Below are positions 1 through 64,000 of a DNA stretch of 64,000 nucleotides, one piece after another. Numbering within the stretch: position 1 is the first letter of the stretch; the number at the start of each line of letters is the position of its first letter. This DNA comes from Blastocladiella emersonii ATCC 22665 (lineage: Eukaryota; Fungi; Blastocladiomycota), in assembly GCA_025594325.1 (NCBI GenBank), contig JANHCV010000015.1, forward strand, positions 806,001 through 870,000. Direction: 5' to 3'. The notes beneath the pieces are model-generated. The model saw only the letters and a list, made by a program, of their open reading frames with translations. It made no database searches and was not told the DNA's origin. The position numbers and the translations under genes were made by a program.

Positions 1-2608
1 GGTCGTGGACCAGCGTCGAGTACTTGGCCAGCTTGCGCTCGAGCGTGCGGATGAACTCGACCGACTTGACCAGGATCGTCGCCTTGGACACGGTGTGCCC
101 GCCGACCACGCCGCCCGTCCCGCCGTCGCCCGCTTCATCCTCGTCACCTGCTTCGGGCGGTGGTGCCGATACGGGTTTCGCCATGGCCGCCGCCGTCTGC
201 CGCAGCTCCGGCACGTAGTCGACCAGCAGCTGGAACCCCTGCCGGATCGTGTTGCGCCGCTTCTTCTCCGACTGGATGTGACTTGCCCGCTTGACCACGG
301 GCGGGTGCTGCTCGCCCGCGCCGTCGCCCTGCGCTGCCGCCGGAGCAGCTGGCGCGTCGCTCGCCCGCGCCTTGCGCTTGCGCGGGTTCGCTGCCATCGG
401 CTTGGGTTCTGGCTCCGCCGCCGCATCGCCGCCCTGCTCGCCGGTGCCCGAAAGCCCGAGCCGGTGCACGCCGAGCGCGACCGCGCCCACCCCATTGGTG
501 GCCCCGCCCGCGCTCATGACGCTCGACGTGCGCGCGCGCCGCGCCGGATGCGCCGACGCTGCCGTGGCCGCGGCCGCCGCCGCCGCCGCGAACCCGGACC
601 CCACGGCCGAGTGCGGCGTGATGGGCGTCAGCGGCGGCACGCTGCTCGAGTCCGACGTGCCCGACGCGTGCAGCAGCGGCGGCGGGTGTTGCTGCTGCTG
701 CTGGAACACCTGGAACATGGGCTGCTGTTGCTGCGGCGGCGCCTGCCCGCTCATCATGAACTGGTGCTGGTGTGGCGGCGCCGTCGTCGCGATGAAGAAC
801 GTCGGCGACGCGAGCGGCTGCTGTTGCGGCTGCGGCTGTTGCACGTACACGGGCGTGCCGCCGGTGGCGAGCTGCACCGGGACCAGGACCATCGGCTGGT
901 GGCCGTTCTGCTGCTGTTGTGGCGGCGGGTGGTGGTGTGCGAGCACGGCGCCGGGCGGGAGCTGCAGCTGGAGCACCGTCCCGCCGCCATTCCCAGAATC
1001 GACGGGGGTCGGCGCGAGGATAAACACGCCCTGCGGCTGCTGCTGAGGCTGCTGCTGGACGAGCACCATCGGCTGCTGCTGCTGGTAGTGCTGTTGTGGC
1101 GGCGCGTCAAACGTCGGCGACACGAGCATCGACGACGACGACGCCGACTGCGGGAGGACCGGCGACATGGGCCCGTGCGCGTGTCCGTTCGGCGAGTACA
1201 GCGGCGACCCGAGCGACAGTCCGAGCCCTGTGTGCTGCTGCTGAGGGACGACCTGGAGCCGCAGGTTGTGGATGTTGGCCGGGTTGCTCGGCGGTGGTGG
1301 CGGCGGCGGGTGCACGTCGAGCGGCATCATCTGCTGCTGCTCCTTGTGCGACGGCACCACGACGGGCGGCGGCGGTGGGGGAGGGGACATGATCCCCTGC
1401 CCAAACACCGCGTCCATGGGACTCGCGGCGCCGGCGCTCGGCGGCTCGGCGCCCGTCGCCATCCAGTCGAGGAACATGTCAAAGTACCGCTGCTCGTTGG
1501 CCGACAGCAGCGAGTCGCCGCCCACCGCCCCGCTCGCGGCGGTGGTACCCGCGTCGAACATGAGCGAGTCGGCGGTCCCCGCCCCCGCCCCCGCCCCCGC
1601 GGCGTGCGCGTCGAACAGGCCGCCGAACAGGTCCCCGCCGCCCGTCAGCCACGACGCGTCGCCCGCGCCGAGTCCGGGAGATGGCGGGGCGGGCGGGGCG
1701 AGTGACGCGAGTGGTGGTGGCGGCTGCGGCTGCGATGGGCGTGGTGGCGAGGACACGTCGGGGTGGCCGATTGCCGCGCCCAGCGTGTGGTTCGCATCGA
1801 GTACGGGCGCGGTGGCAGCGGCAGCGGCAGTCCAACCGGCCGGCGACGACGCGCTCTCGGCGAGCGGCGTAGGCGACCGCCGGGTCTGCGGCGCAGCGGA
1901 AGCGGAAGCGAGCAGCGAATGTCGTCGCTCGTGGCGCGCGACGGCCGAGGGATCGAGCAGGCTCGCGGGCGGCGGCGGTGCGCGGTGCGTGTGCGCGGGG
2001 ACGTGCAGCGCGACCGACGACGACGACCCCGCGGGCGACGACGTCACGGGCTTCGCGCCAGCGACGACGCTGCTGGTCCGCGCACGCGGCGGCGGCGGCG
2101 GCGGTGGTGGGGCCGAGGGCGGCGCGGGCGTAAAGTGGTGCGTGACGAACGACGCCGCGGCGGCGTGCGAGAAGGGCGGCGGCGGGTGCGATGACGACGA
2201 GGAGGGCGGTGGTGGCGGTTCCCGCGCCGCGGCCGCGTGCGGATGCGCGTAGTGTGTGTGGCGGTGGTGGTGGTGCGGGTGGTACAGCGGCGGCAGCGTG
2301 GCGGGATCGGCGGACAAGAAGTCGGCCGAGGCCATCTGCGAGTCGATGAAGTGGGCGGGCGTGCGGCGCGCAGCGTACGGGTCCTGCCCACCAGGCGACG
2401 ACGAGGGCGGCGGCGGTCCTGGTGGCGGATGGTGGTAGTGGTGCAGGTACAGGTTGTGCTGGTGGTAGTGCGACGGCTGTGGCGGCGGCGGCGGGAGCGA
2501 CGGTGCCGCCGAGCGCGACCCGGGATGGTGCGGCGGATCGGGCGCGCCGCTGGCAGGGCCAAACAGCGGGAACCGCGAAGGCAGCCCGGGCGAGACGGGC
2601 GGCTGCAT
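1..2608 (-). CDS. bHLH transcription factor (MLX/Mondo-like basic region) with long Q/P/H-rich disordered N-terminus; 3' end runs off the window
   Basis: Not in the ORF track because there is no stop in the window. Manual minus-strand translation gives KRASHIQSEKKRRNTIRQGFQLLVDYVPEL (from ~292) and SKATILVKSVEFIRTLERKL (~30-90). ATG at 2608 (MQPPVSPGLP) is in the same frame. Internal stops were not checked codon by codon. Confidence 0.85.
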   Translation of the reverse strand, partial: MQPPVSPGLPSRFPLFGPASGAPDPPHHPGSRSAAPSLPPPPPQPSHYHQHNLYLHHYHHPPPGPPPPSSSPGGQDPYAARRTPAHFIDSQMASADFLSADPATLPPLYHPHHHHRHTHYAHPHAAAAREPPPPPSSSSSHPPPPFSHAAAASFVTHHFTPAPPSAPPPPPPPPRARTSSVVAGAKPVTSSPAGSSSSVALHVPAHTHRAPPPPASLLDPSAVARHERRHSLLASASAAPQTRRSPTPLAESASSPAGWTAAAAATAPVLDANHTLGAAIGHPDVSSPPRPSQPQPPPPLASLAPPAPPSPGLGAGDASWLTGGGDLFGGLFDAHAAGAGAGAGTADSLMFDAGTTAASGAVGGDSLLSANEQRYFDMFLDWMATGAEPPSAGAASPMDAVFGQGIMSPPPPPPPVVVPSHKEQQQMMPLDVHPPPPPPPSNPANIHNLRLQVVPQQQHTGLGLSLGSPLYSPNGHAHGPMSPVLPQSASSSSMLVSPTFDAPPQQHYQQQQPMVLVQQQPQQQPQGVFILAPTPVDSGNGGGTVLQLQLPPGAVLAHHHPPPQQQQNGHQPMVLVPVQLATGGTPVYVQQPQPQQQPLASPTFFIATTAPPHQHQFMMSGQAPPQQQQPMFQVFQQQQQHPPPLLHASGTSDSSSVPPLTPITPHSAVGSGFAAAAAAAATAASAHPARRARTSSVMSAGGATNGVGAVALGVHRLGLSGTGEQGGDAAAEPEPKPMAANPRKRKARASDAPAAPAAAQGDGAGEQHPPVVKRASHIQSEKKRRNTIRQGFQLLVDYVPELRQTAAAMAKPVSAPPPEAGDEDEAGDGGTGGVVGGHTVSKATILVKSVEFIRTLERKLAKYSTLVHD

Positions 2609-3360
2609 GCGGTCGGTCGGTTGGTCGGTCGGTGGAGGGAGGTCGCTACGGTCGGGGCGGGAATCCGCGATGCGTCAGCGCCTGAGGCTCCGGGATGGCG
2701 AGCGCGGGCGGGAGCCGTACAGGGCAAGCAGCGGTCGGTCCCTCTCTCGTGGTGGGTATATAGGGCGGTGGCAGCACTGGGAGAGTGCGCGGCGACTCAG
2801 GGTGCGGGCGTGGTGGTGGCTGACAAAGGAGCGGCGGTGGTGGTCGGCTGAAGCGAGGTCGAGGTCGATGGCGGTGGCGGGCCGGGTCCGGCTAGTTCCA
2901 TGAAGAGTGCATAGAGGGCGGCGGCGTGTGCGTTGCAGGGAGTGGCGGTCCGCGGGCGGGCGCGCTCGGTTCTGCGGGGCGAGATGGGGTCGGAGGAGGG
3001 GAGGGGAGGGCAGTGAAGGTCGGCCATGCGGCCTCGCTGCACGGCCTGCAGCTGGCGCTTCTCCAACTGGCCGCGGTCACGCTCCCCTGCTCGATGCGCA
3101 CCAGAAAGCTGCCCGAGTTCGTGGCCGTTGAAAATTGTGCGGGACGAGAGCACTTGGCTCCCTTTTCGGCCGTCGGTGGCAGACGGCGATGCGGGGAAGT
3201 CGGTCGCGGCGGAGCGGCGGCGAGGAGGCGCTCCGCTTTCACACGACGCGCGCCCACCGCCACCGCCGCCACATGGGTCCCCCCGCCCGCGGCCCCGTTC
3301 GCCGCATGATTTCCTCGCCGCGGCCCGACGCTGACGTCACAGTAAGGTAACCGACATGTA

Positions 3361-4130
3361 TTACGCGTCGACGTCATCCACGCCCATGGAGAGCGGTCGG
3401 CCCTCGCCGTCAGTGACGCGGGCAAAGTACTTTGGCGGGATGACGCCGTCGAACCCGGCCGACAGCACGACGCCGTTGGCGCTCTCGAACCACGCCATCC
3501 CGTCGCGCACGGCGCGCGCTATGTCGACGTAGACGTGCACCTCGCTCGACCGCCGCATGCCCGACACAACGCCGTCCGCACCCGGAAGGCCCTTGGCGCA
3601 GTGCACGTGGTGCCGCCGCATCACCCGCAGCCCGTCGCGCGCGATAAGCGCCCACGCCGCGCGCGTCGTGCCGTGCACCACCACGGCCGGGATGTTGCCC
3701 GCGGCCTCGGTCAGCGGCGTCAGCTCGAGCTGCGTCACCGACGCCAGCGAGTGGCCCTGGTTCGCCCGCACGTACCACGCGCCCGTCGCCGCTTCCTCGC
3801 GCAGCGCGAAACGCTGCTTGTCGTTGGTGGCCACTACCTGCTGCACCGACCCGAGCGTGTACTTGCGGAACTTGGGCAGCGCGAGCTACTCTCCGGTTGA
3901 GGTCAGTGCCCCAGGTCGCAGAGAAGGGTGCGACGTGAACGCACCAGCTCGTCCACGGCGACGTAGCCGTCGGCCGCCATGGTCAGCCCGAGCTCGGCCG
4001 CGCCGTGCCGCAGCGCAAACGACATGAGTTTGGACAGCTGCACGTCGTGCGGGCTGCTGCTGCTGTCCCGGTCCTTGCCGCCGGTGCACGGGTTCCGTTG
4101 CTGCTGCTTGCGTCCAGTTGAAGCCGACAT
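3361..4130 (-). CDS. TPT1: tRNA 2'-phosphotransferase (Tpt1/KptA)
   Basis: LSKLMSFALRH, RANQGHS, VHGT and RHHVH motifs; intron 3886-3944 (GTGCGT..CTGAC..TAG) joins the two ORFs in frame. Confidence 0.95.
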
Positions 4131-4734
4131 CGTGATATCGTGTCTGAGACCGGTGGTGACAGATGCAGTCAGCGCACGATCTGTTGCGCCCAGTCAGGTC
4201 TCTTCATGGCATGAGCTGCATCAGCGTACCACGCACGGGTGAGCTTGACACGACGCGCCGCAGGCCCAGGCACACGCTTGCGACTGCCACCACGATCCCA
4301 AGAGTGATTGCCCATCCACGACAGTTGTGATCGTTGCGCATCCCTCACACACGACGTTAGGCAAGCTCAAGACGTGCTTGCGCAAAGTTTTTGAGTCCCT
4401 GGGGGAAACTTTGACGCAAGGAAAGCGAAGCCCAGTCCGCGCCGCCCGGGCGTGCCCGCTTCACTGCGCGGCTGATCGGACCGCAATCGGAGGCCCCGTG
4501 GCCGTGGCCAACGTGGACCACACAACGAGGTCGTTCCGTCACCGTCCGAAACTCCTGAAAACGCTCTACCTTGCTCTGTAGGGTCAGGATGCGCGGGCGT
4601 CAGGCGAAGGGTTGCGATGCCCTTCGCCCGAACCTGGCCCGCCGCCGCCCCTATAAATTCGGCCCTGCACAGCGCCGGGATCTTCTCTCCCTCATACCAA
4701 TCGTCTTGCATTTAGTCTGATACCCCCAGTCCCC

Positions 4735-5562
4735 ATGTCCTTGCCTCTGCAGAGTGGTTGGCAGGTGGAGACGCTCGCAGCGCCCAACTCACTCGCGCCA
4801 CTTGCGACCCTCCCTCGCCCTCGCGATGCTCTCCTACCCGCCAAACCGATCGCACCCCGACCCGCCCTTGCACTCTCCGACCCGCCCGCCACAACGACTC
4901 TCCCTTTTCTCGCAACGAACAAAGACTTCAAAGCCGTCCGCTGTGTTGCTGATCGCGTCAGCAAGCGCCCCAGCTCGAGCTCGGCAACCAAGATCAAGTC
5001 CAAGTTCAAGAAGTCGGTGAGCGTCTTTGCTCGCCGGACTCGGCAGGCCAACCCCATGCCTACCGACCCTCATCGAGTTCCGCGCCAACAACTCGCTGCA
5101 ACATCGATCACCCTCCACAACAAGATCAAGGAAATCGACACCAAGGAGCAGGCCTTCCTGACCTCCCTTGCGCAGCTCGGTCCAGCAGCAACGCCAGACT
5201 CGGTTGAAGCTGCGCAGCGTCACATACAGTGCTATTTTGCCAAGCGGGACGAGGACAACATGGCGGTGCTTGAGTGCATGGACAGCAAACAGGAGCTGTT
5301 GGAGATCGCGTGTGGGAGGTTGGGCTTCTCGCCCGACCGCACAGGTCTCACCAGCAGCACAAGTATCATCAATACCAACAACGAGAACCACGAGCTTCAC
5401 GTTGCCCTTGCTGAACATTCTAAACTGAAGCATGAGGACACCCAGAAGTTCCGAGACGCGCACCGCGAGATCGAGGTGCTGAAAGCTTGGATTTGGTACC
5501 TTGAGACGGCACATGTTGCGGCACGTGAGCCTGCACGTGAGCAGGGCGGTAAGGAGGAGTGA
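4735..5562 (+). CDS. orphan protein, P/A-rich N-terminus and helical/coiled-coil C-terminus
   Basis: Intronless 275-aa ORF; TATA-like CTATAAA at ~4652; no family motif recognised. Confidence 0.6.
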   Translation: MSLPLQSGWQVETLAAPNSLAPLATLPRPRDALLPAKPIAPRPALALSDPPATTTLPFLATNKDFKAVRCVADRVSKRPSSSSATKIKSKFKKSVSVFARRTRQANPMPTDPHRVPRQQLAATSITLHNKIKEIDTKEQAFLTSLAQLGPAATPDSVEAAQRHIQCYFAKRDEDNMAVLECMDSKQELLEIACGRLGFSPDRTGLTSSTSIINTNNENHELHVALAEHSKLKHEDTQKFRDAHREIEVLKAWIWYLETAHVAAREPAREQGGKEE

Positions 5563-7105
5563 ACCGTTCCTCCCGTTTTTGTGGATACGGACCGCCAAGG
5601 ATGTTCAAAGTGTCAATCAATATAGATTTGTGTTCAACAACACCATTTAGTGCCTGCAGATGGCAGACATGAGTGTGAGGCAATCGTTTGATATGGTCGC
5701 GATGATCGCGTTCAGAATGATGGTAACCTGATTGTCAGCTTGAACACGAGAGCGTTGTCAAACCGCCGGCTCGCGTCACTGAACGCGAATCGCTCACTTG
5801 GTATAACCCAGAGAACGTCGCATTGGTCCCACACATGGCGTTTGTAGCAATCGATTTGCAAGTGCTCGGTACAAACCAGAGAATATCGTATGTGCCGAGA
5901 CAGTGAATCAACGATATGTTTGGTGGTTAGAATTGGTTTCTCTGGTTCAAGAAAACCGGTTGAAACCTTTCGAACAATCATTATTGGTCTCCCAGGACTC
6001 CCAAACGCGTTGAAACGCTTTCAGAACATTCCAAAACATTCGTTTCGATTAAAGGGGACCAACGCGTTGCGATATCACGTGGTGATCGCGAGACAGCGCG
6101 GGACAGGACGGTGTGGCGTTGGCGGTGGTCGTTCACCAATCGATTCACGCAACTGTCCCGGGACGGCTGCTGATATCCGTTCGGTTCTGCCTCACCCCTT
6201 TCGGTCCTCCCACATAAAAAAATCTAGAGAGTACATGCAACGGAATGCTCCGCTCGATATGGCAGTGCTTGAATACCCCAAACGCCGCCTTTGTGCGATA
6301 ACCCGTCTGGTCGCAAACGGTCCTGTGAACGTCCACACACAAGGGCTTGTCTCACGATGGCGAACTCCACTTGCTTCACAAACTCCGAGTCGCTTCGATC
6401 GATGCCAGCTGCAGGAAACGAAGGTTGGCAGCTGGCGCGGGTAGTCCTTGAGGGGGAGTGAGATACAGAGCATCAACGAGCGCGAGGTTGGACCTGGTCG
6501 CCGCGATTCCTGCCGCCTGGGACACGCGAAGCGAGGTCTCCATGCACCGCAATTCGAGGGCTCGTTGAAAACGTGCTCTCGAGGCCAGGAAAACGTGAAG
6601 CGTGCTTGCCGTGACAATTGGACACACAGATGCGAGCTGTGATGGCCCCAGCGAACGCGGACCGCTCTCGCGTTTTTGAACGCTGCCGCGACTCATCCTT
6701 ACCGTTCCGTGGCTCCCTAGAATGGCAACGCACACTAGACCTGCATGAAAACGTGCTCTCGCTCGACCAGCTGATCAGAGCGAGGGTTGGATTGGTGCCG
6801 TTTGGGGCGAGCGTGACCAGCTCATCAATCATGACGCGCGTTGACGCACACGTTTGTTACATCGTTTCATCCTCGCACTGTCCAACGCGGGAAGGTATCC
6901 TGCAAACCATGCAGTCTGGGTGCGAGCAAGCGGGTTCGTCGCGCTGCAGCCGGCCAGCGGTTAGCGACGCCTATAAAACCCCCCGCGTCGCGCTGTCATC
7001 CTCCCTCTCTCGCCAACAAACCGCTCTACTCTTGCGCAAAGTTTCCTCGCTGCCCTTCTCTCGCTCCCGCCCTCAGATCACTCCTTTTGTGCAGCGCCTG
7101 CTCTT

Positions 7106-8068
7106 ATGTCTCAGCAACAGCACAGAAACCAGATGTCGCGTGCACCTGGCGCAGCACCACACACTGCTGTGCCTCGCGCTGCCCATCCCCCAGCTGGGCA
7201 CATCAACTCCACTGCTCAGACAGCGCGTCCTCTTCCTGGGCACGGCAGCTGCTCTGATGCAGTTCACGACCACCAAGAACGTGACAAGAAACCCAAGATC
7301 GACAAGCCAACTGACACCAAGAACGCGCTCAACATGATGGACAAGAAGGTCTACGCCCGCCGCTCCCAGCCGCGCCATTCCCAGCTACACCGCGCTGATT
7401 CGATCGACCTGTTGCACGATTTGGAGCATCAGGATGACGTTTCAGCGCCAGCTGACGATGCGGATGGAGACGAACTCCTCTTGTCCATCGGCCGATTTGA
7501 TGCCGTGGCCCGTGCAGAGCAAAAATGCCAAGAATTGGCTGGTGTGTGCAAGAATGCCATGGCCATGGTGTCCAATCCTGCTGCCAAGACCATTATCGTC
7601 GCTCATACCGCTATCACGTATTCCGGAGAGCTCGAGCAGATCATCAAGACGACGTCCAAGGTTCAGTCACACCTGCTTACTCATATCGCTCAGCAACCTG
7701 ACAAGGAGTTTCTCCTTGATACGCTGGAGGAGAACCTGGAGCTCCACGCTGCGCTGCGCAAGAGTCGCGATCAACTCGCTGCTGAGCAGCAGGAAAAGAC
7801 CGCCTTGATTAACCTGCTCACGCTGCTCAGCAACAAGCTCAAAGATTACCACCACAATACCCAGTTTCTCGACCGCGTCGAAACCTTGCATGGCGCGGAG
7901 CCAACGAATTGCGTTCCCACGCTTGTGGATGTCAAGAACGCTGAAAACGAGTACCTCGACACTTTGATTCGGTTCACAGATGCAAATTTCCATGCTATGG
8001 AGAAGCGGGGTGCTGATTGCCTGGATTCGCAAGACGCGGAACCTGGTGCAAAGCGCCAACGGACGTGA
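7106..8068 (+). CDS. orphan coiled-coil protein with basic C-terminal tail (EPGAKRQRT)
   Basis: 320-aa ORF (start may be the ATG at 7133); CTATAAAA at ~6971; T-rich 3' flank. Confidence 0.65.
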   Translation: MSQQQHRNQMSRAPGAAPHTAVPRAAHPPAGHINSTAQTARPLPGHGSCSDAVHDHQERDKKPKIDKPTDTKNALNMMDKKVYARRSQPRHSQLHRADSIDLLHDLEHQDDVSAPADDADGDELLLSIGRFDAVARAEQKCQELAGVCKNAMAMVSNPAAKTIIVAHTAITYSGELEQIIKTTSKVQSHLLTHIAQQPDKEFLLDTLEENLELHAALRKSRDQLAAEQQEKTALINLLTLLSNKLKDYHHNTQFLDRVETLHGAEPTNCVPTLVDVKNAENEYLDTLIRFTDANFHAMEKRGADCLDSQDAEPGAKRQRT

Positions 8069-8388
8069 CCTGGTGAGAGAATTTTGTTTGATTTGTCTCG
8101 TGTGCTGTGCTAGAATAAAGTTGTTTTTGCTCTTACTTAGCTTTTCTACACTTGATACGAGTGATGTGATTGCAGCTGTGATCTCTTTTTGCAGGCTCTG
8201 CACGGGAATCTTTCAGGATGCATACTTCATTTATTGGGCGCTAGCCGTACCGAATACGCGCTTGATGGAGTCAGGTGAGCAAAGAGACGAACGGGGCGAC
8301 GCGGAAGACATCTGCACGTGACCGAAATTCCTCGCGTGATTCATTCATATAAACTCGAGCAGCGTCAAAGCGCCCATCAGACACATCA

Positions 8389-9197
8389 ACACCAGCCGGC
8401 GTGGCGCAACGCGTCCTTTTGCGGTGCCGCCGCTGGCCCACGCGGCTGACCTGCTCGAGAGGCTCAAGCGCGTCATGACCGTGGCTCTCAGGCGTTAAGC
8501 TGACACGCAACACTGTGGTCAGCTACCTGATCAACCTGGTGCTGTTCACAGCGCCAGTCCCGTCGTGGGTCGCCTAGGCCTAGCTCGGAAAAATTGGCGA
8601 CGCGGGGTGCAAGCATCTCTGCAACGCGCAGGATGTGGCCAAGAAAATTCGACACGATTGATCAATGCTCTGTGGCTCAAACAGATGGACGCCATTGCGT
8701 GCTTGCTGTTTACTCAAGCGGATCCTCGTTGTCACCTATGTCATGATGGGGCGGTTTGCATCCTCTTCAATCAGCTGGCTGTTGGTGACTTTGCCTTACC
8801 TTGGAGGGAGCCTGGGGTGGTTGGCTTTTGCTGGCCTTTTTGTTTGTTGGGCACGCAAATCGGCCAATGAAATATCCAATGTCATTCAATTTCTTTGTTG
8901 CGTGTGTATTCGATTTAACTATTCCGTGCATTCTTCTTCTCGTTAACGCGCTGACACGCGACTAGTACGCGTCCAGCCTGCTGCCCAGGTTCTCGCTCAT
9001 AGTCAACAAAGCGTGTCAAAGCTCACCGATGCCAACCTCGTGCAAGCTTTAAAGGCACTTCATAGTACCTACAGCTTGGGATTCTCGAATTCCTACCATC
9101 CTCCACGAAGCGCGCTCGTCCTCGTCGAAACAATCGGTGCGCCTAACGTGATCGCGTTGCGCCACTCAGCCACTCCGGCGCGCCACTGTGGCGCAGT
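8389..9197. mobile_element. putative non-autonomous element 1 bounded by A end (8389-8420) and B end (9145-9197)
   Basis: Both ends recur at 12881-12911 and 15214-15270. The A core GTGGCGCAACGCG is the exact reverse complement of the B core CGCGTTGCGCCAC. The B end forms a TGCGCCAC..GTGGCGCA hairpin. No transposase and no target-site duplication identified. Confidence 0.4.
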
Positions 9198-10341
9198 CCG
9201 AAACAAGCGCGCGTCCACTACGATCCGAGTGTAGAGGAAACGCAAACCTGAACGTGAATTCTCGACCAGTTCGAAGCGCAAGAGTCGCACAACAACGGCC
9301 TTCCACATGAGCAGCTCCCCGCTGCTGAGGATCCGCGCGATCTCAGCCCAGTGCTTGTAACACCCGCGTGTGTTGTTTCGACTACTAGAGCTACCACACC
9401 CGCGTGCGCTACTGCCAGCAGTTAGCCAAGGTATGCGTCGATTCGCGCGGCAGTCACCACTTGCGTCATTTGGGAACTTCACAGCAAAGTGGATCTCCAG
9501 ATCGATTTGAGAGCACCCCACTGGGTCGCAGCTTGATCAGGGCTCGCGTTCTTACCGAGCGCACGTTGCACGGCCACACCGCTCACGGTGGCCGCGCGCC
9601 CACAAGTCGTTGGCGAGCTCGACGGGCGCGACGGCACACGCACGGCACACCCCGGAAGCATGACTTAGCGCCGTGTGACACGAGCAGCGTAGAATCCAGA
9701 GGTTGTAGAAGCAGTGGTTCAAAGCGAGCCCTCACTAACTAAAAAATTCGCTGTTCACAGTGGTCGCGAAGGGCGCATCGTGAAGGCCGTATTGGCGCTC
9801 CTGCGCATGATGTCACTCGCACAATAAGTTTTCGGCGGTACTGTGGGAGCCGAAGAGCCGCAACGCGAGGAAGCGGGGCCACGGAACTGAACGACGTGCT
9901 CAAGGCGTCGTTGGAACATTCGACGAGGCCGCTGAGGGTATCCATCGTAATAACACTGCATCAGCTTCATGATTGCAACGAGTGGAAGGAGACATTGCAC
10001 TGGGTGGATGCTGCGCGAACACACGGCGGAGAGAGACTGCAGTTCGCTTGCGTTGCATGCGTGCGTGGTGTGGCGTCATGCGAACGGTTCGCGCGTGGGC
10101 CGCGTGGGAAAGCAAGCGACACGTCAGCCTGTCCGCGCCCGGGCTCGTGCCGCGCTAGTCTCTCGGGACAAGGCGCTGTGGCGCCGCCGTGTGGCTTGCG
10201 GCGTTTCACTGCGGCGACAGCTGACAGCGCCGCAGCGGCTGGCCCCGAGACTCGTGCCGCGCCCTCCTTCCCCGATCCAGCGAAGAAGGAAGGGACCGGC
10301 GCCCCGAGCTGCGCCAAAACTGCGCTCCAACCTCAATTGCT

Positions 10342-12279
10342 ATGAATCTTGAATCGCGCTTACCGCCGCCGCCAGTGCCCGCGCGCACCGCTGGCCTGCA
10401 GCAGCTCGCCCACCCCAGCAGCGACGCGCGCGCGGAAGCGCAACCGCCTCAACCAGCCGTAGCGCAGGTCCTCGCCTTGCCGACCAACGGTCCTTCTGCC
10501 GCAGCCGCAGAGGGGAGCGCTCCACGCGTCACGATGCCCACAGTGCCGCGTCGCCCTGCTCTCGTCATGGACGGCGACGATCTTCCTCTGCGACTGCCGC
10601 CGCTCAATGCTTCGACCCCTCAGCACATCTGCTCGCTCAAGCAGTGCGACTGCGCCCGTAGCGCCACGATTGCTCCTCTCGAACCAGCGGCGGAAGCGTC
10701 GCAGGGACGCGCATCGCTTGGCGCGTCGCTGCTCAAGATGCAGGTGCTTGTTCTTCAGTCCAAGACGGCCGCGGCGGCGGCGGGCGATAGGTCGGCCGCC
10801 ATCAGCAAGATTGCTTCGCTCCAGAGTGAGCGTGCTGCCGCCATTGCTGCTCGCGACGAGGCTGTTTGTGCGCGGGCAGAAGCCAAGTCGCGCGTGGAAC
10901 CGTTGTACAAGAAGGCCAGGAAGCTCATGCTTGACCTGGGTCGGGTGCAGAAGAGCCACGCCAAGGTGTCAACGCAGCTCGCTCAATCGTTCGCGGCCCG
11001 GGAGCAGCTGTCCAAGGACCTCATGGTGGAGCGTGCCGCTCGCGCCGCGCTCGACAAGCAGCTCGAAGAGACGGCCAAAAAGCTCAAGAAGGCGGCGCTG
11101 CGTGAAGCGCGCACCGCCCGCCAAATGAGCGACACTGCGGCCGAGCTTGATCAAGAGCGAGCACATCATGCCGCCACCGTTCTGCGGCTCGATGTGGTTG
11201 CCTCAAACCAGGCGCAACTCAAGTCGCAGCTCAACTCGGTCGTCTCGGACAAGGCGCGCCTCCAGTCACAGCTGAACTCAGTCTCCAAGGACAAGATGGA
11301 CCTCAAGTTGCAGCTCGACTCGGCTGTCGCGGACAAGACGGACCTCAAGTCGCAGCTCGACTCGGCTGTCGCGGACAAGATGGACCTCAAGTCGCAGCTC
11401 GACTCGGCTGTTGCAGACAAGACGGACCTCAAGTCGCAGCTCGACTTGGCTGTCGCGGACAAGACGTGCCTCAAGTCGCAGCTCGATTCGGTCATCGTGA
11501 ACAAGACGCTCCTCGCCTCGCATCTGGACTTGGTCGTCAAAGAGAAGCAGCGTCTTGAGTCACGGCTCAACAAGGCTGGCATGGACCTCGCAGGCGTGAA
11601 AGCCGACTGCCTGGAACTGGCCAAGGAGCTCGACCTGGCCAACGCGCGCTGCTTCAAGGTCACGTCAAAGCTCACGGAGATGCAGACGCTTGTCGCCGTG
11701 TTGCGCGCCGACCAGAAGAAGAGCCTGGAGGCGCTGCAGCTCGCAGAGAATGAGCGCATCAAGGCGTCCAAGCAGCTCGAGGTGCAGATCAAGCAAGCCA
11801 AGCTTGCGACCACGGAGCACAAGGAGGCGACGACGCAGCTCGAGGCCAAGCTCCGCCACGAGCACAAGGACAAGACGGTGCAGCTCGAGGCCAAGCTCCG
11901 CGGCGAGCACAAGGCGGTGTTTGCAATTTCGGACCAGCGCGCAGCGGCCCTTCAAGCCGAGCTCAACGAGACCAAGAGTGTGCTCATGCCGGAGCGCAAC
12001 AAGAACGAGCGCTTGACCAACGAGCTTGCAGAATCTGGACGGAAGGCGTCCACTGCCGCTACCAGTCTAGATTGCGCCAATATGAAGGTTAAGTACCTTT
12101 GCCAAGCGATCGCCAAGAACGAGCTGGCAACGGACGACCTGCTGGACAACCTCCTTCACCACTACGTGACTTCGCAGGATTCCAAGCTGCTCACGGGCAA
12201 CACGGCTGGTATCGCGGCAAAGAAGCGAAAGCTCAAGACCATCACTGAGACTAGCCCAGTGAAGCGGACGCGTGTCTGA
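10342..12279 (+). CDS. long coiled-coil protein with 14-aa tandem repeats and basic NLS-like C-terminus
   Basis: 645-aa intronless ORF with heptad-rich sequence; ends KKRKLK..PVKRTRV. Confidence 0.8.
   Translation: MNLESRLPPPPVPARTAGLQQLAHPSSDARAEAQPPQPAVAQVLALPTNGPSAAAAEGSAPRVTMPTVPRRPALVMDGDDLPLRLPPLNASTPQHICSLKQCDCARSATIAPLEPAAEASQGRASLGASLLKMQVLVLQSKTAAAAAGDRSAAISKIASLQSERAAAIAARDEAVCARAEAKSRVEPLYKKARKLMLDLGRVQKSHAKVSTQLAQSFAAREQLSKDLMVERAARAALDKQLEETAKKLKKAALREARTARQMSDTAAELDQERAHHAATVLRLDVVASNQAQLKSQLNSVVSDKARLQSQLNSVSKDKMDLKLQLDSAVADKTDLKSQLDSAVADKMDLKSQLDSAVADKTDLKSQLDLAVADKTCLKSQLDSVIVNKTLLASHLDLVVKEKQRLESRLNKAGMDLAGVKADCLELAKELDLANARCFKVTSKLTEMQTLVAVLRADQKKSLEALQLAENERIKASKQLEVQIKQAKLATTEHKEATTQLEAKLRHEHKDKTVQLEAKLRGEHKAVFAISDQRAAALQAELNETKSVLMPERNKNERLTNELAESGRKASTAATSLDCANMKVKYLCQAIAKNELATDDLLDNLLHHYVTSQDSKLLTGNTAGIAAKKRKLKTITETSPVKRTRV
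11206..11580 (+). repeat. 42-bp coding tandem repeat (about 9 units; consensus DKTDLKSQLDSAVA)
   Basis: Units start at 11206, 11248, 11290, 11332, 11374, 11416, 11458, 11500 and 11542; the central four are near-identical. Confidence 0.95.
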
Positions 12280-12880
12280 CGGTGGTGTAGCGCGTTGACT
12301 TTGTGAATTAGAATGAGCCGTTAAAAAAACAAGCTATGAGCAGCAGCTGAAAGTGAGCTTGAGGGCCGTGTGATTGTTATGCGAACGTAACAGAGTCAAG
12401 CAGAGAGCGCAGGCAGGAATAGTAATCCCACCTCGGTTAGCCGCGCAAGATTCACACCTGCGAGCGTGAGCGTAACAGCTTTGAACAAATTGGACCTACG
12501 ACGAGAACCAACGGCTGCGTGCAAGCCTTGGCAGCGAGAAAGTCAACCCGGCCACGAAAGCCCAACCCAGTCCGCAAGGAAAATGACATAGCAAGAAAGG
12601 GCAGCGCACCAGCACGTCAAAATAAGATTCCGCTCTATGCACCGTATCAACGAGGCCGCAGTCCGCTCGCTTCACAAACCTAGGGCGGGCGAGGAGTGTG
12701 TGCTGCGCTCCGTGCGGGCCTTCGATCGTCCAGTCCAGTCCGGTCCAGCTTCGTTAGATTGCATCAAGTTATCTCATATTTTCGTGCATTCTTGTGGGTG
12801 TAAAAAGGAGCGTTCGTTCTGCGTCGTGTCGGCCTCGCCGTCCAACAAAGTGGGTCGACCATGGGCCTGTCACATATGTC

Positions 12881-15270
12881 ACACCAGCCAGCGTGGCGCA
12901 ACGCGTCTTTTCCGCTTCGTACCGCGGGCGTTTTATAAATTCGGCTGCTCGGGTACCACTATTTGAATAATAGAAGCACTCAAGGCATTAGTTTAGGAAG
13001 AGAACGGCGGCAAGACGTGTATGGAACGAAAACAAAAGGCGACGCCCGACCGTTCCTCCATGTAAGGTATCGATCGAGAGACCGCCCACCGCCACCCAGG
13101 CCTATCACCGACCCACTACACGATCAGCGAGAGTATTGGTGCAACCCTGTCCATAATCGTATCAATCGCAGATGGTTATTCTCTCCAACGGACAGCCAGG
13201 CGATGCGTGAACAGTCGGCCGTTCTAATTTTAAGTGAGATTGGCGACAGGCCCGAGTACATGCGGCTCTGGGTCGGGTGGAAGGCCGTGCTCACGTCGAT
13301 CTCCAACTGGGACCTGCCGCCGGAGAAGTGGACCAAGGTCATGGTCCTGTACGCCGGCATCGACGCGCTGGCGTCGTTCGAGGTCGGCCGCGTCCTTCGC
13401 CGCTTCGCCGACCCCGCCCTCTGGACGCCGGGCATGCCCACGCTCCCGCTCAACCCCTTCTACCGCCCGCTCCACCGCCGCGCTCACGGGGCCGACCTGC
13501 TCGAGTACATCCGCCGAGCCCTCGCCTACTGCCTCGCCCGCGAGGGCCAGCAGACCGTCGAGCAGATGTCCAAGACGATCGGCGACTGGGACCTCATCAA
13601 GGGGCTCGGCGAGCGGACGCGCATCCTGCACATTGCCGTGGACCACCTCGAGGCCGCCGGTGTTGTCAAGCGCGTCAAGCACGACAACAAGGACACGCTC
13701 GTCATCACGCACGTGTGCCTGACCAAGGCCATCCCGCCGCTCGCCACGCCCGACATGCCGCCGCCGCCGGCTCCCGAGGTGGCGGCCCTGCTCGAGACGC
13801 TCAAGCGCGTCGTGCCGTGGCTCTCGGGCATCGAAATGACGCTCCGCGACACCATGATCGGGTACCTCATCGACCACCACCCGGAGCTGGTGTTGTACAC
13901 GGCGCCGGTGTCGACCCGGATCGCCGAGGCGTGGCTCGAGGAGATCGGCGAGGCGGGGCGCGAGCGGCTCAGCAACGCGCAGGCCGCCGCCAAGGCCGAC
14001 AAGGAGGCCGAGGCCCGCAACAAGGAGATCAAGGCCCGCGAGAAGGAGATCAAGATCCGCGAGCAGGAGGAGCGCAAGATCCGCAAGGAGATGCAGATCA
14101 AGGCCGCCGCTGCTGCCCGCGCCGCCCGCACACGCGAGATGGAGATCAAGGCCCACGAGAACCGCGAGAAGAAGCAGCTCAAGCGGCAGCGCGCCGACGG
14201 CGGCCAGGGCCACGGCGAGACCACGACGCAGCAGATCTCGAGCGGCACGCCGTCGTCCTCTTCATTGGCAGGTATGGCGGCCGCGGCCGTCAGCGGGTCC
14301 GAGGGCGAGGCGCAGCAGCAGCAGCAGCCGCTGCCCGAGTCGAATCCAGAGCTCGAGCTGTAGCCCAAGAAGAAGAAACAGCGCCGGTACTGAACCAAGA
14401 AGATCCAGACCAAGAACAAGACCGAGGGCGAGTAGGAGGGGCGCAGCAGGTGCACGGGCATGGAGGTTGTAGTAGTGGTAGAAGGGGCGTGGGGATGATG
14501 TTATGTTGCGTGGTATCTGAGCGTGTGTTGGGAAGTTGGACGTTGGTCTTTCGCGAGTCGAGTTTATGGGGGTTGAGGCGGCCGAGGGCAGTGCTGGTAG
14601 TACCGGCCGGGAGTCCCGTGTCGTTTCTGCACGCGCGCCTTCGGCGTTGCATGTGGCCTGCTCAATAGGGAACTCGAACGCGCGATTCAAGAGCTAGTAT
14701 TCTCGCCTCGTCTCGTGTGCTGTATACCCGCATAGTTGCCTGCCGAAGGCACGTCCTCGTCGTCGCTTGGCCCGAGTGAGTATCAGGCGCGCTTCTCGCA
14801 TGGAGATCAGCCGGGTGTTGGTGACTTTGCCAGAGCACGCCAGTCGATGAATCCAGTCTCGCGTTCGAACCCTACCCAAGAGGGCTCGCGGGATGGTTGG
14901 GTTTTGCCCCCCTTTTTGCCGTCGTGTGCGACTTGACCCCAAAGCAGCTAGCCAAGTCGATCAATCGTACACCAGGATCAGCGAGATGGGTTTCCTTTTC
15001 CCCCATCGTTCACTCATAGATAGCAATTTCGATGAAACGCTCGCACACGACGCGGGCGACGACTTTGCCGCTGCCTCAACCGCTCGCTTGCTCGATCAAT
15101 GGCCATCGGATGGCCGCGGCGTACCACAGCTCAGCTCACCGACGCTGCATCTCAAATGCGCGTCATCGTGAGCCACCGTCGTCGTGAATACGGATCAGAC
15201 CAGAGAACAACCAAACGTGACCGCGTTGCGCCACTCAGCCACTCAGCATCGCTGCACCGTGTGGCGCAGT
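12881..15270. mobile_element. putative element 2 with the same A/B ends as element 1, carrying a captured exonuclease gene fragment
   Basis: A end ACACCAGCCAGCGTGGCGCAACGCGTC matches 8389-8415 at 26/27 positions. B end AACGTGACCGCGTTGCGCCACTCAGCCACTC matches 9145-9175 at 30/31 positions and is followed by GTGGCGCAGT in both copies. Confidence 0.45.
12963..14435 (+). pseudogene. 5'-truncated DEDDy 3'-5' exonuclease (WRN/Mut-7-like) gene fragment with K/E-rich tail
   Basis: SNWDLPPEKWTKVMVLYAGIDALAS resembles the SNW..PL..Q..YAAxDA ExoIII motif; ExoI and ExoII are absent. Host-like GC3 bias begins only near 13250. The frame continues past stops at 14361 and 14391 as PKKKKQRRY*TKKIQTKNKTEGE*. 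Confidence 0.6.
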
Positions 15271-15359
15271 TTCGCGACGCACATCCAAGGCGACTCAGAA
15301 ACACAAAGAGCACAAGAGCGATGACGCTGACCGTGTATTCTCATTCCTGAGCACTTCTA

Positions 15360-17876
15360 CTAAGCTCGCACCAGCTGCCGGAGCCACGCAAGACACGCGT
15401 CAGGCGCCATGACGGCGGCCTCCCACATGCCCGCCTCGGCGGTGCCGTGGATCCGTGCGACCTGCACGTAGTAGTCGCGGTACACGCGCGCGATGCCATC
15501 GACCACGGGCACCGCGACGCCCGCGCGCGCTGCCGCCGGCAGGTCGTTGAGGTACGCGTCGATCCGCGCGGCCGTCTCCCGTAGCGCGGGCTCGGTCGAC
15601 TCGCGCCATTCGGCGGCGACGCGAATCGTCGCGTCAAGCGCAGCCCATGGCGCCGCAGCCGGGTCGACGATCAGGTTGGGACCGAGCGCTGCGGCGCGGA
15701 CGAGCCACCGTTTGAGCGGCTGCGTGGTGGCGTGGACGCGGTCGAGGACTAGCTCGTCGCGCGCGCGGATCAGGGCGGCGTGGACGGCAGCGCGGATGTC
15801 GACGTCCGCGTCGCGTGTCGGAGCGGACGCGGGAGATGAACCCGTCGCGAGGGACAGGACCGAGTCGAGCAGCGACGACGACGAGGAGGACGCGACCGAG
15901 TCGGCGCGGGCATTGGCGAGCAACCGTTCGTGCGGCGTTATGTAAGCGTCGATGCCGGGGATCTCGTCGACCGCAGTCGCGAGCCGGAAAAGCTCGCGAA
16001 CGCGCGAGAGCTGCAGGTCGAGTAGCCCTGCGGCGTCGCCTGAGAGGACAGCGGGCGATGAGGCGGTCTGAATCGAGAGCTTGCCTTGGCCCGCAGCTGC
16101 CACCAACGTAGCGGGAGCGGGGATCGATTGCGAGAGCGACTGGAGCCGCGGGAGCAGCTCGGTGAGGACTGCCGAGTGAGCGAGGCGTTGGACGAGAACG
16201 GCAGGAAGGCCATGGCTCGCGTAGCGCAGGAGAGCGGCCGTTGAGTCGAGCATCGACGGGTGGTACCGCTGCACCTCCGGACCGCCAAAAGTATGCGCGA
16301 GCTGCGACTGGATGCGCTCGAGGAGGTGACGGCGGGCCTCGGCCAACAGATCGGCGAGAAGCGGGTGCTGGTCCGAGCCGCTGTTGTTCCCTTGAGCGGC
16401 GGCAAGCGTGTGCGAGAGCTCGGCGAGGACGGCGAGGTCCGTCTCGGCAGCGACGCGCGGGCGGAAAAATGCGTCGACAGGGCGGACGAGGAAGTCGATC
16501 AGGGGTCTATGGCGGGCGAGAGGTATGTCAGTAACGCCCCACATAACAGTTCAGGGGGTTGTAACGACGTACTGAGCGTCGGCGCGGTGCGCACTCGAGA
16601 AGAGCACGTCAAAGAGGGCGAACTCGTCGTCGATGAGGGAGGCCAAGCACGGCAATCCAACCGAGAGCTACAGTCACGAGCAAGCGAGGTCGTGGGTGTG
16701 AGCGGCCCAGTGAAAACGGAATGCGAATCGAGCCGCACCTGCTCGACCACGTCAGTCATGCCGACCTCGAGGCAATGCACGAGCGCGTCCACGATCGGGC
16801 CAACAATCTGGTGCCGCGTGGTGAGGTACGCGTTGACGCACTCGGCGCGCAGCGCGTGGTACTCGGGATGGTCGACGCAGCGCGACGTGAGCTCGCGCAT
16901 GATGGGACCCGCAGCGGTACAGGCCGCGCGGAAGGTGAGCGCCCACGGTGCCGTTTGGACCACGGCCATGAGCGAGACCACGGCGTCAGCGCCTCGATGC
17001 TGCTGCGCGGGTGAAGAAGCGGAAGGAGAAGGAAGAATCGACTGGAGGTCGAGTTTGGGCGAGGTCGACCCAACATCGCCGCCACTACCCGAGCCAGAGA
17101 CGCCCGCCGCGGTGAGCAGGTCGGGCGGAGATCGCGCAAGACCGCGGACGACACCAACGACGTGGTTGCGCACGGCCGTCATAGCCTTGGTCATGCACTG
17201 GCGGAACCGCGCGTGGTACAGCGCCGCGTCGGTGAAGTGTGAATTGGCCGCCATGAACGCCATGCACTCGTCGGCGCGCGCGAGCGGCGCAGCGAGGGTC
17301 TCGGCGGGCTCAAGCGGCAGCGGCGACTGATTGACCCACTGCGCAAAGTCCTCGAGGAAAGCAAAGTGCCCGAGGTGCGTCTCGATCTCGCGCGCGATAC
17401 GCTCCACCTCACCCTTGTCGCGCATGAGGCGGTCGGTGGCATCGCGCAGCACGCCGTGGGTCGCCTGCAACGAGTCAAAGCGCGACTCGATCGTGTCAAG
17501 GAGGGTGCCCGTCGACGCGAGTTGGCCTGTGAGGGCGCGGCAGGCGTCCACGTTAGCGACAAGGGCACGCGCATGAACACTACAGTTTGCGTTAGGTTAG
17601 TTAACGGCCCACGAGCACACAAGGTCAGTGCAACGAGTACCAGAGAGGGTGCGACTCGGGCAGCGGGCTTGCGGCAACCTTGGACAGCGCCAGAGCCTCC
17701 ATGTCGTCGAGAAGCTGGTCGGCGGAAGACTGCGATTGCTGAGCGGCATTTTTGTCGGTGGGTGCGAGCCCAAAGACAAAGGCCGGATCGACGGCAACTT
17801 CCTCAAGCGCGAGGAACACGTCGACCTGGGCGTCGTCGAGCGGGACGAGGCGGTCCCAGTCCGGGATAGATGTCAT
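15360..17876 (-). CDS. COG3: conserved oligomeric Golgi complex subunit 3 (Sec34), multi-exon
   Basis: N-terminal WDRLVPLDDAQ; Sec34-domain motif ADECMAFMAANSHF..ALYHARFRQCMTKAM..RNHVV. Exon boundaries approximate. Confidence 0.85.
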
Positions 17877-18403
17877 GGTGTTGATGCGTTAGAGCAGTTG
17901 CATGAAGTGAGAGTGGCCGTTGTAGAATTCACGGACGTGCGTTGGGAGGGAGGAGGGGCGAAGGGCGCGCCGAGACGGGGGTGGCCGAGACACCGTGTGG
18001 CGCGCTCTCCCTTGAGCTCACCCACACGTGTTATCGCGACGCGTCTCGCGAATGCCTCACGCTGTCGGCGCTGAATCACACGGATTAGGGACCTGTGAGG
18101 ATGTGGGGAACAAAGTGCGGGGGGCAGTCACTCTCGTGGGGCATGGCGGATCTGTTGCTGGACTGCACTCGACAGGGCACGGTTTGCACGAGGCGGACGA
18201 GCAGCGTAGTGTTTTGTCAGCCGTAACTTTAGAGCTGTGTTCACCACCAGGACCCTTGACATCGACCCAACAACGTATTGCGCCACGTCGCGAAGAATGA
18301 CAGTCGGTTCGCCTGATCACTGCGGGCTTGCCGATTGTTGGTCACGCAGAGCATCGCTTGCGGCTCAACTCTCTCCTGCTCCACGCTCTCTACGACACTT
18401 TCT

Positions 18404-19684
18404 ATGGAACTTATGGATTCGGGACTTCCCGCAATGGACCTGACGGAACTCAACGCTGCCTTCGAACGCGGCGATGTCGACACGTTGCGTGAGTGGCAGC
18501 GCGACGGGCGGCTGACTTCGGTTCCGATGGACTGCCTCGAGGTCGCGCACGACAACAAGCACGCTTCGGTCTTCTTGTGGTTTCGCGAGGCGAAGCTACT
18601 GCTTGATGCTCCCTACGCACGCGACCTTCCGCCGCCCCCGCCTCGTGCGACTGATTCGATTCCTTGGCCTCCCGAACACCATCTCGCGCCCGAGTACGAG
18701 CTTGCAGAGACGACGCTTGCAATCTCCCTTGGGCAAAGCACGGAGTGCGACTTATCCTGTCGATACGAGTACCCTACAGAGGTGCTCGAGTCATTTGCTC
18801 GCGCCTTCCGCTCGCCGCACCAGCGCGTCCAATCGCTCACGCTTGGCTTCCCCACTGCCACCAACATTTGCCGCGGGATTCGGCGGCTCCCCGATTCAAT
18901 CACGCAGCTTACGATCGGCTCTGCGCTCATCTTCCGCGGCCCCGACTCGCTTGTCCCCGCCGACTGGCTTCCAGCGCGCCTCACCGAGCTCGAAGTGTTC
19001 AGTGATGCGAACGACATTGGTTCACTCGACCGCGTGTTCAGATACCTCCCGCCAACGCTTCAAGAGTTCCGGCTTGTCTGCTCGCATCTCGGGCGCCTCC
19101 ATCTCGTCAACCGCCTGGATGCGTTTAGAGTCCTCGTTGCAGTCGCGCGCTTACCGGCGACCCTCGGACACCTCGTACTCGACTGGCTCGACTTTGTGCC
19201 CGCGGATCTCGACATTCTCGGCCAGCTTCTGCCTCCCTCGCTCGTGACGCTTGATCTTACTCGCTCGAAGCTCGACCAAGGTCGAGCCGAAGCGCTCTTC
19301 CCGCATCTTCCGCGCGGCTTGCGCAGCCTCACCTTGGAATCCACGAACATGGCCCTCACCGAGTTCCTTGACAAGTGTCCGCCCCAGCTCGCAGTCCTTG
19401 ACATTCGCGACACGTACTGCATCGTGGACGACTTTCCCGAGAACTTTCCGCCGTCCCTCAACAAGCTGTCCATGACCGTGTACGAGCGGAGCGCGTCTGA
19501 CAAGCTCAAGGACATTCGTGACCGCGCCCCGCCCACCATGTTCATCCACACCGAGTTTTGGGACGAGTTCAGTAAATTCGCGGAGACTCGTTCCGAGAGC
19601 TTTATCCACCTCGTGTACCGCGGCCGCGGAAAGGAGGTCCGCCCGCAGTTGGAGACTCGCGAGGGTCGCGATCGACCTCGTTGA
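18404..19684 (+). CDS. leucine-rich repeat (RNI-like) protein with ankyrin-like N-terminus
   Basis: Repeated LPxxLxxLxL units (LPDSITQLTI, LPARLTELEV, LPPTLQEFRL, LPPSLVTLDL, LPRGLRSLTL); N-terminal AAFERGDVDTLREW. Confidence 0.75.
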   Translation: MELMDSGLPAMDLTELNAAFERGDVDTLREWQRDGRLTSVPMDCLEVAHDNKHASVFLWFREAKLLLDAPYARDLPPPPPRATDSIPWPPEHHLAPEYELAETTLAISLGQSTECDLSCRYEYPTEVLESFARAFRSPHQRVQSLTLGFPTATNICRGIRRLPDSITQLTIGSALIFRGPDSLVPADWLPARLTELEVFSDANDIGSLDRVFRYLPPTLQEFRLVCSHLGRLHLVNRLDAFRVLVAVARLPATLGHLVLDWLDFVPADLDILGQLLPPSLVTLDLTRSKLDQGRAEALFPHLPRGLRSLTLESTNMALTEFLDKCPPQLAVLDIRDTYCIVDDFPENFPPSLNKLSMTVYERSASDKLKDIRDRAPPTMFIHTEFWDEFSKFAETRSESFIHLVYRGRGKEVRPQLETREGRDRPR

Positions 19685-19752
19685 CTCTCAGCGCCCGGCT
19701 TGTTTTTCAGGAGAGTGCAGGGTTCAATTATATACACACATTGTCGATTCTT

Positions 19753-21350
19753 CTACAGCATCCGGATCACATTCGCCGCGTTGCTCCGCGACCGTTCGGC
19801 AAACATGGCCGCCCGCGCCGGCTGCCTCGGCGCTTGCCGCATGACGGGTATCGAGGCCGAAGCGCCGGAGCCCGCCGCGCGGTACGACGTGACAGGCAGC
19901 GCCTCGAGCCGCACGCGTGTCCGCGATTCGATGACGGCGGCAATTGACGCTGGCGGGGAGGGCCGATCGCTCGCGGCGGAGGCGGCCACCGATCCTCGCC
20001 GCGAGACCGTAAGCGGTGTAAGCGACGGCGGCGGAGTCTCGTCGACGGCTTGCTGCACGCCTTGCGCCGGCACAAAGAAGACGAGGTGGTCGTCGTCGGC
20101 CTCGTGCTGCGCGGTCCCGTCGGCCGCGACGGGAACAATAACGGTGGCCTCGTGCTGGTGGTACCGCGGCAGCGCGTCGGCCGTGACCATAAGCTCAGCG
20201 GGCGTCGCGCCATCGAGCATGCGGCGGTCGGCCGGCTGCAACGTGCGGTCGCGGTTGAGCAGGGCGCGCAGCTTGCCGCTGTACAGGAACCGGACCCGGA
20301 CGCACGCGTAGAGCGAGATGACGAGCGCGACCGAGAAGATGCACCCAATGATGTACGCCGGAAAGAAGAGGCCGATCCCAGGCGACCGGCTGTCCGTGTC
20401 GGTCGACTTGACCCATACGTCGAGACTGCACGAGCCGCTGACGCACGGCCCAAAGATGCACTCGACGCCGCTGGTACAGTTTTCGCCCGGGTACCCGGCG
20501 GCAGCGAGCGTCCGGGTCATGCACGGCGCCATCGTGTAAGCGTTCGTGGCGGCGTTGTAGATGTAGTTGATGTCGCGGTCAAAGCTCGGCGAGACGCGGT
20601 ACGCGTACGCGACGGTGGTCTCGACCGTTGCGCCAGAAGGGAAGAAGGTGTCGGGAAAGAGGCCGCTGCCAGGCCGAGGCATGCGAGCACCTGGAATCTG
20701 GCCGTCGTTGGTCAACGGGTTGCACGCGGCACCCATGGGAAGCGAAGGCAAGCAGATGCCGAGGCGGTAATTTGGGCTCGAGTTGGCGAGGGATGGTTTG
20801 TAGATAAACTGTTCGACCTGGTTGCGCAAATCGGAGGGCATGGCGGCGGACATGGACTGCGGGAGCGGGCCGAGCACCGGTCCGCCACCGCGACCGCGCA
20901 GGAGCGGATCTGTAAGCGGCACGCATTGGACGGCATGGTGAAGAAGATACTCGGTCGGACACTGTTGCATGCCACAGAAAGTCAGCTTGGCGCCTACACA
21001 CGATGAACCGCAGGTCAGCCACGGTGTTAAGCGCGACCTGCCTGTAGCTTACCCAAGACAGCATCGTCGACGGCCATTGCGTCGCGCGGGCCCTTGGACG
21101 TCGCGGCACGGACCGCCGCGAATTCGGAGCCGCACTTGTCCTTGAGGCAGGCAGCATAAGACAAGGGAGGGCTATCCGCAATCTCGCCGTTGAGGTACTG
21201 GTTGCGGCAAGTGTACTTGCGGTCGGTCGTGCAGAACTCGCCGACGGGGATCGCGGCGAGGTCCCTTGCTGGCCCGGGGAACAGGCCGCGGAACGAATCG
21301 GCGTCGCCGGTCCCGTTACGTGCGGTGCGCAAGGTTGCATACGACGCCAT
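19753..21350 (-). CDS. single-pass membrane protein with cysteine-rich ectodomain
   Basis: GENCTSGVECIFGPCVSGSC followed by TM segment IGLFFPAYIIGCIFSVALVISLYACV; one intron (~20992-21053) joins the two ORFs in frame (VLG|AKLTFCGMQQC). Confidence 0.7.
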
Positions 21351-21805
21351 GGTGAAGAGCGGGCTCGATACTCAAAGATACATGGGCAAGAAGTTGCGTT
21401 GTCAAGGGAGAGAGAGCGGCCGATCGAGCGGCCCACATCGCGCAAGTTTGTACTGCCTCGCGCGCGATGTCCGCGTGGGCCATTTTGACGCCCGGTGGCG
21501 CATTCTAGAGACGGTCAAGCGCGCGCGCAGCTGCATCAAGTCATCCTTTCATGCCTTCATGGTGGGGCCATCCAGTGGCAGAGCCGGGATGAGCGGTCGG
21601 GCCTGCTGACCTCAGCGGCGCCGCCGTGTGGCGCGACGCGGTTTTTCTCAGCGGTCGGAGTGGCGCAGCAACCGCTCACGTGGCCTCTGCTGACCCCAGA
21701 CGCACATTCACTCGAGGCCCGCCGCTGCTCGTCGCGAACACCTCGCGCCTTCCGACGTGATCGCCACGGCACGCCCACCCCACGGAACTGCAACGTATCA
21801 CCACC

Positions 21806-23506
21806 ATGGCCAAGTCGTCCAAGTCGTCCAAGGGCTCCAAGGCCGCCGCCCCCGCCGCCGAGGCCGCGGTCCCGTCGATCGTCGACCGGCTCAAGGCCAA
21901 GTCGGACGCCTCGGCCGAGTCCTCGTCCTCGGACAAGAAGGACAAGTCCAAGAAGAAGGACAAGAAGGAGAAGAAGGAGAAGAAGCGCAAGGCCGACGCC
22001 GAGCCCGAGGAGGCGGTGCCCGCGCCCGCGGCCAAGAAGTCCAAGCAGGCCAACGGGTCGGCCGCGCCGACCGCGTCCAAGTCGGGCCAGTGGACCTACT
22101 CGGAGCACCCCGAGGTCGAGGCCATGACCATCGAGGAGGTCCAGGCCTACTACGAGTCCAACAACATGACCATCGAGGGCCACGACGGCGAGTGCTTCAA
22201 GCCGCTCGCCAACTTTGCCCACACGGGCCTGCCCAAGGACATTCTCGACGTGGTCGCCAGCTTCGACAAGCCGACGCCCATCCAGGCCGCGTCGTGGCCC
22301 ATTGCCCTGCGCAAGCGCGACCTGATCGCCATCGCGCAGACGGGCTCGGGCAAGACGTTCGGCTTCACGATGCCCGCGCTCATCCACGTGCGCAACACGC
22401 TGGCCAACCCCGCCACGGCCAAGCGCCCCAACAACGCGCCTGTCGTCCTCGTCGTGCTGCCGACGCGCGAGCTCGCCATGCAGGTGCACGCCGTCGCCGA
22501 GGAGGCCGGCAAGTGCTGCAACATGCGCAGCGTGTGCGTGTACGGCGGTGTGCCCAAGTACGAGCAGCTGTCGGCGCTCACGGCCCACGGCGGCGCCCAC
22601 TTTGTCGTCGGCACCCCCGGCCGCCTCGTCGACATGGCCGTCAACGACCAGTCGCTCGACCTCAGCCAGGTCTCGCTCGTCGTCCTCGACGAGGCCGACC
22701 GCATGCTCGACCTCGGCTTCGAGAAGGACGTGCGCGCCCTGCTCAGCGCGTGCAAGGACAAGAAGGACCGCCACACGCTCATGTTCTCGGCGACCTGGCC
22801 TACGTCCGTGCGCAAGCTCGCGGCCGAGTTCCTCGTCGACCCCGTCAAGCTGACCATTGGCGACGACGAGCTCGCCGCCTCGCACACGGTCACGCAGGTG
22901 GTCGAGGTGCTCAGCGACAAGATGAACAACCACCAGGGCAAGGAGCGCCGCCTGCTCGACCTGCTCAAGAAGTACCAGAAGGGCAAGGCCAGCACCAAGG
23001 TGCTCGTGTTCGCGCTGTATAAGAAGGAGGCGCAGCGGCTCGAGGACGCGCTGCGCCGCGCCGGGTACAACGTCGAGGGCATCCACGGCGACAAGAACCA
23101 GTCGGTGCGCACCAACGCGCTGCAGCGGTTCCGCGACGGCACCTCGCCCATCCTCGTCGCCACCGACGTGGCCGCCCGCGGCCTCGACATCCCCAACGTC
23201 GAGTACGTGATCAACGTCACGTTCCCGCTCACCATCGAGGACTACGTGCACCGCATCGGCCGTACCGGTCGCGCCGGCAAGAAGGGCACCTCGCACACGC
23301 TCTTCACCGTCACCGACAAGGCCCACTCGGGCTCGCTCATCAACGTGCTCCGCCAGGCCAACCAGGAGGTCCCCGAGGACCTGCTCAAGTTCGGCACCAC
23401 CGTCAAGCGCAAGGAGCACTCGGCGTACGGCGCCTTCTTCAAGGACGTGGACGCCTCGGCCAAGGCCACCATGATCAAGTTCGACAACTCGGACGACGAC
23501 GAGTAA
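21806..23506 (+). CDS. DBP3: DEAD-box RNA helicase Dbp3 (rRNA processing)
   Basis: Q motif PTPIQ, TGSGKT, PTRELA, DEAD, SAT and HRIGRTGR motifs; K-rich N-terminus; Dbp3-type tail KFGTTVKRKEHSAYGAFFK. Confidence 0.95.
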   Translation: MAKSSKSSKGSKAAAPAAEAAVPSIVDRLKAKSDASAESSSSDKKDKSKKKDKKEKKEKKRKADAEPEEAVPAPAAKKSKQANGSAAPTASKSGQWTYSEHPEVEAMTIEEVQAYYESNNMTIEGHDGECFKPLANFAHTGLPKDILDVVASFDKPTPIQAASWPIALRKRDLIAIAQTGSGKTFGFTMPALIHVRNTLANPATAKRPNNAPVVLVVLPTRELAMQVHAVAEEAGKCCNMRSVCVYGGVPKYEQLSALTAHGGAHFVVGTPGRLVDMAVNDQSLDLSQVSLVVLDEADRMLDLGFEKDVRALLSACKDKKDRHTLMFSATWPTSVRKLAAEFLVDPVKLTIGDDELAASHTVTQVVEVLSDKMNNHQGKERRLLDLLKKYQKGKASTKVLVFALYKKEAQRLEDALRRAGYNVEGIHGDKNQSVRTNALQRFRDGTSPILVATDVAARGLDIPNVEYVINVTFPLTIEDYVHRIGRTGRAGKKGTSHTLFTVTDKAHSGSLINVLRQANQEVPEDLLKFGTTVKRKEHSAYGAFFKDVDASAKATMIKFDNSDDDE

Positions 23507-23714
23507 CCGTGTCGCACTCCTCGCTACTAGTACTGCCTCTTTAGTGTAAATAGATCTCCTCATTAGTCTTCCCCGCTTCCTTCCTGCTTCGCAACGGGTC
23601 ACAGGAGCGCATGCGCCTCGAGCACACTCGCCCGGTGGCGCGGCTTGAGCCTGGAGCTCCTCTATGGCGAACACACTTTCCTTGCCATCAAACACTTCCA
23701 TGAAGCACTCCTGA

Positions 23715-24317
23715 CTTGTTGCAATCGACTTCAGCAACGTCGACCCGGCCACGCTCGCCTATCTCGACGAGGTCAGAAAGGGGTTTGCCGAGTGGGACCG
23801 AAAGTTGGCCGAACTGGATCGCGAGACGCCCGACTCCTCCGTCTACACGCCGTGGACCGAACCCCGAGCGGAACCCGTCATTGATTGCCGTGGCGAAGAC
23901 GAAACGACCATCGAGGGGCTCAAAGCCACCGTCGCTTTCATGGCAGGCGACGATCCGGCGCTCCGCGAGGCGTACCTGAGCGACTTCGGACTCGCTGCTT
24001 TCCAGGCGCACGCACCCGCGCCCGCGGCTCCGCCTCGCGCCTCCGCGGCGGGTCAGACTGGCCGTCCCCGCTCGAGTGCCCTTGGAACCGATATGCACCC
24101 CGGCATAGCGTCCCTTTACACCCAGTTCGTTCAGGAGACTCGCGCCAAGGCGGCCATTGCGCCCAGTCGAGTACCGTCTGCTTCCAGCGCTTCCAGCACT
24201 TCCAGCACTTCCAGCACTCTCCCAGCTGAACGCCGCTCGCGCCCTCGCTGGGTCCCGCGTCGCAAACCGGCCGCGGCGGGTGTCAGATCCAGTACGCCTC
24301 AACAGCCCGGGGACTAA
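23715..24317 (+). CDS. orphan ORF, possibly the 3' exon or fragment of a gene
   Basis: Open frame from ~23715 (DFSNVDPATLAYLDEVRKGFAEWDRKLAEL...) with no in-frame ATG near its 5' end; contains a 9-bp repeat (TTCCAGCAC)x4 at ~24182-24217. Confidence 0.35.
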   Translation, partial: LVAIDFSNVDPATLAYLDEVRKGFAEWDRKLAELDRETPDSSVYTPWTEPRAEPVIDCRGEDETTIEGLKATVAFMAGDDPALREAYLSDFGLAAFQAHAPAPAAPPRASAAGQTGRPRSSALGTDMHPGIASLYTQFVQETRAKAAIAPSRVPSASSASSTSSTSSTLPAERRSRPRWVPRRKPAAAGVRSSTPQQPGD

Positions 24318-25670
24318 TAGGAGGCAGCAGACTTGCGCGCGGTCTCTCAGAAAGTTGCGGAATAAACTCGCTTGCTACGGCGGTCAACTCGCACACTTCG
24401 GCCTCAACACCTGCAGGTCAAGGGCTCGACGCTGTCGTGCACGGAGAGTCGAGCAGAGAGCGGCATGAAGGTGAGTGGCTTTGCTGGCGAGTGCTGAGAA
24501 GGCTACCGTCGCGGCTAGAGTTCACAGGGCGAAAGGGTGCACCCAGGCTCGAGGGAAAACGCTCAAACGAGTAAAAGTCCGGCAGAGTGGGGCCATAAAC
24601 ATCAGCGAGGTAAGTTGAAGAAAGAAGACGAGCTCTACGCGGCCAAACGAGAGCTCCGAGGGAAGTGAAGGGGCTACCTTTGGGATCGGCGAACAGCGGA
24701 TGTGGTCGCGAAAGCGCGCGACTCACCTCACGTGTGCGTGAAACGCGACGCGTCGACGCGTTTTTCGAAGCGTTGCTCCTTGTTCGCGGCTCGCCAACTT
24801 GTTACTCGGCGCAAGTTGCTCTCCTAGCTGCCCCCGAGAGAAGTGGGCAACGCGTGCTCGCGCCTCGGGAGGGAAAACAGGGCTACGGCGCTGGAGGTGA
24901 CCACGAGTGCGTCCGCTCTCTATAGCGTCCCAGTCCCATTCAATGTATCATATTGAAGCCAAAGTCAAGAAGGAAAGCGCATGGAATTGAGAACTGGATG
25001 GTCGCCACGCTAGTGCGAAGCGAGGGTGGACGGTGAGCGAGGACGGAGTTGACGAGGACCGGGCTCGGATCTCGACGCGTCGAACGGGTCCGTCTGTGGC
25101 GGTGCTTCAATACCTCAGCCAGCGGCGACCATCCGCAGCTCGGCAACCTGGTGCTTTTGAAGTATCCCAGTCAACACGAAGCTGTGCCATATCGGATGTG
25201 CCATATCGGCTGCTCCTCATGCCACTAGTTACGACCCTTCAGTAGGCAGCTACACGCGCGACTGACTGACCTCCGCCGCGCATTCCCAGCTAGTTTGCGT
25301 CCGAAACTATCGTCAGAGCTTGTATGCCACGGGCGGCGAGGTGAGTGTGTGTCCGGCGCGCGATACCCCGAGGTCGGGGCACGCGACCAAGCGTGATTTC
25401 TCGACGCGTCTCGCGCGTCTCGCGTCTGCCACGTGCCGCTGCCGCTGCCTCCCGCGGTCGCGAGACACGGCGACGCGTCGCGTCGCGCCGGGCAACGGTG
25501 CTCGCAAGGTGCTTGTTTCGCGGCCACCTCGCGATACCGTGGCCAGCTCGCCGCCCCGCGGTGCGGAGGCCCCGTGCTGCTGCTGCTGCCCGCACGCCCC
25601 CGCAAAAACGCACGCCGGCCTCGCAACCTTCTCCTCTCTCTTCGCCTCGTGCTATCCTCGTCGTTAGCCC

Positions 25671-27769
25671 ATGAAATCCATACCCGGACTCCAGTCCTCC
25701 ATGCCCGCCCAACAGCAACTGAACAACCTCCGTCGCGACCAACCGACCGCCGCCAACATGAACCGCCTCGTCCTGCTCTTTCTGACGTGGGGCCTCGCCC
25801 TGTTCGTCTACTTCGCCATGGACGGCTCGCGCACCGCCGGCCACCTCCTCGCCATGCACGCCACGTCGGCGCCCGTGGGTGAGCTGCCCACCTCCACCTT
25901 TGCCGACATCCGCCCGCTTCCCGCCGCAACTCCCTGCAACGAGCACCACCAGTGCCTCCCCTTCCTCCGCCCTCTCCTCGACCACGATACCGAGTACCGC
26001 GGCCATGATGGCTACGCGCACTTTCGCCGGCACTGCGCCCGGACCGTCCTCTCGGCGCTCTTCGGTACGTTACACTGCGCACCATTATCACCTGATCCTT
26101 GCCCTCGCCGACGCGACCGCGTTCGCATTCTGTCCTGTGTGGTGGTCCCGTCGTGCGGGGTGCCCGAAGTAGCGCTCTGCGAGACGCGTCGCGTCCGACG
26201 CGTCTCACGCGGGAGACACTCCGCATGTGGACGCTGCACGCGTCGCGTCAGCCTTCCGCCCACCTCTCTTCTCCTCTCCTCACCTCTTCTCTTCCTCTGA
26301 CCCACACCCGGCCTTGTACTCACACACCATGCAACGCAGACAAGATCATGGGCCGACCTGTTCATGCCGCCGCTGCCGGCCGGCCTGCCGCCTTCCGATT
26401 CGCTGCCGTCTACGGACCAAAACTCGCCGTCGGTCTGCTCGTCATCGCCATCATTGCCAGCCAGGCCCTCCTCGTCTACTTTGCCGCCGTGCTCGTGCTC
26501 CGCGCCGCGGGGGCCGCCGACTCGCGCGTCACCCGCATGTGCGCCTACTACTTCTCGCGCAACAACATCATCACCAACAAGGCCGTCCCCGCGATCGGCT
26601 CGATCGCAGCCAAGCCGGCCGCCGTAATTGGCTCGGTCTCCGTCAAGATCGATACCATGCCCTGCTACTCGCCCGCTGCAGCGCCGGCTGCCGTGCACGG
26701 TTCGTCCGACGTCAAGATCGACACGATCCACTTCTCGCCCGCCGTCAAGCCGACCGCCATGAACGGCTCGATCGTTGCCAAGGTCGAAATTATCCACGAC
26801 TCGCTCGCCGCGATGCCGGTCGCCGCTGAGAGCGAGACCATCAGCTACTCGTCTGCCGCCGAGCCGGTGACCGTGAAGGCCGCCGCCTCCGCCACCGAGC
26901 TCGAGACGGTCCCCGTCGGCAAGCTCGACTCGTTTGTCGACGTCGAGCGTACCGCCACGATCGTCACCGCTACTGCTACCACCACGACGAACGCCACCGC
27001 GTCGTCCAGCTCGCCCTCCCTCGTCCCGCTGCTCTCGCCGTCCCCGCCGCGGCCCGTTCAGCTGATCGAGCCGACCGCCGTCGTCGTCGCCGCCGAATGC
27101 GGCTACCAGCCGGCGCCTGTTCCCGTTCTCGCGGTGGCTCCCGAGACCGACATGACGTCGCCGGTCTGCTTGTCGACCCAGCCCGAGCTCCTTGTCCACG
27201 CTCCCGTCGCTGTCGCGCGCCCCTCCACCCCGAACACCGTCTCGCCCTACCTCACGATCCAGCCCAAGTTTGCCGCCATCCGCATGAACGAGCGCGACTA
27301 CGTCCCGAACAACGTGTCGCTCTTCCTCGACATGTGCGAGGCCGAGGCGCTCTGCTTCTCGAGCGACGAGGAAGACGACGATGACGAGGAGTGCAGCTAC
27401 TACAGCGGCAAGCGCGGCCAGTTGCGCAAGACGGGCGGCGCCAACGCGAGGCCAACCGTCCTCGCCAAGGCGTCCGCCGCCCACCACCGCCTGCTGCCGA
27501 CGCTGGCCCCCGCGCACGAGGCCGGCTCCTCGCTCCCGTCCTCGTCTTCGCCGTCGGCCCGCACAATCGGCAAGGGCAAGGGCAAGCAGACCGTCAAGAA
27601 GGCGGCGATCGAGATGCCCGCCATCGCCGCGGCCGCGGCCGCCGTCACGCACCCGTCGTCTCCGCCCGCCTCCTTTGACTCGAGCCCGAATGACGATGGC
27701 GAGTACGTGCGCGTCGAGAAGGACGTGCTCGAGTGGGACATTGTGGTCGCCTCCGACCTCGCCCGCTGA
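25671..27769 (+). CDS. membrane-anchored low-complexity (A/P/S/T/V-rich) protein; probably truncated by a premature stop
   Basis: TM-like segments LVLLFLTWGLALFVYFAM and LAVGLLVIAIIASQALLVYFAAVLVL. A possible intron 26065-26339 joins the two ORFs in frame; an independent start at 26348 is the alternative. Confidence 0.55.
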
Positions 27770-28530
27770 TCGTATCTCGACCCGTCGCCAACATCAACGG
27801 TACGCGCCTCGCTCGCCGCTCCCCCTCAGAAGCAGCTCACTGACGTCGCGACTTCGTGCTTGTAGGTTTCTCGACCAACTACATTTCTTTGCTACCCGCA
27901 CTCCCACCATCATCCGAAAACCTACACCGACATCGACTTTGCCTCGCTCCGCAACTGCTCATGACGCGCGCGGTCACACCCGCGACTCGTGCTCGCGGTC
28001 CATCCCGCGAGCCCCATCTACGACTACTCTGCTGCGACACTACAGCACATTCTCGACATTCTCGACTTCATCAACGACGCGGCTGGGATCGGTACGCACG
28101 TCGCATTTCCGCGTCTGATGGACGGCCGGAAGCTGACTCTTCGTTCGCGCAGGTACCGACTGTACTTTGACCCGGCCATCGACATCAACGACTCTGATCG
28201 TCGACTTTAAGAACGCAGGCGACTTCCTCTACCGCCTCAACTACGACTACATTGACTTCTGCGGCACCAAGACCACGGCGCCAGCGACAACAACGCCCGG
28301 AAAACTACACGGAACCAACATTGACGACTCAAGAACGACATGTACCACTACTTTAGACTCGACGACTCTCAACTTTGGTACGTCCTCTCCCATTATGCGT
28401 CCGCGACAGGCGACACGCAACTGACCTCGCGACATCCGTTTGTACAGAAGCAACACTTCCCGCTCGACTTCCGCCACTCTACTACTACGGCGGCGCTAAA
28501 CAACTACTAGACCAAAACTACATCTCCGTT
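27770..28530 (+). pseudogene. decayed multi-exon 3' continuation of the 25671-27769 gene
   Basis: Three canonical introns (27800-27865, 28092-28152, 28378-28447). The frame reads through TGA at 27767 into the first exon in phase, with another TGA at 27962. Confidence 0.5.
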
Positions 28531-28839
28531 ACCTCGGCCAAGACTCGACGCACGTGCGTCCACGACTCTCAATACACGCGACGTCGACCCGCGACTCGGC
28601 GGCGGCGGTGGCCACGCTCATCCCTCGTTCAGGGTCACGGGCCGACTTGCACTGTTCCTGACCGCGCTGCTCAGCTCGGGAATTTCCGTTGGTTTCGTCG
28701 TGCGGGCGTGTACATTCCCCAGTAAAATCAAATGTAAAACAATTTATAATGAAGCAAAACAATTCATCCTCTCGCACACTGCCGCTCTCCTGGAAAGCGT
28801 GTTCGCGGCAATCAGAAGTGGAGCGGGTCGACGGCACTG

Positions 28840-31800
28840 CTAGCAGTCGAGTTCGATGATCCGCTCGTCCGCGATCCCAATGTCTAGTTCCTCGTCGCCG
28901 GCGGCTCCAATTGAACTGGCGGCATCTGGCGGCATCTGACGTGTAGAAGGGGAGCAAAAAACAGCGATGGAGCACATCCCTGATAGATTCAAAGCGCTCG
29001 CGATTCAAACCGGTGCTGTCCAAACTAGTGACTGGTGGCACGGACCCGATGCTCAGAGAGACCCAACTGATGAAACATTGCGCGAATTTGAACGGGATGC
29101 TGATGCGCAATTTCTGCGTTTCCGCGGTGGCGAGCGAGTGGGACATAAAGGGCAAGTACGCCTTCGCTATGAGAGGGTTCATCTCGGGGGGTACTAATCC
29201 CCAAGCTTCGGCATGTACAGGGCTAGGAAGAAGAGTCGCATCAAGGACGGGTGTGGGTGCGCAGTCGGGTCGGTGAGCTGGAATCACAAAGACGCGATTC
29301 AGTAGCAGGATCGCAAGGTCGTCCTCGCTGCCGTCCCAAGCAATCTCGACCAATCGGACTTGTGCCGCTGCGGCACGCAAGAGCCGCGCTGCCATGTACG
29401 CCAAGAATTTCATTCGTTCCTCAGCGGATGGAACCGTTTGGATCTGCGACGACGCTTGGAGGCAAATGCTTTCGTCTGGCTGTACGACCGAGTGCACATT
29501 CTCGAGAGCGACATTGCACCAAAAGGTGTGTGCGGCATCAGATGACACGTGCGAGCAGTCAGGAAGGTTGGGAATGTGCGAGGACTTGGCAAGCCTGTTC
29601 GCTCCCAACGACATCTGACGTGATGCCGTCACGGTCACGCGGCGGAGGTTGCGCTGCGTTGTGATGGTCAGTGCCTCAACCTGACTCGAGAGTCGGTAAG
29701 CTTGCGGGATCCCACTAACAAGCAGGTCGACAGCACCGGTTATGGCAAAGCGATCAGCCGCTGGTCGCGGTTTGACCACTGCGAGCAGCTTGTCTTGCGG
29801 GAGCGTAAGGACGAGCTGGATTGATGCAGCGTCTTCGGTCACACCAACGACAGGGAGGATTGGGCGTTTTTGAAAGGTAAGACTGCTCGTCGATGAGGGA
29901 GTGAACCGATGTGCCTCGGAGTAGACCACGGCCTGGTCGAACGTACAAGAGAGTGAGCCAAACGGGACCCGAGTCAAGTCGATGGAAGAAAGTGAAAGCT
30001 GGGTTGTACCCGCCTGGGAATCATCCAGCGAAGAGCCAGTTAAGACGCGTTCAAGTCGTACGCGAGGCTGTAGGTGGGTGCAAGATTAAACAAGCTGGCG
30101 CGGAGCGTATGCTGCTACTCGCAGAGCCTGACCCGCGTCGATTCGAGTGATGCGCAGGCTCCGAAATTCGTGCACAAGCGAGCCGTCGTCAATCTCAAGC
30201 GTGACCAAGAGCGGCGCATCGGACAAGTCGCTCGGCAGCTCGTAAGTGCCCTCGACGAGGTACAGGTACAGGTCGTCGATCCGCGACTTGTCTGCATCCA
30301 CAGGAAAGCCGTAGAGTTGAACGTGAGCAAGAGTTTCGGAGATTGTCAAAGCCAGAAGCGGGTCACTTCTGAGCGCTATCCACAAATCGCACATGTCTGG
30401 CCAATGAGGCCGGTCAACGGCGGCCGATCCAGTCCACGAAATACGACCAGCCGCGAACGCAAATCCGAGGAGCTTGGCCAGCAACGCGCCAATCGAACTC
30501 GAGGATGCTACATGTGGAGATAGCGCAAGTAGGAGACCGTCAGCGCTACCACAGTGTGTCTAGCCGTGATCTAGCCTGCGCAAGGGACGTACCAAGGGTC
30601 AGATTGGATGTAACGGACAACGTCTCGCGCAACTGTTCGGCACAGTGGATTAACGTTTCGAGGAGGAACGGCGATTCCTTGAGTGCAATGGGCACGCTCG
30701 GAAAATCAAGCTTGACGAAGGTGAACGCCTCACAGATCCCACCGTCGTGCCGTTTCGCCAAGTTGGGTACAAGACGCAACACCTGCGCCGCCCAGTCGTC
30801 GCCCGTAGCGCGCTCCAAGTAAGTCACGCCCAGAAGCGTTGGGATTGCTTCCAGTGGAAGCCCAGTGGCACGACAAACGAACTCGTCGCGATTCGGTGCT
30901 ACTGAAGGAGCATTGTACGTTGCGGTGTAAATGACTGAGCGCACATTTTCGTCGTTGTTGGCAAGGAGCGGCGAAGCGTGGACAAGGAGGTTGAGCAGCC
31001 CGCATGTCTCCATGGTCGAGCCCGTGTGGATGGCGTGGAATCGCTGCTCGCGCGAAACCAGCGACTCCATCACCGCGAGCTGGTTGCCCGCGCAGAAAGC
31101 AATGCGGACCTGGAAGAGCGGGAGCACGTCCGACTTGTCCCACTCCGTGACGAGTGGATACTTGCCCGTACGTCGCGTCTCGCTCCCGGGACCAAAAACG
31201 GGCACAAGCGTGGCTAGGAGGGCAGCACCAGCTTGCTCCACTGCGTTGAAAGCCTCCTCGTTGAAGAGAGGGGTGAGAAAATCGACAACGTCCAAGACCG
31301 AGTGGCCGAATGGCGATGCAAACCGAAGCGAGCCGTCAGGGCAAACAAGGAGCATGGTCGCGTTGACGGTAGAGGTCGAATGACTTCCATCCCCCGTCCC
31401 TCCCGCCTTCGCTGACCATGTGCCGTCAGTGACGAAGAATTTCAAACCTTCTTGAATGTTGGAGGCATCGCCCGCAAGCAGCCGGTCCGCCCTTTCAGCA
31501 GCACCAAAGGTGTTGAGTGTATACCGTTCAACAGCGACCTGAGCATGGCTGCGGGATTCGGTAGGACTTCGCACGCCTGTGTAGTACGTTTCGCGGTCTG
31601 CATAGAGTTGCTCAACCGTCAAATCGCAAGCGAGCCACGAGTCCCAGCAGCGACGAACCGCGCGAAGCGTCGCCTCGTCAGTGACACGAATACGGGCCGT
31701 CGAGCGGTTCCAGTTGACGGCGAGGCAGGAACGCATTTGGTTGTCCCAGAAGGCGCGGGCCTCGACATCGAGTCGGAGCGAAAAGTAGAGCTGGCCAATG

Positions 31801-32201
31801 AACAGCGGTGAAGCGCGACCGTCTGCAAATTTGCCGCTCGAAATCGCGTGAAGCACCAACAAGTCGCGCGCAAGGACCTCGGGGTGCGTGTTGCTCAGCA
31901 CAAAGTTCAAGTCCGCGGTGCCGTACTTGCGCTTGGCCTCGCCGACCGTATGCGCAACGTCGCGCAGAGTGGCGCACTGGAGAGCGAGTACGTTGAGCTC
32001 ATCCGTGTCGCGCGGATTGTGGTACAAGAGCAGGTCGCTAGGCAAGGACTGGCCATAAGGATAGTACGGGTCCGATAAGTCGTTGCTGAGAAGCACGGGG
32101 CCCGAGACCGTCGGCGTAAAGGATGGTGCCGGGAGAGGCGATGCGGACGAAGAACCGCCGCTGCGGGACGCTTTGCCCGTAGTCTTGGACTTTTTCTTCA
32201 T
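28840..32201 (-). pseudogene. DUF4470-like paralog P1, inactivated
   Basis: YYPYG..DLL, HPEVLARDLLVL and QLYFSLRLD motifs. In-frame TAA at 30086-30088 (Q/E in paralogs). A 10-bp tandem duplication at 28917-28936 shifts the frame away from the conserved C-terminus EELDIGIADERIIELDC* (stop 28840). Confidence 0.75.
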
Positions 32202-32887
32202 CTGTTTTGCATGGAGTATGGGTAAAGCTCGAGAGCGAGAGCCCAAGCCTAGTCGACCGTTCAAGGGCTTTAGTCTGCGAGAGTTTGCGAAGTGTTCACG
32301 AGCATCAGCTGACCAAATCAGCGTCATCCGGATACTCGCCTCTGCTTTAACTTAACGCTGGGTGTATATTCTCGCGCATTTTTACGCTTCAAATAAGATT
32401 CAATGATCTATATGTTTATTCTATGTGGCAGCGTAACTCCAACTCTGCGGGCTGGCCGTGTTACTAGGAAGCGACATTCAATATGGTCGCGTACGTGGCA
32501 GCTAGGTCTTGGCGCGCTATCAGCGGCGTGAAAGACGTACGAGTCATCACCCGATGGTGCTACGCGAGGCGCTGGCGGCCACGGGATGTGAGGTGATGCT
32601 AGTGCTGACGCAAGGCGCAAGGTGTGGAATGCGTCCTTGTCGACCTAGAAGCTAATGCGCCTCGGTCTTAACCACCCGCTTCTTCGCTACTTGAGACATG
32701 GATTGGCGGGGAGCAAAAATCAGGATGATGACGACTGGACGACGAAGCTTCTTGCGTTTTCAACTCCAAGAACACCTGCAGTCTCGCATCACCCCTTTAT
32801 CAGCCAGCTCGAACACGGATAAAAAAAAAACGATCGAAAACCCATATCGATGTTGAACATGTACAAAACAAAGGTTTGGAGCTGCTA

Positions 32888-35800
32888 CTAGTTGAGCTCA
32901 ACGAGTCGCTCATCAGCAACCCCAAAATCAAACTCCTCGTCGTGCTCCCAGTTGTACTCGGTTCCGTTTGCAGAGTACGTCGGGAGCAGGAAGCACCGGT
33001 AGAAGCCAGACTTCATCAGCTCGAAAGTCTTGGGGTTGAAGCCTCCCTCGTTCAGTTTGATTTTGGTGGGCGCTGAGAGGATCCCGTCCTTGAGGAATTT
33101 GATGAAGCACGGCATGAACCGCGGCGATATCTCCAGACGAGCAGTTCGACTGGGTCCGCCAGTAAGGCTGAGCATCAAACTGGGCAGATAGCCGCTGGCT
33201 GCCTCGGAAGAGTAGCCGCGTTTAAGCATGCCCCACGACTCAAGGATCGTCGTGTTCGGGATGAGAGTCACGTCAAGCACAGGCGTGGGAGCGTGGTCCA
33301 GTCCAGGCGCTGGGTAGACCGCCATGCGGTTCAAGAGAAAGATCACGACACGATCCCCCTGACCGTCAAGGGCCTGCGCAATCAGCACGTCTTGTTTCAT
33401 CGCGTCGGTAAGCTGTTTGAAGATGTGGTGCAAGAACTGCGCCTGCTCCACAACAGACGGCTCGCCTGCGAGTGAGGCGGTGGCCGCAAGCAATTTGGGC
33501 GTGCTCGGCTCAAACTCGTCCCGTGCCGTCATGCACAAAGCCTTGAGCGCGGTAACCTGCTCCCAAGAATCCAAATTCGTCCGCCCGTAAGGAAAGACGT
33601 CTGAGTAATCGGGAAGGTAAGGGACGAAGGCGAGCTGACCGTGAATCGGAGCCAGCGCGCGCGAGACGGTCAGGATCACACGGCGAAGATCGCGTCGTAG
33701 TGTCAGATTGGTGACCTGGACAGGGCACGAGAGCCGATACGACTGCGGCAGTCCACCGACAAACAGGTCGAGAGTGCCAAGAATTGCCTTGGACGAAGTC
33801 ACGGCCCGCGCCTTGATCTCGGCGCGAAGCTTGTCATGGGGAAGCGAGAGCACAAGCTGGATCGACTCTGCGTCCTCAGTCGCGGACACGACGGGGAGGA
33901 TCGCGCGTTTCTGGATGACCACGCCGCTCTTGGGCGTAGGCACGTACCGGTTCGCTGCGGCGTAGAGCGCCGCCTGCTGGAACGTGCAAGAAAGCGCGCC
34001 AAATGCAACTCGCATCACCGCGACATCGGTAAGCGAAAGTCGACTCGTGACTGGAGCAGGATTCAAGCCCAACAATCCAGTCGCCAAGACGCGATCAAGG
34101 CGAACACGAGGCTGCAAGTCGGCGAAATCTTCAACAACGTCGCGTGGGACGTACGCGGCAACGCGCGCCTCGTCCACGCCGGGAAGTCGGGTAACGCGCA
34201 GGCTCCGGAACTCGTGCACGATCGACCCGACCTGGATCTCGAGCGACGCCAGAAAGGGCTTCAACATCGAGTCGCGCGCAATCGCGACGTTGCCCTCGAC
34301 GAGGTACAGGAACTTGTCGTCGTTGTCAGCCGAGGACTCGGCCGCATTGATGGGGAAACCGTAAAGCTGAGCGAAAGCGAGCAGCTCGGCGGTCATCGTT
34401 GAAAAGAGCGGGTTATCAAGAAACCGAGCCCAGAAATCGCGCATGTCGGGCCACGGCGGCGAGTGAGCAGCCGCACCGGCCCACGAGATGCGACCAGCAG
34501 CAAGGGCGTGGCCGACGAGTTTTGGTAGCAGCGCCCCGACCGCGCACGAAGCAGCTACATGGATTGAGCGGGAGCGTTTAAGACAATTGATTCCGTCGTG
34601 AAATGAGGAAGCAAGACGCACCCATGGTTCGATTCAAGGCGGCAGTAGGAGGCTCGCGAAGCTCAGACGCGCAGCGAACAAGGACATCCAACAGGAACGG
34701 TGACTCGCTCAGCGCAATCGGCACGCTCGGGAAGTCAAGCTTGGCAAATGTAAAGGTCTCGCAGCTGCGGCTGTCGTACCGCTTGATGTGCCCCTTGCTC
34801 CATGCAAAGCGCGAGGCCTCCGAACTCAAATCGCCGTTCGGCGTACTTTCAAGGTAGTTGAGTCCGAGAAGCGTCGGAAACGCCTCGAGCGGGAGGCCGG
34901 TAGCGCGGCAAACAAATTCGTCGCGCGAAGCAGCAACAGAAGAGAGGAACTCGGTCGACGCATAGATGAGCGACCGCAAGCCGGCCTCGTTGTTCGCCAG
35001 CAGCGGTGAAGCGTGGACGAGAAGGTTGAGCAAGCCGCGCGTGTCCATGTCCGAGCCCGTGTGGATCGCGTGGAAGCGCTGCTCCCGCGTGACAAGCGAC
35101 TCCATGACCGCGAGCGGGCTGCCGACGCAGAAAGCAACACAGACATGAAACTTCGGGGGGACAGAATCGCCTCCGGGCTCGGTAACAAGCGGGTACGAGC
35201 CTTTGCGGTGCTTATCGGCACCGGGGCCGAACGCGGACACGAGTTTCTGAAGCAGGTCGGCGCGCGCTTGATCCACTGCGTTGATGAAGTCCATGTTGAC
35301 GACGTGAAGCGCATCGAGAAGAGAGCGACCGTATGACAACGTGAAGCCAAGTGAGCCGTCAGCATTGACCAGGAACATGGTGTGATTGACAGCAGTCTCG
35401 ACCTGGCCTTCCGGGTCCTGACCATCCGAGTGATCCTTCGTTTGATAGAACGTGCCGTCGGTGATAATCGCAATCAACTCTTTCTCAAAGTCCAAGTCGG
35501 CAGTACCAGTCACAAATTCGTCGGTCACGCGGCGCAAGAACCGTTTCGCTGCAAGTTCGGCATGCGGGAACGGGAAACACGCATCGCGAGAGAGCATGTC
35601 ATAAGCAAATTGCGACATTTGGAGTCGATCGGGAGACCAGCTGGCAGCGAGCCACGATTCCCAGCAATGGCGGACCGCGCGCAAAGTTTCGTCATCAACC
35701 ACGCGAATCTGGGCCGTCGGGCGCTTCCAGTTGACAGTAAGGCATGACCGCATCTGAGCATTCCAATAGTCGCGAGCATCCGGGTCGAGTCGAAGCGAAA

Positions 35801-36203
35801 AGTAAAGCTGACCAACGAAGCTCTCGGGGACAGGCCCGCGCGAGATGGCGTGAAGAAGAAGAATGTCGCGGGCGAGCACCTCGGCGTGCGTGTTGGCGAG
35901 AACGAAGTTCAGGTCCGCGGTGCCGTACTTGCGCTTTGCCTCGCCGATTGTATGCGCAACGTCCCGAATGTTGCTGAACTGTAGCGCGAGCACGTCGAGC
36001 TGTTTGATGTCGCGCGGGTTGTGGTACAAGAGCAAGTCGCGCGGCAAGTTCCGGCCGTAAGGCATGTAGGGATCCGACTTGTCGTCGCCGAGAAACGTGG
36101 GACCCGTCAAGGTCGGCGCGGCCAGCGGCGAGTGAGCCGCGCCGCGGGCAGCGCTAGAGCCACTGGAAGCTTTGCCGCTAGTCCTATTTCTTTTCTGCTT
36201 CAT
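32888..36203 (-). CDS. DUF4470-like paralog P2, apparently intact, two exons
   Basis: ORFs 34578-36203 and 32888-34621 overlap across an intron (~34559-34620, GTGCGT..TGTAG) and align with P1 and P3 along their length. Confidence 0.75.
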
Positions 36204-36500
36204 CTGCTAGCATGCATTCGTAGCAAAGGAGCGAAAGTCGACGGGCGAAGCCGACCAAGTCGGCAAGCCGCAGAACCCGAACATCACATGATCGATCACT
36301 ATGCGATCAGCAACTTTCACCACGCGACTTGCACTTATGTCCTAACGTTTGCCTTTACTCACGCTAAGTTCGAGGTGAAGGGTTCGCTCCTATGCTTGCT
36401 GACGCGACGTCCTCGCTGGATGTGGAACCTTTAAAAAAACTTGGTTGATGTTTATTCTACGAAACGGTTTGAGGAGTTCCAGCTCCGCGGTCCGACCACC

Positions 36501-36990
36501 TTACGCGACGGTCGACGTGGTCACGGACGCAGCGGCCTCGGCCTGCGCGTGCGCGTCGGCGGCGTGCGAGACCGACGACGAGAACTCGTCGACGCTGTTG
36601 TGCGAGGCGCTGGCGGCCGAGAACGACTCGGCGTGCTGCTGGTGCTGAGCCGAGGAGGCCTGGAAGGCATCGCCGACCGACTGGAACGCGTCGCTGGCGT
36701 TGTCAGCCGACTGCAGGTACGAGCCGTCGTCGTCGCGCTGGCACCGGCCGCCGTGGCCGTAGCCCCAGTTACCGTTGCCACCCCAGTTGCCGTGGCCGCC
36801 GTTGCCACCCCAGTTGGAGCTCCAGTTGCTGCTCCACTCGGACGACCACTCCGAGTGCCACTCGGAACGCCACTCGGAGCTCCAGTTGCTGCTGTGCCCG
36901 TTGTTGTAGTGGCCGCCGTTGTTGTAGTGCTGGCCGTTGTTGTAGTTGCCGCTCTTCTTGGGCGGCGCGCCGTAGCCGTAGCCGCCGCCG
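36501..36990 (-). pseudogene. 5'-truncated copy of the G/N/W-rich gene at 43419-43940
   Basis: 36579-36952 appears identical to 43518-43891 (constant offset 6939). An in-frame TGA lies just upstream of HNSNGGGYGYG with no ATG between. Confidence 0.7.
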
Positions 36991-37149
36991 TTGCTGTTGT
37001 GACCTCAGGCAGGCTCACCGAGCCCTCAGCATCCTAAACTTGCTATAGACACTCGGATGATGCGAGGCAGTGCATCAAAAATTGCTATAACGGGCGTCTG
37101 TGTCAAGGAGCAGCGCCAAGGAATGCTGACCAACAACTTGTTGGTCGTT

Positions 37150-37300
37150 TGAAGCGCACGGGGATGCGGTCATTGACAAGCTCGCCGCTCTAAACGGCGT
37201 GGAGAATCATGAAGTCACGCGCGAGGACCTCGCGATGCGAGTTGCTGAACGCAAAGCTAAGCTTGGCTGTGGCGTACCTGCGCATCACCTCGCTGACCAT
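37150..37300 (-). pseudogene. relic fragment of a further DUF4470-like copy
   Basis: Manual translation MVSEVMRRYATAKLSFAFSNSHREVLARDFMILHAV*SGELVNDRIP aligns with P3 TIGEAKRKYGTADLNFVLINTHPEVLARDLLVLHAISTGEFANDRVP. Confidence 0.75.
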
Positions 37301-40300
37301 GAATGAATATTGCCGGATTTGAGCGCAAGCAAGCCATGTTTTTGACGTGCGTGAATTGAAGTGACGGCACCACTATTTGATAAGCACGACCACGGCCCGG
37401 AGACATGTTTACTCTCAGCAGTATCCATGCTCGAAGCAATGTTGGAAATGAATCAAATACAAATTGTGCAAATTAGCAACAAATCAACAAATCAACAAAA
37501 ATCCTAGTCGTCAAGCTCAACGATGCGATCATCCACGATCCCGTAGTCAACGTCCTCCTCACTCTTGCCATCATTGAGTTTCTGGATCGGGACGCGGTAC
37601 TCGGCCCCGTTCGTTGGGAAGAAGGCAGTGAGAAATGTCCGAAGCATGATTCCACTGAGCTGGTCAAGGAGGTCGGAACGACCACCCCGATCGTTGGTGC
37701 CGGTTCGGGTGGGCACCGAGAGGAATCCGTCAACGATAAGCTCCTGAAAGACGGTGATGTAGTTCGAGGGGATGACCAGCTCCATCGTCTGCTCGGGGGC
37801 AAAATTGAGCTTCCGAATGGACACAGGCAAAACCGCGTTTACGAGAGAGCGGTCGCCAGTGGGCACTGGACGACCCCATCGCACTGCAATGTCAGGGTGA
37901 GGAAGAACGCTGACGTCAAGCATTGGTGTCGAGACGTGGTCCGAATCAAGCGCGGGGACCACCATCAACCGGTTCAGCAGGAACACAGCATAGTGGCCGC
38001 GCCCAGCTTCACGGACGTCAACCATGGCGATTCCGTCGCTGAACGCGACCATGAGCTTTTTGATGGTGACACGAAGGAAGCGGGCCTGCTCCGTGACAGA
38101 TGGATTGTGCGTCGCCAATTTCTCCAAGTGGTTGACAGTCGCAAGCTCCTCCGCGGTCGCCGCCAAATCCAGAGCGTGAAGCGCAGCTTGATGCTCCGCC
38201 ATACTAGCATCACCAGCGGAGTAAAGGTCCGAGTAATCGGGCATGCAAGGAACGAGCTGCAGAAACGGAAGCGTAGCCGTGACGGGCGAAAGTACTCGAG
38301 AGACGGTGACCATGACGCGGCGAAGATTGCGCTGGATTGTAAGCTCGGCAAGCGTGACAGGGCAGGCAAAGCGATAGGATACGTGATTCGCCCGGCCCAT
38401 TGTGAGAGAAAGATTTCCAGGCCAGGCTCCGGCTCTCGGAGGCGGCCGCTCCTTGATCTCAGCACGGAGCTTGTTGTTTGGAAGCGAAAGAACGAGGCGA
38501 ATAAAGCCAGCATCTTCGACCGCGCTCACAACTGGCAATGTCGGGCGATTCTGGAGGACGTCAGTGGGAAGCGTAATGACGCATCGATTAGCCGCAGAAA
38601 AGTCGATTGCGCAAAGAAAGGTGGATGAGAGCGATCCAAAAGGAACCATGGTCGACTTGACAGCAGAAAGACTCAACCAGGTCGTTGCTGCGACCGCAGT
38701 TCCGGCCAAGACGCGGTCAAGACGGAGTCGCGGCTTCAGGTCGGTCGGCGACTGAACGACGTAAGCCGGGACGTAGGCGGCCACGCGCATTTCGTTGCCC
38801 GTCGGAAGCTGGGAGAGGTGGAGACTCCGAAACACGTGCGTAAACGACCCGTCGCAAATCTCGAGCGACGCGCAGAATGGCGTGAAAGTCGCGTCGCTGG
38901 GTCGATCAAGCGTGCCCTCGACGAGGTACAAGTCATCGACCTGTGTGTCGACTGCGTCAATGGGAAACCCGTAGAGCTGGGCCTGAGCGAGCACCTCCTC
39001 AGCTCCGGCCGTGAGTTGCGGGTTTTCGGCAAACGTGGACCAGAGCTCTGGCATCTTGGGCCGAGGTAAGCACTGGGCCGCAGGACTGCTTTACGTAAGG
39101 CGCCCAGCGGCGAATGCAAACCCAAGAAGCTTTGGGATAAGCGCGCCGGCCGCGCAAGAGGAAGCTACAAATGGTATTCGGCGATGGTGAGCGACCAATA
39201 GCCAACCGATTGCGGAGTGTATGAGCGAGGCATACCAAGGCTTCGGCTGGACACCGCAGCTGGGAAATGGCAAGAACGCTCGGCGCAATTGATGAGAGCT
39301 TCGAGAAGGAACGGCGACTCTTTCAGCGCAATCGGGACGGTTGGAAAGTCAAGCTTGACAAAGGTGAACCGCTCGCTGCTCCGGCCATCGGACTGCTCGA
39401 CATGGCTCTTGCTCCAAGCGAAGCGCGAGACGTGAGAAGTCCAGTCTTCATAAATTGCGCGTTCATGGAAACTGAGTCCCAAGAGCGTCGGGAAAGCCTC
39501 GAGCGGAAGGCCAGTGGCAAGGGAAACGAATTCGCTGTGAGAGCAGGAGACGGCTGAACGATAATTGGTCGAGGTGTAGACATGCGAACGGAAGACGCCC
39601 GAAGAGACGGCGAGAAGCGGCGACGCGTGAACGAGAAGATTGAGCAGGCCGCAAGTGTCCATCGCTGAGCCCGTGTGGATCGCGTTGAACCGCTGTTCAC
39701 GCATGACCAGCGACTCCATGGCCGCAAGCGGGTGGCCGACGCAGAATGCAATGTGGCACTGGAAGAGCGGCGGAGTGGGCGTCTTGTCCCATTCCGTGAC
39801 AAGTGGATACGAACCTGCGCGTCGAGTCTCGGACCCTGGGCCAAAAACGGGTGCAAGTGCATCAAGAAGGGCAGCACCAGCTCGCGTCGTCGTTCCAATA
39901 AACAGGTTCTTTTCGGCGACGTGGACAGTAAGCAACGGTGTGTGTCCGGGTGGCATTGAGAAGCGGAGTGAACCGTCAAGAGCGACGCGAAGCATGGTCC
40001 GGTTGACAACGGCGTTGGGATGGGTCGATTCATATTCAGCGCTTTTTTCCGCCATCAAGGAGGGTGCGTGGCTGCGAGCTTCAGACGGATCGCGGGCGCC
40101 CTCGTAGTATTTATCACGGCAGGCAAAGAGCTGCTCGGGCGACCAGTCGGCAGCGAGCCACGACTCCCAGCAGCGGCGTACCGCACGAAGGGTGTCGTCG
40201 TCAAAGACGCGGATCCGGTCTGCCGGGCGATTCCAGTTCACCAAGAGGCACGAGCGCATCTGGGCGTCCCAAAAAGCGCGGGATTCCGGGTCGACAAGTA

Positions 40301-40703
40301 GTGAAAAGTACAGCTGACTGATGAAGCGCGCAGGAACACGGTCATTGGCAAACTCGCCAGTCGAGATCGCATGGAGCACCAGCAAGTCACGCGCAAGGAC
40401 CTCGGGGTGCGTGTTAATAAGCACAAAGTTGAGGTCGGCCGTGCCGTACTTGCGCTTGGCCTCGCCGATCGTGTGCGCCACGTCGCGTAGGTTGGCGTGC
40501 TGAAGAGCGAGAACGTCAAACTGCTTTGCGAGTCGCGGGTTGTGGTACAAGAGCAAGTCGCGCGGGTAAGGGCCCGTTTGGTTCCGGGGTGAATCAGGTG
40601 GATCAATCGATTTTACACGGTCCGGTGTTCACCCAGCTGAAACGTGGCATTTTCACCCCGTCGCGTTCATCGCGGCGTTTGGGTCGACCCCCGGATGAGC
40701 TGA

Positions 40704-41168
40704 ATGGAACCCTCGTCGCTGAATTGCCCGTCTGCTCGCCCCCGAAACCTTCAGGCTGTGCTTCCCGGCCTATATAAACGCTGTTTTCCTTCGTGGGGCA
40801 GCTCGACCACCACCGGCGAGTACTCGCACCTCGAGCAGGACGGCAAGGAGTCTGGTGACGTGGAAGGTGTCGATGGTCAAGACGACGCGGCCCCCGCCAG
40901 CAAGCGCAGCCGCACTTCGGACAGCAGCTCGCGTCGCCTCTCGGACTCGGAATTCCTCATGGGCATCAAGGAGGTGTTCCAGAGCGTCGCGACCGCCGAC
41001 TCCAAGCCCGTCTTGACCGCCGCACTTGAATGGGTCCAGGACGCGTACAACGACAATGAAGAGTACCAGATCGACGTCGCCACCCGCCTGACCGAGGATC
41101 AAGCGCTTCGCGTCATGGCCGTGTCCGAATCGAAGCGCAAGCGCATCCTCGAGATTTTCATTCAGTAG
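40704..41168 (+). pseudogene. C-terminal remnant of Harbinger ORF2 (Myb/SANT partner protein), N-terminus apparently deleted
   Basis: Convergent with the transposase as in PIF elements; LYKRCFPSWGSSTTTGEYS resembles the post-Myb ..F.g..ATG.. segment; no SANT helices are visible. Confidence 0.5.
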
Positions 41169-41481
41169 CTCACTCGCACATGTCCCCCTCCCCTCGCGTT
41201 GCTTCCTGGCCTTGTTCTCGCCCATTTGTGTCCAATACATCTGGCTTTGTGTCCATCGTATCTTCAATCGTTACCCTTCGCTCGAAAATGACGCGACTCG
41301 TTGAGAAACGCGTGGTTCTCAAAGTGTCTCGCACGTCACGTGATTGATCGACGCGTCTCCACCGATGCGTTCTGACCTCAGCGACGCGTCAAATCATCTG
41401 GAATCGCTTATCTAACGTTATAGTACTTGACAAATCAGTATATTACAGCATGCATGCGGGTACAACAATTATTTCGCGCCT

Positions 41482-42799
41482 TCAAAGACGGGTCCCACGA
41501 GCGGCCATGACGCGCCTGTACTCGGTCCAAAGAACATTTGCGACGCGGTTCCGAAGCGAGATACCGCGCTGACGAGCTCCGTCCAGCGAGGCCTCGAGGA
41601 CAGCGGCCTCGTCGTCCTCCTCGTTCTCGTCGTCCAGGGGCTCGCGCCCACGCACTGGCGCCTCACGCGCCGCGTCCCGCGCGCGCCGGAGCTCCGTCTC
41701 GGCGTCGCGAAAGAAGGCGTCGCCGCCTTGGTTCCACTTGTTGATCATGTTGTGCAGCGTGCAGAGCGCGTACACAAGCTTGACTTGAGTCTTGATTGGG
41801 TAGGCCGCGCCAATCGAGAGGACGCGGAAACGCTTCTTGAGCACGCCAAAGATATGCTCAATGGAGTTGCGGAGCGACGCGTGACGCAGATTGAAAAGCT
41901 CTTCGCGGTTCTTAACTCTACGTACGTTGGTGAAGCAGATGAGATGGCGCCAACGTGATGGTCATGGCAGTGAGAACGTACCCATCCTTGCCGCGGGCAA
42001 ACTCGCGAAGATGATAGCGGGTACCGCTGAAGGGCACGATGATGGACGTGCGGTTTGCGTAGCCGCCGTCGGTGAGGTAGAAGCGGCCGGCGGGGATCTT
42101 GAACCCACGGGCGAAGGCGTCCGAGAGCACGCGCGAGTCATGCGCCTTGCCCTCCCACCCTGCGAGAACGTAGGTGAAGTTCAAGTCAAAGTCGCAGGCA
42201 GCGAGGACATTTGAGTATATGGTCCCCTTGCGGTTTCGGAACGAGTCGTGAAGCTTAGTGGGCACAACAAACGGGATGTGCGTTCCGTCAAGCGCGCCGA
42301 CCGCGTTCTGGAACGGAGCGTATTTCGGGTCGTGGGCGATGCGCTCATGCACGGGCGTAGAATCGGACGGCTGGACAATGAACTCGGGCATCAGGCGGTA
42401 CAGAGCGTCGAGCACTTGCTTCAGAACCCTGGACGCGGTCTCGCCAGAGATTTGGAACCGCTCCCTGAGGTTGCGGTTGGTGCTGCCCTCGCCGGCCATG
42501 ACAAGAAAAACCATGAAGCGCGCCTCGACGGACAGCTCGCGGCCGTCGGCGAGAAGGCCACGGTCGCGGAACAGGCGGCAGATGGCCTTGAAGGTCTCGC
42601 GGGGCATACGGGCGATTTCCGAAAAACGCGTTTCGCTGTTGCACGTCAGCAGCTCTTAAACCCACGACTCGCCGGAAAGCGTGGACGTGCGGATAGGCTC
42701 CCACGAGCGGCGCTCGTTGCGAGCAGCGAGACGTCGCAGGAGAGCGAGGGCGGCTGTGAGCATTAGGCCGCGCAGCTTGCGGTTGTATCCCTTGCCCAT
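41482..42799 (-). pseudogene. Harbinger DDE transposase (DDE_Tnp_4/HARBI1-like) with premature stop
   Basis: GALDGTH, YLTDGGY and NSIEHIFGVLKKRF motifs; intron 41918-41981; ATG at 42799; in-frame TAA at 42656-42658 (ESWV*ELL). Confidence 0.9.
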
Positions 42800-43418
42800 G
42801 TTGTTTGAGGGCTCGAGAACACGATGCGTGAGGTTAGGTGTTGATTCGTTGCAATAAGTGCGGCTGCAAAGAGGTGGGAAAGATTTTATTGCGGGGGGGC
42901 GTTCATCCAGCGGGGCGTTTGGTTCGCACGGCCGCTGAGATGAACGGGGGTGAGGTGAAACGTGGCAACTGTTTCAGCTGATCCACCTGATCTGAACCAA
43001 ACGGGCCCTAAGACTGTCCATAAGGGTAATAAGGATCCGATGCATAGTCGCCAAGCAGCACAGGACCCGGCAAGGTCGGCACGGTCGGTAGGATCAAAGC
43101 AGGCGACGGCGAGGAAGTACCGCTGCCTCGGGACGCTTTTCCCTTAGTCTGAGACTTTTTCTTCATTTGTTTTGCATGGAGTGAGGTGTAGGGCGGGAGC
43201 AAGTGGGCGAGGCGACGCTTCGACGACTTCGACTCTCGGTTTGCGAATACGAAGCGTCAGCTGATTTCATCGGCGGCATCGCGATACCCTGCACCCACCG
43301 TTAAGCCCTTTTCACTCTCTGACCCTCAACGAACGCGTCAAATACTTTGAAACAAACTATAGGATTATTCTATGAGACAAAAATGGTTTGAAGTGACCAG
43401 CTCCACGGTCCGACCACC

Positions 43419-43940
43419 TCACGCGACCGTTGACGTGGTCACCGACGCGGCGGCCTCGGCCTGGGCGTGGGCGTCCGCGGCGTGCAAGACAGACGAGTGG
43501 TCGACGGCCGAGGCAGCCGAGAACTCGTCGACGCTGTTGTGCGAGGCGCTGGCGGCCGAGAACGACTCGGCGTGCTGCTGGTGCTGAGCCGAGGAGGCCT
43601 GGAAGGCATCGCCGACCGACTGGAACGCGTCGCTGGCGTTGTCAGCCGACTGCAGGTACGAGCCGTCGTCGTCGCGCTGGCACCGGCCGCCGTGGCCGTA
43701 GCCCCAGTTACCGTTGCCACCCCAGTTGCCGTGGCCGCCGTTGCCACCCCAGTTGGAGCTCCAGTTGCTGCTCCACTCGGACGACCACTCCGAGTGCCAC
43801 TCGGAACGCCACTCGGAGCTCCAGTTGCTGCTGTGCCCGTTGTTGTAGTGGCCGCCGTTGTTGTAGTGCTGGCCGTTGTTGTAGTTGCCGCCCCAGTTGC
43901 CGCCGTTGTAGCCCGAGTTGCAGTTGGCGCCAAAGGTCAT
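43419..43940 (-). CDS. small G/N/W/S-rich low-complexity protein (YNNG and WSSE repeats)
   Basis: ATG at 43940 downstream of TATAAAG (~44041-44047); strong codon bias; no signal peptide visible. Confidence 0.75.
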   Translation of the reverse strand: MTFGANCNSGYNGGNWGGNYNNGQHYNNGGHYNNGHSSNWSSEWRSEWHSEWSSEWSSNWSSNWGGNGGHGNWGGNGNWGYGHGGRCQRDDDGSYLQSADNASDAFQSVGDAFQASSAQHQQHAESFSAASASHNSVDEFSAASAVDHSSVLHAADAHAQAEAAASVTTSTVA

Positions 43941-44555
43941 GTTGTTAATGCGTCGTCTAGTAGAGGGTGGGGGAGGGAGAGGTCGCTTGGAGTGCTGCGG
44001 GATGCTGGTCAAGCTGAAGGAGCGCGGGGAGCCCGGCCAGCTTTATACCCTCACGCTCCCGCTGATCCGAGCAAGCGTTGACCGCAGCGACGGAGTTGAG
44101 TCCATCGCATCGACACGCTGTCGCGCGGCTTTAGTCTCGAACGACGGTGCAGTTTCGGAAGCGAGGCAGCCCAGCCACGGCGAGCGCGACGCGATGGTGG
44201 CGCAGCGCGGCGCATCCTAAGAGCGTGTGGCTCAGCCGTGCGCTGCCTACGCTCGGCCCATGAAAGCTGCGCCACTACGCTGTCGTAACCGCAGCCAAGG
44301 GTTCTGCTGCCTGCTTCGTACACGCGTGAAACTTGTTAGAGCCCGTCTCGACTTCTAAAACGCGACGTCGGATGCGTTCCGCTGCGGGCTGCAGCCGTCC
44401 CAGTCACGCCTTGATGAAATCTTGAACGCGTGGATGGCTCGAACAGCGATAAACCCGCAATGTCACTGAGAAATCGCCGACGACGCGGCACACACGTTCA
44501 GTCGTTGATTGGTAACGGATATATATATGTACAGTGACACGACCGAGTCCTCGCC

Positions 44556-47500
44556 TCACGACCCGCTTCCGCGGCGCGGCGCGTCGACGCTCGGCATACT
44601 GAACGACCGGCGCGACGCCGTGGACGGCGGGAGGTAGAACCACTCGGGCTCGTTGCTCTTGGGGTTGGTGCGCAGCGGCATGATGGGCAGACGCGTCGCG
44701 GGCGGGAGCCGCTTGGCGTAGTCGTCGGCAGACATGAACCCGCCGCCGGACTCGCCGTCGTCGTCCGAGTCGGTCAGCCGGCCCGCGTCGTAAATCTCCT
44801 GCGTCGGCTTGCCCGTCCACCGCGCCGAAGAGAGGCGTTGCGCGGGTTTCGGCGGCTTGGCCGAGGCGGCGGCGGCGGAGGTGGGATCAGTCGGTGGTGC
44901 GAGCGTCTCGCTGCTGCCACCTCCATGGCGCGGTGTGGACCGGCCCGCGATGGGCGCAAACGAGCGGCGGTACAGCGAGTCGCGCGAGTTGGCGCCAGCA
45001 CCGAGCCCGGCGATGCCCGATGAGGGCGACACGGACATGGGCAGGGTCTGGTCGCTGCCGACGGTATGAACCGGCGGCGGCACAGCCGCCGCGGCTGCCG
45101 CGAGCCCGACGCCGCTGGAAGACACGAGGGTACCCGAGAACGACGACGCCATGGTGGTGCTGACGTTGGTGTTGGTCTGGGACCGGAGCGTCTTGATCGA
45201 GTTGGCGTAGTTGAGCGCGCGCCAGCGCGGGTGCGGGTTGACGAGGTACGAGTGCGCGGGGAGGGCGATGATATCGTCCTCGACGACGCCGAGGTCGACG
45301 AGCGTGCGGTACGTCTCGTCCATGAACTTTTCGGGCCCGCACAGGACGACGCGCTGCGAGCGACCGGCCTCGCCGGATGCGACCCACTTGGACCGCTCGA
45401 GGAGGTCGCGGAGCAGCGCGCGGTCGACGCGGCCGGCGTGCTTCTCGATGGCGCGGCACGCGGGCCCGCCGGGCGACGACGGCGCCTCGCGCGACAGCAC
45501 GTAGACGAGCTTGACCTGGTCCGGGTACGCGGCGGCAATGGCCTCGAGCGTGTCTGACCCGATGAGCGAGTCCATGTTGCGCGCTGCGTTGATGACCGTG
45601 ACCTTGGGCCGGCGCCCGATCCACGGGCTGAGCTTCGAGAGGTGGATGATGCCGTCCTGGCCCGTGTGCGCGTTGGTCGCGTAGACCCACCCGTTCTGCA
45701 ACGGGTGGCGGATGAACACCTTCTCGTCGCGCTGCACGGCGAGCTCGTTGGCCTTGGCGGGCACGTTGGCGGCCGATGGCCGCAGGCTGAATGTGGTCTG
45801 CAAGAAATACCACGACACGAGCTGGAGGTGCGGGGTGGCGCCGGACCCGACGCCGATGAGCAGGATCTCGTCCCAGCACCCGTTGCTCATGGGCAGCGGG
45901 CGGCTCGGGTTCATGAGCGGGCTGCCGAACGGGCCGCGGATCTTGTACTGGGCCTCGCCGGGCTGCGCGGTGCGCCACACGCGCGACATGGCGCCGTCGG
46001 GCAGGCACTTGACGACCATGTCGAAGACGGCCATATTGCCCGACACGGGCGTGTAGTAGCGCGACACGAACTTGCCGCGGATGCGGACCTGGAGCTCGAT
46101 GGCCTGGCCGGGGAGGAAGAAGAGCGGCTCCTCGGCGTACACCTCGTTCGGGTACAGCAGGCAGAACTTGAGCCGGAACACCTCGGCGTCCGCGTTCTCG
46201 TTGGACAGCAGCTCCTTGGCCGTCAGCGCGTACCGGCGGTACTCGTTCTTGACGAACTTGGGCTCGTCGTCGCCCGTGTCGAGCTTGGCGACCACGAGGT
46301 CCTTGAGCTTGTCGATGGCCTGCGCCGAGTGGAAGTGCTGGTTGCGCGCCTCGACGATCATGCGCCAGTCCTCCATGAGGATGCGCGCGTCGGCCTCGAC
46401 GTCGCGGTCGCAGATGCCCGACTTTTCGCACTCGGACGCGGGTCGCGACGGACCGCCGCCGCCGAGTGGGGCGCCCTTGGCGTCGGGCACACCGAGCGTG
46501 TCACCGCCACCGCGAGAACCGCCACCGGCCGTCGCCGCAGCGCAGCGTGACCGGAGCCCCGCCGCGTTCGAGCCGGGCGCCGTGAGCGTATTGGGACTCT
46601 TACGGACGCCGACGCTGTTCCGGCGCGCGGCGCCGGGTGCGAGCGCGGGCCCCTTGGGGTCCGAGTAGTCGACGACGGGGACGTCAGTCCAGGGGACGAA
46701 CAGGTCGGCGTCGTAGAGGGCCGAGTTGAAGTAGTCCATGGTGATATCGGTGCCGAGGACGTTGTACAGGACCTGCTGGCCGCCGGGGTGGCTGATGATC
46801 CACTTGGACACGTCGTAGACGAACCCGTTGCCGACGACCCACATGCGGCCGGCGACGACCTGCTCGTCGACCTCGCGCCACGTCACGGCGGGCAGGTCCG
46901 TGCGCTTGATGACGATCTGCTCGGCGGCGAACTTGCGCGTGTCGAGCTTGTTCCCGACGAGCGGCGCGGCGCCGAGCGGGGACCCCCGCGACGCGGCGCG
47001 GAGACGGCGGAACTCCATGACGGCAAAGAAGAGGATCCAGAAGCTGGTCAGCGCGAGGTACGCGATCCAGAACGGCGACGCGAGGATCGACTCGATGCCC
47101 GACACCGGATACGCCACGTTGATCCCGAACGGCATGTTGACAAACCCGGCAACAACGATGGCGCGGCCAAAGTAGTTGTGCGCGAACTTGAGCCCGCGGA
47201 CCCACCGCGATTTCGACGACGCGAGCAGGCGGCCGAGGTTGCCGAACCCGATGATCATCTGGGCGATGACCGCCGTGAAGACGAACAGGCCAATGTACTC
47301 GTGCGTCGAGGTGCCGAGGACGCTGACCGAGATGGCAAGCGCGCCGGCGACAATGACGGCGACGCAGCTGAGCGTCTGCAGGCCGACGTGCGCAACGACC
47401 CAGCCGTCGCGGGTGCGGCAGTACCGGGCGATAGCGACGGCGAGCGGGAACGCGAACCCGAACACGACGAGCATGGTGATGGCGTGGGCCATGAGCGCGG

Positions 47501-49853
47501 GGCTGCTCTCGAGGCGGTCGTCGTCGACGTCGCTCGTGAAGAAGTTGACGGCGGCCTGGCCGCGGTTGGCGCCGTGGAACTGGATCTGCGCCGACGCCGA
47601 GATGCTGTACGAGAAGATGATGGGGATCTTGGCGTTCTTGACGGCAACCTTGCCCGGCTGCAGGTTGCGGCGCAGGAACTCGACCTGGAACGCGCCCGTG
47701 TCGCCGAGCGATTTCGTCGACAGCACCGTGATGGCCGTGTTGGCGCGGACCGTGGCGGGGCTCGGCCGCGTGTACGCGCCGGTCGGCTTGTACTCGGTAA
47801 GCGTGATATTCTTGCCGCCCTGCTGGCTGCGCGCAATGTACATTTCGGTGGCCGTGATCATGCTGCTGCCGCCGAACCCGATGGCGCAGTACCCGGCGTA
47901 CGCGCACTGCAGGAGGCAGTGGACCGACTCGTCGGCCTTGTCGCGGTTGCGGATGTTCCACGACACGCGGAACCCGGGCGCGAGCTCGTGCGAGAAGGTG
48001 AACCCGGGCACGCGGCCGCCGGCGGTCGCGGCGTCGAGCGGCGGCGGGTCGGGCACCACCTGCCAGATGTTGTTGGGGAAGGTGCGCGTCGACTGCTTGA
48101 CGTTGCGCATGATGATCTGGCGCAGGCTCGTGTTGCGGATCTCGGCGAGGTGCTCGGCCCGCATCACGCCCGGGTTCTCGAACCAGAACCGGTCGCCGTC
48201 CCGCAGCGCCTTGAACTGGTTGACAATCGATCGCGAGAACATGGGCCCGACGTTCGACTCGTACATGTCGCGGCGCTCGAGGAGCCCACCGACCAGCGCG
48301 TCCACGTCGTCGACGCTCGCGTACGCCTTGGCGAGCACGTCCGCGAAATCCGGGTGGATGTCGGCAAAGGTCTTGGGCGCGGACAGCGCCATGGACTGGC
48401 GCATCTGCGCGTAGCCCGGGATGAGGTAGTCGCGGGCGCGGAACAGGTCGAAGACGAAGCCGTCCTTGGCGAGGCGCGGGCCAAAGACCTGGCTGCGCAT
48501 GGGCTCCGTGTAGTAGATGTCGGCCTCGTCCTGGATCTGCGACGACATGCCGGCGAAGAGGGCGCCGATGCCGACCGACTTGACGAGGTCCGAGCGGAAG
48601 AAGTTAGCGGCCATGTCGACCTGGACCGTGGTGTTGGTCTTGTCGTCGATGTAGGTAAGGAAGGCGGGGATTTCCGAGTGGCCGAACCGGTAGGTCGTGG
48701 AGGCGAAGCTCGACTCAATGAGCGGCACGGCCTTGGGGTCGTACTTGGTGTAGGCGTCGAGCGAGAAGCCGAGCAGGAGCGGGAGGTACTCGTAGTAGGT
48801 GATGTGCTGGATCAGCGCGATGACGTGCATACGGGCCTCCTGGAACAGGTCGTCGTCGGAGACGCCCGGGTTCTTGGCGCGGTACGCGTTGGCGAACCGG
48901 TTGTGCTCGCGCATGAAGAGCGTGTACAGGGCCTGCGAGTACGGGCTCGTGTTGCCGACGATGCTGCCAAAGGCGAACATTTGCTCCTGGCCGGGAGGCA
49001 ATGTGCTCTGCGTCACGTTGGTGCCGCGCGGGTTCTACGTGGCGGGAGTGGGTGAGCGTCCGGTCGTTCGTGTAGGAGGGTGAGGCGATCGTACTCGAGA
49101 CACGGTGGGCGAGTAGTCCGAGTAGGTCGAGGGCTCGAGCTTGAAGAGCGGACCATCACGCAGCGCGGCGACCTGCTCGGGCGTCGTGCCGTACAGCTAC
49201 ATTCGAGGTTGGATCAGCAACTCGTCGCGAGAGCCGAGCGGGAGAGCGAAAACGTACGTGCGAGCCATCGAGGAAGTGGGACTGCACGTTGATGGGGATC
49301 CGGCGCACGCCCTGGCCAGCAGCGACGGCGCGAGAAAAGGACATGTTGCTGCCGGGCGGCAGGAACTTGTCGTCGGCGGGGACGGGCACCGAGTACCGGT
49401 CCGCCGGGTCGCTCGATGAGACGACATGAGCGACATCTAGACGGCGGCGCTCGCGGCTCAGGGATCAGCCGAGATAAGATCACAGCCGGCGGCGGGCGCG
49501 GGAGGAAACGAACCATGGATGAAGAACTCGCCCCAGAACGTGTGCAGCACGGAGAGGCGGCGCGCGTTGCGAATGTCCTTTTCGGAACGGGCGAGCGTGT
49601 TGGACAGGACGCGCAGGCCGGCGAGCGACGAGGCGTTGAAGTCGAGCGAGGCCGACACGCTGCGCGCATACGGCGTGCCGGCGGCGCCGAGCGACGGGTT
49701 AGTCTTGTTGTTGCCCGACCCGTCGAACGAGCGGTACTCGCGCTTCGGGGCCTGGGCGAGCAACGGGTGGGCGGCGGCGGCGAGTAGCGCGAGCAGGAGT
49801 GCTGCCGCCGCGACGGGTCGAGGTCGAGAGATGGGCCGCCTGTTGCTGGACAT
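44556..49853 (-). CDS. DUOX-analogous fusion: signal peptide - heme peroxidase - DOMON - cytochrome b561 - cytochrome b5 - FAD/NAD(P)H reductase with SH3-like insert (~1,699 aa)
   Basis: Exons 49853-49514, 49436-49258, 49196-49095 and 49034-44556 sum to 5100 nt in frame. Motifs: YRSFDGSGNN, WGEFFIHD, FLDGSHLYG, REHNR, YRFGHS, LRDGDRFWFEN; GFGGSSM..FHGANRG; four b561 His; HPGG; RYYTP; GSGATP; CGP. Confidence 0.9.
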
Positions 49854-50295
49854 TTCGTTGCTGGTCCAGCGTTCGGCGAGCGTCGAAGCGAGGAGGGGTA
49901 TGTGGGGAAGTGCAAGTCCGAGACGGTGGCGGGAGAGAAAGTGGGGCCGAGCTGACGGCGACGACGGCGAGCGCCGAGCGGCGGCGGCGGCAGATCCCTG
50001 CGTCGGCTGCGCCCGCGCCGTGGCGGAGTGGCTTTGCAGCCAGTCAGGTTGAGCGTTTCATCATATCGCGCTCGATATCGGGATAGTGCTGAACACCGCA
50101 ATTTCGCGGAGTGTGGCTTGGCTGTAGCGCGAGACGCGGCGATGCGCGCCGAGACGCGTCGCGCGAACAATGCGTCTCCGTCACGTGGCCCTGTTGACAG
50201 GCAGGCGATCCGCTCGAAAAAAAGCCTCTCTGCGCTCTCGCAACCTTCCGCGCGCGCTCTCTCAGCTACCATCTTTCAATACCCCAGTCTCTGCA

Positions 50296-51207
50296 ATGTA
50301 TTCGTTCGCCTCGGGCGTCCTCGGCCGCCTCGCCGCGCCGGCCGCGCGCACCGCCGCCCGCTGCTCCCGGTTGGTGCCGCGCCACTCGACCATGGTGGCC
50401 ACCACCGAGTCCTGCTCGTCCATCCGACTCGCTGCCCGCCGCCGCTTCGCCACCGAGGCGCCCAAACCCGCAGCCGAGTCGGTCAGCGGCAACAACGCGT
50501 ACCCGGGCGCGACGGCGCAGCAGCGCGGGGCGTGGGCGCACTACGAGCGCAAGAACGCGCTGCGCAACCAGTCGGCGCTGTACTACTCGGCGGCCGTGTT
50601 CATCACGTTCATTGGTCTGTCGTACACGGCGGTCCCGCTGTACCGGCTGTTCTGCTCGACCACGGGCGTCGGCGGCACCGTCAAGACGTCTCTCGAGTCG
50701 GGCGAGGCCGACCCGCGGTTCCAGCCGTCCAACATGGTGCCCGTGACCTCGTCGAACCGCCGCCTGCGCATCAAGTTCAACTCGGACACGGCGCGCGCCC
50801 TCAACTGGAGCTTCAAGCCGCAGCAGCGCGAGGTGAACGTGGTCCCCGGCGAGACGGCCCTTGCCTTCTACACGGCCAAAAACAACTCGGACCAGGACGT
50901 GATCGGCATCTCGACCTACAACGTGATCCCGGCCCACGCGGGTCCCTACTTCAACAAGATCCAGTGCTTCTGCTTCGAGGAGCAGAAGCTGCGCGCCGGC
51001 GAGGAGGTCGACATGCCCGTCTTCTTCTTCATCGACCCGTCGTTCCTCGACGACCCCAACACGGACGACATCAACGAGATCACCCTGTCCTACTCGTTCT
51101 TCAACGCGAGGACCATCGACGCCAACCGCCTGCACGCCCTCAACCCGCAGGCCCAGCAGGTCGCCGAGAACGCTATTGCCGCCGGCCAGCGCGTCGACGC
51201 CGCATAG
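50296..51207 (+). CDS. COX11: cytochrome c oxidase assembly protein Cox11 (copper chaperone)
   Basis: YTAVPLYRLFC, VVPGETALAFY and YFNKIQCFCFEEQ motifs; mitochondrial-presequence-like N-terminus from ATG 50296. Confidence 0.97.
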   Translation: MYSFASGVLGRLAAPAARTAARCSRLVPRHSTMVATTESCSSIRLAARRRFATEAPKPAAESVSGNNAYPGATAQQRGAWAHYERKNALRNQSALYYSAAVFITFIGLSYTAVPLYRLFCSTTGVGGTVKTSLESGEADPRFQPSNMVPVTSSNRRLRIKFNSDTARALNWSFKPQQREVNVVPGETALAFYTAKNNSDQDVIGISTYNVIPAHAGPYFNKIQCFCFEEQKLRAGEEVDMPVFFFIDPSFLDDPNTDDINEITLSYSFFNARTIDANRLHALNPQAQQVAENAIAAGQRVDAA

Positions 51208-51405
51208 CGGTCTCTGCTGTGTATTCCATAATCACTACAAGATCTTAGCATTGGGGGTGTGTCTTGTTTTCCGATGGGTGGTGGTCGCCATCCCGTCCGT
51301 CGCTGCTCGCATCCGAGTGCGAAACCGCGGTTTTGCTCGGTGTTTGACGCGCGTCGCTGATCACAACGCGTTTCGGCTCAGGTTTCGGCTCTCACCTCGC
51401 CCACC

Positions 51406-54400
51406 ATGGAGCCCCCCCTGACATGCATCGATCACAGCGACTTGCTGCATGCCTACACCACCGATCCGGCGGACACGGCGCCCGTGTTCTCGGCGCTGGC
51501 GTGGTCGCTGGCCTGGACCGCGTGTGAGCTGCACGACCGCGTTGTTCGAGTCGCCCAGCAGCTGGCTGCGCTAGGAGTCGGTACTGCCCCGCTGCTACCC
51601 GCTCGCCACTTCGACCTCTCACGTCAACCTATGTTTCGCAGGTTCAACGCGGTGACGTGGTCGCCGTTGCGCTCCCGCTGTGCCCCGACCTGGTGCTCGC
51701 GTGCCTCGCGCTCTTCCGCCTCTGCGCCGTGTACGCGCCACGCGGCGTCGTGATGGATCCGGCTTCTGATACCGCCAGTCTGCGCGCCAGCGTCCCGAAC
51801 GGCGTGCGCGTGTGGGTCCTTGCTCCAGCTGACGCGGGCGACGCGTCTGCCGTCGATTTCGCTACGAACGGCCCGCTCCTTGCTCTCAAAGATTCCGGTA
51901 GCGGGCTCTCGCAGTCCGTGTGGTCGCAGGCCGTCGCATACCTCGTACAGACGAGCGGCACCACGCGCTTCTCGCCAACACATCGCACCTCGGTCGCCGT
52001 CCCGCGCGCGTCCTTTTCCGCGCACCTCGACGAGTTCCGGTCCGCGTGGCCGTCGTCGGCCTCAACCGTCGTCGCGCTCGCGACGGTCCCAACGTTCGAC
52101 CCGCACCTCATCGAGCTGTTCCACGCCGTCACCACGGGCCGGCCGTTCGTCCTCGCGCGCACCTTACGCGAGGCCGTGAGCGCCGGGTGCACGCTGCTGT
52201 CGACGACGCCCTCACGCCTGTTTCTCGAGCTCACGCCCGAAACCGTTGCCGCGGTCCTGCGCGGGACCACGTCGGTCACGCACCTGTACCTCGGCGGCGA
52301 GGGGTTCCCGTACGCGCGGCTCGTGAGGCTCGTTCCGCACGCCGAGTGGGCGATCGCGGTCGGGAACTTGTACGGGACCACCGAATGCAGCGTCTGGGGC
52401 TCGCTACACTTCCTGCAGCCCGCGCTCGCCGACGTGTACGCGGCGCACGGGGTGCCCGTCACGCCGCCCCTGGCCCGGACGGAGTTGCGCGTCGAGGACG
52501 GCCAGGTCGTGCTCGGCGGGCCGCGGCGCGCGTGTTTCGTCAACGGCGTGCTAACCGAGTACGTTTGCGGACGAATTTGTACTAGAATCAGCATCCTGAC
52601 TCACCTCGTGCCTCCCCGCCTAGATGGGACCGTACCGGCGACGCCGCGCTCGAGCTCGACGGCCACATCATCGTCTCTGGCCGCCTCGGGCGCCAGATCA
52701 AGCGGTGGGGCCACCGCGTGCAGCTCGAGGCCATCGAGGCGGTCGCGTCGCGCGTCCCGGGCGCCGGACACGCGTGCGCGCTCCAGCTCGACGACGGCGA
52801 CCTCGTTCTCGTCGTCGCGCCGCCAACCGTCCTCCTCGACGACATCCGGCACGCGTTCGCGGCGGCGGGTCTCCCACGCGCCTCGTACCCTGACCGCATC
52901 GTGCACTACGCCGCCGCCCCCGCGCTCCCGCTCACGCCCAACGGCAAAGTCGACGCGCGCGCCGTCCGCAACTGGGTCAGCTCGCTCCCGCGCACCACCA
53001 CCACGGTTTCCCCCACGCGTGCCGCGCGGGACGCGCTCGACCGCGTTCTCGGCGGCGCGGACTGGCGCCCCGACGACTACTTTGTCCGCGCGGGCGGCAG
53101 CAGCGTCGGCGCGATGCAGGTCCTGCAGCGCGTGGTTACTGCCGCCGAAACCAACCCAGCGGGCGCAGACGAGGTCCGCACCCGCCTGTTCCGCGTCCTC
53201 ATGCACGAACCGGTCGCCGCGTTCCTCGACGCGTGTGCTGCGCTGCGACCCGACGGCGCGGACCGAGGGGTGGCGGCGGACGCGGGGGTGCGGCTCCGAT
53301 CGCGCTCGCCGACCTTGTGCGACGCGCGCGGGTACAAGCGGGCGCGGACCGACCTGGGCGATGGGTCGGTTCATTTGGGTCGTTTGGATGCCTCCCACGA
53401 CGATTCTCTCGGGCCCGGCTCGTCGCTCGGCGAACCCGCCGCCCACGGCGTCGTCGCGAGCGAGAGTCGAGGTGAAGCCGCCGCCGCCGCAGCGTCCTCT
53501 TCCCCTGACTCGGGTACATCCCCTCGCCCGCCGTCGGAGTCCAGCGTCTCAAACCCCGACCATGCTTCCTCTCACCCCGGCGAGCCCAGATCCCCGCTTT
53601 CAGCAGCCGCAGCTACGTCGCCACCGTCTTCATCTCCCTCCGACTTGGCGACCCGCCCCTCGCCGCGCCTCGCCTTCACCTCCCCACCCCTCCGCGTGTG
53701 CGACCTCGGCAAATGCGTCGACGCGCCCGCCGCCCTCTGCCCGCTCACGCGCCGCGCCTTCCTCGGCTCGCACGCGGGGCAGTGGTGCACGCTTGACCCT
53801 CTCTCGCCCCATACCTCGCTCCTCACCTACTCCCTCCCGCCACACCCGTACCGCCCGGGCCACCCGGTCCGGATCGAGGCCGGGCTCACGCCGTACGGCG
53901 CCGACGCGGTCCTGATCGCGACGTCCGCGGGCGAGCTGCACTGCGTCGACTGGCGCACCGGCGTGGTGGAGTGGACGCACGCGCTCGGGCGGGAGCCTGT
54001 CAAGTCCGCGCCCGTGGCCGATGGTGCGGGACGGGTGTGGGTCGCGACGCACGCGGGCGAAGTGTGGTGTGCGACACCCGAGGGGGATGAGGGGCGACTC
54101 GACTGGTCCGCGCCGCCGTGGCGTGTCGGTGGCACGTTCGCTGCGTCCGTGGTACTTCTGGGTGACGGGGACGGCGCAGCGGTCGCGGCGTCGACGAGCG
54201 GGACCCTCGCGTGCCTGGTCCCCGGCTCGCGGACGCCCAAGTGGACGACGGACGCCGGCGCGCCGGTCTTCGCAACACCCGCGTTCGACGCCGCAGCGCG
54301 CGAGCTGGTCGTCGCGAGCGTCAATTCTCTGCTCGTCCTCGACGCGGCCACGGGCTCCATGCGCCGTCGCACCGATCTCACCCACCCCGTGTTCTCCGCG

Positions 54401-54739
54401 CCCGTCCTCCTCCCTCGCGACCGCTTCGCGCACGGGACGCACGGCGGCGAGGTGCACGTGCGGTCGCGCTTGACGCTCGAGGTCGTGGCGCGTATCAGGG
54501 CGCCGAGCGCCGTGTTTGGACGTGTCGCGGTGGTCGGGGAGGAGATGGTCGTGTTTGCGTGCACGGACGGGAGCGTATGTCTCGCGCGGACGGATACGGG
54601 CGAGGTCACGGACGTGGTCGTGCTGCCCGGCCAGGTGTTCTCGGCGCCAGCCGCGGTGGGCGGGAAGATGGTGGTGGTCGGGTGCCGCGACGACGGCGTG
54701 TACGCGCTCGAGGTCGGCGGCGGTGGCGACGTCTCCTGA
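51406..54739 (+). CDS. AASDH: ACSF4/AASDH-like NRPS-type protein: adenylation domain + carrier (PP-binding) domain + PQQ-like beta-propeller
   Basis: QTSGTT, NLYGTTE, RTGD, GRLGRQIKRWGHRVQLEAIE and PNGKVD; carrier motif FVRAGGSS; propeller repeats (LGKCVDAP, EWTHALG, KWTTDAGAPVFATP); introns near 51577-51640 and 52559-52623. Confidence 0.85.
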
Positions 54740-54831
54740 ACGACGCGTCTCCTCTTCTCTCTTCCCTTCCCCTCACAGCCTGTATTGCAACGTAATCAAC
54801 AAACCCTTCTACTTGCCGCACTAGAAACCTT

Positions 54832-55593
54832 ATGTCGACCTTCGTGATGGGCCCACTTCAAACCCTCGCGCTGTACCCCGCCCTATTCGCCACGGCGTGG
54901 CTCGCGGCGCCCGTGTTCGCGCAGTCGGCGGCGCTGCACTCGCTCAAGGTGTACCTGGTCGGCACGCTCGGCGTTGAGCCGCAGGCGGTCCCGTTCGCCG
55001 TGCTGTTCGCCCTGATCGTCCTCGCGCACGCCGTGTCGCCGATCGTCGCGTACCTCCTCCAGCTGCGCGAGCGCGGGTACCTGACGCCCGAGGTGCGTGT
55101 TGCTGAGAGACGGCGGGGATACGCGAGGGCTCACACCACTGTGTAGAACCCGCGCCTGTCGCGCGAGCAGCTGAGCGGACATCGGGTCGCGGCGCGTGCG
55201 ATGGCCGCGCACTACAACCTGCTCGAGGGTGTCGCGGCGTTCGCGTCGGCCGTGATTGTTGCGCACGCGCGCAAGGTCGACCTGAGTGTGCGGATTGCGT
55301 ACGTCGCCCCCCTCACCTCTCCCCTCCCCCACACTTGACACTCACGTCTACCCCAACATAGCATGTCCCTGCTGCACGTCGCGGCGCGTGTCGCACACTG
55401 GCTCAGCTACCTGCTCAACGTGCCGCTGGCGCGCACGGTCGCGTACCACGTCGGGCTGGCGGCGATCACGGTGCTGTTCGGGCTCGCGGTCGCGCCCGCG
55501 CCGTGGGCCCGCGGCGTGTACGGCGAGTGGGCGGCGGTCGGGGGCAAGTCGGTCGGGTGGGTCGCGGCCAAGATCGCGGGGGCCATGTCGTAA
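54832..55593 (+). CDS. MAPEG-family membrane protein (three exons)
   Basis: ARAMAAHYNLLEGVAAFASAVIVA and ARVAHWLSYLLNVPLAR resemble the MAPEG RA.AAH.N..E and R..Y...Y motifs. Confidence 0.7.
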
Positions 55594-55633
55594 GTAGGTG
55601 AGCGAGACTAGGATACATTTGATTGCGTAGTAA

Positions 55634-56920
55634 TCACAACGAGGCAATAAAGTCAGGGCCCGAGATAGCAAAACGCGGTTCCAGGCCAGCGGCCGCGAGG
55701 TACTCGTCGTTCCAGAACTTGGACAGGTGCCGCGTTCCCGCGTCGCACAGCAGGGTGACGATACGGTGGCCGGGCCCGAGCTGCTTGGCGACGCGGACGG
55801 CGGCGACCACGTTGACGGCGGACGACGACCCGATGAACAGGCCGTCCTCGCGCATCAGGTACCGCGCCATGTCCACGGCCTCCTGGTCGGTGACACGCAC
55901 GGCGTCGTCGACACACGGCAGACCCTGGGCAAAGTTGCGCGTGAGGCGGTTGAGGCCGACACCCTCGACGACCGTGTCGACCTGGTGGCGGCGGCGCGTG
56001 CCCTCGGCGTCGGTGGGCGCGTACAGGATGCCGTGCTTGACCTTGTTGAAGAGGCCTGAGCCCTGCGGGTCGGCGAGCACGACGCGGAGGTCTGGGAGGC
56101 GCGGTTTCAGGTACCGCGCAACGCCCGCGAGGGTGCCCCCCGTGCCGGCGCCCATGACGAAGGCGTCGAGCTCGCCGCCCGTCTGGCGCCAGATCTCGGG
56201 GCCCGTGGTGGCGAGGTGCACGGCGTAGTTGTCGAGGTTCTCGAACTGGTTGGCGAACAGGCCGCTGCCTTTACGTTCCCGCGCGGCGTCCTCGGCGCGG
56301 CGCTGCGCGAGGTTCACAAAGTGGTCGCGGTCGATGATGGACACGGGCCGCACGCGCTCGACGGTCGCGCCGAGCCGCTCGAGCATCGCGACCTTGTCGA
56401 CGGCCACGTCGTCGGGCATGACGATGTGGCACCGGTACCCGAGCGCGCGGCACAGCAGCGCGAGCGAGATGCCCGTGGACCCGACGGTGCCCTCGAAGAC
56501 GGTGGCGCCCGAGTGCGGGACGAGGTCGCCGCGGCGCTCGGCCCGCCGCAGGATGCTCAGCGCCACACGGTCTTTGGACGAGCCGCCCGGGTTCATGAAC
56601 TCGGCCTTGCCGTAGATGTCGCAGCCCGTCGCGTCGGAAAGCGACTTGATGCGGATCAGCGGCGTGTTGCCGACCATGGCCACGACGCCGTCGCGCACCT
56701 CGAGGTCGAACGGCGGCACGTGGTGCGGGTCGGACGCGGGCAGCGGCGCGGGTTCATCGGTCTTGGGAGAGGCTCGCCGGCGGTGGTGGCGGTGCCGCGC
56801 GAGGCGAGGGTGGTGCCACGCCGAGGCGACGGCGAGCCCCGCAGCGAACGCGGTGGCGGCGGCGGCGACGGCGGCGACGGCAAGCGTCGTGGCGGCCGAG
56901 GAGGGTGCGGTGCGATCCAT
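55634..56920 (-). CDS. PLP-dependent cysteine synthase-like protein (fungal Cys12/Mcy1 type) with N-terminal hydrophobic anchor
   Basis: VGNTPLIRI, KAEFMNPGGSSKDR, GTVGSTG, GAGTGGT, EGVGLNRLTRNF and GSSSAVN motifs. Confidence 0.92.
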   Translation of the reverse strand: MDRTAPSSAATTLAVAAVAAAATAFAAGLAVASAWHHPRLARHRHHRRRASPKTDEPAPLPASDPHHVPPFDLEVRDGVVAMVGNTPLIRIKSLSDATGCDIYGKAEFMNPGGSSKDRVALSILRRAERRGDLVPHSGATVFEGTVGSTGISLALLCRALGYRCHIVMPDDVAVDKVAMLERLGATVERVRPVSIIDRDHFVNLAQRRAEDAARERKGSGLFANQFENLDNYAVHLATTGPEIWRQTGGELDAFVMGAGTGGTLAGVARYLKPRLPDLRVVLADPQGSGLFNKVKHGILYAPTDAEGTRRRHQVDTVVEGVGLNRLTRNFAQGLPCVDDAVRVTDQEAVDMARYLMREDGLFIGSSSAVNVVAAVRVAKQLGPGHRIVTLLCDAGTRHLSKFWNDEYLAAAGLEPRFAISGPDFIASL

Positions 56921-57623
56921 TGCAAGTTTGGGTTGGGTTTGAGGGAGAGAAAGGATGCGAGCGAAGGGGAGGAGAGGGGAGGATCCGCGATGGCGCGAGC
57001 GGCACGTGGGCGCGAGAGCAGCCCCCCTGGCGAGAGGCGGGAGACAGTCACGTGGGATAGCGTGGCCATGCTGCGCCATGCGTTCGCACGCGTCGCTTCG
57101 CGCCGCACCGTTGCTCTCCCGCTTGTTCCCCCTCATCTCCGAGAACGCGCTGCCGATCGCCGCCACTGCATGCATTGCGCCCGGCGCACGCGCCCGCGCC
57201 ACCCGCACCGCCCCCGCCTGTCCGCGAACGTGCCCGCGCCACCCGCCATCCTCCCCGCCGCGCGCCGACCCGCACCGCCTGGGCTCCCCCAGCACCCGCC
57301 GCGCTGCGATCGATCATCCCCGCCCGTGATTGCGCGCCGTGACGCGTCCTGACGCGCGTCTCGCGCCCCTCCTCCCACTCAAACAACCCCTAGCTCCCTT
57401 CCTTCCCCCGACCGCTTGACTCCCGCCCGCCGATCGCCCGCCCCCTCCCCCACGCCTGCGCCACCCGTTCGTGGACACCGACCGCCGACCGCCGACCGCC
57501 GCGGGCATGCTGCTCGGCGACTACCCACCCCTCCTCCACCTCCATCGCCGGCCACTGCTCCCGGCCGCCCCACCCCGCTCGCCACCACCAATACCCGCTC
57601 TCCTGTAATCAGCAACAACAACC

Positions 57624-60434
57624 ATGGACTGCGCCACCTGCCTCGAGACGTGCGACAGCCTCGTGTGCGGCCGCTGCCGCCACATCGAGTACGTTTCCCT
57701 GCACCCCTCGCCACCGACCTGCAACTCACATTCCTCCCACACATAGCCTCGCCCACCACCAGAAGCGCCTCGCCCAGATCCAGGCCTCCATCACCCGCCA
57801 GCGCGCCCTCGCCCAGGCCGCCGTCGCCAAGGCCGCGGGTGTCGCTGCTGCCTCCACCGCCGCGGGCGCGCCGCCGCCCGATACCAATGCCGCTGCGCCA
57901 TCGCCGGCCCGCCGCGGGTCGAGCCGCGTCCAGCAAATCGCCACGGCCCTCGCGCCCACCAACCGCGTCGCCGACGTCCGCGCCCGCGTCGAGTCGCTCC
58001 GCGCCCTCAGGGACTCGCGCGCCGCTCGTGTTACCCAAGGTACGCTCTCGTCCCCATTCTCGCCATCCCACTCCTGCTAACACCCCCTCACTGCGTTCCA
58101 GTCAAGGCCGAGATCCACGCCACCCGCACCGCCTCCCGCCAGCGCCGCGCCGCCCTGCACACGGCCCAGGCCGACTCGCGCGCTGCCCGCACCAAGCACT
58201 CGGCCCTCGTCGGCCAGCAGATCCGCGCCGCGAAGGCCCAGCTCGCCCTCGTCACCGAGTCCAACACCAGCGCCCGCCGCATCCTCGTCACCACCGTCCT
58301 CGCCATCTTCGGTCTCGCTCCCAACACCCCCAAACCCTACACGATCCACGGCCTGCCCGTCCCCGGCGACCTCGACTTCCACGCCGTCGACCCGCGCGCC
58401 GCCAACACGGCCCTCGGCCACCTCGTCCACCTCGTCAACCTCCTCGCCGTCTACACCCACGCTCCGCTCCCCTACGACCTCGTCTTCCGCCTCAGCGCGT
58501 GTGTCGTCGACGCCCACTTTCTCCCCTCGCGCGACCCGTCCCACCCGTTCTTGCCTCCCTCCCCCAACGACCTCGCCGACCGCTCCGAGTTCCCCCTCGC
58601 CGTCGATAACGTCGACGCAAAGGAAATGGGCATCGCGCTCTCCATGCTCTACTTCCAGCTCGCCTCGCTCGCCGCCACCTACGGCGTCGCGCCGCGCACC
58701 AAGCGGATCCGCGTCACCTCGGGTCCCGACTCTACGGCGGCCGCGGGTAAAGGCGCACCCGCTGCTGCTGCCGCCGCGCCGACAAAACGCGTCCTCGCCG
58801 AACTCGACCCGCTCGCCCTCCTCGTCGCCCTCGGCCGCGCCATCTGCACCGCCGACCCGCACGCCCCCGTCGCGCCCACCACCCCGCCCTCGTTCCGCGC
58901 CATCTTCCGCCGCATCACGCGACGCATCTACAAGCAGGACGCCGACCTCGGGTTCGGCATCATCGACGCCTACTCGGGCCTCGACGGCACGTCCGCGCGC
59001 CGCGCTGGGTCTGCGCCGAATGTCGCGGGTGGGGAGGGTGGGGTCGGTGGCGAGGACGGGGCTCGTGCGGTAAATCATCACCATCCGCTCACTGAGACGG
59101 GGATCCTCGTCATGCCGCCGCCGACTTCGGGTGCCGCATCGTCCTCGTCGTCGGCGCGGGCTAGAGCAGCGGCGGCGGGATACCCGCCATCGTCGTCAGT
59201 CGCGCAGCGCCGGTTCCGCCCCGCCGCCATGGACGCGACCATGGTCGCCGACAGCGTGCGGTTCGATCGCCTCGACGACAACGACGATGATGACGATGAC
59301 GACGACGACGATGATGAAGAACTCGCCGCGGCGTATGGCGAGTCGGACTCGGACGACGACCTCCCGCCCAACAACGCCACCCGCGCCGCCAACTCGCGCA
59401 AGTCGCCCGGATCCGCCCGCGCCCCGCTCGACCCGTACTCGCTCGTCGAGTCCGTCGCGCGCCTCAGCATCCGCGACGGCCCGCAGCAACAGCAGCCCTC
59501 CGTTGCGCGGTCCACGCTGTCCTCGGAGAGCCTCCTGACGCTGCGCGACGGGTGGCCGCCGTCCCGCGACTCGCTCGAGCTCATCAACCCGGGCGCGCCC
59601 GTTTTGGGGGAGTCGCGGGCCGCGTCCAATGCGCAGCTCGCTCCCGCACCCGCGCCCACTGCTCCTGCGCCGCAGCCCGTTCCAGATGGCGATGATGACG
59701 AGTGGGAGCTCGACTTTGATGCGGCCCCGCCTGCCGCTGGCGAGACCGCGGGCATGGTCCTCCCGAGCCCGCTCGACCGCCTGCGCAACCGGTCGGCGCG
59801 GTCCAGCGGCGGCGCTATGCGTCGAAGACACGCCGCGGGGTCGGGATCCAGCGACGCCCTCGCGCCGCCGCAGCCGCCGCTCGACCCGCTCGCCGACGGC
59901 GCCGTCGCCATGATGGCCTCGGTCTCGCACCTCCCGTGGCTCCCGCCCGAACCCGAGCCTGATCCTGTCGTCCGCGCTGCCGCCGACCCGGTCCCCGCCG
60001 CGGCCCGGCCGCCCGCGTCCGCCTACTACACGGACCCGCTCGCGCAGCAGCAGCCCGAGCTCCTGTCGAGCCTGTGGGACTGGGGGAAACGCGTCGTCCG
60101 CGCATCGCTCAGTACCGCAGCCGCCGCGGCGGCGGTCGCGGCGACGGTGCCTGCACCCCCGCCGCCGGCGCAGGCGCCAAGGGCCCCCGCCACGGCCGGG
60201 GCAGAGTACCGCGTCATCTCCCGCGACGACTTCCGGTCCGCCATGTCGGATGCCGCGCGCGCGCCGAGGGTCCAGGTCCCGCCACCGCCGCCCGCGAGCG
60301 CGTCGTCCTCGGCAGCGACAACAAGGGCGCCGCGGCGTGGTTCCGCGCCGACCGCGTTGTCCAGGCCCACCCGGCTCGTCACGAGCACGCTCGAGGGCGA
60401 CGCACCACTGGCGGGACCGCGCACGGCGCGGTGA
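57624..60434 (+). CDS. ATG14/UVRAG(Vps38)-family PI3K complex subunit
   Basis: N-terminal CxxC..CxxC (CATCLETCDSLVCGRC), coiled coil, NTALGHLVHLVNLLAVYTHAPLPY, MGIALSMLYFQLASL; two introns near 57690 and 58040-58101. Confidence 0.75.
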
Positions 60435-61005
60435 CCGAGTCGGCCAATTTCAACCGTTTGACTTTCCTCCTTGCACATTGCTGCTGCTTCCCGATTCCCC
60501 CTCGCCCTTCTCTCTCGCCTCGCGCGCGCCCGATCTTTACTGTATTTATTCCCGCCCCCCTCGGACGCGCCTCTCCCTCCCCTCCTCGCCTCTCGCCTTG
60601 CATGTACCCCTACCCTACCCTACCCTGCCCCTCGTTCCTTGCTCGCTCGGCGCCGCTGAGTGCGGTGGCCGCTCGTCGTCGTCGTTTGATACACACACGG
60701 TTTGGTGGCCCGCGTTCGCGGGTCGTTTCTGTCAACGATCGTTTACGTGTCAATCTTGAGTGCCGAAGTGCCTCTGCGTTATGCGCGGGTAAAGCGAGCC
60801 TGTTGCTGCCTGCCACGGAGCGAGAAAGGACGAGTAATTGCGCGACTCAAAACACGTGGGTGGCGCAGCGCGAAAGGCTTGCCCGCTGATCGACAGACGT
60901 AGCGGTGGGTGTGGAGTCCCACAACCGAACTTTTGAGCAATATACACAGCGCTTTAAATCGACGCACAAAAAAAGAAGCACTCGTCATCATCGATCACCC
61001 ACAGA

Positions 61006-62028
61006 TCAGAACAGCCCTGACGCCTGGCGATAGCTCGCGTCAAGCTCGATCGGGTGCACCCAGTGGCCGGAGTCGATCCATTCTAGTAGTTTGGCCTGGC
61101 GCTCGTGGTTACTGGCTGATTGCACGTTGGTTTCGTCGAGTTCTTCGCTTGAGCACATGTCCACTGAGTCGAGGGTCACTTTGAGGTGGTGGAACGCGAC
61201 GTAGACGAGGAGGAGCGAGTCGCGCATCTCTCGAAGCTCCCTATAGATCGAAGATAACGAAGGTTAGGAGCGGTCGATGCGGTCGTGTCCAACGTCATGA
61301 CCGTACTTGAGCACCAGGGAAAGATTGTCGCGGTCGCGTCGATCGCCCCAGCCACCAAGGAACAACATCGTAGGTACTGCAGCGGCCACGAAAAGCGGAA
61401 TTGCGATAGAAGCACCAATAGCCGTCACCAAGGAGCTTTGAACAAGTGCAGGCGCGTAAATCGAACTTGCGAACACGCCAACACCAAGAGCGCCAACTTG
61501 AACAAGTTGTTTCTTGTCTAGCCGGTTCAGCTTCGCCAACGCTGCGTCAGGGTCGATACCAGTCAGGAGGTCGCAAATAGCATCGATTGATAGCTTGACA
61601 GCGGCCTTTCCTTGGATGGTAGGAGCAGACAAGATGGGTGCTAGATACTTTCGAGCGTGCTCAATCGCCCCACGGATCAAAACGCATTGGCGGACAAGGA
61701 CCTCGCCTCGTGCCACGATACTGGTCCGAGTTGGGACTGCGCTAAGGTATTCTTCATCGATTGGACGCGAGTGATCGCCCAGCACAGTGGCAAGGACTTC
61801 AGGCATAATCCAGTGCTCTGGTTTAGTCTGCGCGAGGTCCTTAGCAATGTCGTCCAAGCCAATCTTCCTGGCAACCTTTTCAAGGCCAAATTCGTCAAGC
61901 ATGTCGGATATCTGCGCAGTTGAGGTGGTCGGGACTTCGCCAAGCAAAAGCATCCGAGGTGAGTTGGTGGTCACCCACTCACGCATCGAGGTGGCAGTGA
62001 AGGGAAGCAGCTCAGTGTTGCAGTCCAT
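61006..62028 (-). CDS. orphan helical protein with Gly/Ala-rich hydrophobic hairpin
   Basis: An intron (~61243-61307, GTACGG..CTAAC..TAG) joins ORFs 61264-62133 and 61006-61227 in frame (LVLK|ELREMRDS); true start uncertain. Confidence 0.55.
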
Positions 62029-62676
62029 GTTAGTGAGAAGGTTGCATTGCAAGAAGTGAGTGATGCGGGAGAAGGAGCGGGGAGGGGCGGTGGGTCGCCT
62101 TTTAACCTCGATGGGCCGCGTTGAACAGTACAACTCGAGCGAGCCAGTGGACGTCGGCCACTTCCACCTTGTGGCGCTTCGGTTTCTCTAGTTTCTGTTC
62201 TAGTCTTATTGGCCTCTCCTCGTCTCTGTACTTTTCTCTTGCAGGTTCCAACGGCTTCTGTCTCCACTTAGAGGTAAATTAAGCGATCGGAATCAAACTG
62301 TTTTGCTTGTCGCGAGGAGAGGTGGAAATTTTGAGGGGGACCGCGTAGAGCGCGCGGTGATGGAAACTTTGATGTGATCAGTGGACGCTCGTCTCGTACT
62401 AGGACCAGGGTGCAAAACCCGTCAAGGCGCGGTCGACCATCGCGCGGAGCGGTCGGGCCGCGGAGCTGGGCTCTGCAAGCCTTGTTTTGACTCGTCTGAG
62501 AATAATATACTTTGCCTTGTCATTTGACGCGTGAATCTAGCGTGAGAGAATAATATCCGGCTTAATGGGGAATGTAGCGTATCCCGATGATGCCGATTTG
62601 GTCACCTGATGTTCGGATGACCCTAGCAGCTCCCGCTCAGGCGTTCGACGACGAACATTCGAAGAAAGACTGTCCC

Positions 62677-64000
62677 GCTCTCGCTCTCGAGCTTTACCCA
62701 TACTCCATGCAAAACAGATGAAGAAAAAGTCCAAGACTACGGGCAAAGCGTCCCGCAGCGGCGGTTCTTCGTCCGCATCGCCTCTCCCGGCACCATCCTT
62801 TACGCCGACGGTCTCGGGCCCCGTGCTTCTCAGCAACGACTTATCGGACCCGTACTATCCTTATGGCCAGTCCTTGCCTAGCGACCTGCTCTTGTACCAC
62901 AATCCGCGCGACACGGATGAGCTCAACGTACTCGCTCTCCAGTGCGCCACTCTGCGCGACGTTGCGCATACGGTCGGCGAGGCCAAGCGCAAGTACGGCA
63001 CCGCGGACTTGAACTTTGTGCTGAGCAACACGCACCCCGAGGTCCTTGCGCGCGACTTGTTGGTGCTTCACGCGATTTCGAGCGGCAAATTTGCAGACGG
63101 TCGCGCTTCACCGCTGTTCATTGGCCAGCTCTACTTTTCGCTCCGACTCGATGTCGAGGCCCGCGCCTTCTGGGACAACCAAATGCGTTCCTGCCTCGCC
63201 GTCAACTGGAACCGCTCGACGGCCCGTATTCGTGTCACTGACGAGGCGACGCTTCGCGCGGTTCGTCGCTGCTGGGACTCGTGGCTCGCTTGCGATTTGA
63301 CGGTTGAGCAACTCTATGCAGACCGCGAAACGTACTACACAGGCGTGCGAAGTCCTACCGAATCCCGCAGCCATGCTCAGGTCGCTGTTGAACGGTATAC
63401 ACTCAACACCTTTGGTGCTGCTGAAAGGGCGGACCGGCTGCTTGCGGGCGATGCCTCCAACATTCAAGAAGGTTTGAAATTCTTCGTCACTGACGGCACA
63501 TGGTCAGCGAAGGCGGGAGGGACGGGGGATGGAAGTCATTCGACCTCTACCGTCAACGCGACCATGCTCCTTGTTTGCCCTGACGGCTCGCTTCGGTTTG
63601 CATCGCCATTCGGCCACTCGGTCTTGGACGTTGTCGATTTTCTCACCCCTCTCTTCAACGAGGAGGCTTTCAACGCAGTGGAGCAAGCTGGTGCTGCCCT
63701 CCTAGCCACGCTTGTGCCCGTTTTTGGTCCCGGGAGCGAGACGCGACGTACGGGCAAGTATCCACTCGTCACGGAGTGGGACAAGTCGGACGTGCTCCCG
63801 CTCTTCCAGGTCCGCATTGCTTTCTGCGCGGGCAACCAGCTCGCGGTGATGGAGTCGCTGGTTTCGCGCGAGCAGCGATTCCACGCCATCCACACGGGCT
63901 CGACCATGGAGACATGCGGGCTGCTCAACCTCCTTGTCCACGCTTCGCCGCTCCTTGCCAACAACGACGAAAATGTGCGCTCAGTCATTTACACCGCAAC
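62677..64000. repeat. inverted, apparently identical copy of 30919-32242
   Basis: Coordinate sum 94919 holds at both ends, so there is no net indel over 1324 bp. All mirrored ORF-track translations are identical (e.g. 63536-63988 vs 30931-31383). Confidence 0.95.
62718..64000 (+). CDS. DUF4470-like paralog P4 (5' part; runs off the window)
   Basis: ATG AAG AAA AAG at 62718 mirrors the P1 start at 32201; open to the window end. Confidence 0.8.
   Translation, partial: MKKKSKTTGKASRSGGSSSASPLPAPSFTPTVSGPVLLSNDLSDPYYPYGQSLPSDLLLYHNPRDTDELNVLALQCATLRDVAHTVGEAKRKYGTADLNFVLSNTHPEVLARDLLVLHAISSGKFADGRASPLFIGQLYFSLRLDVEARAFWDNQMRSCLAVNWNRSTARIRVTDEATLRAVRRCWDSWLACDLTVEQLYADRETYYTGVRSPTESRSHAQVAVERYTLNTFGAAERADRLLAGDASNIQEGLKFFVTDGTWSAKAGGTGDGSHSTSTVNATMLLVCPDGSLRFASPFGHSVLDVVDFLTPLFNEEAFNAVEQAGAALLATLVPVFGPGSETRRTGKYPLVTEWDKSDVLPLFQVRIAFCAGNQLAVMESLVSREQRFHAIHTGSTMETCGLLNLLVHASPLLANNDENVRSVIYTA

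Follow-up and report, generated by a model that had tools for sequence, protein, structure and literature searches.

Gene and domain organization

The 64,000-nucleotide window, the whole stretch of DNA analysed here, comes from Blastocladiella emersonii, a water mould-like fungus. Its minus strand carries a gene of four exons (49853-49514, 49436-49258, 49196-49095 and 49034-44556, the last including the stop codon), separated by GT-AG introns of 77, 61 and 60 nt. The spliced translation is a membrane protein of 1,699 amino acids that matches at every residue the database protein KAI9151177.1 of B. emersonii ATCC 22665. The gene model is exact and canonical, and the four in-frame exons proposed in a sequence-only reading of this locus are confirmed. 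KAI9151177.1 carries the automatic name 'DOMON domain-containing protein frrs1L'.

A Pfam search of KAI9151177.1 and its orthologues, to which profile and fold comparisons were added, gives the order: predicted signal peptide, animal-haem-peroxidase domain, DOMON, five-helix b561, cytochrome b5 and a b5-reductase-type FAD/NAD module with an SH3 insert (Table 1). The domains named in the sequence-only reading were all recovered by profile searches; DOMON was weak in Pfam and was confirmed by profile and fold. The coding region of the peroxidase domain spans all three introns.

Table 1. Features of the gene and its product (window coordinates)
Feature	Residues	Position	Strand	Basis or remark
Whole coding region, 4 exons		44556..49853	-	Splice check, GT..AG at 3/3 introns
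Signal peptide (predicted)	~1-34	49752..49853	-	Basic n-region, Ala/Leu core, PLLAQA
Peroxidase-cyclooxygenase-superfamily domain	40-524	48084..49736	-	Pfam An_peroxidase, E 3e-109
DOMON (cytochrome-type), haem ligands Met599/His694	~556-705	47541..47990	-	Profile and fold
Five-helix b561 core	~717-885	47001..47507	-	Hydropathy, positive-inside, profile alignment
Cytochrome b5, HPGG 956-959	~920-1125	46281..46898	-	Pfam Cyt-b5 925-974, E 8e-12
Disordered b5 insert	~991-1085	46401-46685	-	pLDDT ~30
FAD-binding barrel, b5-reductase type	~1135-1250	45906..46253	-	Pfam FAD_binding_6 1175-1245
NAD(P)H-binding domain	~1262-1470	45246..45872	-	Pfam NAD_binding_1 1351-1447; GxGxxP 1270-1275; CGP 1439-1441
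SH3-like insert in NAD domain	~1296-1345	45621-45770	-	Weak Pfam SH3_9 match
Low-complexity Ser/Pro/Ala-rich C-terminal tail	1480-1699	44559..45218	-	Orthologue alignment
Tail motif LPxMPxR..NEPEWFYLP	1656-1677	44625-44690	-	Conserved in 5/5 Blastocladiomycota orthologues

That two neighbouring genes have been read as one, or that the gene is a decaying pseudogene, is highly improbable. Automatic annotation does divide the orthologous Catenaria locus into two genes, but one Catenaria ORF (L001:4837-7113) covers peroxidase, DOMON and b561 and so contradicts the split. In B. emersonii a single stop-free ORF of 1,486 codons encodes the C-terminal half of the peroxidase domain (residues 208-524) together with DOMON, b561, b5 and reductase, the locus is unaltered in independent assemblies and the ligands are conserved. 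The peroxidase-to-reductase fusion recurs in over 15 genera of fungi and in the protist Rigifila ramosa, where Trinity transcripts of 1,341 and 1,345 aa encode it entire. The gene is real and conserved, the single chain proposed earlier is borne out, and a query for the architecture across fungi and protists shows the fusion family to be widespread in early-diverging fungi and present in some protists.

Membrane topology and cofactor sites

The assignment of a signal peptide is suggested by a hydropathy peak at residues 11-36 and by equivalent hydrophobic N-termini in the orthologues. Hydropathy gives five transmembrane helices, positive-inside charges orient the chain with its N-terminal part extracellular and its C-terminal part cytosolic, and eight of the nine N-glycosylation sequons lie within the ectodomain. 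The predicted topology thus has peroxidase and DOMON extracellular, as the sequence-only reading supposed, with b5 and reductase cytosolic.

The DOMON and b561 motifs singled out in that reading are all present: GFGGSSM (M599), FHGANRG (H694), MAHAITM (H724), AHVGLQ (H756), THEYIG (H785) and AHNYFG (H826). The Pfam DOMON score is weak in KAI9151177.1 (16.9 bits) and above threshold in orthologues (38-142 bits). In a profile alignment M599 and H694 correspond to Met65 and His163 of the cellobiose dehydrogenase (CDH) cytochrome; the methionine is kept in 25 of 26 relatives and the histidine in 27 of 27. The predicted model is a beta-sandwich, with fold matches to the CDH cytochrome and the DBH DOMON. 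Pfam places Cytochrom_B561 at residues 728-845 (24.8 bits, cut-off 23). The b561 has five helices, not six. Its four histidines align in profile with His50, His86, His120 and His159 of Dcytb and are kept in 28, 26, 28 and 28 of 28 relatives, respectively. His724 and His785, the first and third, lie close to the outer face, and His756 and His826, the second and fourth, close to the inner one, a pairing identical to that reported for the CYBDOM protein CRR (PMC10784552). Fold comparison aligns the full length of the DOMON-b561 model (pLDDT 86) with plant CYBDOMs and with animal FRRS1 (E 1e-17 to 1e-14), and the predicted fold identifies the module as a CYBDOM.

The expected b5 and reductase motifs were likewise found: HPGG (956-959), HFHS (H1107/H1109), RYYTP (1199-1203), GSGATP (1270-1275) and CGP (1439-1441). 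The second b5 ligand, previously placed within HFHS, can be refined to His1109, which like His956 is invariant in 28/28 relatives. The Pfam Cyt-b5 match is restricted to profile positions 1-50, and a disordered insert of ~95-130 aa, 28% identical to that of B. britannica, splits the domain just ahead of His1109; in protist relatives b5 is uninterrupted. In a model of residues 545-1480 (pTM 0.63) only ~16 residues separate the end of the last transmembrane helix from the first helix of the b5 region. The arginine of the RxYTP motif, R1199, is invariant (28/28), and the best fold matches of the reductase are the NADH-cytochrome b5 reductases 2eix and 7rom and the b5R domain of nitrate reductase. 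The SH3-like insert is modelled as confidently folded beta structure and is 78% identical to B. britannica; the orthologue P0009 gives an SH3_1 match of 29.3 bits (cut-off 22.9). The C-terminal tail occurs only in Blastocladiomycota orthologues and outside its motif is not conserved (36% identical in B. britannica). The consensus for class II SH3 ligands is PxxPxR.

Across the 28 sequences compared (fungi, Rigifila, Cafeteria and metagenomes), the ligands of haem and flavin show little or no variation. Together with the topology and the CYBDOM fold, this ligand conservation gives good in silico support to a wire from NAD(P)H through FAD, b5 and b561 to DOMON, which we think likely to be correct. 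Cytosolic NAD(P)H would reduce the FAD of the C-terminal flavoprotein, NADH being the likelier donor given the resemblance of the reductase to b5 reductases. Single electrons would pass from FAD to the fused b5 haem (His956/His1109), on to the inner b561 haem (His756/His826), across the membrane to the outer b561 haem (His724/His785) and then to the extracellular DOMON haem (Met599/His694). The fused b5-reductase module would in this way stand in for the cytosolic ascorbate used by ordinary CYBDOMs. Yeast makes no ascorbate. CRR requires ascorbate and in yeast is inactive unless an ascorbate precursor is supplied (PMC10784552), a need that provides a rationale for a built-in electron donor.

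The two halves might alternatively be uncoupled, the CYBDOM half being fed by a small cytosolic reductant and the b5-reductase half serving a different acceptor in the membrane, for instance a desaturase or P450, with b561 as a mere membrane anchor for it. We consider this improbable. Fusions of b5 and b5 reductase that serve other enzymes are known (Ncb5or, the CBBR-P450 system), the b5 domain is atypical, and a basic ARYxR patch kept on the cytosolic face of b561 makes ascorbate-type donors conceivable. Nevertheless, the two ascorbate-binding lysines of Dcytb have, on our reading of the profile alignment, no aligned equivalents in b561, the ligands of both halves are co-conserved, and the order b561-b5-reductase, with its short b561-b5 gap, is fixed in more than 100 clusters at 50% identity from fungi and protists. 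A self-contained trans-plasma-membrane electron exporter is probably the best explanation: a single chain with every part to carry electrons from NADH inside to haems outside.

The peroxidase-fold ectodomain and the terminal step

Assignment of the ectodomain to the peroxidase-cyclooxygenase superfamily holds by Pfam (E 3e-109), and both histidines are kept, but the distal arginine and both ester-forming acidic residues are absent, and without this catalytic residue and the haem-linking acids the domain is atypical. The nearest solved structures are DdPoxA (6erc, E 9e-61), 8s6c and DUOX1 (7d3e, E 1e-50). Pocket residues were mapped by structure-sequence alignment and from the DdPoxA paper (PMC5787809). 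The distal side has Glu109-His113, with Val233 replacing Arg and Thr236 replacing the ester Glu; the proximal side has His326-Asp403-Arg406. Within the fungal clade the catalytic distal Arg is found in none of 11 sequences and the canonical distal His in only three, which makes an efficient reaction with H2O2 uncertain; the His/Arg pair is retained in protist relatives. The proximal triad is strictly kept among relatives, and the domain (59% identical to B. britannica, versus 28-36% in disordered parts) is conserved as strongly as the cofactor domains. Both observations argue for a haem-dependent role.

Haems of the b561 and DOMON/CDH types are high-potential (about +20 to +170 mV), unlike those of NOX (about -225/-265 mV), which reach the O2/superoxide couple. 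In the peroxidase-cyclooxygenase superfamily the Fe(III)/Fe(II) couple lies between -0.13 and -0.28 V (PMC5787809), so that high-potential b haems should reduce compound I/II and not the resting ferric haem. We tentatively prefer a terminal step in which the DOMON haem would re-reduce oxidised (compound I/II-type) states of the peroxidase-fold domain. The protein would then use NADH to reduce hydroperoxides outside the cell, on the same principle as cytochrome c with cytochrome c peroxidase.

A second possible output, to which we give somewhat less credence, is that Fe(III)/Cu(II) chelates are reduced directly. The protein would be an ascorbate-independent metal reductase, a CYBDOM with a built-in NADH donor, and its peroxidase-fold domain non-catalytic and mainly structural, docking or regulatory, as in human DUOX1. 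The characterised CYBDOMs (CRR, HYP1, SDR2/FRRS1) are ferric reductases, and DOMON-b561 matches them over its entire length. Peroxidase-less versions (DOMON-b561-b5-reductase) are common in chytrids and b561-b5-reductase alone exists in B. emersonii, which indicates that the core works without the peroxidase, and members of the fungal clade have lost the catalytic Arg. Strict retention of the proximal haem-binding triad, in a domain conserved like the cofactor domains, speaks against this; it suggests a haem-dependent role, unlike that of human DUOX1, where the haem ligand is lost (PMC7794343).

Reduction of O2 to superoxide/H2O2 by the outer b561 or DOMON haem, with the peroxidase-like domain using or channelling the H2O2, for example in cross-linking of the wall or cyst coat, is unlikely and on redox grounds the least favoured option. 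The layout is DUOX-like (peroxidase-homology ectodomain, two-haem membrane domain, cytosolic flavoprotein), the ectodomain has DUOX1 among its best matches by sequence, the distal Arg is lost here and in an aligned DUOX2 sequence (P0050) alike, and the catalytic pair of the protist relatives could use H2O2. Yet the potentials of b561 and DOMON/CDH-type haems appear too high when set against NOX haems, the Pfam search found neither a ferric-reductase-type transmembrane domain nor EF-hands, and the fungal pocket lacks the Arg normally required for fast compound I formation. Some other terminal step is about equally unlikely.

Comparison with known systems

The architecture noted earlier is confirmed, and its interpretation, in which each electron-transfer step, the donor and the acceptor are deduced, is supported. 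The sequence and its relatives were already public under automatic names, so that the novelty lies in recognising the architecture, not the gene; our literature search found no description of a peroxidase-DOMON-b561-b5-reductase architecture and, in line with the sequence-only reading, no functional characterisation of one.

The design resembles animal dual oxidase. The ectodomains of DUOX1/2 and the B. emersonii protein are homologous (E 1e-50) and the catalytic pocket is degenerate in both, but the b561 and b5R parts are unrelated to the membrane domain and dehydrogenase of DUOX. The membrane domain is b561-type (5 TM), whereas that of DUOX is of the ferric-reductase/gp91phox type (6-7 TM); the dehydrogenase belongs to the b5R type (FAD_binding_6/NAD_binding_1), with a b5 in between, against FAD_binding_8/NAD_binding_6. 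The B. emersonii protein has an extra DOMON haem, lacks EF-hands and keeps the haem-ligand His lost in human DUOX1 (PMC7794343).

With CYBDOMs (Arabidopsis CRR/At3g25290 and HYP1; animal FRRS1/SDR2) it shares a signal peptide, an extracellular DOMON with Met/His ligands, a five-helix b561 with four histidines in 1+3 and 2+4 pairs, and the fold of the whole module. CYBDOMs stop after b561 and take electrons from cytosolic ascorbate; the B. emersonii protein adds the cytosolic b5, the b5-reductase-type flavoprotein and the N-terminal peroxidase-fold domain.

By sequence the ectodomain is best matched by the Dictyostelium peroxidase DdPoxA (6ERC) and short peroxidases related to it (8S6C). The Dictyostelium enzyme is secreted and soluble, oxidises halides and thiocyanate, and has the residues Gln97-His101-Arg233 and a haem ester at Glu236 (PMC5787809). 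DdPoxA and the ectodomain both have Ile for the Asp of LPO and keep the distal His, proximal His and proximal Arg, whereas Gln becomes Glu109, Arg Val233, Glu Thr236 and the proximal Asn Asp403 in the B. emersonii protein.

Fusions of b5 with b5 reductase (Ncb5or/CYB5R4, the C-terminal half of nitrate reductase, fungal CBBR) likewise place b5 ahead of an FNR-type NADH reductase that carries RxY(T/S), GxGxxP and CGP motifs. They are soluble proteins whose acceptors are soluble or in the ER, whereas the B. emersonii pair would be tethered to the cytosolic face of b561; it also has the long b5 insert before the second His and the SH3 insert in the NAD domain, and no CS domain was found in the protein. 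In cellobiose dehydrogenase, too, a Met/His b-haem in a DOMON-like beta sandwich is the mobile one-electron outlet of a flavoprotein, but that enzyme lies entirely outside the cell, is powered by the oxidation of sugars and involves no membrane passage.

Gene model, domain order and topology

The interval holds one gene, the four exons of which are spliced to a 1,699-residue product identical to KAI9151177.1 of Blastocladiella emersonii ATCC 22665 in GenBank (automatic name 'DOMON domain-containing protein frrs1L'). The junctions are based on GT-AG signals, the match to the GenBank model and conservation. The fusion itself is independent of splice prediction, since exon 4 alone is a 1,486-codon open reading frame carrying the last 60% of the peroxidase domain and all of the downstream domains. 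The locus is unchanged in independent DNA assemblies (four runs from one sample), the contigs of which retain the introns.

A gene for a COX11/CtaG cytochrome c oxidase copper chaperone lies head to head with this one. Their start codons are only about 316 bp apart, so that the two genes may have a bidirectional promoter in common. Directly downstream is an open reading frame for a repeat protein, for which no Pfam match was found.

Features of the gene, its protein and related loci. Domain rows are from a Pfam scan of the full protein; ligand conservation was counted in 28 diverse sequences, with fewer (26 and 27) at the DOMON positions.
Feature	Location	Strand	Observation
Gene	window 44556-49853	-	start ATG at 49853
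Exon 1	from window 49853	-	340 nt; opens with ATG
Exons 2, 3, 4		-	179, 102, 4,479 nt; spliced with exon 1 to 1,699 aa
Introns (three)		-	77, 61, 60 nt; GT..AG in each
COX11/CtaG gene	window 50170-51207	+	Pfam E 7e-59
Repeat-protein ORF	window 43419-44012	-	197 aa, Gly/Asn/Trp-rich; WSSE/NWGGN repeats
An_peroxidase	residues 40-524		E 3e-109 (366 bits, cut-off 25 bits)
DOMON	residues 562-649		weak here; orthologues above threshold
Cytochrom_B561	residues 728-845		24.8 bits, cut-off 23
Cyt-b5	residues 925-974		E 8e-12; profile positions 1-50 of 74 only
FAD_binding_6	residues 1175-1245		E 1e-9
SH3-like	residues 1297-1335		weak
NAD_binding_1	residues 1351-1447		E 1.5e-4
Hydrophobic helices 1-5	residues 719-741, 752-776, 786-808, 827-849, 861-883		
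b5 insert	residues ~991-1085; window 46401-46685		
SH3-like insert	residues ~1296-1345; window 45621-45770		
Tail motif	residues 1656-1677; window 44625-44690		LPxMPxR..NEPEWFYLP
DOMON ligands	Met599; His694		25/26; 27/27
b561 ligands	His724, 756, 785, 826		28, 26, 28, 28 of 28
b5 ligands	His956 (HPGG); His1109		28/28 each
RxYT motif	Arg1199		28/28
GxGxxP motif	G1270; G1272		27/28 each
CGP motif	C1439		25/28
DdPoxA Gln97 (distal)	Glu109		
DdPoxA Ile100 (LPO Asp position)	Ile112		
DdPoxA His101 (distal)	His113		
DdPoxA Arg233 (distal, catalytic)	Val233		
DdPoxA Glu236 (haem ester)	Thr236		
DdPoxA His325 (proximal)	His326		
DdPoxA Asn403 (proximal)	Asp403		
DdPoxA Arg406 (proximal)	Arg406		
Catenaria anguillulae locus	L001:3406-8915 (MCFL01000001.1)		annotated as two genes
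Catenaria bridging ORF	L001:4837-7113		peroxidase C-half, DOMON, b561 in one frame
Short B. emersonii paralogue loci	L002:5001-7881; L003:5001-7828 (JANHCV010000002.1)		b561, b5, reductase

A plain sequence search of the PDB with residues 545-1480 reached only cytochrome b5 and b5 reductase (b5R), and a DOMON-b561 family profile was used for this reason. The profile matches the cytochrome domain of cellobiose dehydrogenase (CDH) and human Dcytb. It places Met599 and His694 on the CDH haem ligands Met65 and His163, and His724, His756, His785 and His826 on Dcytb His50, His86, His120 and His159.

The model of residues 545-1480 (pLDDT 78, pTM 0.63) runs, from N- to C-terminus, through a β-sandwich, five long helices, a b5 fold, an FAD barrel and a Rossmann domain, the small β insert of which is confidently folded. 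Its best PDB folds are NADH-cytochrome b5 reductases (2eix and 7rom; E 1e-12) and the b5R domain of nitrate reductase. As the reductase dominated the fold search with this 936-residue model, a separate AlphaFold2 model was made of residues 545-900 (pLDDT 86, pTM 0.70; five helices). In the PDB it found separate parts only. In AFDB Swiss-Prot, Foldseek aligned it over its whole length (residues ~5-356 of 356; E 4e-17 to 3e-14, TM 0.55-0.67) with the cytochrome b561-DOMON proteins (CYBDOMs) At3g61750, At3g25290 (CRR) and FRRS1 of fish, mouse, human and fly.

Just before its second axial histidine the b5 domain is interrupted by a low-complexity insert of ~90 residues (50-130 among fungal members), which is predicted to be disordered (pLDDT ~30). 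The FHSAQA segment around His1109 is the counterpart of GHSTDA in canonical b5. In Cafeteria and two metagenomic relatives the b5 match is near-complete (Pfam positions 4-73 of 74).

A hydrophobic signal sequence precedes the five hydrophobic helices. Lys/Arg residues number three, five and four in the loops that follow helices 1, 3 and 5, and none or one in the remaining loops. From this charge pattern the first 715 residues are predicted to be extracellular and the last 815 cytosolic. Of the nine N-x-S/T sequons, eight fall within the ectodomain. His724 and His785 are at outer helix ends and His756 and His826 at inner ends. CYBDOMs have five transmembrane helices, an apoplastic DOMON domain with Met/His ligands, histidines reported to pair as 1+3 and 2+4, and ascorbate as donor (PMC10784552); the positions of the four histidines therefore give the same pairing here.

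The sequence-only reading had proposed four exons, a 1,699-residue product and all of the domains in one polypeptide, and this stands on the three GT..AG introns, the GenBank identity, the exon 4 reading frame, the orthologues and transcripts from a relative. The peroxidase-cyclooxygenase fold, the DOMON domain with its Met (GFGGSSM) and His (FHGANRG) ligands, the four-histidine b561, the b5 (HPGG..HFHS) and the FNR-type reductase that it had read from motifs were all recovered by profiles, alignment or fold. The same reading had raised the question of a cytosolic peroxidase-DOMON part; signal, loop charges and sequons place that part outside.

The SH3-like insert lies within the NAD-binding fold. 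The tail motif, which fits the class II SH3 ligand PxxPxR, is retained by each of the five Blastocladiomycota orthologues, the rest of the tail being unconserved. Chytrid orthologues have the SH3 and lack the tail. It is conceivable, as an idea only, that the tail binds the SH3 insert as an autoinhibitory latch, much as p47phox and p22phox pair in NOX2.

The peroxidase domain

The nearest solved structures are Dictyostelium DdPoxA (6ERC), the short peroxidase 8S6C and the ectodomain of the dual oxidase DUOX1 (7d3e; E 1e-50, residues 18-532). Residues were mapped using the functional positions defined in DdPoxA (PMC5787809). The canonical distal triad Gln-His-Arg is not matched, its place being taken by Glu109-His113-Val233. 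The positions of the covalent haem esters (Asp before the distal His and Glu three after the Arg) are Ile112 and Thr236, and both links are absent. The catalytic Arg and the covalent-link residues are missing from all 11 fungal sequences, of which three have His at the canonical distal position. On the proximal side, His326 is kept in nine and Arg406 in all 11, with Asn replaced by an invariant Asp403. Protist relatives keep the distal His and Arg.

On this mapping, haem binding by the ectodomain is plausible. In human DUOX1 the haem ligand has been lost (PMC7794343). In most fungal members Gln occupies the place of the distal His, and a His follows at the fourth residue after it (QDxSH; alignments A1 and A2, residues 109-117 here); the +4 His is shared by the metagenomic relative P0043 (LDMTH). 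We take this spacing to resemble that of Gln203/His207 in the peroxidase site of prostaglandin H synthase, and the distal pocket may be re-registered in the QDxSH members. Between the two Blastocladiella species the domain is 59% identical, a value equal to that of the cofactor domains, against 28-36% in the disordered insert and tail. Judged by this conservation, the peroxidase is a domain with no sign of decay.

Distribution and history of the family

A word-based homologue search with the DOMON-b561-b5-reductase core gave three matches, low-complexity words having probably crowded out candidates, and was replaced by HMMER, run exhaustively over 1.84 billion representatives. This returned 1,128 proteins at E <= 1e-30; the best 150 of these all have E <= 3e-99, and in many of the 150 the entire core is covered in one stretch. 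An ESM Atlas cluster of 179 members comprises proteins of ~1,490 residues that combine peroxidase, DOMON and b5.

As the sequence-only reading had suggested checking, the architecture recurs across fungi and protists. The full form occurs in Blastocladiomycota (B. britannica, 54% identity; Sorochytrium; Catenaria), Chytridiomycota (Spizellomyces, Geranomyces, Thoreauomyces, Nowakowskiella, Cladochytrium, Borealophlyctis, Quaeritorhiza and others), Hyaloraphidium, Mortierellomycota (Podila and Actinomortierella) and Glomeromycota (Gigaspora, Diversispora, Acaulospora, Funneliformis and Entrophospora). Beyond fungi it is found in Cafeteria roenbergensis and Rigifila ramosa; transcript-level support for one mRNA in a relative comes from the sequences of Rigifila, which are Trinity transcripts. 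The amphibian pathogen Batrachochytrium has a peroxidase-less form. None of the matches looked up belonged to Dikarya.

A maximum-likelihood tree of the core, rooted at the midpoint only and with long protist branches, has the full-length forms as basal and paraphyletic and the peroxidase-less forms in two derived clades. This branching would fit a full architecture that is ancestral and from which the peroxidase was lost twice. The Catenaria protein P0004 was considered as a peroxidase-less case and rejected. Its locus is annotated as a 236-residue peroxidase fragment and an 882-residue b561-b5-reductase; one reading frame bridges both, and the public gene model is therefore probably wrongly split. 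Two short B. emersonii paralogues, P0013 and P0015 (938 and 922 residues), were likewise considered as split models; this was rejected, as upstream space is ~1 kb and the neighbours are on the opposite strand. Lacking DOMON and peroxidase, they show that b561-b5-reductase exists by itself, and each looks like a minimal NADH-b561 module.

In full-text searches neither the architecture nor the locus tags of its members were described, and Iyer et al. (2007), on DOMON architectures, may mention it in passing. No already characterised family was found in these searches; what is new is the recognition of the architecture rather than the gene. The architecture is unrecognised and widespread, and its biochemistry is clear and open to testing; its sequences are already in public databases, automatically named 'heme peroxidase', 'frrs1L' or 'hypothetical protein', for example.

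Electron path, output and relation to known systems

Parts, order, topology and ligand conservation all fit a single-chain wire, in which electrons would pass from NAD(P)H to FAD, b5, the inner b561 haem, the outer b561 haem and the DOMON haem. Yeast does not synthesize ascorbate. The CYBDOM CRR is inactive there unless an ascorbate precursor is supplied (PMC10784552). The b5/b5R module would plausibly stand in for ascorbate as donor.

The haems of b5, b561 and DOMON domains have potentials near 0 to +0.17 V. In the peroxidase superfamily the Fe(III)/Fe(II) couple lies at about -0.13 to -0.28 V, and is more negative with fewer covalent links (PMC5787809). As the wire haems lie higher than this, reduction of a resting ferric peroxidase haem would be unfavourable. 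Redox potentials likewise make reduction of O2 to superoxide unfavourable, that of Fe(III) or Cu(II) chelates favourable and that of a compound I/II-type state strongly favourable, and it is from them that we infer the whole ranking of terminal steps. The output we prefer would be that of a hydroperoxide reductase outside the cell, fuelled by NADH and working on the same principle as cytochrome c with cytochrome c peroxidase. Reduction of metals, itself favourable, could be an alternative or additional output. DUOX-like production of reactive oxygen species from the outer haems is the least likely, since the wire-haem potentials disfavour the step from O2 to superoxide.

The boldest reading of the family, held with slightly more doubt than confidence, is that these proteins are independently evolved, NAD(P)H-powered trans-plasma-membrane electron exporters built on b561 and not on NOX/FRE. 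A fused b5 and b5 reductase would replace ascorbate, and the ancestral form would have had its own extracellular haem peroxidase as terminal enzyme (a transmembrane NADH peroxidase or convergent 'dual oxidase'). The system would have existed already in early fungi, shared with CRuMs and stramenopile protists and unseen in Dikarya.

Eukaryotic transmembrane electron export has been explained by two unrelated machines, the NADPH-driven NOX/DUOX/FRE proteins and the ascorbate-driven cytochrome b561 and CYBDOM proteins. If this reading is true, both ideas are joined by wiring a pyridine-nucleotide dehydrogenase directly to a b561 conduit, and the DUOX layout of peroxidase-like cap, two-haem conduit and flavoprotein had two origins, from different parts. 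It would also offer a testable answer to how a CYBDOM could run in an ascorbate-free organism. An unstudied extracellular redox enzyme is identified in chytrids and arbuscular mycorrhizal fungi, groups in which the acquisition of iron, the handling of peroxide and the formation of walls or cysts are of biological importance. A single chain with FAD plus four or five expected b haems would be attractive for structural and bio-electrochemical work.

The cytosolic part resembles cytochrome b5/b5-reductase fusions in its HPGG motif and two axial histidines (His956 and His1109, invariant in 28/28), in its RxY(T/S), GxGxxP and CGP motifs and in its b5R-like fold. With CYBDOMs the protein shares the extracellular N-terminal DOMON domain with Met599/His694, the five-helix b561 with four histidines and two haem sites (1+3 and 2+4), and a fold match across the whole module (E 4e-17 to 3e-14). 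By its fold and its ligands the core is a genuine CYBDOM. Dcytb Lys79 and Lys83 of the ascorbate site have no aligned equivalents here, and a basic ARYxR patch is retained. CYBDOMs lack cytosolic redox domains, whereas here a b5 and an FAD/NAD reductase follow the b561; the CYBDOM definition is broken because the protein carries its own cytosolic donor module.

The An_peroxidase ectodomain, with its match to DUOX1 (7d3e, E 1e-50), is the likeness to NOX/DUOX. The Pfam scans gave no match to the ferric-reductase transmembrane domain of that family (Ferric_reduct, PF01794; four His on two helices) in this protein or its orthologues, and the membrane domain instead scores as Cytochrom_B561 and aligns with Dcytb. 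The dehydrogenase is FAD_binding_6/NAD_binding_1 preceded by b5 rather than FAD_binding_8/NAD_binding_6, and no EF-hand, as found in DUOX and NOX5, was detected in this protein at E <= 0.1. On these three grounds membership of NOX/DUOX was rejected. The protein would be DUOX-like in its working and stands outside the DUOX family.
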